Source of the DNA: Somniosus microcephalus
Lineage: Eukaryota
Assembly: GCA_052327205.1 (NCBI GenBank)
Contig: CM126207.1
Location: forward strand, 183,272,001 to 183,336,000
Direction of reading: 5' to 3'
DNA: 64,000 bases
A program made the position numbers and the translations under genes. Below are positions 1 to 64,000 of the stretch, one piece after another. Below the pieces are notes generated by a model. That model searched no databases. It was not told where the DNA came from and saw only the letters and a list, made by a program, of their open reading frames with translations. Positions within the stretch are counted from its first letter, which is position 1. Each line of letters starts with the position of its first letter.

Positions 1-8
1 CGGCAGTA

Positions 9-3000
9 ATGCAGCTACGGTCACCGGAACTCAGTACAAATAAATTGGGTTTGAGTACTGTAAAATGTTATCGTTGTGGAAAGACAACGCACGATCAGAA
101 CCAGTGTTGGTTTAAAAACCAAAAATGCAGAACGTGTGGCAGGCTTGGCCACATAGCTAAAGTATGCCGGTCAGGAAAGAAGACCAGCAACAAAAAGTCA
201 CCGCAAGGAAAATACATAAAGGTACACAAGGTGACAAAGAACAGTTCGACTGAACAGAAGTCAGATTCAGACGCTAGCAGTAATGAACTGGGTAGCTTAA
301 GAGTACACAACGTTGGTAAGGATGCAGATCTCCAGACAATTTGGGTCACCCTTCAGATAGCAGGAGTCCAAGTAAAGATGGAATTGGACACTGGATCGGC
401 ATTGACGGTCATGAATAAGAAAGATTACAAAAGGTTATTCCAACATATTCCCTTACGGGATACGGAGATTATATTGAAAACATACACGGGGCAAAGAGTG
501 TACCCCATCGGAAAGATAGAGGTAAAAGTGGTCCACAAGGGCGAAGAAAGCCAAGTAATGGACTTATATGTGCTACCTGGAGGAGGTCCACCACTACTGG
601 GACGGGAGTGGATTAGGAAAATGAATATGGACTGGCACTCCTTGAAGGCACTAACGGTAGATTCCGGGGAAACAGATGTCAAACCTAAACGATTGTCCAA
701 AATATTGGATGATGCTAAAGAGGTGTTCCAGCAGGGACTGGGAACACTGAGAGGAATTACGGCAAACATCAAGATTGATGGACATGCACACCCAAATTTT
801 TTTAAAGCCAGACCGGTACCCTATGCAATGCGACCTACTGTAGAAGCGGAACTGGAAGTGCTAGAACGTTCAGGTTTACTGTCTAAGGTAGATTGGAGTG
901 AGTGGGCTACGCCCATTGTTCCCGTTATGAAACGTCCTTCGAGCAACAAGCCAGGAGAACCAGGGAAGGTTCGCATCTGTGGAGATTTCAAAATCACCGT
1001 TAATCCGGTGCTTCACACGGTGCAGTATCTGCTTCCGCGGATTGAGGATATTTTTGCTTCGTTGTCTGGCGGGAAACACTTCACCAAGATAGACCTGGCG
1101 CAGGCGTACTTGCAGATGGAGGTTGAAGAAGAGGCACGCCAATACCTCACGATCAACACGCATCGAGGTTTGTACCGGTACAATAGGCTGGTTTTTGGAG
1201 TGGCATCGGCTCCAGCAATTTGGCAGAGGGCCATGGAGCAGGTATTACAGGGAATTCCAGGCACACAATGTTACCTGGACGATATTCTGATTACAGGTGA
1301 TGGTGATGAAGAACACCTCGCAAACTTGGAACTGGTGCTCAACAGACTGAAAGAGTATGGACTTAGAGTTAATCGGCAGAAATGTGAGTTCTTCCAGAAG
1401 CGGATCTCGTACTGTGGTCATGTCATTGACCGGGAGGGGCTCCATAAGTCTCCTGACAAGATAGAGGCAGTTGTAAAGGCTCCCGCTCCGGATAATGTCT
1501 CTCAGTTGAGGTCGTTTCTAGGATTGATTAACTACTACCATAAATTTCTACCAAATCTATCCACGGTACTGCACCCGCTAAATGCTCTTTTACAGAAGGG
1601 GGTACCATGGGAATGGAGCGAAAACTGTAAGAAAGCATTTCACAAAAGCAAAGAATTGATCACCTCAGAGGAAGTGTTGGCTCACTTCAACCCGACACTG
1701 CCTATTCAGTTGGCTTGTGATGCTTCTCCATATGGTATTGGGGCAGTACTCTCACACAAGTTGCCAAATGGCACGGAAAGGCCAGTCGCGTTTGCATCCA
1801 GATCATTGACCTCCGCTGAGCGCAACTATGCGCAGATCGATAGGGAGGCTCTCAGCCTTGTATGGGGAGTGAAGAAGTTTAATCATTACCTGCAGGGCCA
1901 AAAATTCACACTTCTGACAGACCATCAGCCGTTGGTATCCATTTTTAACCCTAAGAAGGGTGTTTCAGTGATGACAGCACAGCGTCTCCAGAGATGGTCC
2001 CTTTTCCTAGGGGCACATCAATATCAAATATAATTCAAAGGTACGAAGCAGCATGGCAATGCTGATGGGCTGTCGCGCCTGCCACTACCTGAAGAAGAAG
2101 AAACGACGAAAGTTGACCCTGTTGAGTTATTTCATTCGACCATCATCGAGTGTTTACCAGTCACCAATGCAAGTATTGAAAGAGAAACCAGGAACGACCC
2201 GACACTGTCCAGAGTCTACGAGGTGACAGTGAAAGGATGGCCAACACGTGGTGGTCCTCTGTTACCGGCATTCTCGGCAAGGTGAGACCAGCTGTCCGTC
2301 TGCCATGGTATGTTGATGTACGGGACAAGAGTGATTATTCCTCCCAAGTTAAGGGAAAGAGTTCTAAAAGAACTGCATGAAGGTCATCTGGGGGGAGTTA
2401 AGATGAAAAGTCTTGCTAGGGCTTATGTATGGTGGCCGGGTATTGACCAACAGATAGAGGAGTTGGCGAAAAGCTGCGCTGGGTGCCAAAAAGTGCAAAA
2501 TGCACCTCCGATCGCACCACTACACCCATGGGAATGGCCTTCAGCCCCATGGCAATGCATACATATGGACTTTGCTGGTCCATTCATGGACTCCATGTTC
2601 CTAATTGCGGTGGACGCACATTCCAAATGGCCAGAAGTGATCAAGATGAATACCACTACTTCAGAAAAGACAATTGCGGTGTTAAGAACAATATTTGCAA
2701 GGAACGGATTGCCAGAACAGATCTGTTCGGACAACGGACCACAGTTCGTGTCGGAAGAATTCCAAAAATTCTTAAAGAAGAATGGGGTGAAACATTATAC
2801 CTCTGCCCCATATCGTCCGGCGACAAACGGGTTGGCCGAGAGATTTGTCCAAACATTCAAAAAGGCAATAAAGGCCATGAATGATGATCAGATTCCGCTA
2901 CAGCACAAGGTGGACAATTTCCTAATGGCATATCGAAACGCCGCTCATGCAGTGACTAACCAAAGTCCTGCCATGATGTTTTATAACAGGAGGTTATGGT

Positions 3001-3452
3001 CCAGGTTGGACTTGTTAAAACCAAATGTGCGGAGGGAAGTGGAAAACAAACAGTTCCGGCATATTAATAACAAGACTACTCGAAGTTTCGACGTAGGACA
3101 ACCAGTGTTGGCAAGGGGCTATGGAAACGAAAAATGGCAGTCCGGAACAATTCAGGCCAGACAAGGACCTCTAATGTACACAGTAGATATTGGTAACAAT
3201 GTGATAAGGCGTCATGCGGGTCAACTGGTAGAATCGAGAGCAAGGGTCGAACCCATGGTTGCGACAGAGACAACTGTGGAACGCGTTAATGAACCTGAAG
3301 CATCTACTTTGGCAGGGAATGTACCTGAGGATGATAACACCCAATGCATGGGAGACCAACTAGAGGAGTCACCTCAGCAACAGGAATCAGAGACCACTGA
3401 AAGGCGTTATCCAAACCGAATCAGAAGGCCTCCTGAGAGACTGAACCTTTGA
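9..3452 (+). pseudogene. gag-pol polyprotein interrupted by two in-frame stops (TAA 2031-2033, TGA 2283-2285)
   Basis: Two CX2CX4HX4C knuckles (CYRCGKTTHDQNQC, CRTCGRLGHIAKVC), protease LDTGS, RT YLDD, RNase H CDASPYGIGA, integrase H..H..CAGC and DDE motifs (DFAGP, SDNGPQF, GLAERF). ORFs 9..2033 and 2310..3452 are in the same frame, and the gap translates as conserved sequence (*FKGTKQHGNADGLSRLP...). The frame is open from the window start, so gag begins upstream. Confidence 0.92.
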
Positions 3453-3517
3453 ACTGTTTATACCTGAAGTTATATATGTTATTATGTTATGTTAAATGGG
3501 GATATGACTGTTAAGCT

Positions 3518-3529
3518 AAAAAGGGAGGA
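3518..3529 (+). other. Polypurine tract of element 1
   Basis: AAAAAGGGAGGA lies one base before TGTGGTG, the presumed LTR start. Confidence 0.85.
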
Positions 3530-3530
3530 T

Positions 3531-3765
3531 TGTGGTGTATGTAACCTGTTCCACCTTAAGAGAACTTAAGCCTGTTCCACCTTAAGAGATGTACTACTTT
3601 CTCTGGCTGCTGTATACGTAATACGGGTGGTGACCACCGGTATATAAGCACTGTGTAGTAATATTGTATTTTAGTATAGTCCTGACCTCCAACCAGTAAA
3701 GACCTGTTGAACTTTAATCTTGTAGTCTGTGTTAGTAATTACAACTAGAACACACAGACTTAACA
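3531..3765 (+). repeat. 3' LTR of element 1 (right end approximate)
   Basis: Starts with TG after the PPT. Contains TATATAA (3641-3647), a poly(A)-like AGTAAA (3695-3700) and a U5 inverted repeat AGTCTGTGT/ACACAGACT (3724-3732/3752-3760). Ends ...TTAACA at 3765. There is no second LTR in the window to confirm the boundary. Confidence 0.7.
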
Positions 3766-3910
3766 CCTGTCACTGAATATTCTGTGAGTTCTGTCATAGT
3801 TGAATGATTAGGACAGTGGGGAGGCTCAATATTTGAGGAGGGAATTCCAAGAATTTGCCCTTAAAATAATTCAGCGCTTTAGAATAACTGCCATATTATC
3901 AAATGGTGAA

Positions 3911-4075
3911 GCAAAATACTGCGGATGCTGGAAATCTGGAATAAAAACAGAAAATGCTGGAAATACTCAGCCGCATTTCTGATGAAAGGTCATCGACCTG
4001 AAACGTTAACTCTGTTTCTCTCTCCACAGATGCTGCCTGACCCGCTGAATATTTCCAGCATTTTCTATTTTTATT
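3911..4075. repeat. Short inverted-repeat interspersed element, probably derived from a Penelope-like element terminus
   Basis: 3940-3971 (AATAAAAACAGAAAATGCTGGAAATACTCAGC) is the reverse complement of 4044-4075 with 2 mismatches. A hammerhead-like core lies between the arms. Family assignment is from recall and inference. Confidence 0.6.
3975..4011 (+). ncRNA. Minimal type I hammerhead-ribozyme-like motif (probably degenerate)
   Basis: CTGATGA (3979-3985), stem AGGTC-atc-GACCT (3987-3999), then GAAA-CGTT (4000-4007) with palindromic ACGT in place of stem III. Stem I is weak and there is one extra A before stem II. Confidence 0.5.
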
Positions 4076-4741
4076 ACCAAATGCTGGCTCCGTTGAACTT
4101 CCAGAGACAGCTCTCTGAGCAGAGACACTGATTGGGTGTAACATTGGAGCACGACTGAGAAACATTCGCTGTTGAAACCAGGGATGCCAATGGCCTGATC
4201 ATTATTATTGTCCCTCTGAGATGTATGTTAAACAACCCATTTCCCAGCCTGTCTCTCCCCATCAATACTCACACCCTCTTCCTATCAGGCAACAGCACCA
4301 AGAACAGACCTTTCCAAACGGCTGGTTCCGCCAAATTTAAGCAGAACCCAGAAAGATATCAGAAATAGAAATGGAGCTACAAATTCTAACTGGGTCAGAT
4401 TGTTAAATTAAGAATAACTTGGACCCAGAAGTAAGGGAGAAGACGGGAGGTCTGAGCTTTCTTTCACATAATAGAGAGGATCAGATTACAAAGTCTATTT
4501 TCAGCATAGAACTGAGTCTTCATATATATGGATCATCCCATCCCCCTCCCCAGCCCCCCATCACCCAGATAATCGACATTAATCTTAAATAAAAACTAGT
4601 TTCATATGTAGCTAATAATTCTAATTAACATCAAATATTTGAATTTATAGAAAGAAGATGTGGCTTTGGAAAGCAGGACCAGGTTCCCAGTGATACACTG
4701 GTTCAGCAAGCTCTTGGAAGCAGGTTATAAAACTGACATGA

Positions 4742-7700
4742 GGTGTGGAGACCGCCCTATATAAAGACCGCCCGGTATCGAGACTGCCCAGTTTAGAGAG
4801 CGCCCTGTGTGGAGACCGTCTGATACAGAGTCCGCCCAGTATAGAGACCACCGGGTATAGAGACCGCTCGGTGTGGAGACCGCCTGGTATAGAGGCTGCC
4901 CGGTACAGAGACCACCAGGCATAGAGACCGTCCGGTATGGAGATGGCCCGGTATGGAGACGGCCCGGTATGGAGACGGCCCGGTATGGAGACGGCTCTGT
5001 ATAGAGACAGCCGGGATGGAGACGGCCTGGGATAGAGACAGCCCGGGATAGAGACGACCCGGGATAGAGACAGCCCGGGATAGTGATCACCCAGTAAAGA
5101 GGCTGTCCAGTATAGAGATCGCCCGGGATAGAGACGGCCCGGGATAGAGACGGCCTGGGATAGTGATCACCCAGTAAAGAGGCTGTCCAGTATAGAGATC
5201 GCCCGGTATAGAGACCGTCCGGTATAGAGACAACCAGGTATAGAGACAACCAGGTATAGAGACAACCAGGTATAGAGACCGCTCGGTGTGGAGACCGTGC
5301 GCTAAAGAGACTGCCCGGTGTGGAGATCGTCCCGTACAGAGACCGCCCGCTACAGAGACTGCGCAGTATAGAGACTGTCCAGTGTGGACACTGCCCAGAT
5401 TAGAGAGCACCAGGAGTGGAGATCGCTCGGTATAGAGACCGGCCAGCATAGAGACCACACGGTGTGGAGACCGCCAGATATAGAGACCACCCAGTATAGA
5501 GAAAGCCCAGTATAGAGACCGCCTGATATAGAGACCACCAGGTACGGAGACCGCCTGATACAGAGACTGCCTAGTACAGAGACCGCCTGGTATAGAGACC
5601 GCCCGGTATGTAAACCACCCGGTATAGCGACCGCCTGGTATAGCGACAGCCCAGTATAGAGACCGCCCGGTGTGGAGACTGCCCGGTACAGAGACCATCT
5701 GGTATAGAGACCACCTGATAGAGACCACCAGGTACGGAGACCGCCCGGTATAGAGACCGCCCACAATAGAGACCATCTGGTATAGAGACCGCCCAGAATA
5801 GAGACCGCCCGGTGTGGAGCTCGCCCGGTGTAGAGACCACCCGGTGTGGAGATCGCCCGGTATAGAGAGTGCCCAGTATTGAGAACGCCTGGTATAGAGA
5901 CCACCCACCATAGAGACTGACCAGTATAGAGACCACGTGGTGTGCAGACCGCCTGGTATAGAGAGTGCCAGTGTAGAGACCATCCAGTATAGAGACCGCC
6001 CAGTGTGGAGACCGCCCGGTATAGAGACCACCTGGTACAGAGACCGCCCAGTACAGAGACCACCAGGTACAGAGACTGTCCGGTACAGAGACCGCCCGGT
6101 ATAGAGACCGCCTGGTATGGGGACCGCCCGGTGCGGAGATCACCCGGTATAGAGAGTGCCCGGTATTGAGGCCACCTGGTATAGAGACCAACCACCATAG
6201 AGACTGACCAGTATAGAGACCACGTGCTGTGCAGACTGCCTGGTATAGAGAGTGCCGGTATAGAGACCACCCAGTGTGGAGACCGTCCAGTATAGAGACC
6301 ACCCAGTATAGAGACCGCCCAGTGTGGAAACTGTCTGGTATAGGGACCACCTAGTATAGAGACCGCCCAGTATAGAGACCACCTGGTATAGAGACCGCCC
6401 AGTATAGAGACCACCCGGTATAGAGACGGCCTGTTATAGAGACAGCCCGGGATAGAGACAGCCCGGGATAGAGACGGCCCGGGATAGAGATGACCCGGGA
6501 TAGAGACGGCCCGGTATAGAGACCGCCCGGTATACAGGCCGCCCGGTATAGAGAATGCCCGGTATAGAGACCGCCTGGTATAGAGACCGCTCGGTATAGA
6601 GAATGCTTGGTGTGGTGACCACCTGGTATAGAGAATGTCTGGCATATAGACATCCCATTGTGGAGACCGTCCAGTATAGTGACCGTCTGGTATAGAGACC
6701 ACAAAGAAACAGCCTGGAGTGGAGACTGCCCGGTGTCGAGACCGTCCGGTATAGAAACCATCCAGTGAGAAGGCAATCCGGTATAGTGACCGCCCAGTAT
6801 AGTGACCGCCCGGCATAGAGACCGCCCGGTGTGGAGCCCGCCCGGCGTGGAGACCGCCTGGCGTGGAGACTGCCCGGTGTCGAGACCGCCCGGTGTGGAG
6901 ACCGCCTGGTGTGGAGACCGCCCGGTATGGAGACCGCCCGATATGGAGACCGCCCGGTATGGAGACCGCCCGGTGTGATCACCGCCCGGCATAGAGACCG
7001 CCCGGCATTGAGACTGCCCAGCATGGCGACCACCTGGTGTGGAGACCACCCGGCATGGAGACCGCGTGATATGGAGACCGTCCGATATAGAGAGCATCCG
7101 GTATAGAGGCCGCCCGGTATAGGGACCACCCGGTATAGAGACTGACCAGTGTGGAGACCATCCGGTATACAGACCACCCGGTCTAGAGGCCGCCCGGTGT
7201 GGAGACCATCCGGTATACAGACCACCCGGTTCAGAGACTGACCGGTATAGAGATTGCCCGGAGTGGACACGGCCCGGTATAGTGACTGTCCGGTGTGGTC
7301 ACCACCCAGTATTGAGACTGCCCGGCATAGAGACAGCCCGGTATAGAGATCGCCCACTATAGAGACCACATGGTATAGAGTCCATCTGGTGTGGAGACTG
7401 TCCTGTAAAGAGACCGCCCGGTATAGGGACCACCCAGTTTAGAGACTGCCCAGTGTGGAGACCGTCCGGTATACAGACCACCCGGTTTAGAGACCGCCCG
7501 GTGTGGAGACCGTCCGGTAAAGAGACCACCCGGTTCAGAGACTGCCCGGTATAGAGATTGCCCGGAGTGGACACCGCCCGGTATAGTGACTGTCCGGTGT
7601 GGTCACCACCCAGTATTGAGACTGCCTGGCATAGAGACCGCCCGGTATAGAGATTGCCCACTATAGAGACCACATGGTATAGAGTCCATCCGGTGTGGAG

Positions 7701-10700
7701 ATTGTCCTGTATAGAGACCACCTGGTATAGAGAGTGCCCAGAATAGAGATGCCCGGTATAGAGACCGTCCGGTGTAGAGTCCGCCTGGTATAGAGACCAC
7801 CCGGCATAGAAAACACCCGGTATAGAGACAACCCGGCATAGAGACTGCCCAGTGTGGAGACCGCCCAGTATAGAGATTGCTTGATATAACGACCATCTGG
7901 TATAGAGAGCGTCCGCTGTAGAGAAAGCCCAGTATAGGGAGTGCCCGGTATAGAGACCGCCCGATATAGAGACTGTCCGGTGTGCTCATTGCCTTGTATA
8001 TAGACCGCCTGGTATAGAGACCGCCCGGTGTGGGGACTGCCCGGTATAGAGACTGCCCGGTATAGAGACTGCCCGGTATAGAGACTGCCCAGTATAGAGA
8101 TTGCCCACTATATAGACCGCCCGGTAAAGAGACCATCCGGTGTGGGGACTGTCCTGTATAGAGACTGCCCAATATAGAGCGCGCCCAGAATAGAGATGCC
8201 CAGTATAGAGACCGTCCAGTGTAGAGTCCGCCTGGTGTAGAGACCACCCAGTATAGAAAACACCTGGTATAGAGACAACCCGGCATAGAGACGGCCCGGT
8301 GTGGAGACCGCCCAGTATAGAGACTGCCTGATATAGTGACCGTCTGGTATAGAGCGCGTCCACTATAGAGACAGTCCGGTATAGGGAGCGCCCGGTATAG
8401 AGACCGCCCGATATAGAAACTGTCCGGTGTGGTCATTGCCTCGTATAGAGACTGCCCGGTACAGAGACCGCCCGGTGTGGGGACTGCCTGGTATAGAGAC
8501 AGCCCGGTGTGGGGACTGCCCAGTATAGAGTCTGCCCGGTATAGAGACTGCACGGTATAGAGACTGCTCGGTAGAGAGATCACCCGGAGTGGACGCCGCC
8601 CGGTATAGTGACTGTCCAGTGTGGTCACCGCCCAGTATTGAGACTGCTCGGCATAGAGACCGCCCGGTATAGTGATCGCCCACTATAGAGACTGCATGTT
8701 ATGGAGTCCATCAGGTGTGGAGACTGTCCTGTATAGAGACCGCCCTGTATAGGGACTGCCCGGTAGACTGCCCAGTGTGGAGACCACCCGGAATACAGAC
8801 TACACAGTTTAGAGAATGCCCGGTATAGAGATTGCCCGGAGTGGACATTGCCTGGTATAGAGACTGCCCGGTATAGAGACCGCCCGGTGTGGGGACTGCC
8901 CGGTATAGAGACTGCCCAGTATAGAGACTGCCCGGTATAGAGACTGCCCGGTATAGAGACTGCCCGGTATAGAGATTGCCCTCTATAGAGACCACCTGGT
9001 GTAGAGACCATCTGGTGCGGGGACTGTCCTGTATAGAGACTGCCCAATATAGAGCGTGCCCAGAATAGAGATGCCCAGTTTAGAGACCATCCGGTGTAGA
9101 GTCCGCCTTGTATAGAGACCACCCGGTATAGAAAACACCCAGAATAGAGACAACACAGCATAGAGAATGTCCAGTGTGGAGACCGCCCAGTATAGGGACT
9201 GCCTGATACAGCGACTGTCTGGTCTAGAGAGCTTCCACTATAGAGAGAGCCCGGTATAGGGAGCACCCGGTATAGAGGCCGCCCAATATAGAGACTGTCC
9301 GGTGTGGTCATTGCGTGGTATAGAGACTGCCCGGTACAGATTCCGCCCGGTGTGGGGCTGCCCGGTATAGAGGCTGCCTGGTATAGAGACCACTCGGTGT
9401 AGAGAATGCTTGCTGTGGTGACCACCTGGTATGGAGAATGTCTGGCATATAGACATCCCATTGTGGAGACCGTCCAGTATAGTGACCTTCTTTTATAGAG
9501 ACCACAAAGAAACAGCCCGGAGTGGAGACCGCCCGGTGTCGAGACCGTCCGGTATAGAAACCGTCCAGTGAGAAGGCCATCTGGTATAGTGACCGCCCAG
9601 TATAGTGACCGCCCGGCATAGAGACCGCCCGGTGTGGAGCCCGCCCGGCGTGGAGACCGCCTGGCGTGGAGACCGCCCGTTGTGGAGACCGCCCGGTGTG
9701 GAGACCACCTGGTGTGGAGACCGCCCGGTATGGAGATCGCCCGATATGGAGACCGCCCGGTATGGAGACCGCCCGGTGTGGTCACCGCCCGGCATAGAGA
9801 CCGCCCGGCATTGAGACTGCCCGGCATGGCGCCCGCCTGGCGTGGAGACCGCATGATATGGACACCGTCCGATATAGAGAGCGTCCGGTATAGAGACCGC
9901 CCGGTATAGGGACCACCCGGTTTATAGACTGCCCAGTGTGGAGACCGTCCGGTATACAGTCCACCCGGTTTAGAGACCGCCCGGTGTGGAGACCGTCCGG
10001 TATACAGACCACCCTGTTCAGAGACTGCCCGGTATAGAGATTGCCCGGAGTGGACACGGCCCGGTATAGTGACTGTCCGGTGTGGTCACCACCGAGTATT
10101 GAGACTGCCCGGCATAGAGACCGCCCGGTATAGAGATCACCCACTATAGAGACCGCACGGCATAGATTCCATCCGGTGTGGAGACTGTCCTGTAAAGAGA
10201 CCGCCCAGTATAGGGACCGCCCGCTTTAGGGACTGCCCAGTGTGGAGACCGTCCGGTATACAGACCACCCAGTTCAGAGACTGCCCGGTATAGAGGTTGC
10301 CCGGAGTGGACACCGCCCGGTATAGTGACTGTCCAGTGTAGTCACCACCCAGTATTGAGACTGCCTGGCATAGAGACCACCCGGTATAGAGATTGCCCAC
10401 TATAGAGACTGCACAGTATAGAGTCCATCCGGTGTGGAGCTTGTCCTGTATAGAGACCGCCCGGTATAGAGAGTGCCAGGAATAGAGATGCCCAGTATAG
10501 AGACCGTCCGGTGTAGAGTCCGCCTGGTATAGAGACCACCCGGCATAGAAAACACCCGGTATAGAGACAACCCGGCATAGAGACTGCCCAGTGTGGAGAC
10601 CGCCCAGTATAGAGACTGCCTGATATAGCGACCATCTGGTATAGAGAGCGTCCACTGCAGAGAAAGCCCAGTATAGGGAGCGCCCTGTATAGAGACCGCC

Positions 10701-13700
10701 CGATATAGAGACTGTCCAGTGTGGTCATTGCCTTGTATATAGACCGCCCGGTATAGAGACCACCCGGTGTGGGGACTGCCCGGTATAGAGACTGCCCGGT
10801 ATAGAGACTGCCCGGTATAGAGACTGCCCGGTATAGAGATTGCCCACTATATAGACTGCCCGGTAAAGAGACCATCTGGTGTGGGGACTGTCCTGTATAG
10901 AGACCGCCCAATATAGAGCACGCCTGGAATAGAGATGCCCAGTATAGAGACCGTCCGGTGTAGAATCCGCCTGGTATAGAGACCACCCTGTATAGAAAAC
11001 ACCCGGTATAGAGACAACCCGGCATAGAGACGGCCCAGTGTGGAGACCGCCCAGTATAGAGACTGCGTGATATAGCGTCCATCTGGTATAGAGAGCGTCC
11101 ACTATAGAGACAGTCCGGTTTAGGGAGCGCCCGGTATAGAGACCGCCCGATACAGAGACTGTCCGGTGTGGTCATTGCCTGGTATAGAGACTGCCCGGTA
11201 CAGAGACCGCCCTGTGTGGGGCCTGCCTGGTATAGAGAAGGCCAGGTGTGGGGACTGCCCAGTATAGAGTCTGCCCGGTATAGAGACTGCACCGTATGGA
11301 GACTGCCCGGTATAGAGATCGCCCGGGGTGGACACCGCCCGGTATAGTGACTGGCCAGTGTGGTCACCGCCCAGTATTGTGACTGCTCGGCATAGAGACC
11401 GCCCGGCATAGTGATCGCCCACTATAGAGACTGCATGGTATGGAGTCCATGTGGTGTGGAGAACGCCCGGTATAGGGACTGCCCGGTAGACTGCCCAGTG
11501 TGGAGACCGTCCGGTATACAGATTACCCGGTTTAGAGACTGCCCGCTATAGAGATTGCCCGGAGTGGACATTGCCTGGTATAGAGACTGCCCGGTATAGA
11601 GACCGCCCGGTGTGGAGACCGCCCGTTGTGGAGACCGCCCGGTGTGGAGACCACCTGGTGTGGAGACCGCCCGGTATGGAGATCGCCCGATATGGAGACT
11701 GCCCGGTATGGATACCGCCCGGTGTGGTCACCGCCCGGCATAGAGACCGCCCGGCATTGAGACTGCCCGGCATGGCGACCGCCTGGCGTGGAGACCGCAT
11801 GATATGGACACCGTCCGATATGGAGAGCGTCCGGTATAGAGACCGCCCGGTATAGGGACCACCCGGTTTATAGACTGCCCAGTGTGGAGACCGTCCGGTA
11901 TACAGTCCACCCGGTTTAGAGACCGCCCGGTGTGGAGACCGTCCGGTATACAGGCCACCCTGTTCAGAGACTGCCCGGAATAGAGATTGCCCGGAGTGGA
12001 CACGGCCCGGTATAGTGACTGTCAGGTGTGGTCACCACCGAGTATTGAGACTGCCCGGCATAGAGACCGCCCGGTCTAGAGATCACCCACTATAGAGACC
12101 GCACGGCATAGATTCCATCCGGTGTGGAGACTGTCCTGTAAAGAGACCGCCCAGTATAGGGACCGCACGCTTTAGGGACTGCCCAGTGTGGAGACCGTCC
12201 GGTATACAGACCACCCAGTTCAGAGACTGCCCGGTATAGAGGTTGCCCGGAGTGGACACCGCCCGGTATAGTGACTGTCCAGTGTGGTCACCACCCAGTA
12301 TTGAGACTGCCTGGCATAGAGACCACCCGGTATAGAGATTGCCCACTATAGAGACTGCACAGTATAGAGTCCATCCGGTGTGGAGCTTGTCCTGTATAGA
12401 GACCGCCCGGTATAGAGAGTGCCAGGAATAGAGATGCCCAGTATAGAGACCGTCCGGTGTAGAGTCCGCCTGGTATAGAGACCACCCGGCATAGAAAACA
12501 CCCGGTATAGAGACAACCCGGCATAGAGACTGCCCAGTGTGGAGACCGCCCAGTATAGAGACTGCCTGATATAGCGACCATCTGGTATAGAGAGCGTCCG
12601 CTGTAGAGAAAGCCCAGTATAGGGAGCGCCCGGTATAGAGACCGCCCGATATAGAGACTGTCCAGTGTGGTCATTGCCTTGTATATAGACCGCCCGGTAT
12701 AGAGACCGCCCGGTGTGGGGACTGCCCGGTATAGAGACTGCCCGGTATAGATACTGCCCGGTATAGAGATTGCCCACTATATAGACTGCCCGGTAAAGAG
12801 ACCATCTGGTGTGGGGACTGTCCTGTATAGAGACCGCCCAATATAGTGCGCGCCCAGAATAGAGATGCCCAGTATAGAGACCGTCCGGTGTAGAATCCGC
12901 CTGGTATAGAGACCACCCTGTATAGAAAACACCCGGTATAGAGACAACCCGGCATAGAGACGGCCCAGTGTGGAGACCGCCCAGTATAGAGACTGCGTGA
13001 TATAGCATCCATCTGGTATAGGGAGCGTCCACTATAGAGACAGTCCGGTTTAGGGAGCGCCCGGTATAGAGACCGCCCGATATAGAGACTGTCCGGTGTG
13101 GTCATTGCCTGGTATAGAGACTGCCCGGTACAGAGACTGCACCGTATGGAGACTGCCCGGTATAGAGATCGCCCGGGGTGGACACCGCCCGGTATAGTGA
13201 CTGGCCAGTGTGGTCACCGCCCAGTATTGTGACTGCTCGGCATAGAGACCGCCCGGCATAGTGATCGCCCACTATAGAGACTGCATGGTATGGAGTCCAT
13301 GTGGTGTGGAAAACGCCCGGTATAGGGACTGCCCGGTAGACTGCCCAGTGTGGAGACCGTCCGGTATACAGACTACCCGGTTTAGAGACTGCCCGGTATA
13401 GAGATTGCCCGGAGTGGACATTGCCTGGTATAGAGACTGCCCGGTATAGAGACCGCCCGGTGTGGGGACTGCCCGGTATAGAGACTGCCCAGTATAGAGA
13501 CTGCCCTGTATAGAGACTGCCCGGTATAGAGACTGCCCGGTATAGAGATTGCCCTCTATAGAGACCACCTGGTGTAGAGACCATCTGGTGTGGGGACTGT
13601 CCTGTATAGAGACCGCCCAATATAGGGCGCGCCCAGAATAGAGATGCCCAGTATAGAGACTGTCCGGTGTAGAGTCCCCAGCGTATCGAGATCACCCAAT

Positions 13701-16700
13701 ATAGAAAACACCTGGTATATAGACAACCCGGCATAGAGACGGCCCGGTGTGGAGACCGCCCAGTATAGAGACTGCCTGATATAGCGACTGTCTGGTATAG
13801 AGAGCATCTACTATAGAGACAGTCCGGTATAGGGAGCGCCCGGTATAGAGACCGCCTGATATAGAGACTGTCCGGTGTGGTCATTGCCTCGTATAGAGAC
13901 TGCCCGGCACAGAGACCGCCCGGTGTGGGGACTGCCTGGTATAGAGACAGCCCGGTGTGGGGACTGCCCCGTATAGAGTCTGCCCGGTATAGAGACTGCA
14001 CGGTATAGAGACTGCTCGGTATAGAGATCGCCCGGAGTGGACACCGCCCGGTATAGTGACTGTCCAGTGTGGTCACCGCCCAGTATTGAGACTGCTCGGC
14101 ATAGAGACCGCCCGGTATAGTGATCGCCCACTATAGAGACTGCATGGTATGGAGTCCATCAGGTGTGGAGACTGTCCTGTATAGAGACCGCCCGGTATAG
14201 GGACTGCCCGGTAGACTGCCCAGTGTGGAGACCGTCCGGTATACAGACTAAACAGTTTAGAGAATGCCCGGTATAGAGATTGCCCGGAGTGGACATTGCC
14301 TGGTATAGAGACTGCCCGGTATAGAGACCGCCCGGTGTGGGGACTGCCCGGTATAGAGACTGCCCAGTATAGAGACTGCCCGGTATAGAGACTGCCTGGT
14401 ATAGAGACTGCCCGGTATAGAGATTGCCCTCTATAGAGACCACCTGGTGTGGGAACTGTCCTGTATAGAGACCGCCCAATATAGAGCGTGCCCAGAATAG
14501 AGATGCCCAGTATAGAGACCATCCGGTGTAGATTCCACCTGGTATAGAGATCACCCGGTATAGAAAACACCCGGAATAGAGACAACCCAGCATAGAGAAA
14601 GTCCAGTGTGGAGACCGCCCAATATAGAGACTGCCTGATACAGCGACTGTCTGGTATAGAGAGCTTCCACTATAGAGAGAGCCCGGTATAGGGAGCACCC
14701 GGTACAGAGACCGCCCAATATAGAGACTGTCCGGTGTGGTCATTGCCTGGTATAGAGACTGCCCGGTGCAGATTCCGCCCGGTGTGGGGCTGCCCGGTAT
14801 AGAGACTGCCTGGTATACAGACCGCTCGGTGTAGAGAATGCTTGCTGTGGTGACCACCTGGTATAGAGAATGTCTGGCATATAGACATCCCATTGTGGAG
14901 ACCGTCCAGTATAGTGACCTTCTGATATAGAGACCACAAAGAAACAGCCCGGAGTGGAGACCGCCCGGTGTCGAGACCATCCGGTATAGAAACCGTCCGG
15001 TGAGAAGGCCATCTGGTATAGTGACCGCCCACTATAGTGACCGCCCGGCAAAGAGACCGCCCGGTGTGGAGCCCGCCCGGCGTGGAGACCGCCTGGCATG
15101 GAGACCGCCCGTTGTGGAGACCGCCCGGTGTGGAGACCACCTGGTGTGGAGACCGCCCGGTATGGAGATCGCCCGATATGGAGACCGCCCGGTATGGAGA
15201 CCGCCCGGTGTGGTCGCCGCCCGGCATAGAGACCGCCCGGCATTGAGACTGCCCGGCATGGCAACCGCCTGGTGTGGAGACCACCCGGCGTGGAGACCGC
15301 ATGATATGGACACCGTCCGATATAGAGGGCGTCCGGTACAGAGACCGCCCGGTATAGGGACCACCCGGTGTGGGGACTGCCCGGTATAGAGACTGCCCAG
15401 TATAGAGACTGCCCGGTATAGAGACTGCCTGGTATAGAGACTGCCCGGTATAGAGATTGCCCTCTATAGAGACCACCTGGTGTGGGAACTGTCCTGTATA
15501 GAGACCGCCCAATATAGAGCGTGCCCAGAATAGAGATGCCCAGTATAGAGACCATCCGGTGTAGATTCCACCTGGTATAGAGATCAGCCGGTATAGAAAA
15601 CACCCGGAATAGAGACAACCCAGCATAGAGAAAGTCCAGTGTGGAGACCGCCCAATATAGAGACTGCCTGATACAGCGACTGTCTGGTATAGAGAGCTTC
15701 CACTATAGAGAGAGCCCGGTATAGGGAGCACCCGGTACAGAGACCGCCCAATATAGACTGTCCGGTGTGGTCATTGCCTGGTATAGAGACTGCCCGGTGC
15801 AGATTCCGCCCGGTGTGGGGCTGCCCGGTATAGAGACTGCCTGGTATACAGACCGCTCGGTGTAGAGAATGCTTGCTGTGGTGACCACCTGGTATAGAGA
15901 ATGTCTGGCATATAGACATCCCATTGTGGAGACCGTCCAGTATAGTGACCTTCTGATATAGAGACCACAAAGAAACAGCCCGGAGTGGAGACCGCCCGGT
16001 GTCGAGACCGTCCGGTATAGAAACCGTCCGGTGAGAAGGCCATCCGGTATAGTGACCGCCCACTATAGTGACCGCCCGGCAAAGAGACCGCCCGGTGTGG
16101 AGCCCGCCCGGCGTGGAGACCGCCTGGCATGGAGACCGCCCGTTGTGGAGACCGCCCGGTGTGGAGACCACCTGGTGTGGAGACCGCCCGGTATGGAGAT
16201 CGCCCGATATGGAGACCGCCCGGTATGGAGACCGCCCGGTGTGGTCGCCGCCCGGCATAGAGACCGCCCGGCATTGAGACTGCCCGGCATGGCAACCGCC
16301 TGGCGTGGAGACCACCCGGCGTGGAGACCGCATGATATGGACACCGTCCGATATAGAGGGCGTCCGGTACAGAGACCGCCCGGTATAGGGACCACCCGGT
16401 TTATAGACTGCCCAGTGTGGAGACCGTCCGGTATACAGGCCACCCGGTTTAGAGACCGCCCGGTGTGGAGACCGTCCGGTATACAGACCACCCGGCTCAG
16501 AGACTTCCCGGTATAGAGATTGCCCGGAGTGGACAAGGCCCGGTATAGTGACTCTCCGGTGTGGTCACCACCGAGTATTGAGACTGCCCGTCATAGAGAC
16601 TGCCCGGTATAGAGATCACCCACTATAGAGACCGCACGGCATAGATTCCATCCGGTGTGGAGACTGTCCTGTAAAGAGACCGCCCGGTATAGGGACCGCC

Positions 16701-19700
16701 CGCTTTAGGGACTGCCCAGTGTGGAGACCGTCCGGTATACAGACCACCCAGTTCAGAGACTTCCCGGTATAGATGTTGCCCGGAGTGGACACCGCCCGGT
16801 ATAGTGACTGTCCAGTGTGGTCACCACCCAGTATTGAGACTGCCTGGCATAGAGACCACCCGGTATAGAGATTGCCCACTATAGAGACTGCACAGTATAG
16901 AGTCGATCCGGTGTGGAGCTTGTCCTGTATAGAGACCGCCCGGTATAGAGAGTGCCAGGAATAGAGATGCCCAGTATAGAGACCGTCCGGTGTAGAGTCC
17001 GCCTGGTATAGAGACCACCCGGCATAGAAAACACCCGGTATAGAGACAACCCGGAATAGAGACTGCCCAGTGTGCAGACCGCCCAGTATAGAGATTGCCT
17101 GATATAACGACCATCTGGGATAGAGAGCGTCCGCTGTAGAGAAAGCCCAGTATAGGGTGTGCCCGGTATAGAGACCGCCCGATATAGAGACTGTCCGGTG
17201 TGGTCATTTTCTTGTATATAGACCGCCTGATATAGAGACCGCCCGGTGTGGGGACTGCCCGGTATAGAGACTGCCCGGTATAGAGACTGCCCGGTATAGA
17301 GACTGCCCAGTATAGAGATTGCCCACTATATAGACCGCCCGGTAAAGAGACCATCCGGTGTGGGGACTGTCCTGTATAGAGACTGCCCAATATAGAGCGC
17401 GCCCAGAATAGAGATGCCCAGTAGAGAGACCGTCCAGTGTAGAGTCCGCCTGGTGTAGAGACCACCCAGTATAGAAAACACCTGGTATAGAGACAACCCG
17501 GCATAGAGACGGCCCGGTGTGGAGACCGCCCAGTATAGAGACTGCCTGATATAGTGACCGTCTGGTATAGAGAGCGTCCACTATAGAGACAGTCCGGTAT
17601 AGGGAGCGCCCGGTATAGAGACCGCCCGATATAGAAACTGTCCGGTGTGGTCATTGCCTCGTATAGAGACTGCCCGGTACAGAGACCGCCCGGTGTGGGG
17701 ACTGCCTGGTATAGAGACAGCCCGGTGTGGGGACTGCCCAGTATAGAGTCTGCCCGGTATAGAGACTGCACGGTATAGAGACTGCTCGGTAGAGAGATCG
17801 CCCGGAGTGGACGCCGCCCGGTATAGTGACTGTCCAGTGTGGTCACCGCCCAGTATTGAGACTGCTCGGCATAGAGACCGCCCGGTATAGTGATCGCCCA
17901 CTATAGAGACTGCATGTTATGGAGTCCATCAGGTGTGGAGACTGTCCTGTATAGAGACCGCCCTGTATAGGGACTGCCCGGTAGACTGCCCAGTGTGGAG
18001 ACCACCCGGTATACAGACTACACAGTTTAGAGAATGCCCGGTATAGAGATTGCCCGGAGTGGACATTGCCTGGTATAGAGACTGCCCGGTATAGAGACCG
18101 CCCGGTGTGGGGACTGCCCGGTATAGAGACTGCCCAGTATAGAGACTGCCCGGTATAGAGACTGCCCGGTATAGAGACTGCCCGGTATAGAGATTGCCCT
18201 CTATAGAGACCACCTGGTGTAGAGACCATCTGGTGCGGGGACTGTCCTGTATAGAGACTGCCCAATATAGAGCGTGCCCAGAATAGAGATGCCCAGTTTA
18301 GAGACCATCCGGTGTAGAGTCCGCCTTGTATAGAGACCACCCGGTATAGAAAACACCCAGAATAGAGACAACACAGCATAGAGAATGTCCAGTGTGGAGA
18401 CCGCCCAGTATAGGGACTGCCTGATACAGCGACTGTCTGGTCTAGAGAGCTTCCACTATAGAGAGAGCCCGGTATAGGGAGCACCCGGTATAGAGGCCGC
18501 CCGATATAGAGACTGTCCGGTGTGGTCATTGCATGGTATAGAGACTGCCCGGTACAGATTCCGCCCGGTGTGGGGCTGCCCGGTATAGAGGCTGCCTGGT
18601 ATAGAGACCACTCGGTGTAGAGAATGCTTGCTGTGGTGACCACCTGGTATGGAGAATGTCTGGCATATAGACATCCCATTGTGGAGACCGTCCAGTATAG
18701 TGACCTTCTTTTATAGAGACCACAAAGAAACAGCCCGGAGTGGAGACCGCCCGGTGTCGAGACCGTCCGGTATAGAAACCGTCCAGTGAGAAGGCCATCT
18801 GGTATAGTGACCGCCCAGTATAGTGACCGCCCGGCATAGAGACCGCCCGGTGTGGAGCCCGCCCGGCGTGGAGACCGCCTGGCGTGGAGACCGCCCGTTG
18901 TGGAGACCGCCCGGTGTGGAGACCACCTGGTGTGGAGACCGCCCGGTATGGAGATCGCCCGATATGGAGACCGCCCGGTATGGAGACCGCCCGGTGTGGT
19001 CACCGCCCGGCATAGAGACCGCCCGGAATTGAGACTGCCCGGCATGGCGCCCGCCTGGCGTGGAGACCGCATGATATGGACACCGTCCGATATAGAGAGC
19101 GTCCGGTATAGAGACCGCCCGTTATAGGGACCACCCGGTTTATAGACTGCCCAGTGTGGAGACCGTCCGGTATACAGTCCACCCGGTTTAGAGACCGCCC
19201 GGTGTGGAGACCGTCCGGTATACAGACCACCCTGTTCAGAGACTGCCCGGTATAGAGATTGCCCGGAGTGGACACGGCCCAGTATAGTGACTGTCCGGTG
19301 TGGTCACCACCGAGTATTGAGACTGCCCGGCATAGAGACCGCCCGGTATAGAGATCACCCACTATAGAGACCGCACGGCATAGATTCCATCCGGTGTGGA
19401 GACTGTCCTGTAAAGAGACCGCCCAGTATAGGGACCGCCCGCTTTAGGGACTGCCCAGTGTGGAGACCGTCCGGTATACAGACCACCCAGTTCAGAGACT
19501 GCCCGGTATAGAGGTTGCCCGGAGTGGACACCGCCCGGTATAGTGACTGTCCAGTGTAGTCACCACCCAGTATTGAGACTGCCTGGCATAGAGACCACCC
19601 GGTATAGAGATTGCCCACTATAGAGACTGCACAGTATAGAGTCCATCCGGTGTGGAGCTTGTCCTGTATAGAGACCGCCCGGTATAGAGAGTGCCAGGAA

Positions 19701-22700
19701 TAGAGATGCCCAGTATAGAGACCGTCCGGTGTAGAGTCCGCCTGGTATAGAGACCACCCGGCATAGAAAACACCCGGTATAGAGACAACCCGGCATAGAG
19801 ACTGCCCAGTGTGGAGACCGCCCAGTATAGAGACTGCCTGATATAGCGACCATCTGGTATAGAGAGCGTCCACTGTAGAGAAAGCCCAGTATAGGGAGCG
19901 CCCTGTATAGAGACCGCCCGATATAGAGACTGTCCAGTGTGGTCATTGCCTTGTATATAGACCGCCCGGTATAGAGACCGCCCGGTGTGGGGACTGCCCG
20001 GTATAGAGACTGCCCGGTATAGAGACTGCCCGGTATAGAGACTGCCCGGTATAGAGATTGCCCACTATATAGACTGCCCGGTAAAGAGACCATCTGGTGT
20101 GGGGACTGTCCTGTATAGAGACCGCCCAATATAGAGCGCGCCCAGAATAGAGATGCCCAGTATAGAGACCGTCCGGTGTAGAATCCGCCTGGTATAGAGA
20201 CCACCCTGTATAGAAAACACCTGGTATAGAGACAACCCGGCATAGAGACGGCCCAGTGTGGAGACCGCCCAGTATAGAGACTGCGTGATATAGCGTCCAT
20301 CTGGTATAGAGAGCGTCCACTATAGAGACAGTCCGGTTTAGGGAGCGCCCGGTATAGAGACCGCCCGATATAGAGACTGTCCGGTGTGGTCATTGCCTGG
20401 TATAGAGACTGCCCGGTACAGAGACCGCCCTGTGTGGGGCCTGCCTGGTATAGAGAAGGCCAGGTGTGGGGACTGCCCAGTATAGAGTCTGCCCGGTATA
20501 GAGACTGCACCGTATGGAGACTGCCCGGTATAGAGATCGCCCGGGGTGGACACCGCCCGGTATAGTGACTGGCCAGTGTGGTCACCGCCCAGTATTGTGA
20601 CTGCTCGGCATAGAGACCACCCGGCATAGTGATCGCCCACTATAGAGACTGCATGGTATGGAGTCCATGTGGTGTGGAGAACGCCCGGTATAGGGACTGC
20701 CCGGTAGACTGCCCAGTGTGGAGACCGTCCGGTATACAGATTACCCGGTTTAGAGACTGCCCGCTATAGAGATTGCCCGGAGTGGACATTGCCTGGTATA
20801 GAGACTGCCCGGTATAGAGACCGCCCGGTGTGGAGACCGCCCGTTGTGGAGACCGCCCGGTGTGGAGACCACCTGGTGTGGAGACCGCCCGGTATGGAGA
20901 TCGCCCGATATGGAGACTGCCCGGTATGGAGACCGCCCGGTGTGGTCACCGCCCGGCATAGAGACCGCCCGGCATTGAGACTGCCCGGCATGGCGACCGC
21001 CTGGCGTGGAGACCGCATGATATGGACACCGTCCGATATGGAGAGCGTCCGGTATAGAGACCGCCCGGTATAGGGACCACCCGGTTTATAGACTGCCCAG
21101 TGTGGAGACCGTCCGGTATACAGTCCACCCGGTTTAGAGACCGCCCGGTGTGGAGACCGTCCGGTATACAGGCCACCCTGTTCAGAGACTGCCCGGTATA
21201 GAGATTGCCCGGAGTGGACACGGCCCGGTATAGTGACTGTCAGGTGTGGTCACCACCGAGTATTGAGACTGCCCGGCATAGAGACCGCCCGGTCTAGAGA
21301 TCACCCACTATAGAGACCGCACGGCATAGATTCCATCCGGTGTGGAGACTGTCCTGTAAAGAGACCGCCCAATATAGGGACCGCACGCTTTAGGGACTGC
21401 CCAGTGTGGAGACCGTCCGGTATACAGACCACCCAGTTCAGAGACTGCCCGGTATAGAGGTTGCCCGGAGTGGACACCGCCCTGTATAGTGACTGTCCAG
21501 TGTGGTCACCACCCAATATTGAGACTGCCTGGCATAGAGACCACCCGGTATAGAGATTGCCCACTATAGAGACTGCACAGTATAGAGTCCATCCGGTGTG
21601 GAGCTTGTCCTGTATAGAGACCGCCCGGTATAGAGAGTGCCAGGAATAGAGATGCCCAGTATAGAGACCGTCCGGTGTAGAGTCCGCCTGGTATAGAGAC
21701 CACCCGGCATAGAAAACACCCGGTATAGAGACAACCCAGCATAGAGACTGCCCAGTGTGGAGACCGCCCAGTATAGAGACTGCCTGATATAGCGACCATC
21801 TGGTATAGAGAGCGTCCGCTGTAGAGAAAGCCCAGTATAGGGAGCGCCCGGTATAGAGACCGCCCGATATAGAGACTGTCCAGTGTGGTCATTGCCTTGT
21901 ATATAGACCGCCGGTATAGAGACCGCCCGGTGTGGGGACTGCCCGGTATAGAGACTGCCCGGTATAGAGACTGCCCGGTATAGATACTGCCCGGTATAGA
22001 GATTGCCCACTATATAGACTGCCCGGTAAAGAGACCATCTGGTGTGGGGACTGTCCTGTATAGAGACCGCCCAATATAGTGCGCGCCCAGAATAGAGATG
22101 CCCAGTATAGAGACCGTCCGGTGTAGAATCCGCCTGGTATAGAGACCACCCTGTATAGAAAACACCCGGTATAGAGACAACCCGGCATAGAGACGGCCCA
22201 GTGTGGAGACCGCCCAGTATAGAGACTGCATGATATAGCATCCATCTGGTATAGGGAGCGTCCACTATAGAGACAGTCCGGTTTAGGGAGCGCCCGGTAT
22301 AGAGACCGCCCGATATAGAGACTGTCCGGTGTGGTCATTGCCTGGTATAGAGACTGCCCGGTACAGAGACCGCCCTGTGTGGGGCCTGCCTGGTATAGAG
22401 ACGGCCAGGTGTGGGGACTGCCCAGTATAGAGTCTGCCCGGTATAGAGACTGCACCGTATGGAGACTGCCCGGTATAGAGATCGCCCGGGGTGGACACCG
22501 CCCGGTATAGTGACTGGCCAGTGTGGTCACCGCCCAATATTGTGACTGCTCGGCATAGAGACCGCCCGGCATAGTGATCGCCCACTATAGAGACTGCATG
22601 GTATGGAGTCCATGTGGTGTGGAAAACGCCCGGTATAGGGACTGCCCGGTAGACTGCCCAGTGTGGAGACCGTCCGGTATACAGACTACCCGGTTTAGAG

Positions 22701-25700
22701 ACTGCCCGGTATAGAGATTGCCCGGAGTGGACATTGCCTGGTATAGAGACTGCCCGGTATAGAGACCGCCTGGTGTGGGGACTGCCCGGTATAGAGACTG
22801 CCCAGTATAGAGACTGCCCTGTATAGAGACTGCCCGGTATAGAGACTGCCCGGTATAGAGATTGCCCTCTATAGAGACCACCTGGTGTAGAGACCATCTG
22901 GTGTGGGGACTGTCCTGTATAGAGACCGCCCAATATAGGGCGCGCCCAGAATAGAGATGCCCAGTATAGAGACTGTCCGGTGTAGAGTCCCCAGCGTATC
23001 GAGATCACCCAATATAGAAAACACCTGGTATAGAGACAACCCGGCATAGAGACGGCCCGGTGTGGAGACCGCCCAGTATAGAGACTGCCTGATATAGCGA
23101 CTGTCTGGTATAGAGAGCGTCTACTATAGAGACAGTCCGGTATAGGGAGCGCCCGGTATAGAGACCGCCTGATATAGAGACTGCCTGATATAGAGACTCT
23201 CCGGTGTGGTCATTGCCTCGTATAGAGACTGCCCGGCACAGAGACCGCCCGGTGTGGGGACTGCCTGGTATAGAGACAGCCCGGTGTGGGGACTGCCCCG
23301 TATAGAGTCTGCCCGGTATAGAGACTGCACGGTATAGAGACTGCTCGGTATAGAGATCGCCCGGAGTGGACACCGCCCGGTATAGTGACTGTCCAGTGTG
23401 GTCACCGCCCAGTATTGAGACTGCTCGGCATAGAGACCGCCCGGTATAGTGATCGCCCACTATAGAGACTGCATGGTATGGAGTCCATCAGGTGTGGAGA
23501 CTGTCCTGTATAGAGACCGCCCGGTATAGGGACTGCCCGGTAGACTGCCCAGTGTGGAGACCGTCCGGTATACAGACTACACAGTTTAGAGAATGCCCGG
23601 TATAGAGATTGCCCGGAGTGGACATTGCCTGGTATAGAGACTGCCCGGTATAGAGACCGCCCGGTGTGGGGACTGCCCGGTATAGAGACTGCCCAGTATA
23701 GAGACTGCCCGGTATAGAGACTGCCTGGTATAGAGACTGCCCGGTATAGAGATTGCCCTCTATAGAGACCACCTGGTGTGGGAACTGTCCTGTATAGAGA
23801 CCGCCCAATATAGAGCATGCCCAGAATAGAGATGCCCAGTAAAGAGACCATCCGGTGTAGATTCCACCTGGTATAGAGATCACCCGGTATAGAAAACACC
23901 CGGAATAGAGACAACCCAGCATAGAGAAAGTCCAGTGTGGAGACCGCCCAATATAGAGACTGCCTGATACAGCGACTGTCTGGTATAGAGAGCTTCCACT
24001 ATAGAGAGAGCCCGGTATAGGGAGCACCCGGTACAGAGACCGCCCAATATAGAGACTGTCCGGTGTGGTCATTGCCTGGTATAGAGACTGCCCGGTGCAG
24101 ATTCCGCCCAGTGTGGGGCTGCCCGGTATACAGACTGCCTGGTATACAGACCGCTCGGTGTAGAGAATGCTTGCTGTGGTGACCACCTGGTATAGAGAAT
24201 GTCTGGCATATAGACATCCCATTGTGGAGACCGTCCAGTATAGTGACCTTCTGATATAGAGACCACAAAGAAACAGCCCGGAGTGGAGACCGCCCGGTGT
24301 CGAGACCGTCCGGTATAGAAACCGTCCGGTGAGAAGGCCATCTGGTATAGTGACCGCCCACTATAGTGACCGCCCGGCAAAGAGACCGCCCGGTGTGGAG
24401 CCCGCCCGGCGTGGAGACCGCCTGGCATGGAGACCGCCCGTTGTGGAGACCGCCCGGTGTGGAGACCACCTGGTGTGGAGACCGCCCGGTATGGAGATCG
24501 CTCGATATGGAGACCGCCCGGTATGGAGTCCGCCCGGTGTGGTCGCCGCCCGGCATACAGACCGCCCGGCATTGAGACTGCCCGGCATGGCAACCGCCTG
24601 GTGTGGAGACCACCCGGCGTGGAGACCGCATGATATGGACACCGTCCGATATAGAGGGCGTCCGGTACAGAGACCGCCCGGTATAGGGACCACCCGGTGT
24701 GGGGACTGCCCGGTATAGAGACTGCCCAGTATAGAGACTGCCCGGTATAGAGACTGCCTGGTATAGAGACTGCCCGGTATAGAGATTGCCCTCTATAGAG
24801 ACCACCTGGTGTGGGAACTGTCCTGTATAGAGACCGCCCAATATAGAGCGTGCCCAGAATAGAGATGCCCAGTATAGAGACCATCCGGTGTAGATTCCAC
24901 CGGGTATAGAGATCAGCCGGTATAGAAAACACCCGGAATAGAGACAACCCAGCATAGAGAAAGTCCAGTGTGGAGACCGCCCAATATAGAGACTGCCTGA
25001 TACAGCGACTGTCTGGTATAGAGAGCTTCCACTATAGAGAGAGCCCGGTATAGGGAGCACCCGGTATAGAGACCGCCCAATATAGAGACTGTCCGGTGTG
25101 GTCATTGCCTGGTATAGAGACTGCCCGGTGCAGATTCCGCCCGGTGTGGGGCTGCCCGGTATAGAGACTGCCTGGTATACAGACCGCTCGGTGTAGAGAA
25201 TGCTTGCTGTGGTGACCACCTGGTATAGAGAATGTCTGGCATATAGACATCCCATTGTGGAGACCGTCCAGTATAGTGACCTTCTGATATAGAGACCACA
25301 AAGAAACAGCCCGGAGTGGAGACCGCCCGGTGTCGAGACCGTCCGGTATAGAAACCATCCGGTGAGAAGGCCATCCGGTATAGTGACCGCCCACTATAGT
25401 GACCGCCCGGCAAAGAGACCGCCCGGTGTGGAGCCCGCCCGGCGTGGAGACCGCCTGGCATGGAGACCGCCCGTTGTGGAGGCCGCCCGGTGTGGAGACC
25501 ACCTGGTGTGGAGACCGCCCGGTATGGAGATCGCCCGATATGAAGACCGCCCGGTATGGAGACCGCCCGGTGTGGTCGCCGCCCGGCATAGAGACCGCCC
25601 GGCATTGAGACTGCCCGGCATGGCAACCGCCTGGCGTGGAGACCACCCGGCGTGGAGACTGCATGATATGGACACCGTCCGATATAGAGGGCGTCCGGTA

Positions 25701-28700
25701 CAGAGACCGCCCGGTATAGGGACCACCCGGTTTATAGACTGCCCAGTGTGGAGACCGTCTGGTATACAGGCCACCCGGTTTAGAGACCGCCCGGTGTGGA
25801 GACCGTCCGGTATACAGACCACCCGGCTCAGAGACTTCCCGGTATAGAGATTGCCCGGAGTGGACAAGGCCCGGTATAGTGACTCTCCGGTGTGGTCACC
25901 ACCGAGTATTGAGACTGCCCGGCATAGAGACTGCCCGGTATAGAGATCACCCACTATAGAGACCGCACGGCATAGATTCCATCCGGTGTGGAGACTGTCC
26001 TGTAAAGAGACCGCCCGGTATAGGGACCGCCCGCTTTAGGGACTGCCCAGTGTGGAGACCGTCCGGTATACAGACCACCCAGTTCAGAGACTGCCCGGTA
26101 TAGAGGTTGCCCGGAGTGGACACCGCCCGGTATAGTGACTGTCCAGTGTGGTCACCACCCAGTATTGAGACTGCCTGGCATAGAGACCACCCGGTATAGA
26201 GATTGCCCACTATAGAGACTGCACGGTATAGAGTCCATCCGGTGTGGAGATTGTCCTGTATAGAGACCGCCCGGTATAGAGAGTGCCAGGAATATAGATG
26301 CCCGGTATAGAGACCGCTCGGTGTAGAGTCCGCCTGGTATAGAGACCACCCGGCATAGAAAACACCCGGTATAGAGACAACCCAGCATAGAGACTGCCCA
26401 GTGTGGAGACCGCCCAGTATAGAGACTGCCTGATATAGCAACCATCTGGTATAGAGAGCGTCCGCTGTAGAGAAAGCCCAGTATAGGGAGCGCCCGGTAT
26501 AGAGACTGCCCGATATAGAGCGTGCCCAGAATAGAGATGCCCAGTATAGAGACCATCTGGTGTAGAGTCTGCCTGGTATAGAGAGCACCCGGTATAGAAA
26601 ACACCCGGTATAGAGACAACCCGGCATAGAGAATGCCCAGTGTGGAGACCGCCCAGTATAGAGACTGCCTGATACAGCGACCGTCTGATATAGCGAGCTT
26701 CTGCTATAGAGACAGCCCGGTATAGGGAGCGCCTGGTATGGAGACCGCCCGATATAGAGACTGTCCGGTGTGGTCATTGCCTGGTATAGAGACTGCCCGG
26801 TACAGAGACCGCCCGGTGTGGGGCTGCCCGGTATAGAGACCGCCCGGTGTGGGGACTGCCCAGTATAGAGTCTGCCCAGTATAGAGACTGCCCGGTATAG
26901 ACACTGCCCGGTATAGAGACCACCCAATATAGAGCCCGCCCAGTATAGAAACCATCCGGTGTGGGGACTGTCTTGTATAGAGACCGCCTGATATCGAGAC
27001 AGTCCACTATAGAGACCGTCCGGTATAGAGACCATCCAGTATAGAGACCACACAGTGTGGAGACCATCCAGTATACAGACCATCCATTATAGAGACAGCA
27101 TGGTATAGGGACCGCCCAGTATAGGGACCGCCCAGTAAAGTGACCAGCCGGTAAACAGACCACCTGGTATCGGGACTGCCAGTTATAGAGAGCACCTTGT
27201 ATAGAGACCGCCCAGTATGGAGACCGCCCGGTATAGAGAATACCTGGTGCGGTGACCGCCTTGTATAGAGAACGCCCGGTATAGAGACCGCCTTGTTTAG
27301 AGATAGTCCAGTATAGTGTCTGCATGGTGCAGAGGCTGCCTGGTATAAAGACCGCATGGTATAGAGACCACTCAGTGTGGAGACCGCTCGGTATAGAGAC
27401 CACCCGTTGTGGAGACTGTCCAGTATAGAGACCACCCAGTATAGAGACTGCCTGGTATAGAGGCCATCCGGTGTAGAGAAAGCCCAGTATAGGGACCGGG
27501 TCCCCGTATAGACACCAATCATTATAGAGACTGCCCAGTATAGAGATTGCCCAGTATAGAGACAGCCTGTTGTGGAGACAGCCCGGTATAGAGACAGCTC
27601 GGTATGGAGACTGTCTGGTGTGGTTAACATCTGGAATAGAGACTGCCCGGTATAGAGACCGCCCGGTATAGAGATCGCCCACTATTGAGACCACCCAGTA
27701 TAGAAACCGTCCGGTGTAGAGACCACCCGGCATAGAGACAGTCCGGTATAGAGACCGCCCAGGGTGGAGACCGTCCGGTATAGAGACCACCCAATATAGA
27801 GACCGCCCAGTGTGGTCACTGCCCGGTATAGAGACTGCCCGGTATAGAGAATGCCCAGTTTAGAGATCACCCACTATAGAGACCGCACGGTATAATGACC
27901 ATCTGGTGTGGGGACTGTCCGGTATAGGTACCGCCCGCTATAGAGAAAGTCTGCTATAGAGACCATCTGGTATAGAGACCACATGGTATGGAGACCATCC
28001 GGTATAGAGACTGCCCGGTGTGGAGACATTCCGCTATAGAGACCGCCCAGTTTAGAGACCACCCGGTATAGAGACCACCCAGTTTAGAGACTTAGAGACT
28101 GCCCGGTGTGGAGACCGCATGGTATAGACATCGCCTGATATAGAGACCGCCCGGAATAGAGACTGCCCGATATGTACACCATCCGGTATAGAGACCGTCT
28201 AGTATAGAGACAGTCTGGTATAGAGACCACACAGTATAGGGGCCACCCGACATAGAGACTGCCCAGCATGGAGACTGCCTGGTATAGAGACCACACAGTA
28301 CAGAGACCGCCCGGTATAGGGGCTGTCTGGTATAGAGACTGCCCTGTTTAGAGACTGCCCAGTATAGAGCCCACACAGTATAGAGACCACATGGTATAGG
28401 GGCCTCCCGGTATAGAGACTGCCCAGTATAGAGACTGCCCAGTATAGAGACCACACATTATAGAGACCGCCCGGTACAGGGGCCACCTGGTATTGAGACT
28501 GCCCTGTTTAGAGCCAATCCAGTGTGGAGAGCACCCGCTATAGAGACCACCCAGTACAGAGAGCATCCGGTATAGAGACCACCTGGGATACAGACCACCC
28601 GGTATAGTGACCATCCGGTATAGAGACCACACGGTATAGAGTCCGTCCATTATAGAGACTGCCCAGTATAGAGACCGCATGGCATAGAGGCTGCCCAGTA

Positions 28701-30407
28701 TAGCGACCACCCAGTATAGTGACCATCTGGTATAGAGACCGCCTGGTATAGAGACCATCTGGTATCGAGACCACCCGGTGTGGAGACTTTCCACTATAGA
28801 GACCGCCCGGTATAGACACTGCATGGTAAAGAGTCCGCCTGGTTTAGAGACCACCCGGTGTGGAGACTGTCCGGTATTCAGACAGCCCAGTATAGAAACC
28901 ACCCAGTATAGAGACCGCCTGGTTTGGTGAACGCCCGGTATAGAGACAGCTTGGTGTAGAGACAGCTCAGTATCGAGACTGTCCACTATAGAACCAGTCA
29001 AGAATAGAGACTGCCTAGTTTAGAGACCGCACGGTATAGACATCACCCGATATAGAGAACGCCCGGTATAGAAACCACGTGGTATAGAGACAGCCCGGTA
29101 TAGAGAGCTCCCGGTATAGAGTCCGCCCAGTATAGAGACCGTCCAGTATAGAGACTGTCCAGTATAGAAACAGTCCAGAATAGAGAGCACCCGGTATAGA
29201 GAGCGACTGGTATAGAGACCACTCATGAGGAGTCCACCCGGTATAGAGACCGTCCGGTATAGAGACCGTCCGGTATGGAAACCGCCTGGTGTGGAGATGG
29301 TCCGGTATAGAGACCACCCATTATAGAGACTGCCCAGTAAAGAGACCGTCTGGTATAGAGACAGCCCGGTATAGGGACCCCCCGATATTGTGACAATCTG
29401 GTATATAGATTGCCTGGTATAAAGATCGCTCGGTATAGAGACAGCTCGGTGTGGAGGCCGCCCGGTACAAAGACCACTCGGTACAGAGAGCATCCGGTGA
29501 GGAGACCACCCACCCGATATAGAGACCATCCTGTATAGAGAACACCTGGTATAGAGACCGTCCGGTATAGAGACAGCCCGGTATAGTGACCATCCGGTAT
29601 AGTGAATGCCGCTGCAGGGACTGCCCAGTATACAGTATGCCCAGTATAAAGACCACCTGGTATAGAGACCAATCAGTGTGGAGACCGGCCGGTATAGAGA
29701 CCGCCCAGTATAGAGACTGCCCGGTATGGAGACCGTCAGGTAGAGTGACTCCCCAGTGCAGAGACTGCCCGGTATACAGAATGCCCAGTATAAAGACTGC
29801 CCGGTATAGAGACTGCTCGGTGTGGAGACTGCCCAGTATAGAGTCCGCCCGGTATAAAGACCGCCCGGTATAGAGACCATCCTGTATAGAAACCGCCCGG
29901 TGTGGAGACCGCCCGGTATAGAGACCACCCAGTATAGAGACTGCCTGATAAAGAGAACATTCAATATAGAGCCAGCCCGGTATAGGGACCGCCCGGTATA
30001 GACACTGCTCGTTATAGAGACTGCCCGGTATAGAGATTGCCCAGTATAGAGACAGCACATAGTGGAGACCGTCCGGTATATAGACCACCCAATATAGACT
30101 CCCGATATAGAGACCGTCCAGTTAAGAGTTCGCCTGGTATACAGACCACCCGGTATAGAGACCGCATGGTATAGAGACCATCCGGTATAGAGACCGCCCA
30201 GTGTGGAGACTTTCCACTATATGGACTGCCCGGTATAGAGACCGCCTGGTAAAGAGACTGCCCGGTTTAGAAACCGCCTGGTGTGGTGACCACCTGGCAT
30301 AATGACCGATCTGTTTAGAGACAGCCCGGTATCAAGACTGTCCAGTATAGCAACAATCCAGCATAGAGACCGCCCAGTATAGAAACCACACGGTATAGAC
30401 ATTGCCC
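4742..30407. repeat. 16-bp-monomer satellite array, segment 1 (consensus GGTATAGAGACCGCCC)
   Basis: Uninterrupted 16-bp periodicity, e.g. GAGACTGCCCGGTATA in tandem at 8035-8100. Common variants are GGTGTGGAGAC, ACTGCCC, ACCACCC, CCAGT and CTGGT. Confidence 0.98.
7600..26200. repeat. Two near-identical tandem copies of a ~9.2-9.3 kb higher-order block
   Basis: Landmark ACCACAAAGAAAC at 9501/18719 (offset 9218), 14933/24262 (9329) and 15964/25295 (9331). ORF-track pairs show the same offsets (7603/16821, 10342/19560, 16031/25362). Ends are approximate. Confidence 0.9.
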
Positions 30408-30750
30408 TGGGACTAGGGACAGGGTCACTGGTCAAGGCTTGGAAGTCTAAGCAGAGCCCAGGCCTAGTTAGTACCTAGAGGGGTGACCATCAGGGAAGAC
30501 CAGGTGCAGAAGGTCACGGAAGGAGCCCCGAGGAGGGGCGGTTGGTGAGAAGGTCATGGAAGGAGGAACGGCTGGTGAGCAGGCCCGGGCGTTGGGCTGA
30601 AGATTGTCGGACAGGAGGAATGGTGGAAATGGAATGGCGGCGCGCACCGATGCAGCGACTTTGCTTTTCCCAGTCATGGGAGCTTGCAAGATCACATTTC
30701 GTTGTTCATGTACTTGTGTAATGACAATAAAGTTGAATTATTATTATTAT
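30408..30750 (+). mobile_element. 5'-truncated non-LTR retroelement (LINE/SINE) 3' end inserted in the satellite
   Basis: A non-satellite block ending ...CATGTACTTGTGTAATGACAATAAAGTTGAA(TTA)n, with AATAAA at 30726-30731 and a microsatellite tail. The TGACAATAAA end recalls Rex1/Babar-type LINEs (unverified). Confidence 0.65.
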
Positions 30751-31748
30751 AGAGACAGCACGTAGTGGAGACCACCTGGTATAGAAACTGCCTGTTATAA
30801 ACCCCCAATATAGAGATCGTCCAGTAAAGAGTTCGTCTGGTATATAGACCAATCGGTATAGAGATCACCTAGTATAGAGACCAGCCAGTATAGAGACCAC
30901 CCAGTGTGGTGACCACCCGGTATAGTCCACGCTTTGAGTAGAGACAGCCCGGTATCGAGACTGTCCAGTGTAGAAACTGTCCAGAATAGAGACCGCCCAG
31001 TATAGAGACCATACGTTATAGAGTCCTCCTGGTATAGTGTCCTCCCAGTATACAGTCGTCCCAGTATAGAATCCTCCCAGAATGGAGTCCTCCCGGTATG
31101 GAGTCCTCCCGGTATGGAGTCCTCCCGTTATGGAGTCCTCCCGGTATAGGGACCGCCCGGTATAGGGACCGCCCGGTGTAGAGACTGTCTGGTATAGAGA
31201 CCACCAATAAACAGCCCGGAGTGGAGACCGTCTGGCGTGGAGACCGCCCGGCGTGGAGACCGCCCAGCGTGGTGACCGCATGATATGGAGACCGTCCGGT
31301 ATAGAGACCGCCTGGTATGGAGACCGCTTTGTATAGAGACCGCCCGGTTTGGAGACCGCCCAGCGTGGAGACCGCCCGGCATAGAGAGCGTCCGGTATAG
31401 AGACCGCCCGGTAAAGGGACCGCCCAGTTTAGAGACCGCACGGTATAAGCATTGCCCGATATAGAGAATGCCCAATATAGAAACCACGTGGTATAGAGAC
31501 AGTCTGGTATAGAGAGCTCCTGGTATAGTGACCGTCCGGTATAGTGTCTGCCCAGTGCAGAGACTGCCTGGTATACAGTATGCCTGGTATAAAGGCCACC
31601 CGGTATAGAGACCAATCAGCGTGGAGACCGCCCGATTTAAAGGCAGCCCAGTATAGAGACCGCCCGTTATAGAGACTGCCCGGTATAGAGGCCGTCAGGT
31701 ATAGTGACTGCCCAGTGCAGAGACTGCCCGGTATACGGAATGCCCAGT
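30748..31748. repeat. 16-bp satellite array, segment 2
   Basis: Same monomer, including a GGAGTCCTCCCGGTAT variant run at ~31020-31140. Confidence 0.97.
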
Positions 31749-31978
31749 TGAAATAAAGAATAGATTTGCCTTTCTAATCTTGGCTTTATTAACTTTAAAA
31801 TCCTGTAGCACATCTTTCCACACCCAGTCCCAACCAAAGCTGGAAAGAACTGAATTTAAGATGGCCACCACAAATCACATGACATCAACTACCAATGAGA
31901 TTACAGCATATATCCCAAGGCAGGAAGCAAACAACCAATCACAATACTTCTTACTAAACATAAAGAATAATCACCACA
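31749..31978 (-). repeat. 3' LTR of element 2
   Basis: Matches 35927-36156 except at 2 positions. Minus-strand AATAAA at 31785-31790. Confidence 0.96.
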
Positions 31979-31993
31979 TTCACCCCTCCTTTT
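31979..31993 (-). other. Polypurine tract of element 2
   Basis: Minus strand reads AAAAGGAGGGGTGAA directly before the TG of the 3' LTR. Confidence 0.88.
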
Positions 31994-32200
31994 AAAATAT
32001 ACTCCAACCTAAATAACCTTTACAATTTATAATTAATTATTTACAACTAAAACTATGCACAGACAAGAATAAAACTATTCAACATGACACAATACTAAGT
32101 GAACAACAACAAATAGTAACATTGCACATAAGTATTAAGTATCTCTCAACTAAAACAATATAATATAATATTTCAACAATTTTAAAACATTACTATCAAC

Positions 32201-35200
32201 TTAAAAGTCCATTTTCAATCGGTCGACCGGATATCTTGTTCGTGTCGACCTTCTTAACCTTGGTGAAATTCCTTGCCCTCCCACACCAGGAGACACAGAA
32301 GTATCTTCTGCAGGAAGGCTATCCATATCCCGATTTTCAACGGTTTCCGGATTAGAAATCCCATCAGAAGGTAAACTGGGACGGTCATAAACACCCATCA
32401 AGGGCTGACTAATAGAAGTATAATTATCTGCAATCGGATTGGAAATATTCGTAGTATCTGTAACAGCATCCACATTATCTGAATCATGACTATTGTTAAT
32501 ATCCTCAGAAGAGGGCTGGCCACCACAAGGAGCCAAGTCTTTAATTGAAACGGTACTTTCTTTCCCATCTTGGAATCGAATATGAGCATATTGGGAATTT
32601 GCCTCCAACAGCTCCACCTCCTCCACTAAAGGATCATATTTTGACAATCTAACATGGCGTCAAAGCAGCACAGGTCCCTGCATAGTAAGCCATGAAGGTA
32701 CCGAATATCCCGTAGTAGATCTCCGCGGATAGTTAAAGAGCCTTTCATGGGGGGTCACATTAGTAGCCGTTGAAAGCAATGATCTAATGGAATGCAGGGC
32801 ATCAGGCAGTACCATTTCCCACTGTGTATTCTTAAGGTTCCGGGATGTCAAAGCCAACATAACTGCCTTCCAGATCACCCCATTGTATCGTTCGCACTGT
32901 CCATTACCCTGGGGATTATACGGAGTAGTTCTACTAGTAGAAATTCCCCGACTCTGAAGGTATTCCTTCAACTGGGAAGACATAAACAAACATCCCTGAT
33001 CCGAATGGATATACGCAGGCATCCCAAAGATGACAAAAAGTTGAGTCAGACATTTGATAACTGTAGCAGCTGATACATCTGCGCAAGGAAAAGCAAAAGG
33101 GAACCTTGAAAACTCATCCACAACAGTAAATATATATCGGTTTTGAGTAGTTGAAGGAAGAGGCCCCTTAAAATCGACGCTCAAATGTTCAAAAGGAGAA
33201 GTAGCCTTTATAAGATGAGCTCGTTGAGGCTTAAAGAAATTCTGTTGTCACCGAGCACAGATAGAACATGATGAAGTCATCCGCTTGATGTCTTCAACTG
33301 AAAAGGGCAAATTCTTACTGCGTACGAAGTGTATCATCCTCATAACCCCAGGATGGCATAAGGCATTGTGAAGATTAATAAGCGTATCTCCGTGAATCAC
33401 AGAACAATAAGCCCTCGACAGTGCATCAGCAGCAACATTATCCTTCCCCGGACGATAAACTATATCAAAATGGTAACATGCCAACTCAATCCTCCACCTC
33501 ATTATTTTATCATTCTTAATCTTTCCAAAATGTTTGACTTCAAACATAAAGGACACAGATTTTTGATCAGTTACCAACGTAAAATGTCGCCCCGATAAAT
33601 AATGTCTCCATTTACGCAGTGCTTCTACTATTGCATACGCCTCTTTCTCTATTGAAGAATGCCTTTTTTCACTATTGTTCAAGGTACGTGAGAAAAAGGC
33701 CACAGGTCTTCCATTTTGGTTCAGAGTAGCCCCAATTTCAAAATCAGAAGCGTCCATCTCAATCACAAAGGGAACCTGCTCATCAATAGAATGCACAACT
33801 GCTCCAAGGATATCCTTTTTAAAATTATCAAAACATGTCCTGGCCTCCCATGATAGAGGAAATGTCGTAACCCGAATAAGAGGCCGGATCTTCTGTGAAA
33901 AATTTGCAATCCAATTAGAATAATAAGAAAACAGTCCAATAACTCGTTGCAAAGCCTTAGAATTAGTAGGACAAGGTAAATCAATCAATGGTTGCAGACG
34001 TTCTGGATCTGGTTTAATCTTGTTTCCCGAGATAATATACCCCAATAGATTTACCTCAGTGGTCGAAAAGATACACTTCTCTTTATTAAAAGTTAAGCCA
34101 ACTTTTTCCGCAGCTTGAAGGAATCTTTTTAAATTAGAATCATGCTCCACCCTTGATTTGCCACACACTGTGATGTCATCTAAGTATGAAAAGGTGTCAG
34201 AGAGAGAGTTATCACTTATAAAAGCATCCATTGCCCGTTGAAAACAAGCAACACCATTAGTAACACCAAATGGTATTCGGCAAAACTGATACAGCTTTCC
34301 GCCAGCCTCAAAGGCCGTATATGATTGATCCTTCTTAACAATAGGAATCTGATGATAAGCACTCTTTAAGTCAATAATGCTAAAAACCTTATACTGAGAT
34401 ACTTTGTTGATAAGCTCATCAATCTTAGGCAAGGGGTACGCATCTAATTGAGTATACCTATTAATAGTTTGGGAATAGTCTATCACCATTCGTTTCTTAT
34501 GTCTCTCATTAGTCGTGACAACTACCTGTGCTCGCCAAGGCGAACAATTAGGTTCAATGATTCCTTCCAATAAGAGACGTTGAACTTCAGAATTAATAAA
34601 TTCTCTATCCTGACTGCTATACCTTCTTGACTTGGTCGCAATTGGCTTACAATCCGGCATCAAATTGGAAAAAAGTGATAATGGAGAAATGGATAAAGAG
34701 GTTAATCCACAAATAGATAAAGGTGGCTTAGTCCCTCCAAATGAAAAACTGAGAGACTCGTGTAACTGAAGCACATCATGACCAATCAAAATATCCACAC
34801 AGAGATTAGGCAAAACAGATAGGTGTGTATCAGTATACGTATTACCTAGAAGAATCAATTTCACAAGGCAACAACCAGCTACTTGTGAAGTGAGGGTCGT
34901 CTGAGCCATACACACCTGATAGGAAACAGGCAAAATTTTCAAATGCTTCTCCTTTGCAAACTGAAGACTTATAAAACTCTCGGTACTGCCCGTATCTATA
35001 AGGGCCTTCACTTCCAACCCATTAACTTGGGCCGTAACTATAGCTTTGTTTAGGCCATGAGCAAATGCAGCAGAAATTGATGCAATAAACGCCCTATCTA
35101 AAGGCTGAATAGTCACAGAGGAGGTAATTGAACCTAATGATTTACACACACGTGCGTAATGACCTCTCTTTCCGCATTTACTACACACAGCCTCCCGAGC

Positions 35201-35905
35201 AGGACACTTCAGACGAGGGTGCCGGACGTTCCCACAAAAATTACACTTCTGAATCCTAGAGGCAACAGCCGCCAAAGTAGAAACTGTTTCAGAATCTAGT
35301 AAACCACTCCTATTAAGTCCACATAATTCCTTTTCATCCGGAACTGCCGAAACCACAGTCGCAGGCCGATTAAAAAGAGCATAAGAATCCGAACTTCTCT
35401 GAGCCACATCCAATGTAGAAGCTTGCTCAAAAGCACTCTTAAGATCCAAAGTCTTATTTTCTAACAACCGCTGACGAATTGATCTAGACAGTAATCCACT
35501 AATAAAAGCATCCCATACCGATTCTTCCTTATATTCTTCAGCCGTCACGGCCTTATAATTACAGTTAACATTAAGGCACTGAAGTGCTTGTAAATAAGTA
35601 TCCAAAGATTCTCCCACCTGCTGCCTACAGGCAGATAGAAGGTGACGTGCAAATACCTCATTCTTTGGTTTAACAAAAATCTTTTCCAATGTAGAAATAG
35701 CCACTTCGTAAGTTTTACAGTCCAAAATATACTTATACACATCTGGAGCAATGTAGTTGATCAGCATATTCAGCTTATTTAGAGACTCTTGATCCAACAC
35801 GCCCAAAAAGTTTTTAAATATACAATACCAGTGTTTCCATTTATCATCCACTCCAGCAGAATTAGGGTCAGCATTGAATCGTTCTGGTTGAAGATATCGC
35901 TCCAT
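32201..35905 (-). pseudogene. gag-pol polyprotein (~1234 codons) with two in-frame TGA stops (33248-33250, 32660-32662)
   Basis: ORFs 33248..35905, 32660..33184 and 32201..32647 share one frame. Motifs: CCHC x2 (CNFCGNVRHPRLKC, CSKCGKRGHYARVC), protease LIDTGS, RT DLKSAYHQI and YLDD, RNase H DASDFEIGA, integrase HNALCHPG...CSIC and DDE (VDFKGP, HSDQG, GQCER). No env gene or chromodomain is visible. Confidence 0.93.
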
Positions 35906-35912
35906 TCTGACA

Positions 35913-35925
35913 TAAAGTTAATAAA
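35913..35925 (-). other. Non-tRNA primer-binding site complementary to the element's own LTR (putative self-priming site)
   Basis: The minus strand after the 5' LTR reads A-TTTATTAACTTTA with no TGG. This is the exact complement of minus-strand TAAAGTTAATAAA at 35963-35975 inside the LTR. Confidence 0.7.
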
Positions 35926-35926
35926 T

Positions 35927-36156
35927 TGAAATAAAGAATAGATTTGCCTTTCTAATCTCGGCTTTATTAACTTTAAAATCCTGTAGCACATCTTTCCACA
36001 CCCAGTCCCAACCAAAGCTGGAAAGAACTGAATTTAAGATGGCCACCACAAATCACATGACATCAACTACCAATGAGATTACAGCATATATCCCAAGGCA
36101 GGAAACAAACAACCAATCACAATACTTCTTACTAAACATAAAGAATAATCACCACA
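35927..36156 (-). repeat. 5' LTR of element 2
   Basis: 230 bp, reading TGTGGTGATT...CTTTATTTCA on the minus strand; 228/230 identical to the 3' LTR. Confidence 0.96.
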
Positions 36157-39100
36157 CCGGTATAGAGACTGCTCGGTGTGGAGACCGCCCGGTATAGAGA
36201 CCAACCATTATAAAGACTGCCCGGTATAGAGACCACCCATTATAGAGACCATCAGGTATAGTGACTGCCCAGTGCAGAGACTGCCCAGTATACAGAATGC
36301 CCGGTATAGAGACTGCTCAGTGTGGAGACCGCCCAATATAGAGACCGCCCGGTATAAAGACTGCCCGGTATAGATACCGTCCTGTATAGAAACTGCCTGG
36401 TGTGGAGACCGTCCGGTATAGAGACCACCCTGTATAGAGACTGCCTGGTATAGAGACCATTCTGTATAGAGAGAGCCCGGTATAGGGACCGCCCGGTATA
36501 GACACCACTCATTATAGAGACTGCCTGGTATAGAGATTGCCCAGTATAGAGACAGCACGTAGTGGAGACTGCCCGTTATAGAAACTGCCTGTTATAAACC
36601 CCCGATATAGAGACCGCCCAGTAAAGAGTTCATCTGGTATATAGACCAATCGGTATAGAGACCACCTGGTATAGAGACCATCCAGTATAGAGACCGCCCA
36701 GTGTGGTGACCACCCGGTATAGGCCACACTTTGAGTAGAGACAGCCCGGTATCGAGACTGTCCAGTGTAGAAACAGTCCAGAATAGAGACCACCCAGTAT
36801 AGAGGCCATACGTTATAGAGTCCTCCCGGTAAAGTGTCCTCCCAGTATACAGTCATCCCAGTATAGAATCCTCCCAGAATGGAGTCCTCCCGGTATGGAG
36901 CCCTCCCAGTATGGAGTCCTCCCGTTATGGAGTCCTCCCGGTATAGGGACTGCCCGGTATAGGGACCGCCCGGTGTAGAGACCGTCTGGAATAGAGACCA
37001 CCAATAAACAGCCCGGAGTGGAGATCGCCTGGTGTGGAGACCGCCCTGCGTGGAGACCACCCGGCGTGGAGACCGCATGATATGAAGACCGTCCGGTATA
37101 GAGACCACCTGTTTTGGAGACCACTTGGTATAGAGACCGCCCGGTTTGGAGACCGCCCGGCGTGGAGACTGCCCGGCATAGAGAGCGTCCGGTATAGAGG
37201 CCGCCCGGTAAAGGGACCGCCCAGTTTAGAGACCGCCCGGTGTGGAGTCTGTCCGGTATACAGACCACCCAGTTTAGAGACCGCCCGGTGTGGAGGCCGT
37301 CCGGTATACAGACCACCCGGTTTAGAGACTGCCCGGTATAGAGATCGCCCAGAGTGGTCACCGCCCAGTATAGTGACTCTTCGGTGTTGTCAGCACCCGG
37401 TATTGAGACTGCCTGGCATAGAGACTGCCCGGTATAGAGATCGCCCACTATAGAGACCGCTCGGTATAGAGTCCATCCGGTGTGGAGACTGTCCCGTATA
37501 GAGACCGCCCGTTATAGAGACAGTCCATTATAGAGATCGCCCGGTGCAGAGACCGCCCGGTATAGCGCGTGCCCAGAATAGAGATGCCCGGTATAGAGAC
37601 CGTCTGGTGTAGAGTCCGCCTGGTATAGAGACCGCTTTGAGTAGAAACAGCCCGGTATCGAGACTGTCCAGTATAGAAACAGTCCACAATAGAGACCGCC
37701 CAGTATAGAGAACGCACGTTATAGAGTCCTCCCGGTATAGATTCCTCCCAGTATAGAGTCGTCCCAGTATAGAGTCCTCCCGGAATGGAGTCCTCCCGGT
37801 ATGGAGTCCTCCCAGTATTAAGTCCTCCCGGTGTGGAGTCCTCCCGGTATAGGGACCGCCCGGTATAGGGACTGCCCGGTATAGAGACCGTCTGGTATAG
37901 AAACCACCAATAAACAGCCCGGAGTTGAGACTGCCTGGTGTGGAGACCGCCCGGTGTGGAGACCACCCAGCGTGGAGACCGCATGATATAGAGACCACCC
38001 GGTATAGAGACCGCCCGGTATGGAGACTGCTTGGTGTAGAGACCGCCCGGTTTGGAGACCGCCTGGCGTGGAGACCGTCCGGCATAGAGAGCTTCCGGTA
38101 TAGAGACCACCCGATATAGGGACCGCCCGGTTTAGAGACCGCCTGGTGTGGAGACAGCCCGGTATACAGACCACCCGGTTTAGAGACTGCCTGGTATAGA
38201 GATTGCCCAGAGTGGTCACCGCCCGGTATAGTGACTTTTCAGTGTGCTCACCACCCGGTATTGAGACTGCCCGGCATAGAGACCGCCCGGTATAGAGATC
38301 GCCCACTATAGAGACCACTCGGTATAGAGTCCATCCGGTGTGGAGACTGTCCTGTATAGAGACCACCCGATATAGAGACAGTCCGCTATAGAGTCCATCC
38401 GGTATAGAGACCATACGTTATAGAGACCATCCAGTATAGAGACCGCCCGGTGTGGAGACGGTCCAGCATACAGACCACCCATTATAGAGAGCGCATGGTA
38501 TAGGGACCGCCCAGTATAGGGACCACCCAGTAAATGACCAGCCATTAAACAGATCACCTGGTATAGGGACTGCCCGGTATTGAGACCTCCCGGTATAGAG
38601 AGCGCCCAGTATAGAGACCGCCCGGTATAGAGAATACCTGGTGTGGTGACCACCTGGTATAGCGACCACCCGGTATAAAGACGGCCTGGTATAGAAACCG
38701 CCTTGTATAGAGATAGTCCGGTATAGTGACTGCATGGTTCACAGGCTGCTTGGTATACACAATGCCCAGTATAAAGCCCACACGGTATAGAGGCCGCTCG
38801 GTGTGGAGTCCGCTCATTGTGGGGACCGCCCGGTATAAAGACCACCTGGTATAGAGACCGTCCAGTATAGAAACCGCCCGGTGTGGAGATGTCCGGTAAA
38901 GGGACCACCCAGTATATAGACTGCCTGGGATAGAGACCAGCCAGTTTATAGGCAGCCCAGTATGGGGACCGGATCCCGGTATAGACACCACTCATTATAG
39001 AGACTACCCAGCATAGAGATTGCCCAGTATAGAGACAGCCTGTTGTGGAGACAGCCTGGTATAGAGACAGCTCAGTATGGAGACCGTCCGGTGTGGTTAC

Positions 39101-42100
39101 CGCCCAGTATAGAGATCGGCCACTATAGAGACCGCCAATATAGAAACCGTCCGGTGTAGAGACCACCCGGTATAGAGACAGTCCGGTCTAAAGACCGCCC
39201 AGGGTGGAGACCACCCGGTACAGAGATTGTCCTGTATACAGACCACCTGGTATACAGACCACCCGGTATAGAGACCATCCAGTATAGAGACCACACGGTA
39301 TAGAGACCACACGGTATAGAGACCACACGGTATAGAGACCATCCAGTATACAGCCCACCTGGTATAGAGACCACCTGGTATAGAGACCATCCTGTATAAA
39401 CACCGCCCGGTGTGGAGACTTTCCACTATAGAGACCGCCCGGTATAGAGACTGCATGGTAAAGAGACCACCCGGTATAGAGACCGCCCGGTGTGGAGTCT
39501 GTCCAGTATAGAGACAGCTTGGTGTAGAGACAGCCCGGTATTGAGACTGTCCAGTACAGAAACAGTCCAGAATTGAGATCGCCCAGTTTAGAGTCCGCAC
39601 GTTATAGACATCACCCGATAGAGAGAACGCCCGGTATAGAAACCATGTGGTATAGAGACAGTCCTGTATAGAGAGCTCCCGGTATAGAGTCTGCCTGGTA
39701 TAGAGACCGTCTGGTATAGAGTCTGTCCAGTATAGAACCAGTCCAGAATAGAGAGCGCCCGGTATAGAGAGCGACTGGTATAGAGACCACTCATGAGGAG
39801 TCCACCCGGTATAGAGACCGTCCGGTATAGAGGACGTCCGGTATGGAAACTGCCCGGTGTGGAGATGGTCCGGTGTAGAGACCACCCATTATAGGGACTG
39901 CCCGGTAAAGAGACCGTCCGTTATAGAGACAGCCCGGTATAGGGACCCCCCGATATAGAGACCGTCCAGTATATAGATCGCCTGGTATAAAGACCGCCCG
40001 GTATACAGACAGCTCGGTATGGAGGCCACCCGGTATAAAGGCTGCCTGGTATAGAGAGCATCCAGTGAGGAGACCACCCGATATAGAGACCGTCCTGTAT
40101 AGAGAACACCCGGTATAGAGACCGTCCGGTATAGAGACTGCCCGGTATAGTGACCGTCCGGTATAGTGACTGCCCGGTGCAGAGAATGCCCGGTATACAG
40201 TATGCCCGGTATAAAGACCACCCGGTATAGAGACCAATCAGTGTGGAGACCGGCCGGTATAGAGACCGCCCGGTATAGAGACCGTCAGGTATAGTGACTG
40301 CCCAGTGCAGAGACTGCCCGGTATGCAGAACGCCCGGTATAAAGACTGCCCAGTATAGAGACTGATCAGTGTGGAGAACGCCAAGTATAGAGACTGCCCG
40401 GTATAAAAAAGGCCCGGTTTAGAGACCATCCTGTATAGAAACCGCCCAGTGTGGAGACCGTCCGGTATAGAGACCACCCAGTATAGAGACTGCCTGGTAT
40501 AGAGAACATTCAATATAGAGACAGCCCGGTATAGGGAACCCCCAATATAGAGACCATCCGGTATATAGATCGCCTGGTATAAAGACCGCCCGGTATACAG
40601 ACAGCTCGGTGTCGAGGCCACCCGGTATAAAGACTGCCCGGTATAGAGAGCATCCGGTGAGGAGACCACCCGATATAGAGACCGTCCTGTATAGAGAACA
40701 CCCGGTATAGAGACTGCCCAGTAAAGTGACCGTCCGGTATAGTGACTGCCCGGTGCACAGAATGCCCGGTATACAGTATGCCCGGTATAAAGACCAACCG
40801 ATATAGAGACCAATCAGTGTGGAGACCGGCCGGTATTGAGACCGCCCGGTATAGAGACTGTCAGGTATAGTGACTGCCCAGTGCAGAGACTGCCCGGTAT
40901 GCAGAACGCCCGGTATAAAGACTGCCCGGTATAGAGACTGCTCAGTGTGGAGACCACCCAGTATAGCGACTACCCGGTATAAAGAAGGCCCAGTATAGAG
41001 ACCATCCTGTGTAGAAACCACCCAGTGTGGAGGCCGTCCGGTATAGAGACCACCCAGTATAGAGACTGCCTGGTATAGAGAACATTCAATATAGGGACCG
41101 CCCGGTATAGACACCGCTCGTTAGCGAGACTGCCCGGTATAGAGATTGCCGAGTACAGAGACAGCACATAGTGGAGACCACCTGGTATAGAGACTGCCCG
41201 TTATAGACCCCCGATATAGAGACTGTCCAGTTAAGAGTTCACCTGGTATATAGACCAGCCGGTATAGAGACTGCGTGGTATAGAGACCATCCGATATAGA
41301 GACCGCCATGTGTGGCGACTTTACACTATATGGACCGCCCGGTATAGAGACCACCTGGTAAAGATACTGCCTGGTTTAGAGATCGCCTGGTGTGGTGACC
41401 GCCCGGTATAGTGACCTCTTTGTGTAGAGACAGCCCGATATCAAGACTGTCCAGTATAGAAACATTCTGGAATAGAGACCGCCCAGTATAGAGACCGCAC
41501 GGTATAGACATTGCCCGATATAAAGAATGCCTGGTATAGAAACTGCGTGGTATAGAGACAGTCCAGTATAGAGAGCTCCCGGTATAGTGACCGTCCGGTA
41601 TAGTGACTGCTCGGTGCAGAGACTGCCTGGTATACAGTATGCCCGGTATAAAGGCCACCCGGATTAGAGACCAATCAGTGTGGAGACCGCCCGGTATAAA
41701 GACCGCCCAGTATAGAGACCGCCCGGTATAGAGACCGTCAGGTATAGTGACTGCCCAATGCAGAGACTGCCCGGTATACAGAACGACCGGTATAGAGACT
41801 GCTCGGTGTGGAGACCACCCGGTATAGAGACCGCCCGGTATAAAGACCACCCAGTATAGAGACCGCCCGGTATAGAGACCGTCAGGTATAGTGACTGCCC
41901 AGTGCAGAGACTGAGCGGTATACAGAATGCGCAGTATAGAGACTGCTCAGTGTGGAGACCACCCAGTACAGAGACCGCCTGGTATAAAGACAGCCCGGTA
42001 TAGATAACATCCTGTATAGAAACTGCCCGGTGTGGAGACCGTCCGGTATAGTGACCACCCTGTATAGAGACTGCCTGGTATAGAAACAATTCTGTATAGA

Positions 42101-43199
42101 GACAGCCCGGTATAGGGATCGCCCGGTATAGACACCGCTCGTTATAGAGACTGCCCAGTATAGAGATTGCCCAGTATAGAGACAGCACATAGTGGAGACA
42201 GCCCAGTATAGAGACCGCCCATTATAGAGACTGCCCGGTATAGAGATTGCCCAGTATAGAGACAGCACATACGGTATAGAGACTGCCCGTTATAAACACC
42301 CGATATAGAGACTGTCCAGTAAAGAGTTCGCATGGTATATAGACCACCCGGTATGGAGACCGCCTGGTATAGTGACCGCTTTGAGTAGAGACAGCCCGGT
42401 ATCGAGACTGTCCAGTATAGAAACAGTTCAGAAGAGAGACCGCCCAGTATAGAGACCTCCCAGAATGGAGTCCTCCCAGTATGGTGTCCTCCCGGTATGG
42501 AGTCCTCCCGGTATGGAGTCCTCCCGGTATAGGGACTGCCCAGTATAGGGACCGCCCGGTGTAGAGACTGTCTGGTATAGAGACCACCAATAAACAGCCC
42601 GGAGTGGAGACTGCCCGGTATGGAGACCGCATGATATAGAGACCATCCGGTATAGAGACCGCCCGGTATGGAGACTGCTTGGTATAGAGACCGTCCGGTA
42701 TAGAGACCACCCTGTATAGAGACTGCCCAGTTTGCAGACCGCCCGGCGTGGAGACCTACCATCGTGTAGACTGCCCGGCGTGGAGACCGCATGATATAGA
42801 GGCCATCCGGTATAAAGACTGCCTGGTATGGAGACCGCTTGGTATATAGACGGTCCGGTATAGAGACCGCCCGGTATAGAGACTGCCCGGCTTGGAGACC
42901 ACCTGGCGTGGAGACCGCCCAGCATAGAGGGCGTCCAGTATAGAGACCGCCTGGTATAGGGACTGCCCGGTTTAGAGACCGCCCAGTGTGGATACTGTCT
43001 GGTATACAGACCACCCAGGTTTAGAGACCGCCCGGTGTGGAGACCGTCCGGTATACACACCAGCCGGTTTAGAGACTGCCCGGTATAGTGATCGCTCGGA
43101 GTGGACACCGCCCGGTATAGTGACTGTTCGGTGTGGTCACCGCCCGGTATTGAGACTGCCCGGCATAGAAACTGCCCGGTATAGAGATTGCCCACTATA

Positions 43200-46100
43200 G
43201 AGACCACTCGGTATAGAGTCCATCCGGTGTGGAGACTGTCCTGTATAGAGACCGCCCGTTATAGAGACTGTCCGCTATTGAGATCGCCCTGTATAGAGAC
43301 TGCCCGGTATAGAGCGCGCCCAGAATAGAGATACCCGGTATAGAGACCGTCCGGTGTAAAGTCCGCCTGGTACAGAGACCACCCGGTATAGAAAACACCC
43401 AGTATAGAGACAACCCGGCATAGAGGCTGCCCGGTGTGGAGACCGTCCAGTATAGAGACCGCCTGATATAGCCACCATCTGGTATAGAGACCGCCCAATA
43501 TAGAGACTGTCCGGTGTGGTCATTTCCTTGTATAGAGACTGCCTGGTATAGAGACCGCCCGGTGTGGGGACTGCCCACTATAGAGACTGCCCGGTATAGA
43601 GACTGCTCGGTATAGAGACTGCCCAGCATAGAGGTCGCCCACTATAGCGACCGCCTAGTATAGAGACCATCCAGTGTGGGGACTGTCCTGTATAGAGACC
43701 GCCTGATATAGAGACAGTCCACTATAGAGTCCGTCCGGCATAGAGACCATAAGGAGTAGAGACCATCCAGTATAGAGACCGCCCGGTGTGGAGTCCGTCC
43801 AGTATACAGACCACCCATTATAGAGACCGCATGGTATAGGGACCACCGAGTATTGGGACCGCCCAGTAAAGTGACCAGCCAGTAAACATTCCACCTGGTA
43901 TAGGGACTGCCCGGTATAGAGACCACCCGGTATAGAGAACGCCCAGTATTGAGACCACACGGTATAGAGAATACCTGGTGTGGTGGCTGCCTGGTATAGA
44001 GACCGCCCGGTATAAAGATGGCCCATATAGAGACCGCCTTGTATAGAGACAGTCCGGTATAGTGACTGCACGGTGCAGAGGCTGCTTGGTATACAGAACG
44101 CCCAGTATAAAGACGACACGGTATAGGGACCACTTGGTGTGGAGACCGCTTGGTGTGGGAACTGCCCGGCATAGAGACCACCCGGTATAAAGACCATCCG
44201 GTACAGAAACCGCTCGTTGTGGAAACTGTCCAGTATAGGGACCACCCAGTATAGAAACTGCCTGGTATAGAAACCAGTCAGTATAGAGACAGCCCAGTAT
44301 AGGGACCAGCTCCCGGTATAGACACCACTCATTATAGAGACTGCCCAGTATAGAGATTGCCCAGTATAGAGACAGCCTGTTGTGGAGACAGCCCGGTATA
44401 GCGACAGCTCAGTATGGAGACCGTCTGGTGTGGTTACCGCCCGGTATAGAGACCGCCCGATATAGAGATTGTCCGCGGTGCTCAGTGCCCAGTATAGAGA
44501 CTGCCTGGTATAGAGACCGCCCAGTTTACAGATCGCCCACTATAGAGACCACCCGGTATAGCGACCATCCGGTGTGGGGATTGTCCTGTATAGAGACCAC
44601 CCGATGTAGATACAGTCCGCTATAGAGATTGCCCGGTATAGAGACCACCCGGTATAGAGCGCGCCCAGTATAGAGAATGTCCAGTGTAGATTCTGCCTGG
44701 TATAGAGACCACCCAGTATAGAAAACACCCGGTATAGAGACAACCCGGCATAGAGAATGCCTGGTTTGGAGACTGCCCAGTATAGAGACCGCCTGATATA
44801 GCCACCGTCTGGTATAGAGAGCGTCCGCTATAGAGACAGCCCGTAAAGGGAGTGCCCGGTATAGAGACCGCCTGATGTAGAGACTGTCCGGTGTGGTCAT
44901 TTCCTGGTATAGAGACTGCCCAGTATAGAGACCGCCCGGTGTGGGGACTGCCCGGTATAGAGACTGCCCGGTATAGAGACTGCCCAGCATAGAGATCGCC
45001 CACTATAGAGACCGCCTGGTATAGACACCATCTGGTGTGGGGTCTGTCCTGTATAAAGACCGCCCGATATAGACACAGTCCGCTCTAGAGTCCGTCCGGT
45101 ATAGAGACCATATGGTATAGAGACCATCCAGTATAGAGACCGCCCAGTGTGGAGACCGTCCAATATACAGACCGCTCATTATAGAGACCGCATGGTATAG
45201 GGACCGCCCAGTATAGGGACCACCCAGTAAAGTGGCCAGCTGGTAAATATACCACCTGGTATAGGGACTGCCCAGTATAGAGACCACCCGGTATAGAGAC
45301 TGCCCAGTATTGAGACCGCCCAGTATAGAGGATACCTGGTGTGGTGACTGCCTGTTATAGAGACCGCCCGGTATAAAGATGGCCCGGTGTAGAGACTGCC
45401 TTGTATAGCGATAGACTGGTATAGTGACTGCATGGTGCAGAGGCTGCTTGGTATACAGAACGCCCAGTATAAAGACCACACTGTATAGGGACCGCTCGGT
45501 GTGGAGACCGCTTGGTGTGGGGACTGCCCGGCATTAGGACCACCCGGCATAAAGACCATCTGGTATTGAAACCACCCGTTGTGGAGACTGTCCAGTATAG
45601 AGACCACCCAGTATAAAGACTGCCTGGTATAGAGACCAGCCAGTGTAGAGACAGCCCAGTATAGGGACCGGGTTCCGGTATAGACACCACTCATTATAGA
45701 GACTGCCCAGTATAGAGATTGCACAGTATAGAGACAGCCTGTTGTGGAGACGGCCCGGTATAGAGACAGTTCAGTTTGGAGACCGTCTGGTGTGGTTACC
45801 GCCCAGTAAAGAGACTGCCCGGTAGAGAGACCACTATAGAGACCACCCGGTATAGTGACCATCTGGTGTGGGGACTGTCTGGTATAGAGAGTGCCCGGTA
45901 TAGAGAATGCCCAGTATAGAGCTCGCCTACTATAGAGACCGCCCAGTATAGAGACCATCCGGTGTGGAGACTCTCCTGTATAGAGACCACCTGATGTAGA
46001 GACAGTCCGCTATAGAGATCAGCTGGAATAGAGACCGCCTGGTATAGAGACCGTCCAGTGTAAAGTCTGCCTGGTATAGAGACCACCCGGTATAGCAAAC

Positions 46101-47500
46101 ACCCGGTATAGAGACAACCCAGCATACAGACTGCCCAGTGTGGAGACCGCCCAGTATAGAGACCACGTGATATAGCCACCGTCTGGTATAGAGAGGGTCC
46201 GCTATAGGGACAGCCCATATAGGGAGCGCCCGGAATAGAGACCGCCCAATATAGAGACTGTCTGGTGTGATCATTTCCTGGTATAGAGGCTGCCCGGTAT
46301 AGAGGCCGCCCGGTGTGGGGACTGCCTGATATAGAGACTGCCCGGTATAGAGACTGCCCGGTATAGAGACTGCCCAGCATAGAGATCGCCCACTATAGAG
46401 ACTGCCTGGTATAGAGACCATCCGGTGTGGGGACTGTCCTGTATAGAGACCACCCAATATAGAGACAGTCCGCTATGGAGTCCGTCCGGTATAGAGACCA
46501 TACGGTAAAGAGACCATCCAGTATAGAGACCGCCCAGTGTGGAGACCATCCAATATACAGACCACCCATTATAGAGACCGCATGGTATAGGGACCGCCCA
46601 GTATAGGGACCGCCCAGTAAAGTGACCAGCCGGTAAACATACCACCTGGTATAGGGACTGCCCAGTATATAGACCACCTGGTATACAGACCGCCCAGTAT
46701 AGAGACCGCCCAGTATAGAGAATACCTGATGTGGTGACCGCCTGGTATAGAGACCGCCCGGTATAAAGATGGCCCATATAGAGACCGCCTTGTATAGAGA
46801 TAGTCCAGTGTAGTGACTGCACGGTGCAGAGGCTGCTTGGTATAAAGTATATATGGACATCTCAGTGTGGAGACTGCTCAGTGTGGGGACTGCCCGGCAT
46901 AGAGACCACCCGCTATAAAGACCAACCAGTATAGAAACTGCCCATTGTGGAGACTGTCCAGTATAGAGACCACCCAGTATGGAGACTGCCTTGTATAGAG
47001 ACCAGCCAGTATAGAGACAGCCCAGTATAGGGACCGGGTCCCGGTATAGACACCACTCATTATAGAGACTGCCCAGTATAGAGATTGCCCAGTATAGAGA
47101 CAGCCTGTTGTGGAGACAACCCGGTATAGAGACAGCTCGGTATGGAGATTGTCCGGTGTGGTTACCGCCCGGTATAGAGACTGCCCAGTATGAAGACCAC
47201 CCGGTATAGAGATCGGCCACTATACAGACCGCCCAGCATAGAAACCATCCGGTATAGAGCCCACCCGGTATAGAGACCGCCCAGTATAGAAACTGCCCAG
47301 TGTGGAAACTGTCCGGTATAGAGACTGCCTGGTATAGAGACCGCCCGATATAGAGACTGTCCGGTGTGGTCACTGCCCAGTATACAGACTGCCTGGTATA
47401 GAGACCGCCCAGTTTAGAGATCGCCCACTATAGAATCCACCCAGAATAGCGACCATCTGGTGTGGGGACTGTCCGGTATAGAGAGCGCCCGGTATAGAGA
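43200..47500. repeat. About three diverged copies of a ~1.36-1.39 kb higher-order unit
   Basis: Landmark GACAGCCTGTTGTGGAGAC at ~44371, ~45732 and ~47099; ORF ends at 43642, 45003 and 46393. Confidence 0.75.
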
Positions 47501-50500
47501 CGGCCCAGTATAGAGATCGCCCACTATAGAGACCGCCCAGTATAGAGACCATCCGGTGTGGGGACTGTCCTGTATAGCGACCGCCCGATGTAGAGACAGT
47601 CTGTTATAGAGACCGTCCGGTATAGAGACCACATGGTATAGAGACCATCCGGTATAGAGACTAGCCAGTGTGGAGGCTTTCTGCTATAGAGACCGCCCAG
47701 TATAGAGACCGCCTGGTATTGACACCACCCAGTTTAGAGACTTAGAGACCGCCCGGTGTGGAGACCGCATGGTATAGACATCGCCCGATATAGAGACTGC
47801 CCAGAATAGAGACTGCCCGATATGTACACCATCCGGTATAGAGACCGTCTAGTATAGAGACAGTCTGGTAGAGAGACCACATGATATAGGGACCGCCCGG
47901 TATAGAGACCGCCCAGTATAGTGACTGCCTGGTATAGAGACCGCACAGTATAGAGACTGCCCTGTATAGTGGCCATCTGGTATAGGGACCGCCCTGTATA
48001 GAGACCATCCGGTGTGGATACCACCTGGTATTGAGATCGCCCAGTACAGAGAGCATCCGGAATAGAGACCACCTGGGATACAGACCACCCGGTATCAAGA
48101 CCATCTGGTATAGGGACCGCACAGTATAGAATCCATCCAGTATAGAGACCACCTGGTATAGAGACCGCATGGTATCGAGACTGCCCAGTATAGGGACCGC
48201 CCAGTATAGTGACCAGCCGGTAAACAGACCACCTGGTATAAGGATCGTCCGGTATAGAGACCACACGGTATAGAGACTGCCCGGTATAGAGAATGTCTGG
48301 TGTGGTGACCACCTGGTATAGAGACCGCCCGATATAGAGACTGCTCGGTGTAGAGACAGCCCGATATCGAGACTGTCCAGTATAGAAATAGTCCGGAATA
48401 GAGACCGCCCAGTATAGAGACCACACGGTATAGACATTGCCCGATATAGAGAACACCCGGTATAGAAAACGCATGGTATAGAGACAGTCTGGTATAGACA
48501 ATGCCCGGTATAACGACCACCCGGTATAGAGATTGTCCAGTATAGAAGCAGTCCAGAATAGAGACCGCTCGGTATAGAAACCATCCAGTGTGGAGACTGT
48601 CCGGTATAGAGACCGCCCATTATACAGACCGCCCATTATAGAGACCGCCCTTTATAGAGACAGTCTGTGATAGAGACCACCTGGTATAGAGACCGCCCGG
48701 TATAGAGAGTGTGCGGTATCGAGACCACTCGGTTTAGAGACCGCTCGGTATAGAGACCACCCTATATAGAGACCAACCTTTATAGAGACTGCCTGGTATA
48801 AAGACCGGCCGGTTTAGAGACCGCCTGGTGTGGAGACCGTCTGGTATACAGACCACCCAGTATAGAGACCGCATGGTATAGAGACTGCCGAGTATATGGA
48901 CTGCCAGTATAGAGACCACCCGGTAAACAGACCACTCGGTATAGGGACCGCCCGGTATAGAGATGACCCAGTATAGAGACTGCCCGATATAGAGGTTGCC
49001 CAGTACCGAGACAGCCCGGAGTGGAGACTGCCCAGTATAGCGACCGGCCAGTATAGAGATCACCCGCTATAGAGACCACCCAGTATAGAGACCTTCTGGT
49101 GTGGAGATTGTCCAATATAGAGATGACCTGGTATAGAGACCGCCCAGTTTAGAGACCGTCCGGTAGGTAGACCGTCCGGTGTGGAGACCGCAAGGTATAG
49201 AGACCCCCGATATAGTGACAGTCCGCTATAGAGACCGCCTGGTATAGAGACCACCCAGTATAGTGAGTGCACGGGATAGAGACCGCTCGGCTTGGAGACC
49301 ACCCAGTGTGGAAACAGTCAGGTATACAGACCACCCAGTATAGAGACTGCCCGGCATAGAGACCACCCATTATAGAGACTGTCCAGTATGTAGACTATCC
49401 GGTGTGGAGACTGCACGGTACAGAGACCATCCGGTATGGTGACCATCCAGTATATAGACCCCCAATATAGAGTCCGTCCAGTATAGAGACTGCCTGGTAT
49501 AGAGGCCATCCGTTACAGAGACCACCCGGTGTGGAGACTTTCCACTATAGAGACCGCCCGGTATAGAGACCGCTCAGCACAGAGAGTGACTGGGATAGAG
49601 ACCATTCAGCTTAGAGACCACCCAGTGTGGAAACGGTCAGGTATACAGACCACCCGGTATAGAGACTGCCCAGTATAGCGGCCACCCATTATAGAGACTG
49701 TCCAGTATGTAGACCATCTGGTGTGGAGACCACATGGTACAGAGACCATCTGGTATGGAGACCATCCAGTATATAGACCCACGATATAGAGACCACCCAG
49801 TATGGAGACTGCCTGGTATAGAGACCATCCAGTACAGAGACCGCCCAGTGTGGAGACTTTCCACTATAGAGACCGCCCGATTTAGAGACCGCCTGGTAAA
49901 GAGACTGCCCGGTTTAGAGACATCCCGGTGTGGAGACCATCCAGTATAAAGACCACCCAGTATAGAGACCACATGGTATACAGACCGCCTAGTATAGGCA
50001 CCGCCCAGTATAGAAACCACCCAGAATAGAGGCTGCTTGGTGTAGAGACAGCCCGGTATCGAGACTGTCCAGTATAGAAAAAGTCCGGAATAGAGACCGC
50101 CCAGTTTAGAGAACGCATGGCATAGAGACTGTCCAGTATAGAAACAGTCCGTAATAGAGAGCACCCAGTATAGAGGGTGACTGGTATAGAAACCACTCAT
50201 GAGGAGTCCACCCGGTATAGAGACCGCCTGGTATAGAGCCCATCCAGTATGGAAACCGCCCGGTGTGGAGATGGTCCAGTATAGAGACCACTCATTATAG
50301 AGACTGCCCAGTAAAGAGACCGTCTGGTATAGAGACAGCCCAGTTTAGGGACCCCCCGATAAAGAGACTGTCCGGAATATAGATCGCCCGGTATAAAGAC
50401 TGCCCAGTATAGAGAGCATCCGGTGAGGAGACCGCCTGATATGGAGACCGTCCTGTATAGAGAACACCCGGTATAGAGACCCTCCATTATAGAGACCACC

Positions 50501-51599
50501 CGGTATAGTGACCATCCGGTATAGTGACTGCCCGGTGCAGCGACTGCTCAGTATACAGTATGCCCAGTATAAAGACCACCCATTATAGAGATCAATCGGT
50601 GTGGAGACCGGCCGATATAGAGACCGCCCAGGATAAAGACAATCTGATATAGAGACAACCTCCTATAGAGACCATCCGGTATAGAGACTGCACGGTGCAG
50701 GGACTGCCCGGTATACAGAAAGCCCGTTATAAAGACTGCCCGGTATAGAGACCACTCAGTGTGGAGACCGCCCAGTATAGAGACAGCCCGGTATAAAGAC
50801 CGCTCGGTATAGATACCGTCCTATATAGAAACTGCCGGAGTGGAGCACATCTGGTATAGAGACTGCCCAATATAGAGACCACCTGGCATAGAGACCGCCT
50901 GGTGTGGAGACCTCCTGGTATAGAGACTGCCCTGTATAGAGACCGAACGATATGTACACCATCTGGTATAGAGACAGTCCGGTATAGAGACCACATGGTA
51001 TAGAGACCGCCCGGTATAGAGACAGCCCGGTATAAAGACCGCTCGGTATAGATACCATCCTATATAGAAACTGCCCGTGTGGAGCCCATCCGGTATGGAG
51101 ACTGCCCAATATAGAGACCACCCGGCATAGAGACTGCCTGATGTGGAGACCGCCCGGTATAGAGACTGTCCGGTATAGAGGCCGACCAATATGTACGCCA
51201 TCTGGTATAGACACAGTCCGGTATAGAGACCACATGGTATAGGGACAGCCCGGTGTGGAGACTGCCTGGTATAGAGATCGCCCAGTATAGGGACCGCCCG
51301 GTATAGAGACCACACAGTATAGAGGCCACCTGGTATGGGGCCGCACGGTATAGAGACCGCCCGGTGTGGAGACTGCCCAGTGTGGAGACCACCCGGTGTG
51401 GAGACTGCCCGGTGTGGAGACCGCCCAGTGTGGAGACCGCCCGCTCCAGAGACCGTCCGGTATACAGACCACCCGGTATAAAGACCACCCGGTATAGAGA
51501 CTATCCAGTATAGAGACCACATGGTATAGAAACCACACAGTATAGAGACCACATGGTATAGAGAACATCCAGTATGGAGGCCACCCGGTATAGAAAACA

Positions 51600-54500
51600 C
51601 CTGGTATAGAGACCGCCTGGTTTAGAGACCGCCCGGTGTGGAGACTGTCCGGTATTCAGACTGCCCAGTATAGAAACCACCCAGTATAGAGGCCGCCTGG
51701 TGTGCTGACCGCCCGGTATAGAGACAGCTTGGTGTAGAGACAGCCTGGTATCGAGACTGTCCAGTATAGAATCAGTCCGGATTAGCGACCGCCCAGTTTA
51801 GTGACCGCACGGTATAGACATCGCCCGATATAGAGAACGCCCGGTATAGAAGCCGCGTGGTATAGAGACCGCCCGGTATAGAGACTGTCCGGTATAGAAA
51901 CAGTCCAGAATAGAGAGCGCCCGGTATAGAGAGCGACTGGTATAGAGACCACTCATGAGGAGTCCACCCGCTATAGAGACGGTCCGGTATAGAGACCATA
52001 CGGTATGGAAACCGCCCGGTGTGGAGACGGTCCGGTATAGAGACCACCCATTATAGCGACTGCCCGGTAAAGAGACCGTCCGGTATAGAGACAGCCCGGT
52101 ATAAAGACCGCTCGGTATAGATACCATCTGGTATATAGATCACTTGGTATAAAGACTACCCGGTATAGAGACAGCTCGGTGTGGAGACCGCCCAGTATAA
52201 AGACCGCCCAGTATAGAGAGCATCCGATGAGGAGACAGCCCGATATAGAGACCGTCCTTTATAGAGAACACCCGGTAAAGAGAACGTCCGGTATAGAGAC
52301 CACCCGGTATAGTGACCGTCTGGTATAGTGACTGCCGGTGCAGAGACTGCCCGGTATAGAGACCGTCCTGTATTGAAACTGCCCGGTGCGGAGACCGTCC
52401 AGTATAGAGACCACTCAGTATAGAGACTGCCTGGTATAGAGACCATTCTGTATAGAGACAGCCCAGTAATGGGACCGCCCGGTATAGACACCACTCGTTA
52501 TAGAGACTGCCCGGTATAGAGATTGCCCAGTATAGAGACAGCATGTAGTGGAGACCACCCGGTATAGAGACCGCCCGTTATAAACCCCCATTATAGAGAC
52601 CGTCCTGTAAAGAGTTCACCTGGTATATAGACCACCCGGTATAGAGACCACCTGGTATAGAGACTATCCAGTATAGAGACTGCCCAGTGTGGTGACCGCT
52701 TTGAGCAGAGACAGCCCAGTATCGAGACTGTCCAGTATGGAAACAGTCCGGAATAGAGACAGCCCAGTATAGAGACCACATGTTATAGACATCGCCCGAT
52801 ACAGAGAATGCCCGGTATACAAACCATGTGGTATAGAGTCCTCCCAGTGTAGAGTCCTCCCGGTGTGGAATCCTCCCGGTGTGGAGTCCTCCCGGTATGG
52901 AGACCTCCCGGTGTGGAGCCCTCCCGGTGTGGAGCCCTCCCAGTGTGGAGTCCTCCTGGTGTGGAACCCTCCCGGTATGGATTCCTCCCAGTGTGGAGTC
53001 CTCCCGGTGTGGAGCACTCCCGGTGTGGAGCCCTCCCGGTATGGAGCACTCCCGCTGTGGAGCCCTCCCAGTGTGAAGTCCTCCCGGTATAGAGACCGTC
53101 TGGTATGGAGACCACCCAGTATATAGATCCCCGATATAGAGATCATCCCGTATAGTGATCGCCGGTATATAGACCGCCCGGTATAGAGACCGCCCGGTGT
53201 GGTGACCACCTGGTATAGAGACTGTCCAGTGTAGAAACGGCCTGGAATAGAGACCACCCAGTTTATAGACCGCACGGAATAGACATCACCCGATATAGAG
53301 AATGCGCGGTATAGAACCTGCGTGGTATAGAGACAGTCCAGTAGAGAGAGCTCCCGGTATAGAGTACTCCCGGTATAGAGACTGCCCGGTGTAGAGACTG
53401 TCCAGTATAGTGACTGCCCGGTGCAGAGACTGCCCGGTATACAGTACACCCGGTATAAAGACCACCCGGTATAGCGACCAATCAGTGTGGAGACCGGCCG
53501 GTATAGAGACCGGCCAGTATAATGACCGCCTAGTACAAAGACCGCCCGGTATAGAGACCGCCCTGTATAGAAACCACCCGGTGTGGAGACCGTCCGGTGT
53601 TGAGACCACCCTGTATAGAGACTGCCCGGTATAGAGACCATTCGGTATAGATACAGCCCGGTATAGGGACCGCCCGGTATAGACACCGCTCGTTATCGAG
53701 ACTGCCCGGTATAGAGATTGCCGAGTATTGAGACAGCACATAGTGGAGACCGCCTGGTATAGCGCCTGCCCATTATAGAACCCTGATATAGAGACCGCCC
53801 AGTAAAGAGTTCGCCTGGTATATAGACCACCCGGTATAGAGACCACCTGGTATAGAGTCCATCTGGTATAGAGACCACCCGGTGTGGAGACTTTCCACTA
53901 TAGGTACAGCCCAGTATAGCAACCGCATGGTAAAGAGACTGCCTGGTTTAGAGACCACCTGGAGTGGTGACCGCCCGGTATAGTGACTGTTTTGTGTAGA
54001 GACAGCCCGGTATCGAGACTGTCCAGTATAGAAACAGTCCGGAATAGAGGCCACCCAGTATAGAGACCGCATGTTATAGACATCGCCCGATATAGAGTCC
54101 TCCCGGTATAGAGTCCTCCCGGTATAGAGTCCGCCCAGTATAGTGGCCACCCGGTATAGAGACCGCCCAGTATAGAGACTGCCCAGTAAAGAGACCGTCC
54201 GGTATAGAGACAGCCCGGTTTAGGGACCCCCCGATATAGGGACTGTCTGATATTTGGAGCGCCTGATATAAAGACCGCCCGGTATAGAGACAGCTCGGTG
54301 TGGAGACCGCCCAGTATAGAGACTGCCCGGTATAAAGACCGCCCAGTATAGAGAGCATCCAGTGAGGAGACCGCCTGATATAGAGACTGTCCTGTATAGA
54401 GAACACCCGGTATAGAGACCGTCCATTATAGAGACCACCCGGTATGATGACCATCTGGTATAGAGACTGCCCGGTGCAGAGACTGCTCGGTATACAGTAC

Positions 54501-57500
54501 GGCCAGTATAAAGACCACCCGTTATAAAGACCAATCGGTGTGGAGAGCGGCCGGTATAGAGACCGCCCGGTATAAAGAACACCCGATATAGAGACCGCCT
54601 GGTATAGAGACCATCCGGTATAGTGGCTGCACAGTGCAGGGACTGCCCGGTAAACAGAAAGCCCGGTATAAAGACCGCCCGGTATAGAGACCGCCCAGTA
54701 TAAAGACCGCACGGCATAGATACCATTCTATATAGAAACTGCCGGAGTGGAGCCCATCTGGTATAGAGACCGCCCAATATAGAGACCACCCGGCATAGAG
54801 AACGCCTGGTGTGGAGACCGCCCATTTTAGAGACTGCCCGGTATAGAGACCGACCAAAATGTATACAATCCAGTATAGAGACAGTCCGGTATTGACACCA
54901 CATGGTATAGGGACCGGCCAGTGTGGAGACTGCCTGGTATAGAGACCACCCAGTATAGAGACCTCCTGGTATGCGGCCGCCCGGTATAGAGACCGCCTGG
55001 TGTGGAGACCGCCTGGTGTGGAGACCAACCGGTGTGGAGACTGCCTGGTGTGGAGACCACCCGCTGTGGAGACCGCCCGCTCCACAGACCGCCCGGTATA
55101 CAGACCAACCGGTATACAGACCACCTGATATAGAGACTATCCAGTATAGAGGCCACACGGTATGGAGAAAACCTTGTATAGAGACCATCCGGTATAGAGA
55201 CAGCCCGGTGTGGCGACTTTCCACAATAGAGACCGCCCGGTATAGAGACTGCATGGTAAAGAGACAGCCTGTTTTAGAGACTGCCCAGTGTGGAGCCTGT
55301 CCGGTATTCAGACTCCCCAGTACAGAAACCACCCAGTATAGAGACCACCTGGTGTGCTGACCGCCGGTATAGAGACAGTTTGGTGTAGAGACTGCCCAGT
55401 ATCGAGACTGTCCTGTATAGAAACAGTCTGGAATAGAGACCGCCCAGTTTATAGACCACACGGTATAGACATCGCCCGATATAGAGAACGCCCGGTATAG
55501 AAACCGCGTGGTATAGAGACAGTCCAGTATAGAGAGCTCCCGGTATAGAATCCGCCCGGTATAGAGACAGCCCGGTATAGAGACTGTCCAGTATAGAAAC
55601 AGTCCAGAATAGAGAGCGCCCAGTATGGAGAGCGACTGGTATAGAGACCACTCATGAGGAGTCCACCCGCTATAGAGACGGTCCGGTATAGAGACCATAC
55701 GGTATGGAAACCGCCCGGTGTGGAGACGGTCCGGTATAGAGACCACCCATTATAGCGACTGCCCGGTAAGGAGACCGTCCGGTATAGAGACAGCCCGGTA
55801 TAAAGACCGCTCGGTATAGATACCATCTGGTATATAGATCACTTGGTATAAAGACCACCCGGTAAAGAGACAGCTCGGTGTGGAGGCCGCCCAGTATAAA
55901 GACCGCCCAGTATAGAGAGCATCCGATGAGGAGACAGCCCGATATAGAGACCGTCCTTTATAGAGAACACCCGGTATAGAGAACGTCCGGTATAGAGACC
56001 ACCCGGTATAGTGACCGTCTGGTATAGCGACTGCCGGTGCAGAGACTGCCCAGTATAGAGACCGTCCTGTATTGAAACTGCCCGGTGTGGAGACCGTCCA
56101 GTATAGACACCACTCGTTATAGAGACTGCCCGGTATAGAGATTGCCCAGTATAGAGACAGCACATAGTGGAGAACACCCGGTATAGAGACCGCCCGTTAT
56201 AAACCCCCATTATAGAGACCGTCCTGTAAAGAGTTCACCTGGTATATAGACCACCCGGTATAGAGACCACCTGGTATAGAGACTATCCAGTATATAGACT
56301 GCCTGGTGTGGTGAACGCTTTGAGCAGAGACAGCCCAGTATCGAGACTGTCCAGTATGGAAACAGTCCGGAATAGAGACAGCCCAGTATAGAGACCACAT
56401 GGTATAGACATCGCCCGATACAGAGAATGCCCGGTATACAAACCACGTGGTATAGAGTCCTCCCAGTGTAGAGTCCTCCCGGTGTGGAATCCTCCTGGTG
56501 TGGAGTCCTCCCGGTGTGGAGACCTCCCGGTGTGGAGCCCTCCCGGTGTGGAGCCCTCCCAGTGTGGATCCTCCCCGTGTGGAACCCTCCCGGTGTGGAT
56601 TCCTCCCAGTGTGGAGCCCTCCCGGTGTGGAGCACTCCCAGTGTAGAGCCCTCCCGGTGTGGAGCCCTCCCGCTGTGGAGCCCTCCCAGTGTGGAGTCCT
56701 CCCGGTATAGAGACCGTCTGGTATGGAGACCACCCAGTATATAGATCCCCGATATAGAGATCATCCCGTATAGTGATCGCCGGTATATAGACCGCCCGGT
56801 ATAGAGACCGCCCGGTGTGGTGACCACCTGGTATAGAGATTTTCCAGTGTAGAAACGGCCCGGAATAGAGACCACCCAGTTTATAGATCGCACGGAATAG
56901 ACATCACCCGATATAGAGAATGCCCGGTATAGAACCTGCGTGGTATAGAGACAGTCCAGTAGAGAGAGCTCCCGGTATAGAGTACTCCCGGTATAGAGAC
57001 TGCCCAGTGCAGAGACTGCCCGGTATACAGAACGCCCGGTATAAAGACCACCCGGTATAGAGACCAATCAGTGTGGAGGCCGGCCGGTATAGAGAGCGGC
57101 CAGTATAGTGACCACCCAGCACAAAGACCGCCCGGTATAGAGACCGTCCTGTATAGAAACCACCCGGTGTGGAGACCGTCCAGTGTAGAGACCACCCTGT
57201 ATAGAGACTGCCGGTATAGAGACCATTCGGTATAGATACAGCCCGGTATAGGGACCGCCCGGTATAGACACCGCTCGTTATAGAGACTGCCCGGTATAGA
57301 GATTGCCGAGTATTGAGACAGCACATAGTGGAGACCGCCTGGTATAGCGCCTGCCCATTATAGAACCCTGATATAGAGACCGCCCAGTAAAGAGTTCGCC
57401 TGGTATATAGACCACCCGGTATAGAGACCACCTGGTATAGAGACCACCTGGTATAGAGTCCATCTGGTATAGAGACCACCCAGTGTGGAGACTTTCCACT

Positions 57501-59500
57501 ATAGAGACAGCCCAGTATAGCAACCGCATGGTAAAGAGAATGCCTGGTTTAGAGACCACCTGGATTGGTGACCGCCCGGTATAGTGACCGTTTTGTGTAG
57601 AGACAGCCCGGTATTGAGACTGTCCAGTATAGAAACAGTCCGGAATAGAGACCACCCAGTATAGAGGCCGCATGGTATAGACATCGCCCGATATAGAGTC
57701 CTCCCGGTATAGAGTCCTCCCGGTATAGAGTCCTCCCGGTATAGAGTCCGCCCAGTATAGTGGCCACCCGGTATAGAGACCGCCCAGTATAGAGACTGCC
57801 CAGTAAAGAGACCGTCCGGTACAGAGACAGCCCGGTTTAGGGACCCCCCGATATAGAGACTGTCCGGTATATGGAGCACCTGGTATAAAGACCGCCCGGT
57901 ATAGAGACAGCTCGGTGTGGAGACCGCCCAGTATAGAGACTGCCTGGTATAAAGACCACCCAGTATAGAGAGCATCCGGTGAGGAGACCGCCTTATATAG
58001 AGACTGTCCTGTATAGAGAACACCCGGTATAGAGGCCGTCCATTATAGAGACCACCCGGTATGGTGACCATCTGGTATAGAGACTGCCCGGTGCAGAGAC
58101 TGCTCGGTATACAGTACGGCCAGTATTAAGACCACCCGTTATAAAGACCAATCGGTGTGGAGAGCGGCCGGTATAGAGACCGCCCGGTATAAAGACCACC
58201 CGATATAGAGACCGCCTGGTATAGAGACCATCTGGTATAGTGTCTGCACAGTGCAGGGACTGCCCGGTAAAGAGAAAGCCCGGTATAAAGACCGCCCGGT
58301 ATAGAGACCGCCCAGTATAAAGACCGCATGGTATAGATACCATTCTATATAGAAACTGCCAGAGTGGAGCCCATCTGGTATAGAGACCGCCCAATATAGA
58401 GACCACCCGGCATAGAGAACGCCTGGTGTGGAGACCGCCCATTTTAGAGACTGCCCGGTATAGAGACCAACCGAAATGTATACAATCCAGTATAGACACA
58501 GTCCGGTATTGACACCACATGGTATAGGGACCGGCCAGTGTGGAGACTGCCTGGTATAGAGACCACCCAGTATAGAGACCACCCGGTAAAGAGACCACAC
58601 AGTATAGAGACCTCCTGGTATGCGGCCGCCCGGTATAGAGACCGCTTGGTGTGGAGACCGCCCGGTGTGGAGACCAACTGGTGTGGAGACTGCCCGGTGT
58701 GGAGACCACCCGCTGTGGAGACCGCCCGCTCCACAGACCGCCCGGTATACAGACCAACCGGTAAACAGACCACCTGATATAGAGACTATCCAGTATAGAG
58801 GCCACACGGTATGGAGAAAACCTTGTATAGAGACCATCCAGTATAGAGACAGACCGGTGTGGAGACTTTCCACAATAGAGACCGCCCGGTATAGAGACTG
58901 CATGGTAAAGAGACAGCCTGTTTTAGAGACCGCCCAGTGTGGAGCCTGTCCGGTATTCAGACTCCCCAGTACAGAAACCACCCGGTATAGAGACCACCTG
59001 GTGTGCTGACCGCCGGTATAGAGACAGTTTGGTGTAGAGACTGCCCAGTATCGAGACTGTCCTGTATAGAAACAGTCTGGAATAGAGACCGCCCAGTTTA
59101 TAGACCACACGGTATAGACATCGCCCGATATAGAGAACGCCCGGTATAGAAACCGTGTGGTATAGAGACAGTCCAGTATAGAGAGCTCCCGGTATAGAGT
59201 CCGCCCAGTATAGAGACTGCCCGGTATAGAGACTGTCCAGTATAGAAACAGTCCAGAATAGAGAGCGCCCGGTATAGAGAGCGACTGGTATAGAGACCAC
59301 TCATGAGGAGTCCACCCGGTATAGAGACCGTCCGGTATAGAGACCATCCGGTATGGAAACCGCCCGGTGTGGAGATAGTCCAGAATAGAGTCCACCCATT
59401 ATAGAGACTGCCCGGTAAAGAGACCGTACGGTATAGAGACAGCCCGGTATAGGGACCCCCCGATATAGAGACCATCCGGTATTTAGATCGCGTGGTATAA
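51600..59500. repeat. Tandem ~3.6-3.7 kb higher-order unit (two copies plus a partial third)
   Basis: ACTCATGAGGAGTCCACC at ~51951, ~55650 and ~59299; ORF pairs 54971/58620 (3649) and 52591/56210 (3619). Confidence 0.8.
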
Positions 59501-62500
59501 AGAGCGCCCGGTACAGAGACAGCTCGGTGTGGAGGCCGCCCAGTATAAAGACCGCCCGGTACAGAGAGCATCCGGTGAGGAGAAAGCCCGATATAGAGAC
59601 CGTCCTGTACAGAGAACACCCGGTAAAGAGAACGTCCGGTATAGAGAACATCCTGTATGGAAACCGCCCGGTGTGGAGACAGTCTGGTATAGAGACCACC
59701 CATTATAGAGACTGCCTGGTAAAGAGACCGTATGGTATAGAGACAGCCCGGTATAGAGAACCCCGATATAGAGACCATCCAGTATATAGATCGCCTGGTA
59801 TAAAGACCGCCCGGTATAGAGACAGCTCAGTGTGGAGGCCGCCCTGTATAAAGGCCGCCCAGTATAGAGAGCATCCAGTGAGGAGACAGCCCGATATAGA
59901 GATCGTCCTGTATAGAGAACACCCGGTAAAAAGTACATCCGGTATAGAGACCACCCGGTATAGTGACTGTCCGGTATAGTGACTACCAGTGCAGAGACTG
60001 CCCGGTATAGAGACCGTCCTGTATAGTGACTGCTCGGTGCAGAGACTGCCCGGTATACAGTACACCCGGTATAAAGACCACCCGGTATAGAGACCAATCA
60101 GTGTGGAGACAGCCCAGAATAGAGACAGCCCAGCATGAAGACCACCCGGTATAGAGACATTCCTGTATAGAAACTGCCCGGTGTGGAGACCGTCTGGTAT
60201 AGAGACCACCCTGTATAGAGACTGCCCGGTATAGAGACCACCCGGTATAGTGACTGTCCGGTATAATGACTACCGGTGCAGAGACTGCCCGGTATAGAGA
60301 CGGTCCTGTATAGAAACTGCCCGGTGTGGAGACCGTCCAGTATAGAGACCACCCAGTATAGAGGCAGCCTGGTATGGAGACCATTCTGTATAGAGACAGC
60401 CCGGTATAGGGACCGCCCGGTATAGACACCGCTCGTTATAGAGACTGCCCGGTATAGAAATTACCGAGTATAGAGGCAGCACGTAGTGGAGACCGCCCAG
60501 TATAGAGACCACCCATTCTAAACCGCCATTATAGAGACCGTCCTGTAAAGAGTTCACCTGGTATATTGACCACCCGGTATACAGACCACCTGGTACAGAG
60601 ACCATCCAGTATAGAGACCGCCCGGTGTGGTGACCACCCGGTATAGTGACCGCTTTGAGCAGAGACAGCCCGGTATCGAGACTGTCCAGTATGGAGACCG
60701 TCCAGAATAGACACTGCCCAGTATAGAGACCGCACGGTATAGACATCGCCCGATATAGAGAATGCCCGGTATACAAACTGCGTGGTATAGAGTCCTCCCG
60801 GTGTAGAGCCCTCCCGGTGTGGAATCCTCCCGGTGTGGAGTCCTCCTGGTGTGGAGTCCACCCGGTGTGGATCCCTCCCGGTGTGGAGCACTCCCGGTAT
60901 GGAGCCCTCCCGCTGTGGAGCCCTCCCAGTGTGGAGTCCTCCCGGTATAGAGACTGTCTGGTATGGAGACCACCCAGTATATAGATCACCGATATAGAGA
61001 TCGTCCGGTATAGAGATCGCCGGAATATAGACCGCCCGGTATAGAGACAGCCCGGTGGGGTGACCGCCCGGTATAGAGACTGTCCAGTATAGAAAGGGCC
61101 TGGCATAGAGACCGCCCAGTTTAGAGGCCGCACGGAAAATTCATCACCCGATATAGAGAATGCCCGGTATAGAAACTGCGGGGTATAGAGACAGTCCAGT
61201 ACAGGAACAGTCCAGAATAGAGAGCGCCCGGTATAGAGAGCGACTGGTATAGAGACCACTCATGAGCAGACCACCCGGAATAGAGACCATCCGGTATAGA
61301 GACCATCCGGTATGGAAACCGCCCGGTGTGGAGACCGTCCGGTATAGAGACCACCCATTATAGAGACTTCCCGGTAAAGAGACTGTACAGTATAGAGACA
61401 GCCCGGTATAGGGACCCCCCGATATAGAGACCACCCGGTATATAGATCGCCTGGTAGAGATACAGCTCAGTGTGGAGGCCGCCCAGTATAAAGACCACCC
61501 AATATAGAGAGCATCTGGTGAGGAGCTAGCCCGACATAGAGACCGTCCTGTATAAAGAACACCCAGTAAAGAGAATGTCTGGTATAGAGACCACCCGGTA
61601 TAGTGACCGTCCGGTATAGTGACTGCCAGTGCAGAGACTGCCCGGTATAGAGACCGTCCAGTATAGTGACTGCCCGGTGCAGAGAATGCTCGGTATACAG
61701 TACGCCCGGTATAAAGACCACCCGGTATAGAGACCAATCAGTGTGGAGACCACCCAGTATAAAGACCACCCAGTATAGAGACCTTCCTGTATAGAAACCG
61801 CCCGGTGTGGAGACCGTCTGGTATAGAGCCCACCCTGTATAGAGTCTGCCCGGTATAGAGACCACCCGGTATAGTGACCGTCCGGTATAGTGACTGCCAG
61901 TGCAGAGACTGCCCAGTATAGAGACCTTCCTGTATAGAAACTGCCCGGTGTGGAGACTGTCCGGTATAGAGACCACCCAGTATAGAGACTGCCTGGTATG
62001 GAGACCATTCTGTATAGAGACAGCCCGGTATAGGGACCGCCCGGTATAGACACCACTCGTTATAAAGACTGCCTGGTATAGAGATTGCCCAGTATAGAGA
62101 CAGCACATAGTGGAGACCGCCCGGTATAGAGACCGCCCGTTATAAACCCCCATTCTAGACCGTCCTGTAAAGAGTTTGCTGGTATATTGAACACCCGGTA
62201 TAGAGATCACCTGGTACAGAGACCATCCAGTATATAGACCACCCGGTGTGGTGACCGCCCGGTATAGTGACTGCTTTGAGCAGAGACAGCCCGGTATTGA
62301 GACTGTCCAGCATGGAAACCATCCAGAACAGAGACTGCCCAGTATAAAGACCGCAAGATATAGACATCGCCCGATATAGAGAATGCTCGGTATACAAACC
62401 GTGTGGTATAGAGTCCTCCCAGTGTAGAGTTCTACCAGTGTGGAATCCTCCTGGTGTGGAGTCCTCCCGGTGTGGAGTTCTCCCAGTGTGGAGCCCTCTC

Positions 62501-64000
62501 GGTGTGGAGCCCTCCCGGTGTGGAGCCCTCCCGCTTTGATGCCCTCCCAGTGTGGAGTCCTCCCGGTATAGAGACCGTCTGGTACGGAAACCGCCAGTAT
62601 ATAGATCCCCGATATAGAGATCATCCCGTATAGAGATCGCCGGTATATAGACCGCCCGGTATAGAGACAGCCCAGTGTGGTGACCGCCCGGTATAGAGAC
62701 CGCCCGGTGTGGAGACTTTAGACTATAGAGACAGCCTGGTATAGCAACCGCATGGTAAAGAGACTGCCTGGTTTAGAGACCACCTGATGTGGTGACCACC
62801 CGGTATAGTGACCGCTTTGTGTAGAGACAGCTCGGTATCGAGACTGTCCAGTATAGAAACAGTCCGGAATAGAGACCACCCAGTATAGAGACCGCATGGT
62901 ATAGACATCGCCCGATATAGAGTCCTCCCGGTATAGAGTCCTCCCGGTATAGAGTCCGCCCAGTATGGAGACCACCCGGTATAGAGCCTGCCCAGTATAG
63001 AGACTGCCCAGTAAAGAGACCGTCCGGTATAGAGACAGCCCAGTTTAGGGACCCCCCAATATAGAGACTGTCCGGTATATAGAGCGCCTGGTATAAAGAC
63101 CGCCCGGTATAGAGACAGCTCGGTGTGGAGACCGTCCAGGACAGAGACTGCCCGGTATAATGACCGCCCAGTATAGAGAGCATCCGGTGAGGAGACCACC
63201 CGATATAGAGGCCGTCCTGTATAGAGAACACCCGGTATAGAGAACCTCCATTATAGAGACCACCCGGTATAGTGACCATCCGGTATAGTTACTGCCCAGT
63301 GCAGAGACTGCTCGGTATACAATACGCCCAGTATAAAGACCACCTGTTATAAAGACCAATCGGTGTGGAGAGCGGCCAGTATAGAGACTGCCCGGTATAA
63401 AGACCACCCGATATAGAGACCGCCTGGTATAGAGACCATCCGGTATATGACTGCACAGTGCAGGGACTGCCTGGTATACAGAAAGCCCGTTATAAAGACT
63501 GCCCGGTAAAGAGACCGCCCAGTATAAAGGCCGCACAGTATAGATACCATTCTATATCGAAACTGCCAGAGTGGAGCCCATCTGGTATCGAGACCGCCCA
63601 ATATAGAGACCACCCGGCATAGAGACCGCCTGGTGTGGAGACCGCCCATTATAGAGACTGCCCGGTATAGACACCGACCGATATGTACAAAATCCGATAT
63701 AGAGACAGTCCGGTATTCACACCACATGGTATAGGGACCACCCGGTGTGGGGACTGCCTGGTATAGAGAACGCCCAGTATAGAGACCACCCGGTAAAGAG
63801 ACCGCAGAGTATAGAGACCACCTGGTGTGGGGCCGCCCGGTATAGAGACTGCCCGGTGTGGAGACCACCCAGTGTGGAGACCAACCGGTGTGGAGACTGC
63901 CCGGTGTGGAGACCACCCGGTATGGAGCCCTCCTGCTGTGGAGCCCTCCCAGTGTGGAGTCCTCCCGGTATAGAGACTGTCTGGTATGGAGACCACCCAG

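Follow-up and report, generated by a model that had tools for sequence, protein, structure and literature searches.

A non-chromoviral Gypsy lineage of animals whose primer-binding position pairs with its own LTR and which is probably self-primed

To our knowledge, Tf1 is the one element for which self-priming of reverse transcription has been demonstrated, and most other descriptions of it concern the chromovirus relatives of Tf1. In the accessible portions of the literature, the Tf1 primer is given as the first 11 bases of its transcript, freed by RNase H (PMC7175516), Tf1 is reported to require a three-duplex structure (bioRxiv 10.1101/2022.12.06.519325), and the copied primer-site tail is found to be retained on about half of the cDNA (PMC11042837). 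The lineage described here resembles Tf1 and Tf2 of Schizosaccharomyces pombe, Tj1 of S. japonicus and the Tf1/sushi group, as far as the available parts of four sources portray them (PMC7175516, PMC4600332, PMC11042837, bioRxiv 10.1101/2022.12.06.519325), in having no tRNA site and a primer position complementary to its own LTR; it also shares with that group an 11-nt core, a copied primer-site tail, and tandems with one common LTR. It differs in having neither a chromodomain nor a Tf2-type SH3, in forming a separate clade, in lacking the downstream 'pretzel' duplex, in a predicted primer whose last bases are the poly(A) hexamer, at a distance of only 36 nt from the LTR end, and in an RCC..GGY stem at the predicted cut. 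Self-priming has likewise been predicted from sequence for Tcn1 (Gypsy) and TAR (Copia), but both are plant elements, Tcn1 being a Tf1/sushi member; TAR, as presented in the part of the source available, indicates that the mechanism can arise outside chromoviruses (PMC6317226). The metazoan non-chromoviral Gypsy clades (Mag A/B/C, CsRN1, Saci2/lennie and MolGy) resemble our lineage in their compact single frame and animal hosts.

The element under study lies in a 64,000-nucleotide stretch of Somniosus microcephalus DNA, which as a whole is referred to as the window. Its features are as follows.

Whole element, minus strand: 4,408-bp Gypsy element with 230-bp LTRs and a 5-bp TSD, inside a 16-nt satellite
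36157..36161, minus strand: 5' copy of the TSD; the 3' copy is at 31744-31748, with one mismatch (ACCGG/ACTGG)
35927..36156, minus strand: 5' LTR, 230 bp, TG..CA, paired with 31749-31978, 2 differences
36055..36090, minus strand: candidate rival start site, read from sequence: a TATA-like motif at 36090 and an Inr-like motif at 36060, which lie 83-115 nt before the arm
35963..35975, minus strand: arm within the LTR that pairs with the primer site; most copies pair over its 11-nt core, 35973-35963, the predicted self-primer
35968-35963, minus strand: poly(A) hexamer AATAAA at the arm end, read from sequence
35946..35962, minus strand: RCC(T)..(A)GGY, a small conserved stem that immediately follows the predicted cut on its 3' side
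35945..35946, minus strand: possible, weak poly(A) cleavage site (CA, 18 nt past the hexamer)
35926, minus strand: spacer, one A between the LTR CA and the first paired base
35913..35925, minus strand: primer-binding position without TGG; its 11-nt core is 35925-35915
32201..35905, minus strand: gag-pro-RT-RNaseH-IN in a single frame, with two CCHC knuckles and no chromodomain
31979..31993, minus strand: polypurine tract, read from sequence
31749..31978, minus strand: 3' LTR, 2 differences from the 5' LTR

The element carries the features of Ty3/Gypsy membership (TG..CA LTRs, polypurine tract, TSD and the order gag-PR-RT-RH-IN), and its top PDB match is Ty3 Gag-Pol. The frame of the window copy is interrupted by two in-frame stops in the integrase (near 33249 and 32661), and a stop-free frame of 1,238 codons is present in three of the further family copies. 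Both LTRs were found in 10 of the 11 further copies fetched, 9 of these having 0-2 LTR differences, and the TSD of the family is 5 bp (perfect in 8/10 copies, with one mismatch in 2/10); the family is young. The lineage is abundant in the host genome, where one gag query returned 169,137 first-look candidates, a figure that is not a copy number. The absence of a chromodomain, reported in the first-pass annotation of this DNA, also holds beyond the window: none was detected in the window integrase, in 7 relatives or in the precomputed domains of 120 homologues. Nor was SH3_Tf2-1 found in any of these, whereas both Chromo and SH3_Tf2-1 were recovered in the control locus L121.

Downstream of the LTR CA, the transcript strand reads A (35926) and then TTTATTAACTTTA (35925-35913), with 7 further nt before the gag ATG (35905), 21 nt in total, and TTTATTAACTTTA is the exact reverse complement of LTR 35975-35963. 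All letters and coordinates given by the first-pass annotation are correct, and its description of a leader without TGG and with 21 nt between LTR and gag ATG is right for the window. The short leader is not a trait of the lineage, however, as the primer site and the ATG are 98-102 nt apart in a second family of the same genome. Pairing of this extent is not expected by chance: at least 12 pairs arose in 0/3000 dinucleotide shuffles of the LTR and 11 pairs in 1/3000, while the fold has z = -3.14, with equal stability in 0/200 shuffles. The hexamer AATAAA at the arm end is a feature additional to the first-pass description.

That description had also presented a perfect 13-nt complementarity, which is exact in the window but is not the family norm. 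Among the 30 copies closest to the window, TGG is absent in 30/30, so the TGG site in other copies that the annotation had named as a refuting result was not encountered, and all 13 pairs are present in 28/30. This last count arises because the copies were chosen by their likeness to the window and are biased towards a derived subclade with a changed arm, in which the window sits (support 99, gag copy tree). Across the genome, pairs 1-9 are intact in 852 copies, 750 of which have T at arm position 12; T is kept opposite it in 95 of the first 100 listed of these 750 copies. With a T-T mismatch at pair 12 in most copies, the usual perfect duplex is 11 bp long, and about 750 of 850 copies pair over 11 bp only.

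The lineage extends far beyond this genome. Gag-protease homologues 39-52% identical to the window's occur in cnidarians, crustaceans, a fluke, an aphid and a rotifer, and RT homologues in a nematode and a cockroach; ESM Atlas matches are confined to arthropod-rich gag clusters, and the 39 pattern matches of an IMG/VR scan include no relative. In a metagenome scan, 78 loci were kept, of which 66 have a gag start and the 12 without one were dropped. Together with the window, the 66 loci form 32 families after removal of L075 and L068 (duplicates of the L055 and L086 families), and each family entered the between-family pairing counts with its best member. The gag-protease of related families is 32-55% identical to that of the window.

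Co-variation of the two arms among relatives, which the first-pass annotation had named as a check, is evident in 26/31 families, or 27/32 with the window, where 12-18 bases pair. The paired families have 26 distinct primer-site 12-mers, and cognate pairing averages 14.6 bp against 4.8 for swapped arms, with at least 12 pairs in 2/702 swaps. The spacer after CA measures 1 nt in 26/27 paired families, and a TGG primer site was found in none of the 27. The LTR end, set independently from LTR pairs, coincides with that CA in 8 loci of 3 families; in 6 more it lies 1-4 nt away. The second family in the window's genome, whose gag is 55-60% identical at the DNA level, has the same arrangement with sequences of its own, and all 12 bases are paired in 20/30 of its copies.

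A 12-bp duplex is missing in 5/31 families (L042, L053, L059, L065 and L100). In the tree, L053, L059, L065 and L100 fall inside the clade and two of them adjoin paired sisters; these four may be decayed or rearranged. One of them, L100, has a TGG-starting stretch (L100:1630-1650) three bases past a CA and about 60 nt before the ATG.

Changes within families point in the same direction. Although a G-U pair was scored like a Watson-Crick pair, G-U occurs in 1/48 fully paired loci versus 11/92 pairs in the adjacent small stem, a contrast with p=6e-4 in a Fisher test over all 44 distinct pairs. The copy L060, 96-99% identical to 9 siblings, carries a transversion in the arm of each LTR, together with a matching one at its primer site; L165 shows a one-copy double transversion at pair 10, in arm and primer site; and the second family of the same genome has subfamily co-changes at pairs 8 and 12. 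In the window's family, a search for double changes at pairs 7 and 9 found none. Since the primer site changes in step with the arm both between and within families, no tRNA can follow it.

Pair 12 offers a further view of this process. Where primer-site position 12 is A, the arm has the matching T in 57/60 loci, and 13 of the 26 such loci examined are otherwise ordinary. Ten of them are scattered on the gag tree, requiring 8 changes for 10 rows (shuffled mean 9.4), and their placement in one clade is rejected (AU p=0.0001); without 4 long branches, 7 changes are needed for 9 rows, and one clade is again rejected (p=0.027). The copy tree left out L196, L133, L241, L140 and 10 loci without a normal leader, and the reduced version additionally L183, L203, L204 and L230 (the long branches). 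This scatter indicates recurrent conversion; recombination between packaged RNAs could add to it, but the site lies 20 nt from gag. An explanation of pair 12 as a simple compensatory subfamily was considered and was overturned by the reciprocal search that revealed T at arm position 12 in 750 copies.

A separate class of evidence comes from 22 loci in which an LTR and one A are followed by an inverted LTR copy starting from the 3' end of the arm, as the search pattern, which demanded a start at the last base of the arm, required. A perfect 5-bp TSD was resolved in 11/22 of these fold-back loci, and the copied base at pair 12 is that of the locus's own arm in 19/21 resolved cases. Six of them are 425-bp near-palindromes with perfect 5-bp TSDs; insertions of this kind, which have two U3 ends, are seen at L243, L247, L250, L254, L258, L260 and L187, and each seems to be a separate event. 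Five more resolve with perfect TSDs, and several return into the element after 29-72 nt. We infer that the fold-back loci derive from plus-strand strong-stop DNA whose copied primer tail folded back on the arm or primed on a second RNA. Fold-back by itself names no primer; in combination with co-variation, the one source left is the arm of the element itself.

We therefore conclude that the element has no tRNA site, that its primer position pairs with its own LTR, and that reverse transcription is probably primed by about 11 nt of its own RNA ending in the poly(A) hexamer. In the proposed sequence of events, the transcript would start at or near 35973, and its first 11 nt would fold onto the site one base past the LTR. 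The RNase H of the element, a domain that is present in the window copy, would then, if it acts as in Tf1, cut just after AAUAAA, next to the small conserved stem, and RT would extend the new 3' end for 37 nt before jumping to the 3' R. Plus-strand synthesis would later copy the primer, so that the sequence of the LTR arm overwrites that of the primer site; such overwriting would account for the strict Watson-Crick co-variation. Occasional fold-back of the copied tail on the arm, with extension through U3, would yield the inverted-LTR insertions.

Other explanations differ in which RNA serves as primer or in what the duplex is for. Self-priming might involve a longer RNA, or the arm of the 3' LTR (if the genome end circularises onto the primer site, or through a second packaged RNA), again with a cut after AAUAAA. 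The arm is present in both LTRs, a TATA/Inr-like pair lies upstream of it, and the inverted copy continues past U3 into internal sequence in 3/22 fold-back loci, one of which, L265 (G000:C5:146886232-146890595), has an LTR followed, in inverted orientation, by U3, the polypurine tract and the entire internal region as far as the primer site, with a TSD that is not clean. A long primer, however, would be copied beyond pair 11 in every cycle, whereas about 95% of 750 copies keep the pair-12 mismatch; the run-on copies number 3 against more than 850 ordinary ones and are also explicable by strong-stop tail priming on a second RNA, so we regard this variant as rather unlikely.

We give considerably less weight to the idea that the duplex mainly hides the poly(A) signal of the 5' LTR from premature polyadenylation, with priming left to some host RNA. 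AATAAA or ATTAAA ends the arm in 19/27 families and the partner exists only at the 5' end, as this idea would predict; but the duplex is kept without a canonical hexamer in 8/27 families, it begins exactly at the defined LTR end, a helix with a structural role only would be expected to tolerate G-U, like the stem beside it, and 26 different primer sites cannot share one host RNA. Occlusion of the poly(A) signal may nevertheless be a second use of the duplex. The least credible alternative, which we consider very improbable, is that the primer is a tRNA fragment or an internal region of a tRNA, the pairing being coincidental: half-tRNA priming is known in some Copia lineages, according to the available part of one source (PMC6317226), but the primer site changes with the LTR arm between and within families. 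No tRNA gene was found within the 64-kb window. In three families (L050, L052 and L081) the arm has no canonical hexamer and a separate AATAAA or AATAAG lies in the loop, which indicates that primer and poly(A) signal can be uncoupled.

If the element primes on its own RNA, the length of that primer can be approached from the copies themselves. The self-priming proposed in the first-pass annotation is supported by co-variation, compensatory changes and fold-back, although a primer of about 11 nt is more likely than the 13 nt it had implied. Because the pair-12 mismatch stays unrepaired in most of the copies that carry it, the usual primer is 11 nt or less; co-changes reach pair 10. Other families pair to 13-16, above the swap background, so primer length varies or is longer there, and across 30 families pairing stands at 27/30 at pair 13 and declines to background at 17. 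In the same 30 families, G occupies position 10 in 26, A position 11 in 21, and a pyrimidine-A step lies at 11 or 12 in 19, while T prevails at positions 13-15. This base pattern at 10-12 after a T-run fits a putative start at pair 11-12, some primers being longer. Pair 11 carries a strict Inr match in only 4/30 families, and a TATA-like motif 30-39 nt before the arm occurs in only 2/27 and is not conserved. Two raw RNA runs (with a related species label and unclear strandedness) cover all 30 bins of the element, and no transcript start is evident in their reads; no RNA run was listed as holding the element. Reads start at 35945, the candidate poly(A) cleavage site, in 17/81 cases in run X7 only, where pile-ups of equal size occur inside the ORF.

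The architecture of the RNA sets this lineage apart from Tf1. The partner of the small stem is present in 21/22 families that start with RCC, against a shuffled mean of 6.8, with a value as high in 0/2000 shuffles. By contrast, a duplex between R-U5 and the region 3' of the primer site is no better than swaps in 27 families (mean rank 0.51, 1/27 above), although it is strong in 2/2 sushi-like controls (-25 to -30 kcal/mol); this comparison covered one of the two accessory duplexes of Tf1, the downstream one. Without that duplex, recognition of the cut must differ at least in part from that in Tf1. Sushi-like chromoviruses of the same genome (L121, L123-L125) have an 11-nt self-complementary site one base past CA, as our lineage does, and the 1-nt spacer in 4/4 of these loci serves as a positive control for the geometry. 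Unlike the lineage, L121 carries Chromo, SH3_Tf2-1 and DUF4939 domains, and the arm of the sushi-like loci lies 148-160 nt from the LTR end, off the poly(A) signal. Their RT-RNase H is 32-33% identical to that of the window. Two unrelated, putatively self-priming lineages are thus found side by side in one genome, the young sushi-like families L121 and L123-L125 and the window's own.

Phylogeny supports this separation. The RT trees, which used 84 and 24 of 208 RT rows, recover the lineage as one fully supported clade on a long stem (38 of 84 rows in a quick tree; 5 of 24 rows, 100/100). The RT phylogeny that the first-pass annotation had proposed, built here without Tf1 itself, gives the lineage a clade of its own and rejects a single clade with the sushi-like loci (AU p=0.014), a value that the long stems may bias. 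The lineage, likely self-priming from its sequences, would work like Tf1 yet is no Tf1/sushi member. Its two CCHC knuckles and gag layout are features that we take to resemble Mag; the tree holds no named Mag, CsRN1, Saci2 or MolGy reference. The lack of a TGG primer site differs from the tRNA-primed clades Mag, CsRN1 and Saci2. Identity with Saci2 was rejected, by description only, on TSD length (5 bp versus 4 bp) and tRNA use, Saci2 elements being characterised by 4-bp TSDs and tRNA primers in the part of the source available, while the supplement text accessible to us contains none of the words "PBS", "tRNA" and "primer" (PMC12471100). "PBS" or "primer" was likewise absent from papers on mollusc and annelid Gypsy clades. 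A literature search on "Selfy" and "Smaug", names that we assumed might denote candidate clades, gave nothing relevant.

We consider the observation real and strongly supported, and self-priming and its separate origin likely. Our literature search, which lay outside Repbase, GyDB and subscription papers, so that a prior description is possible, found no self-priming non-chromoviral animal Gypsy lineage. More tentatively, and with belief and doubt close to balance, the findings may represent a second independent origin of self-priming in Gypsy, ranging from cnidarians to vertebrates, in which a segment of 11-12 nt acts as initiator, poly(A) signal and primer, the cut is guided by the element's own small stem in place of the Tf1 pretzel, and the genome keeps a fossil record of priming intermediates. 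If this were true, tRNA priming would have been lost, or self-priming kept, more than once, and such elements would presumably be beyond silencing by 3' tRNA fragments. Self-priming in a non-chromoviral animal lineage also bears on the proposal, as worded in the accessible part of its source, that hairpin priming is older than tRNA priming (PMC3601003). Primer length and cut site can be tested on genomes alone, by means of the pair-12 mismatch and the fold-back insertions.

Several observations concern the genomic setting of the element. Outside it, the window holds a long 16-nt satellite with many spurious open frames (approximately 24000-45000), into which the element has inserted. Elsewhere in the genome, a tandem array of the window's element (G000:C11:99243498-99277497, L126-L129) comprises 8 internal units with single shared LTRs between them, at a spacing of 4,178 bp and with a 345-bp insertion in the last unit; sushi-like elements of the same genome show comparable spacing, of 4,643 bp. 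Tandems of this type in Tf1 arise via an integrase-independent route, according to the part of the source available (PMC11042837). Finally, deep contig joints between approximately 32293 and 35122 in runs X1 and X2 (window 32275-35126) suggest an abundant, internally deleted, non-autonomous form in related species.
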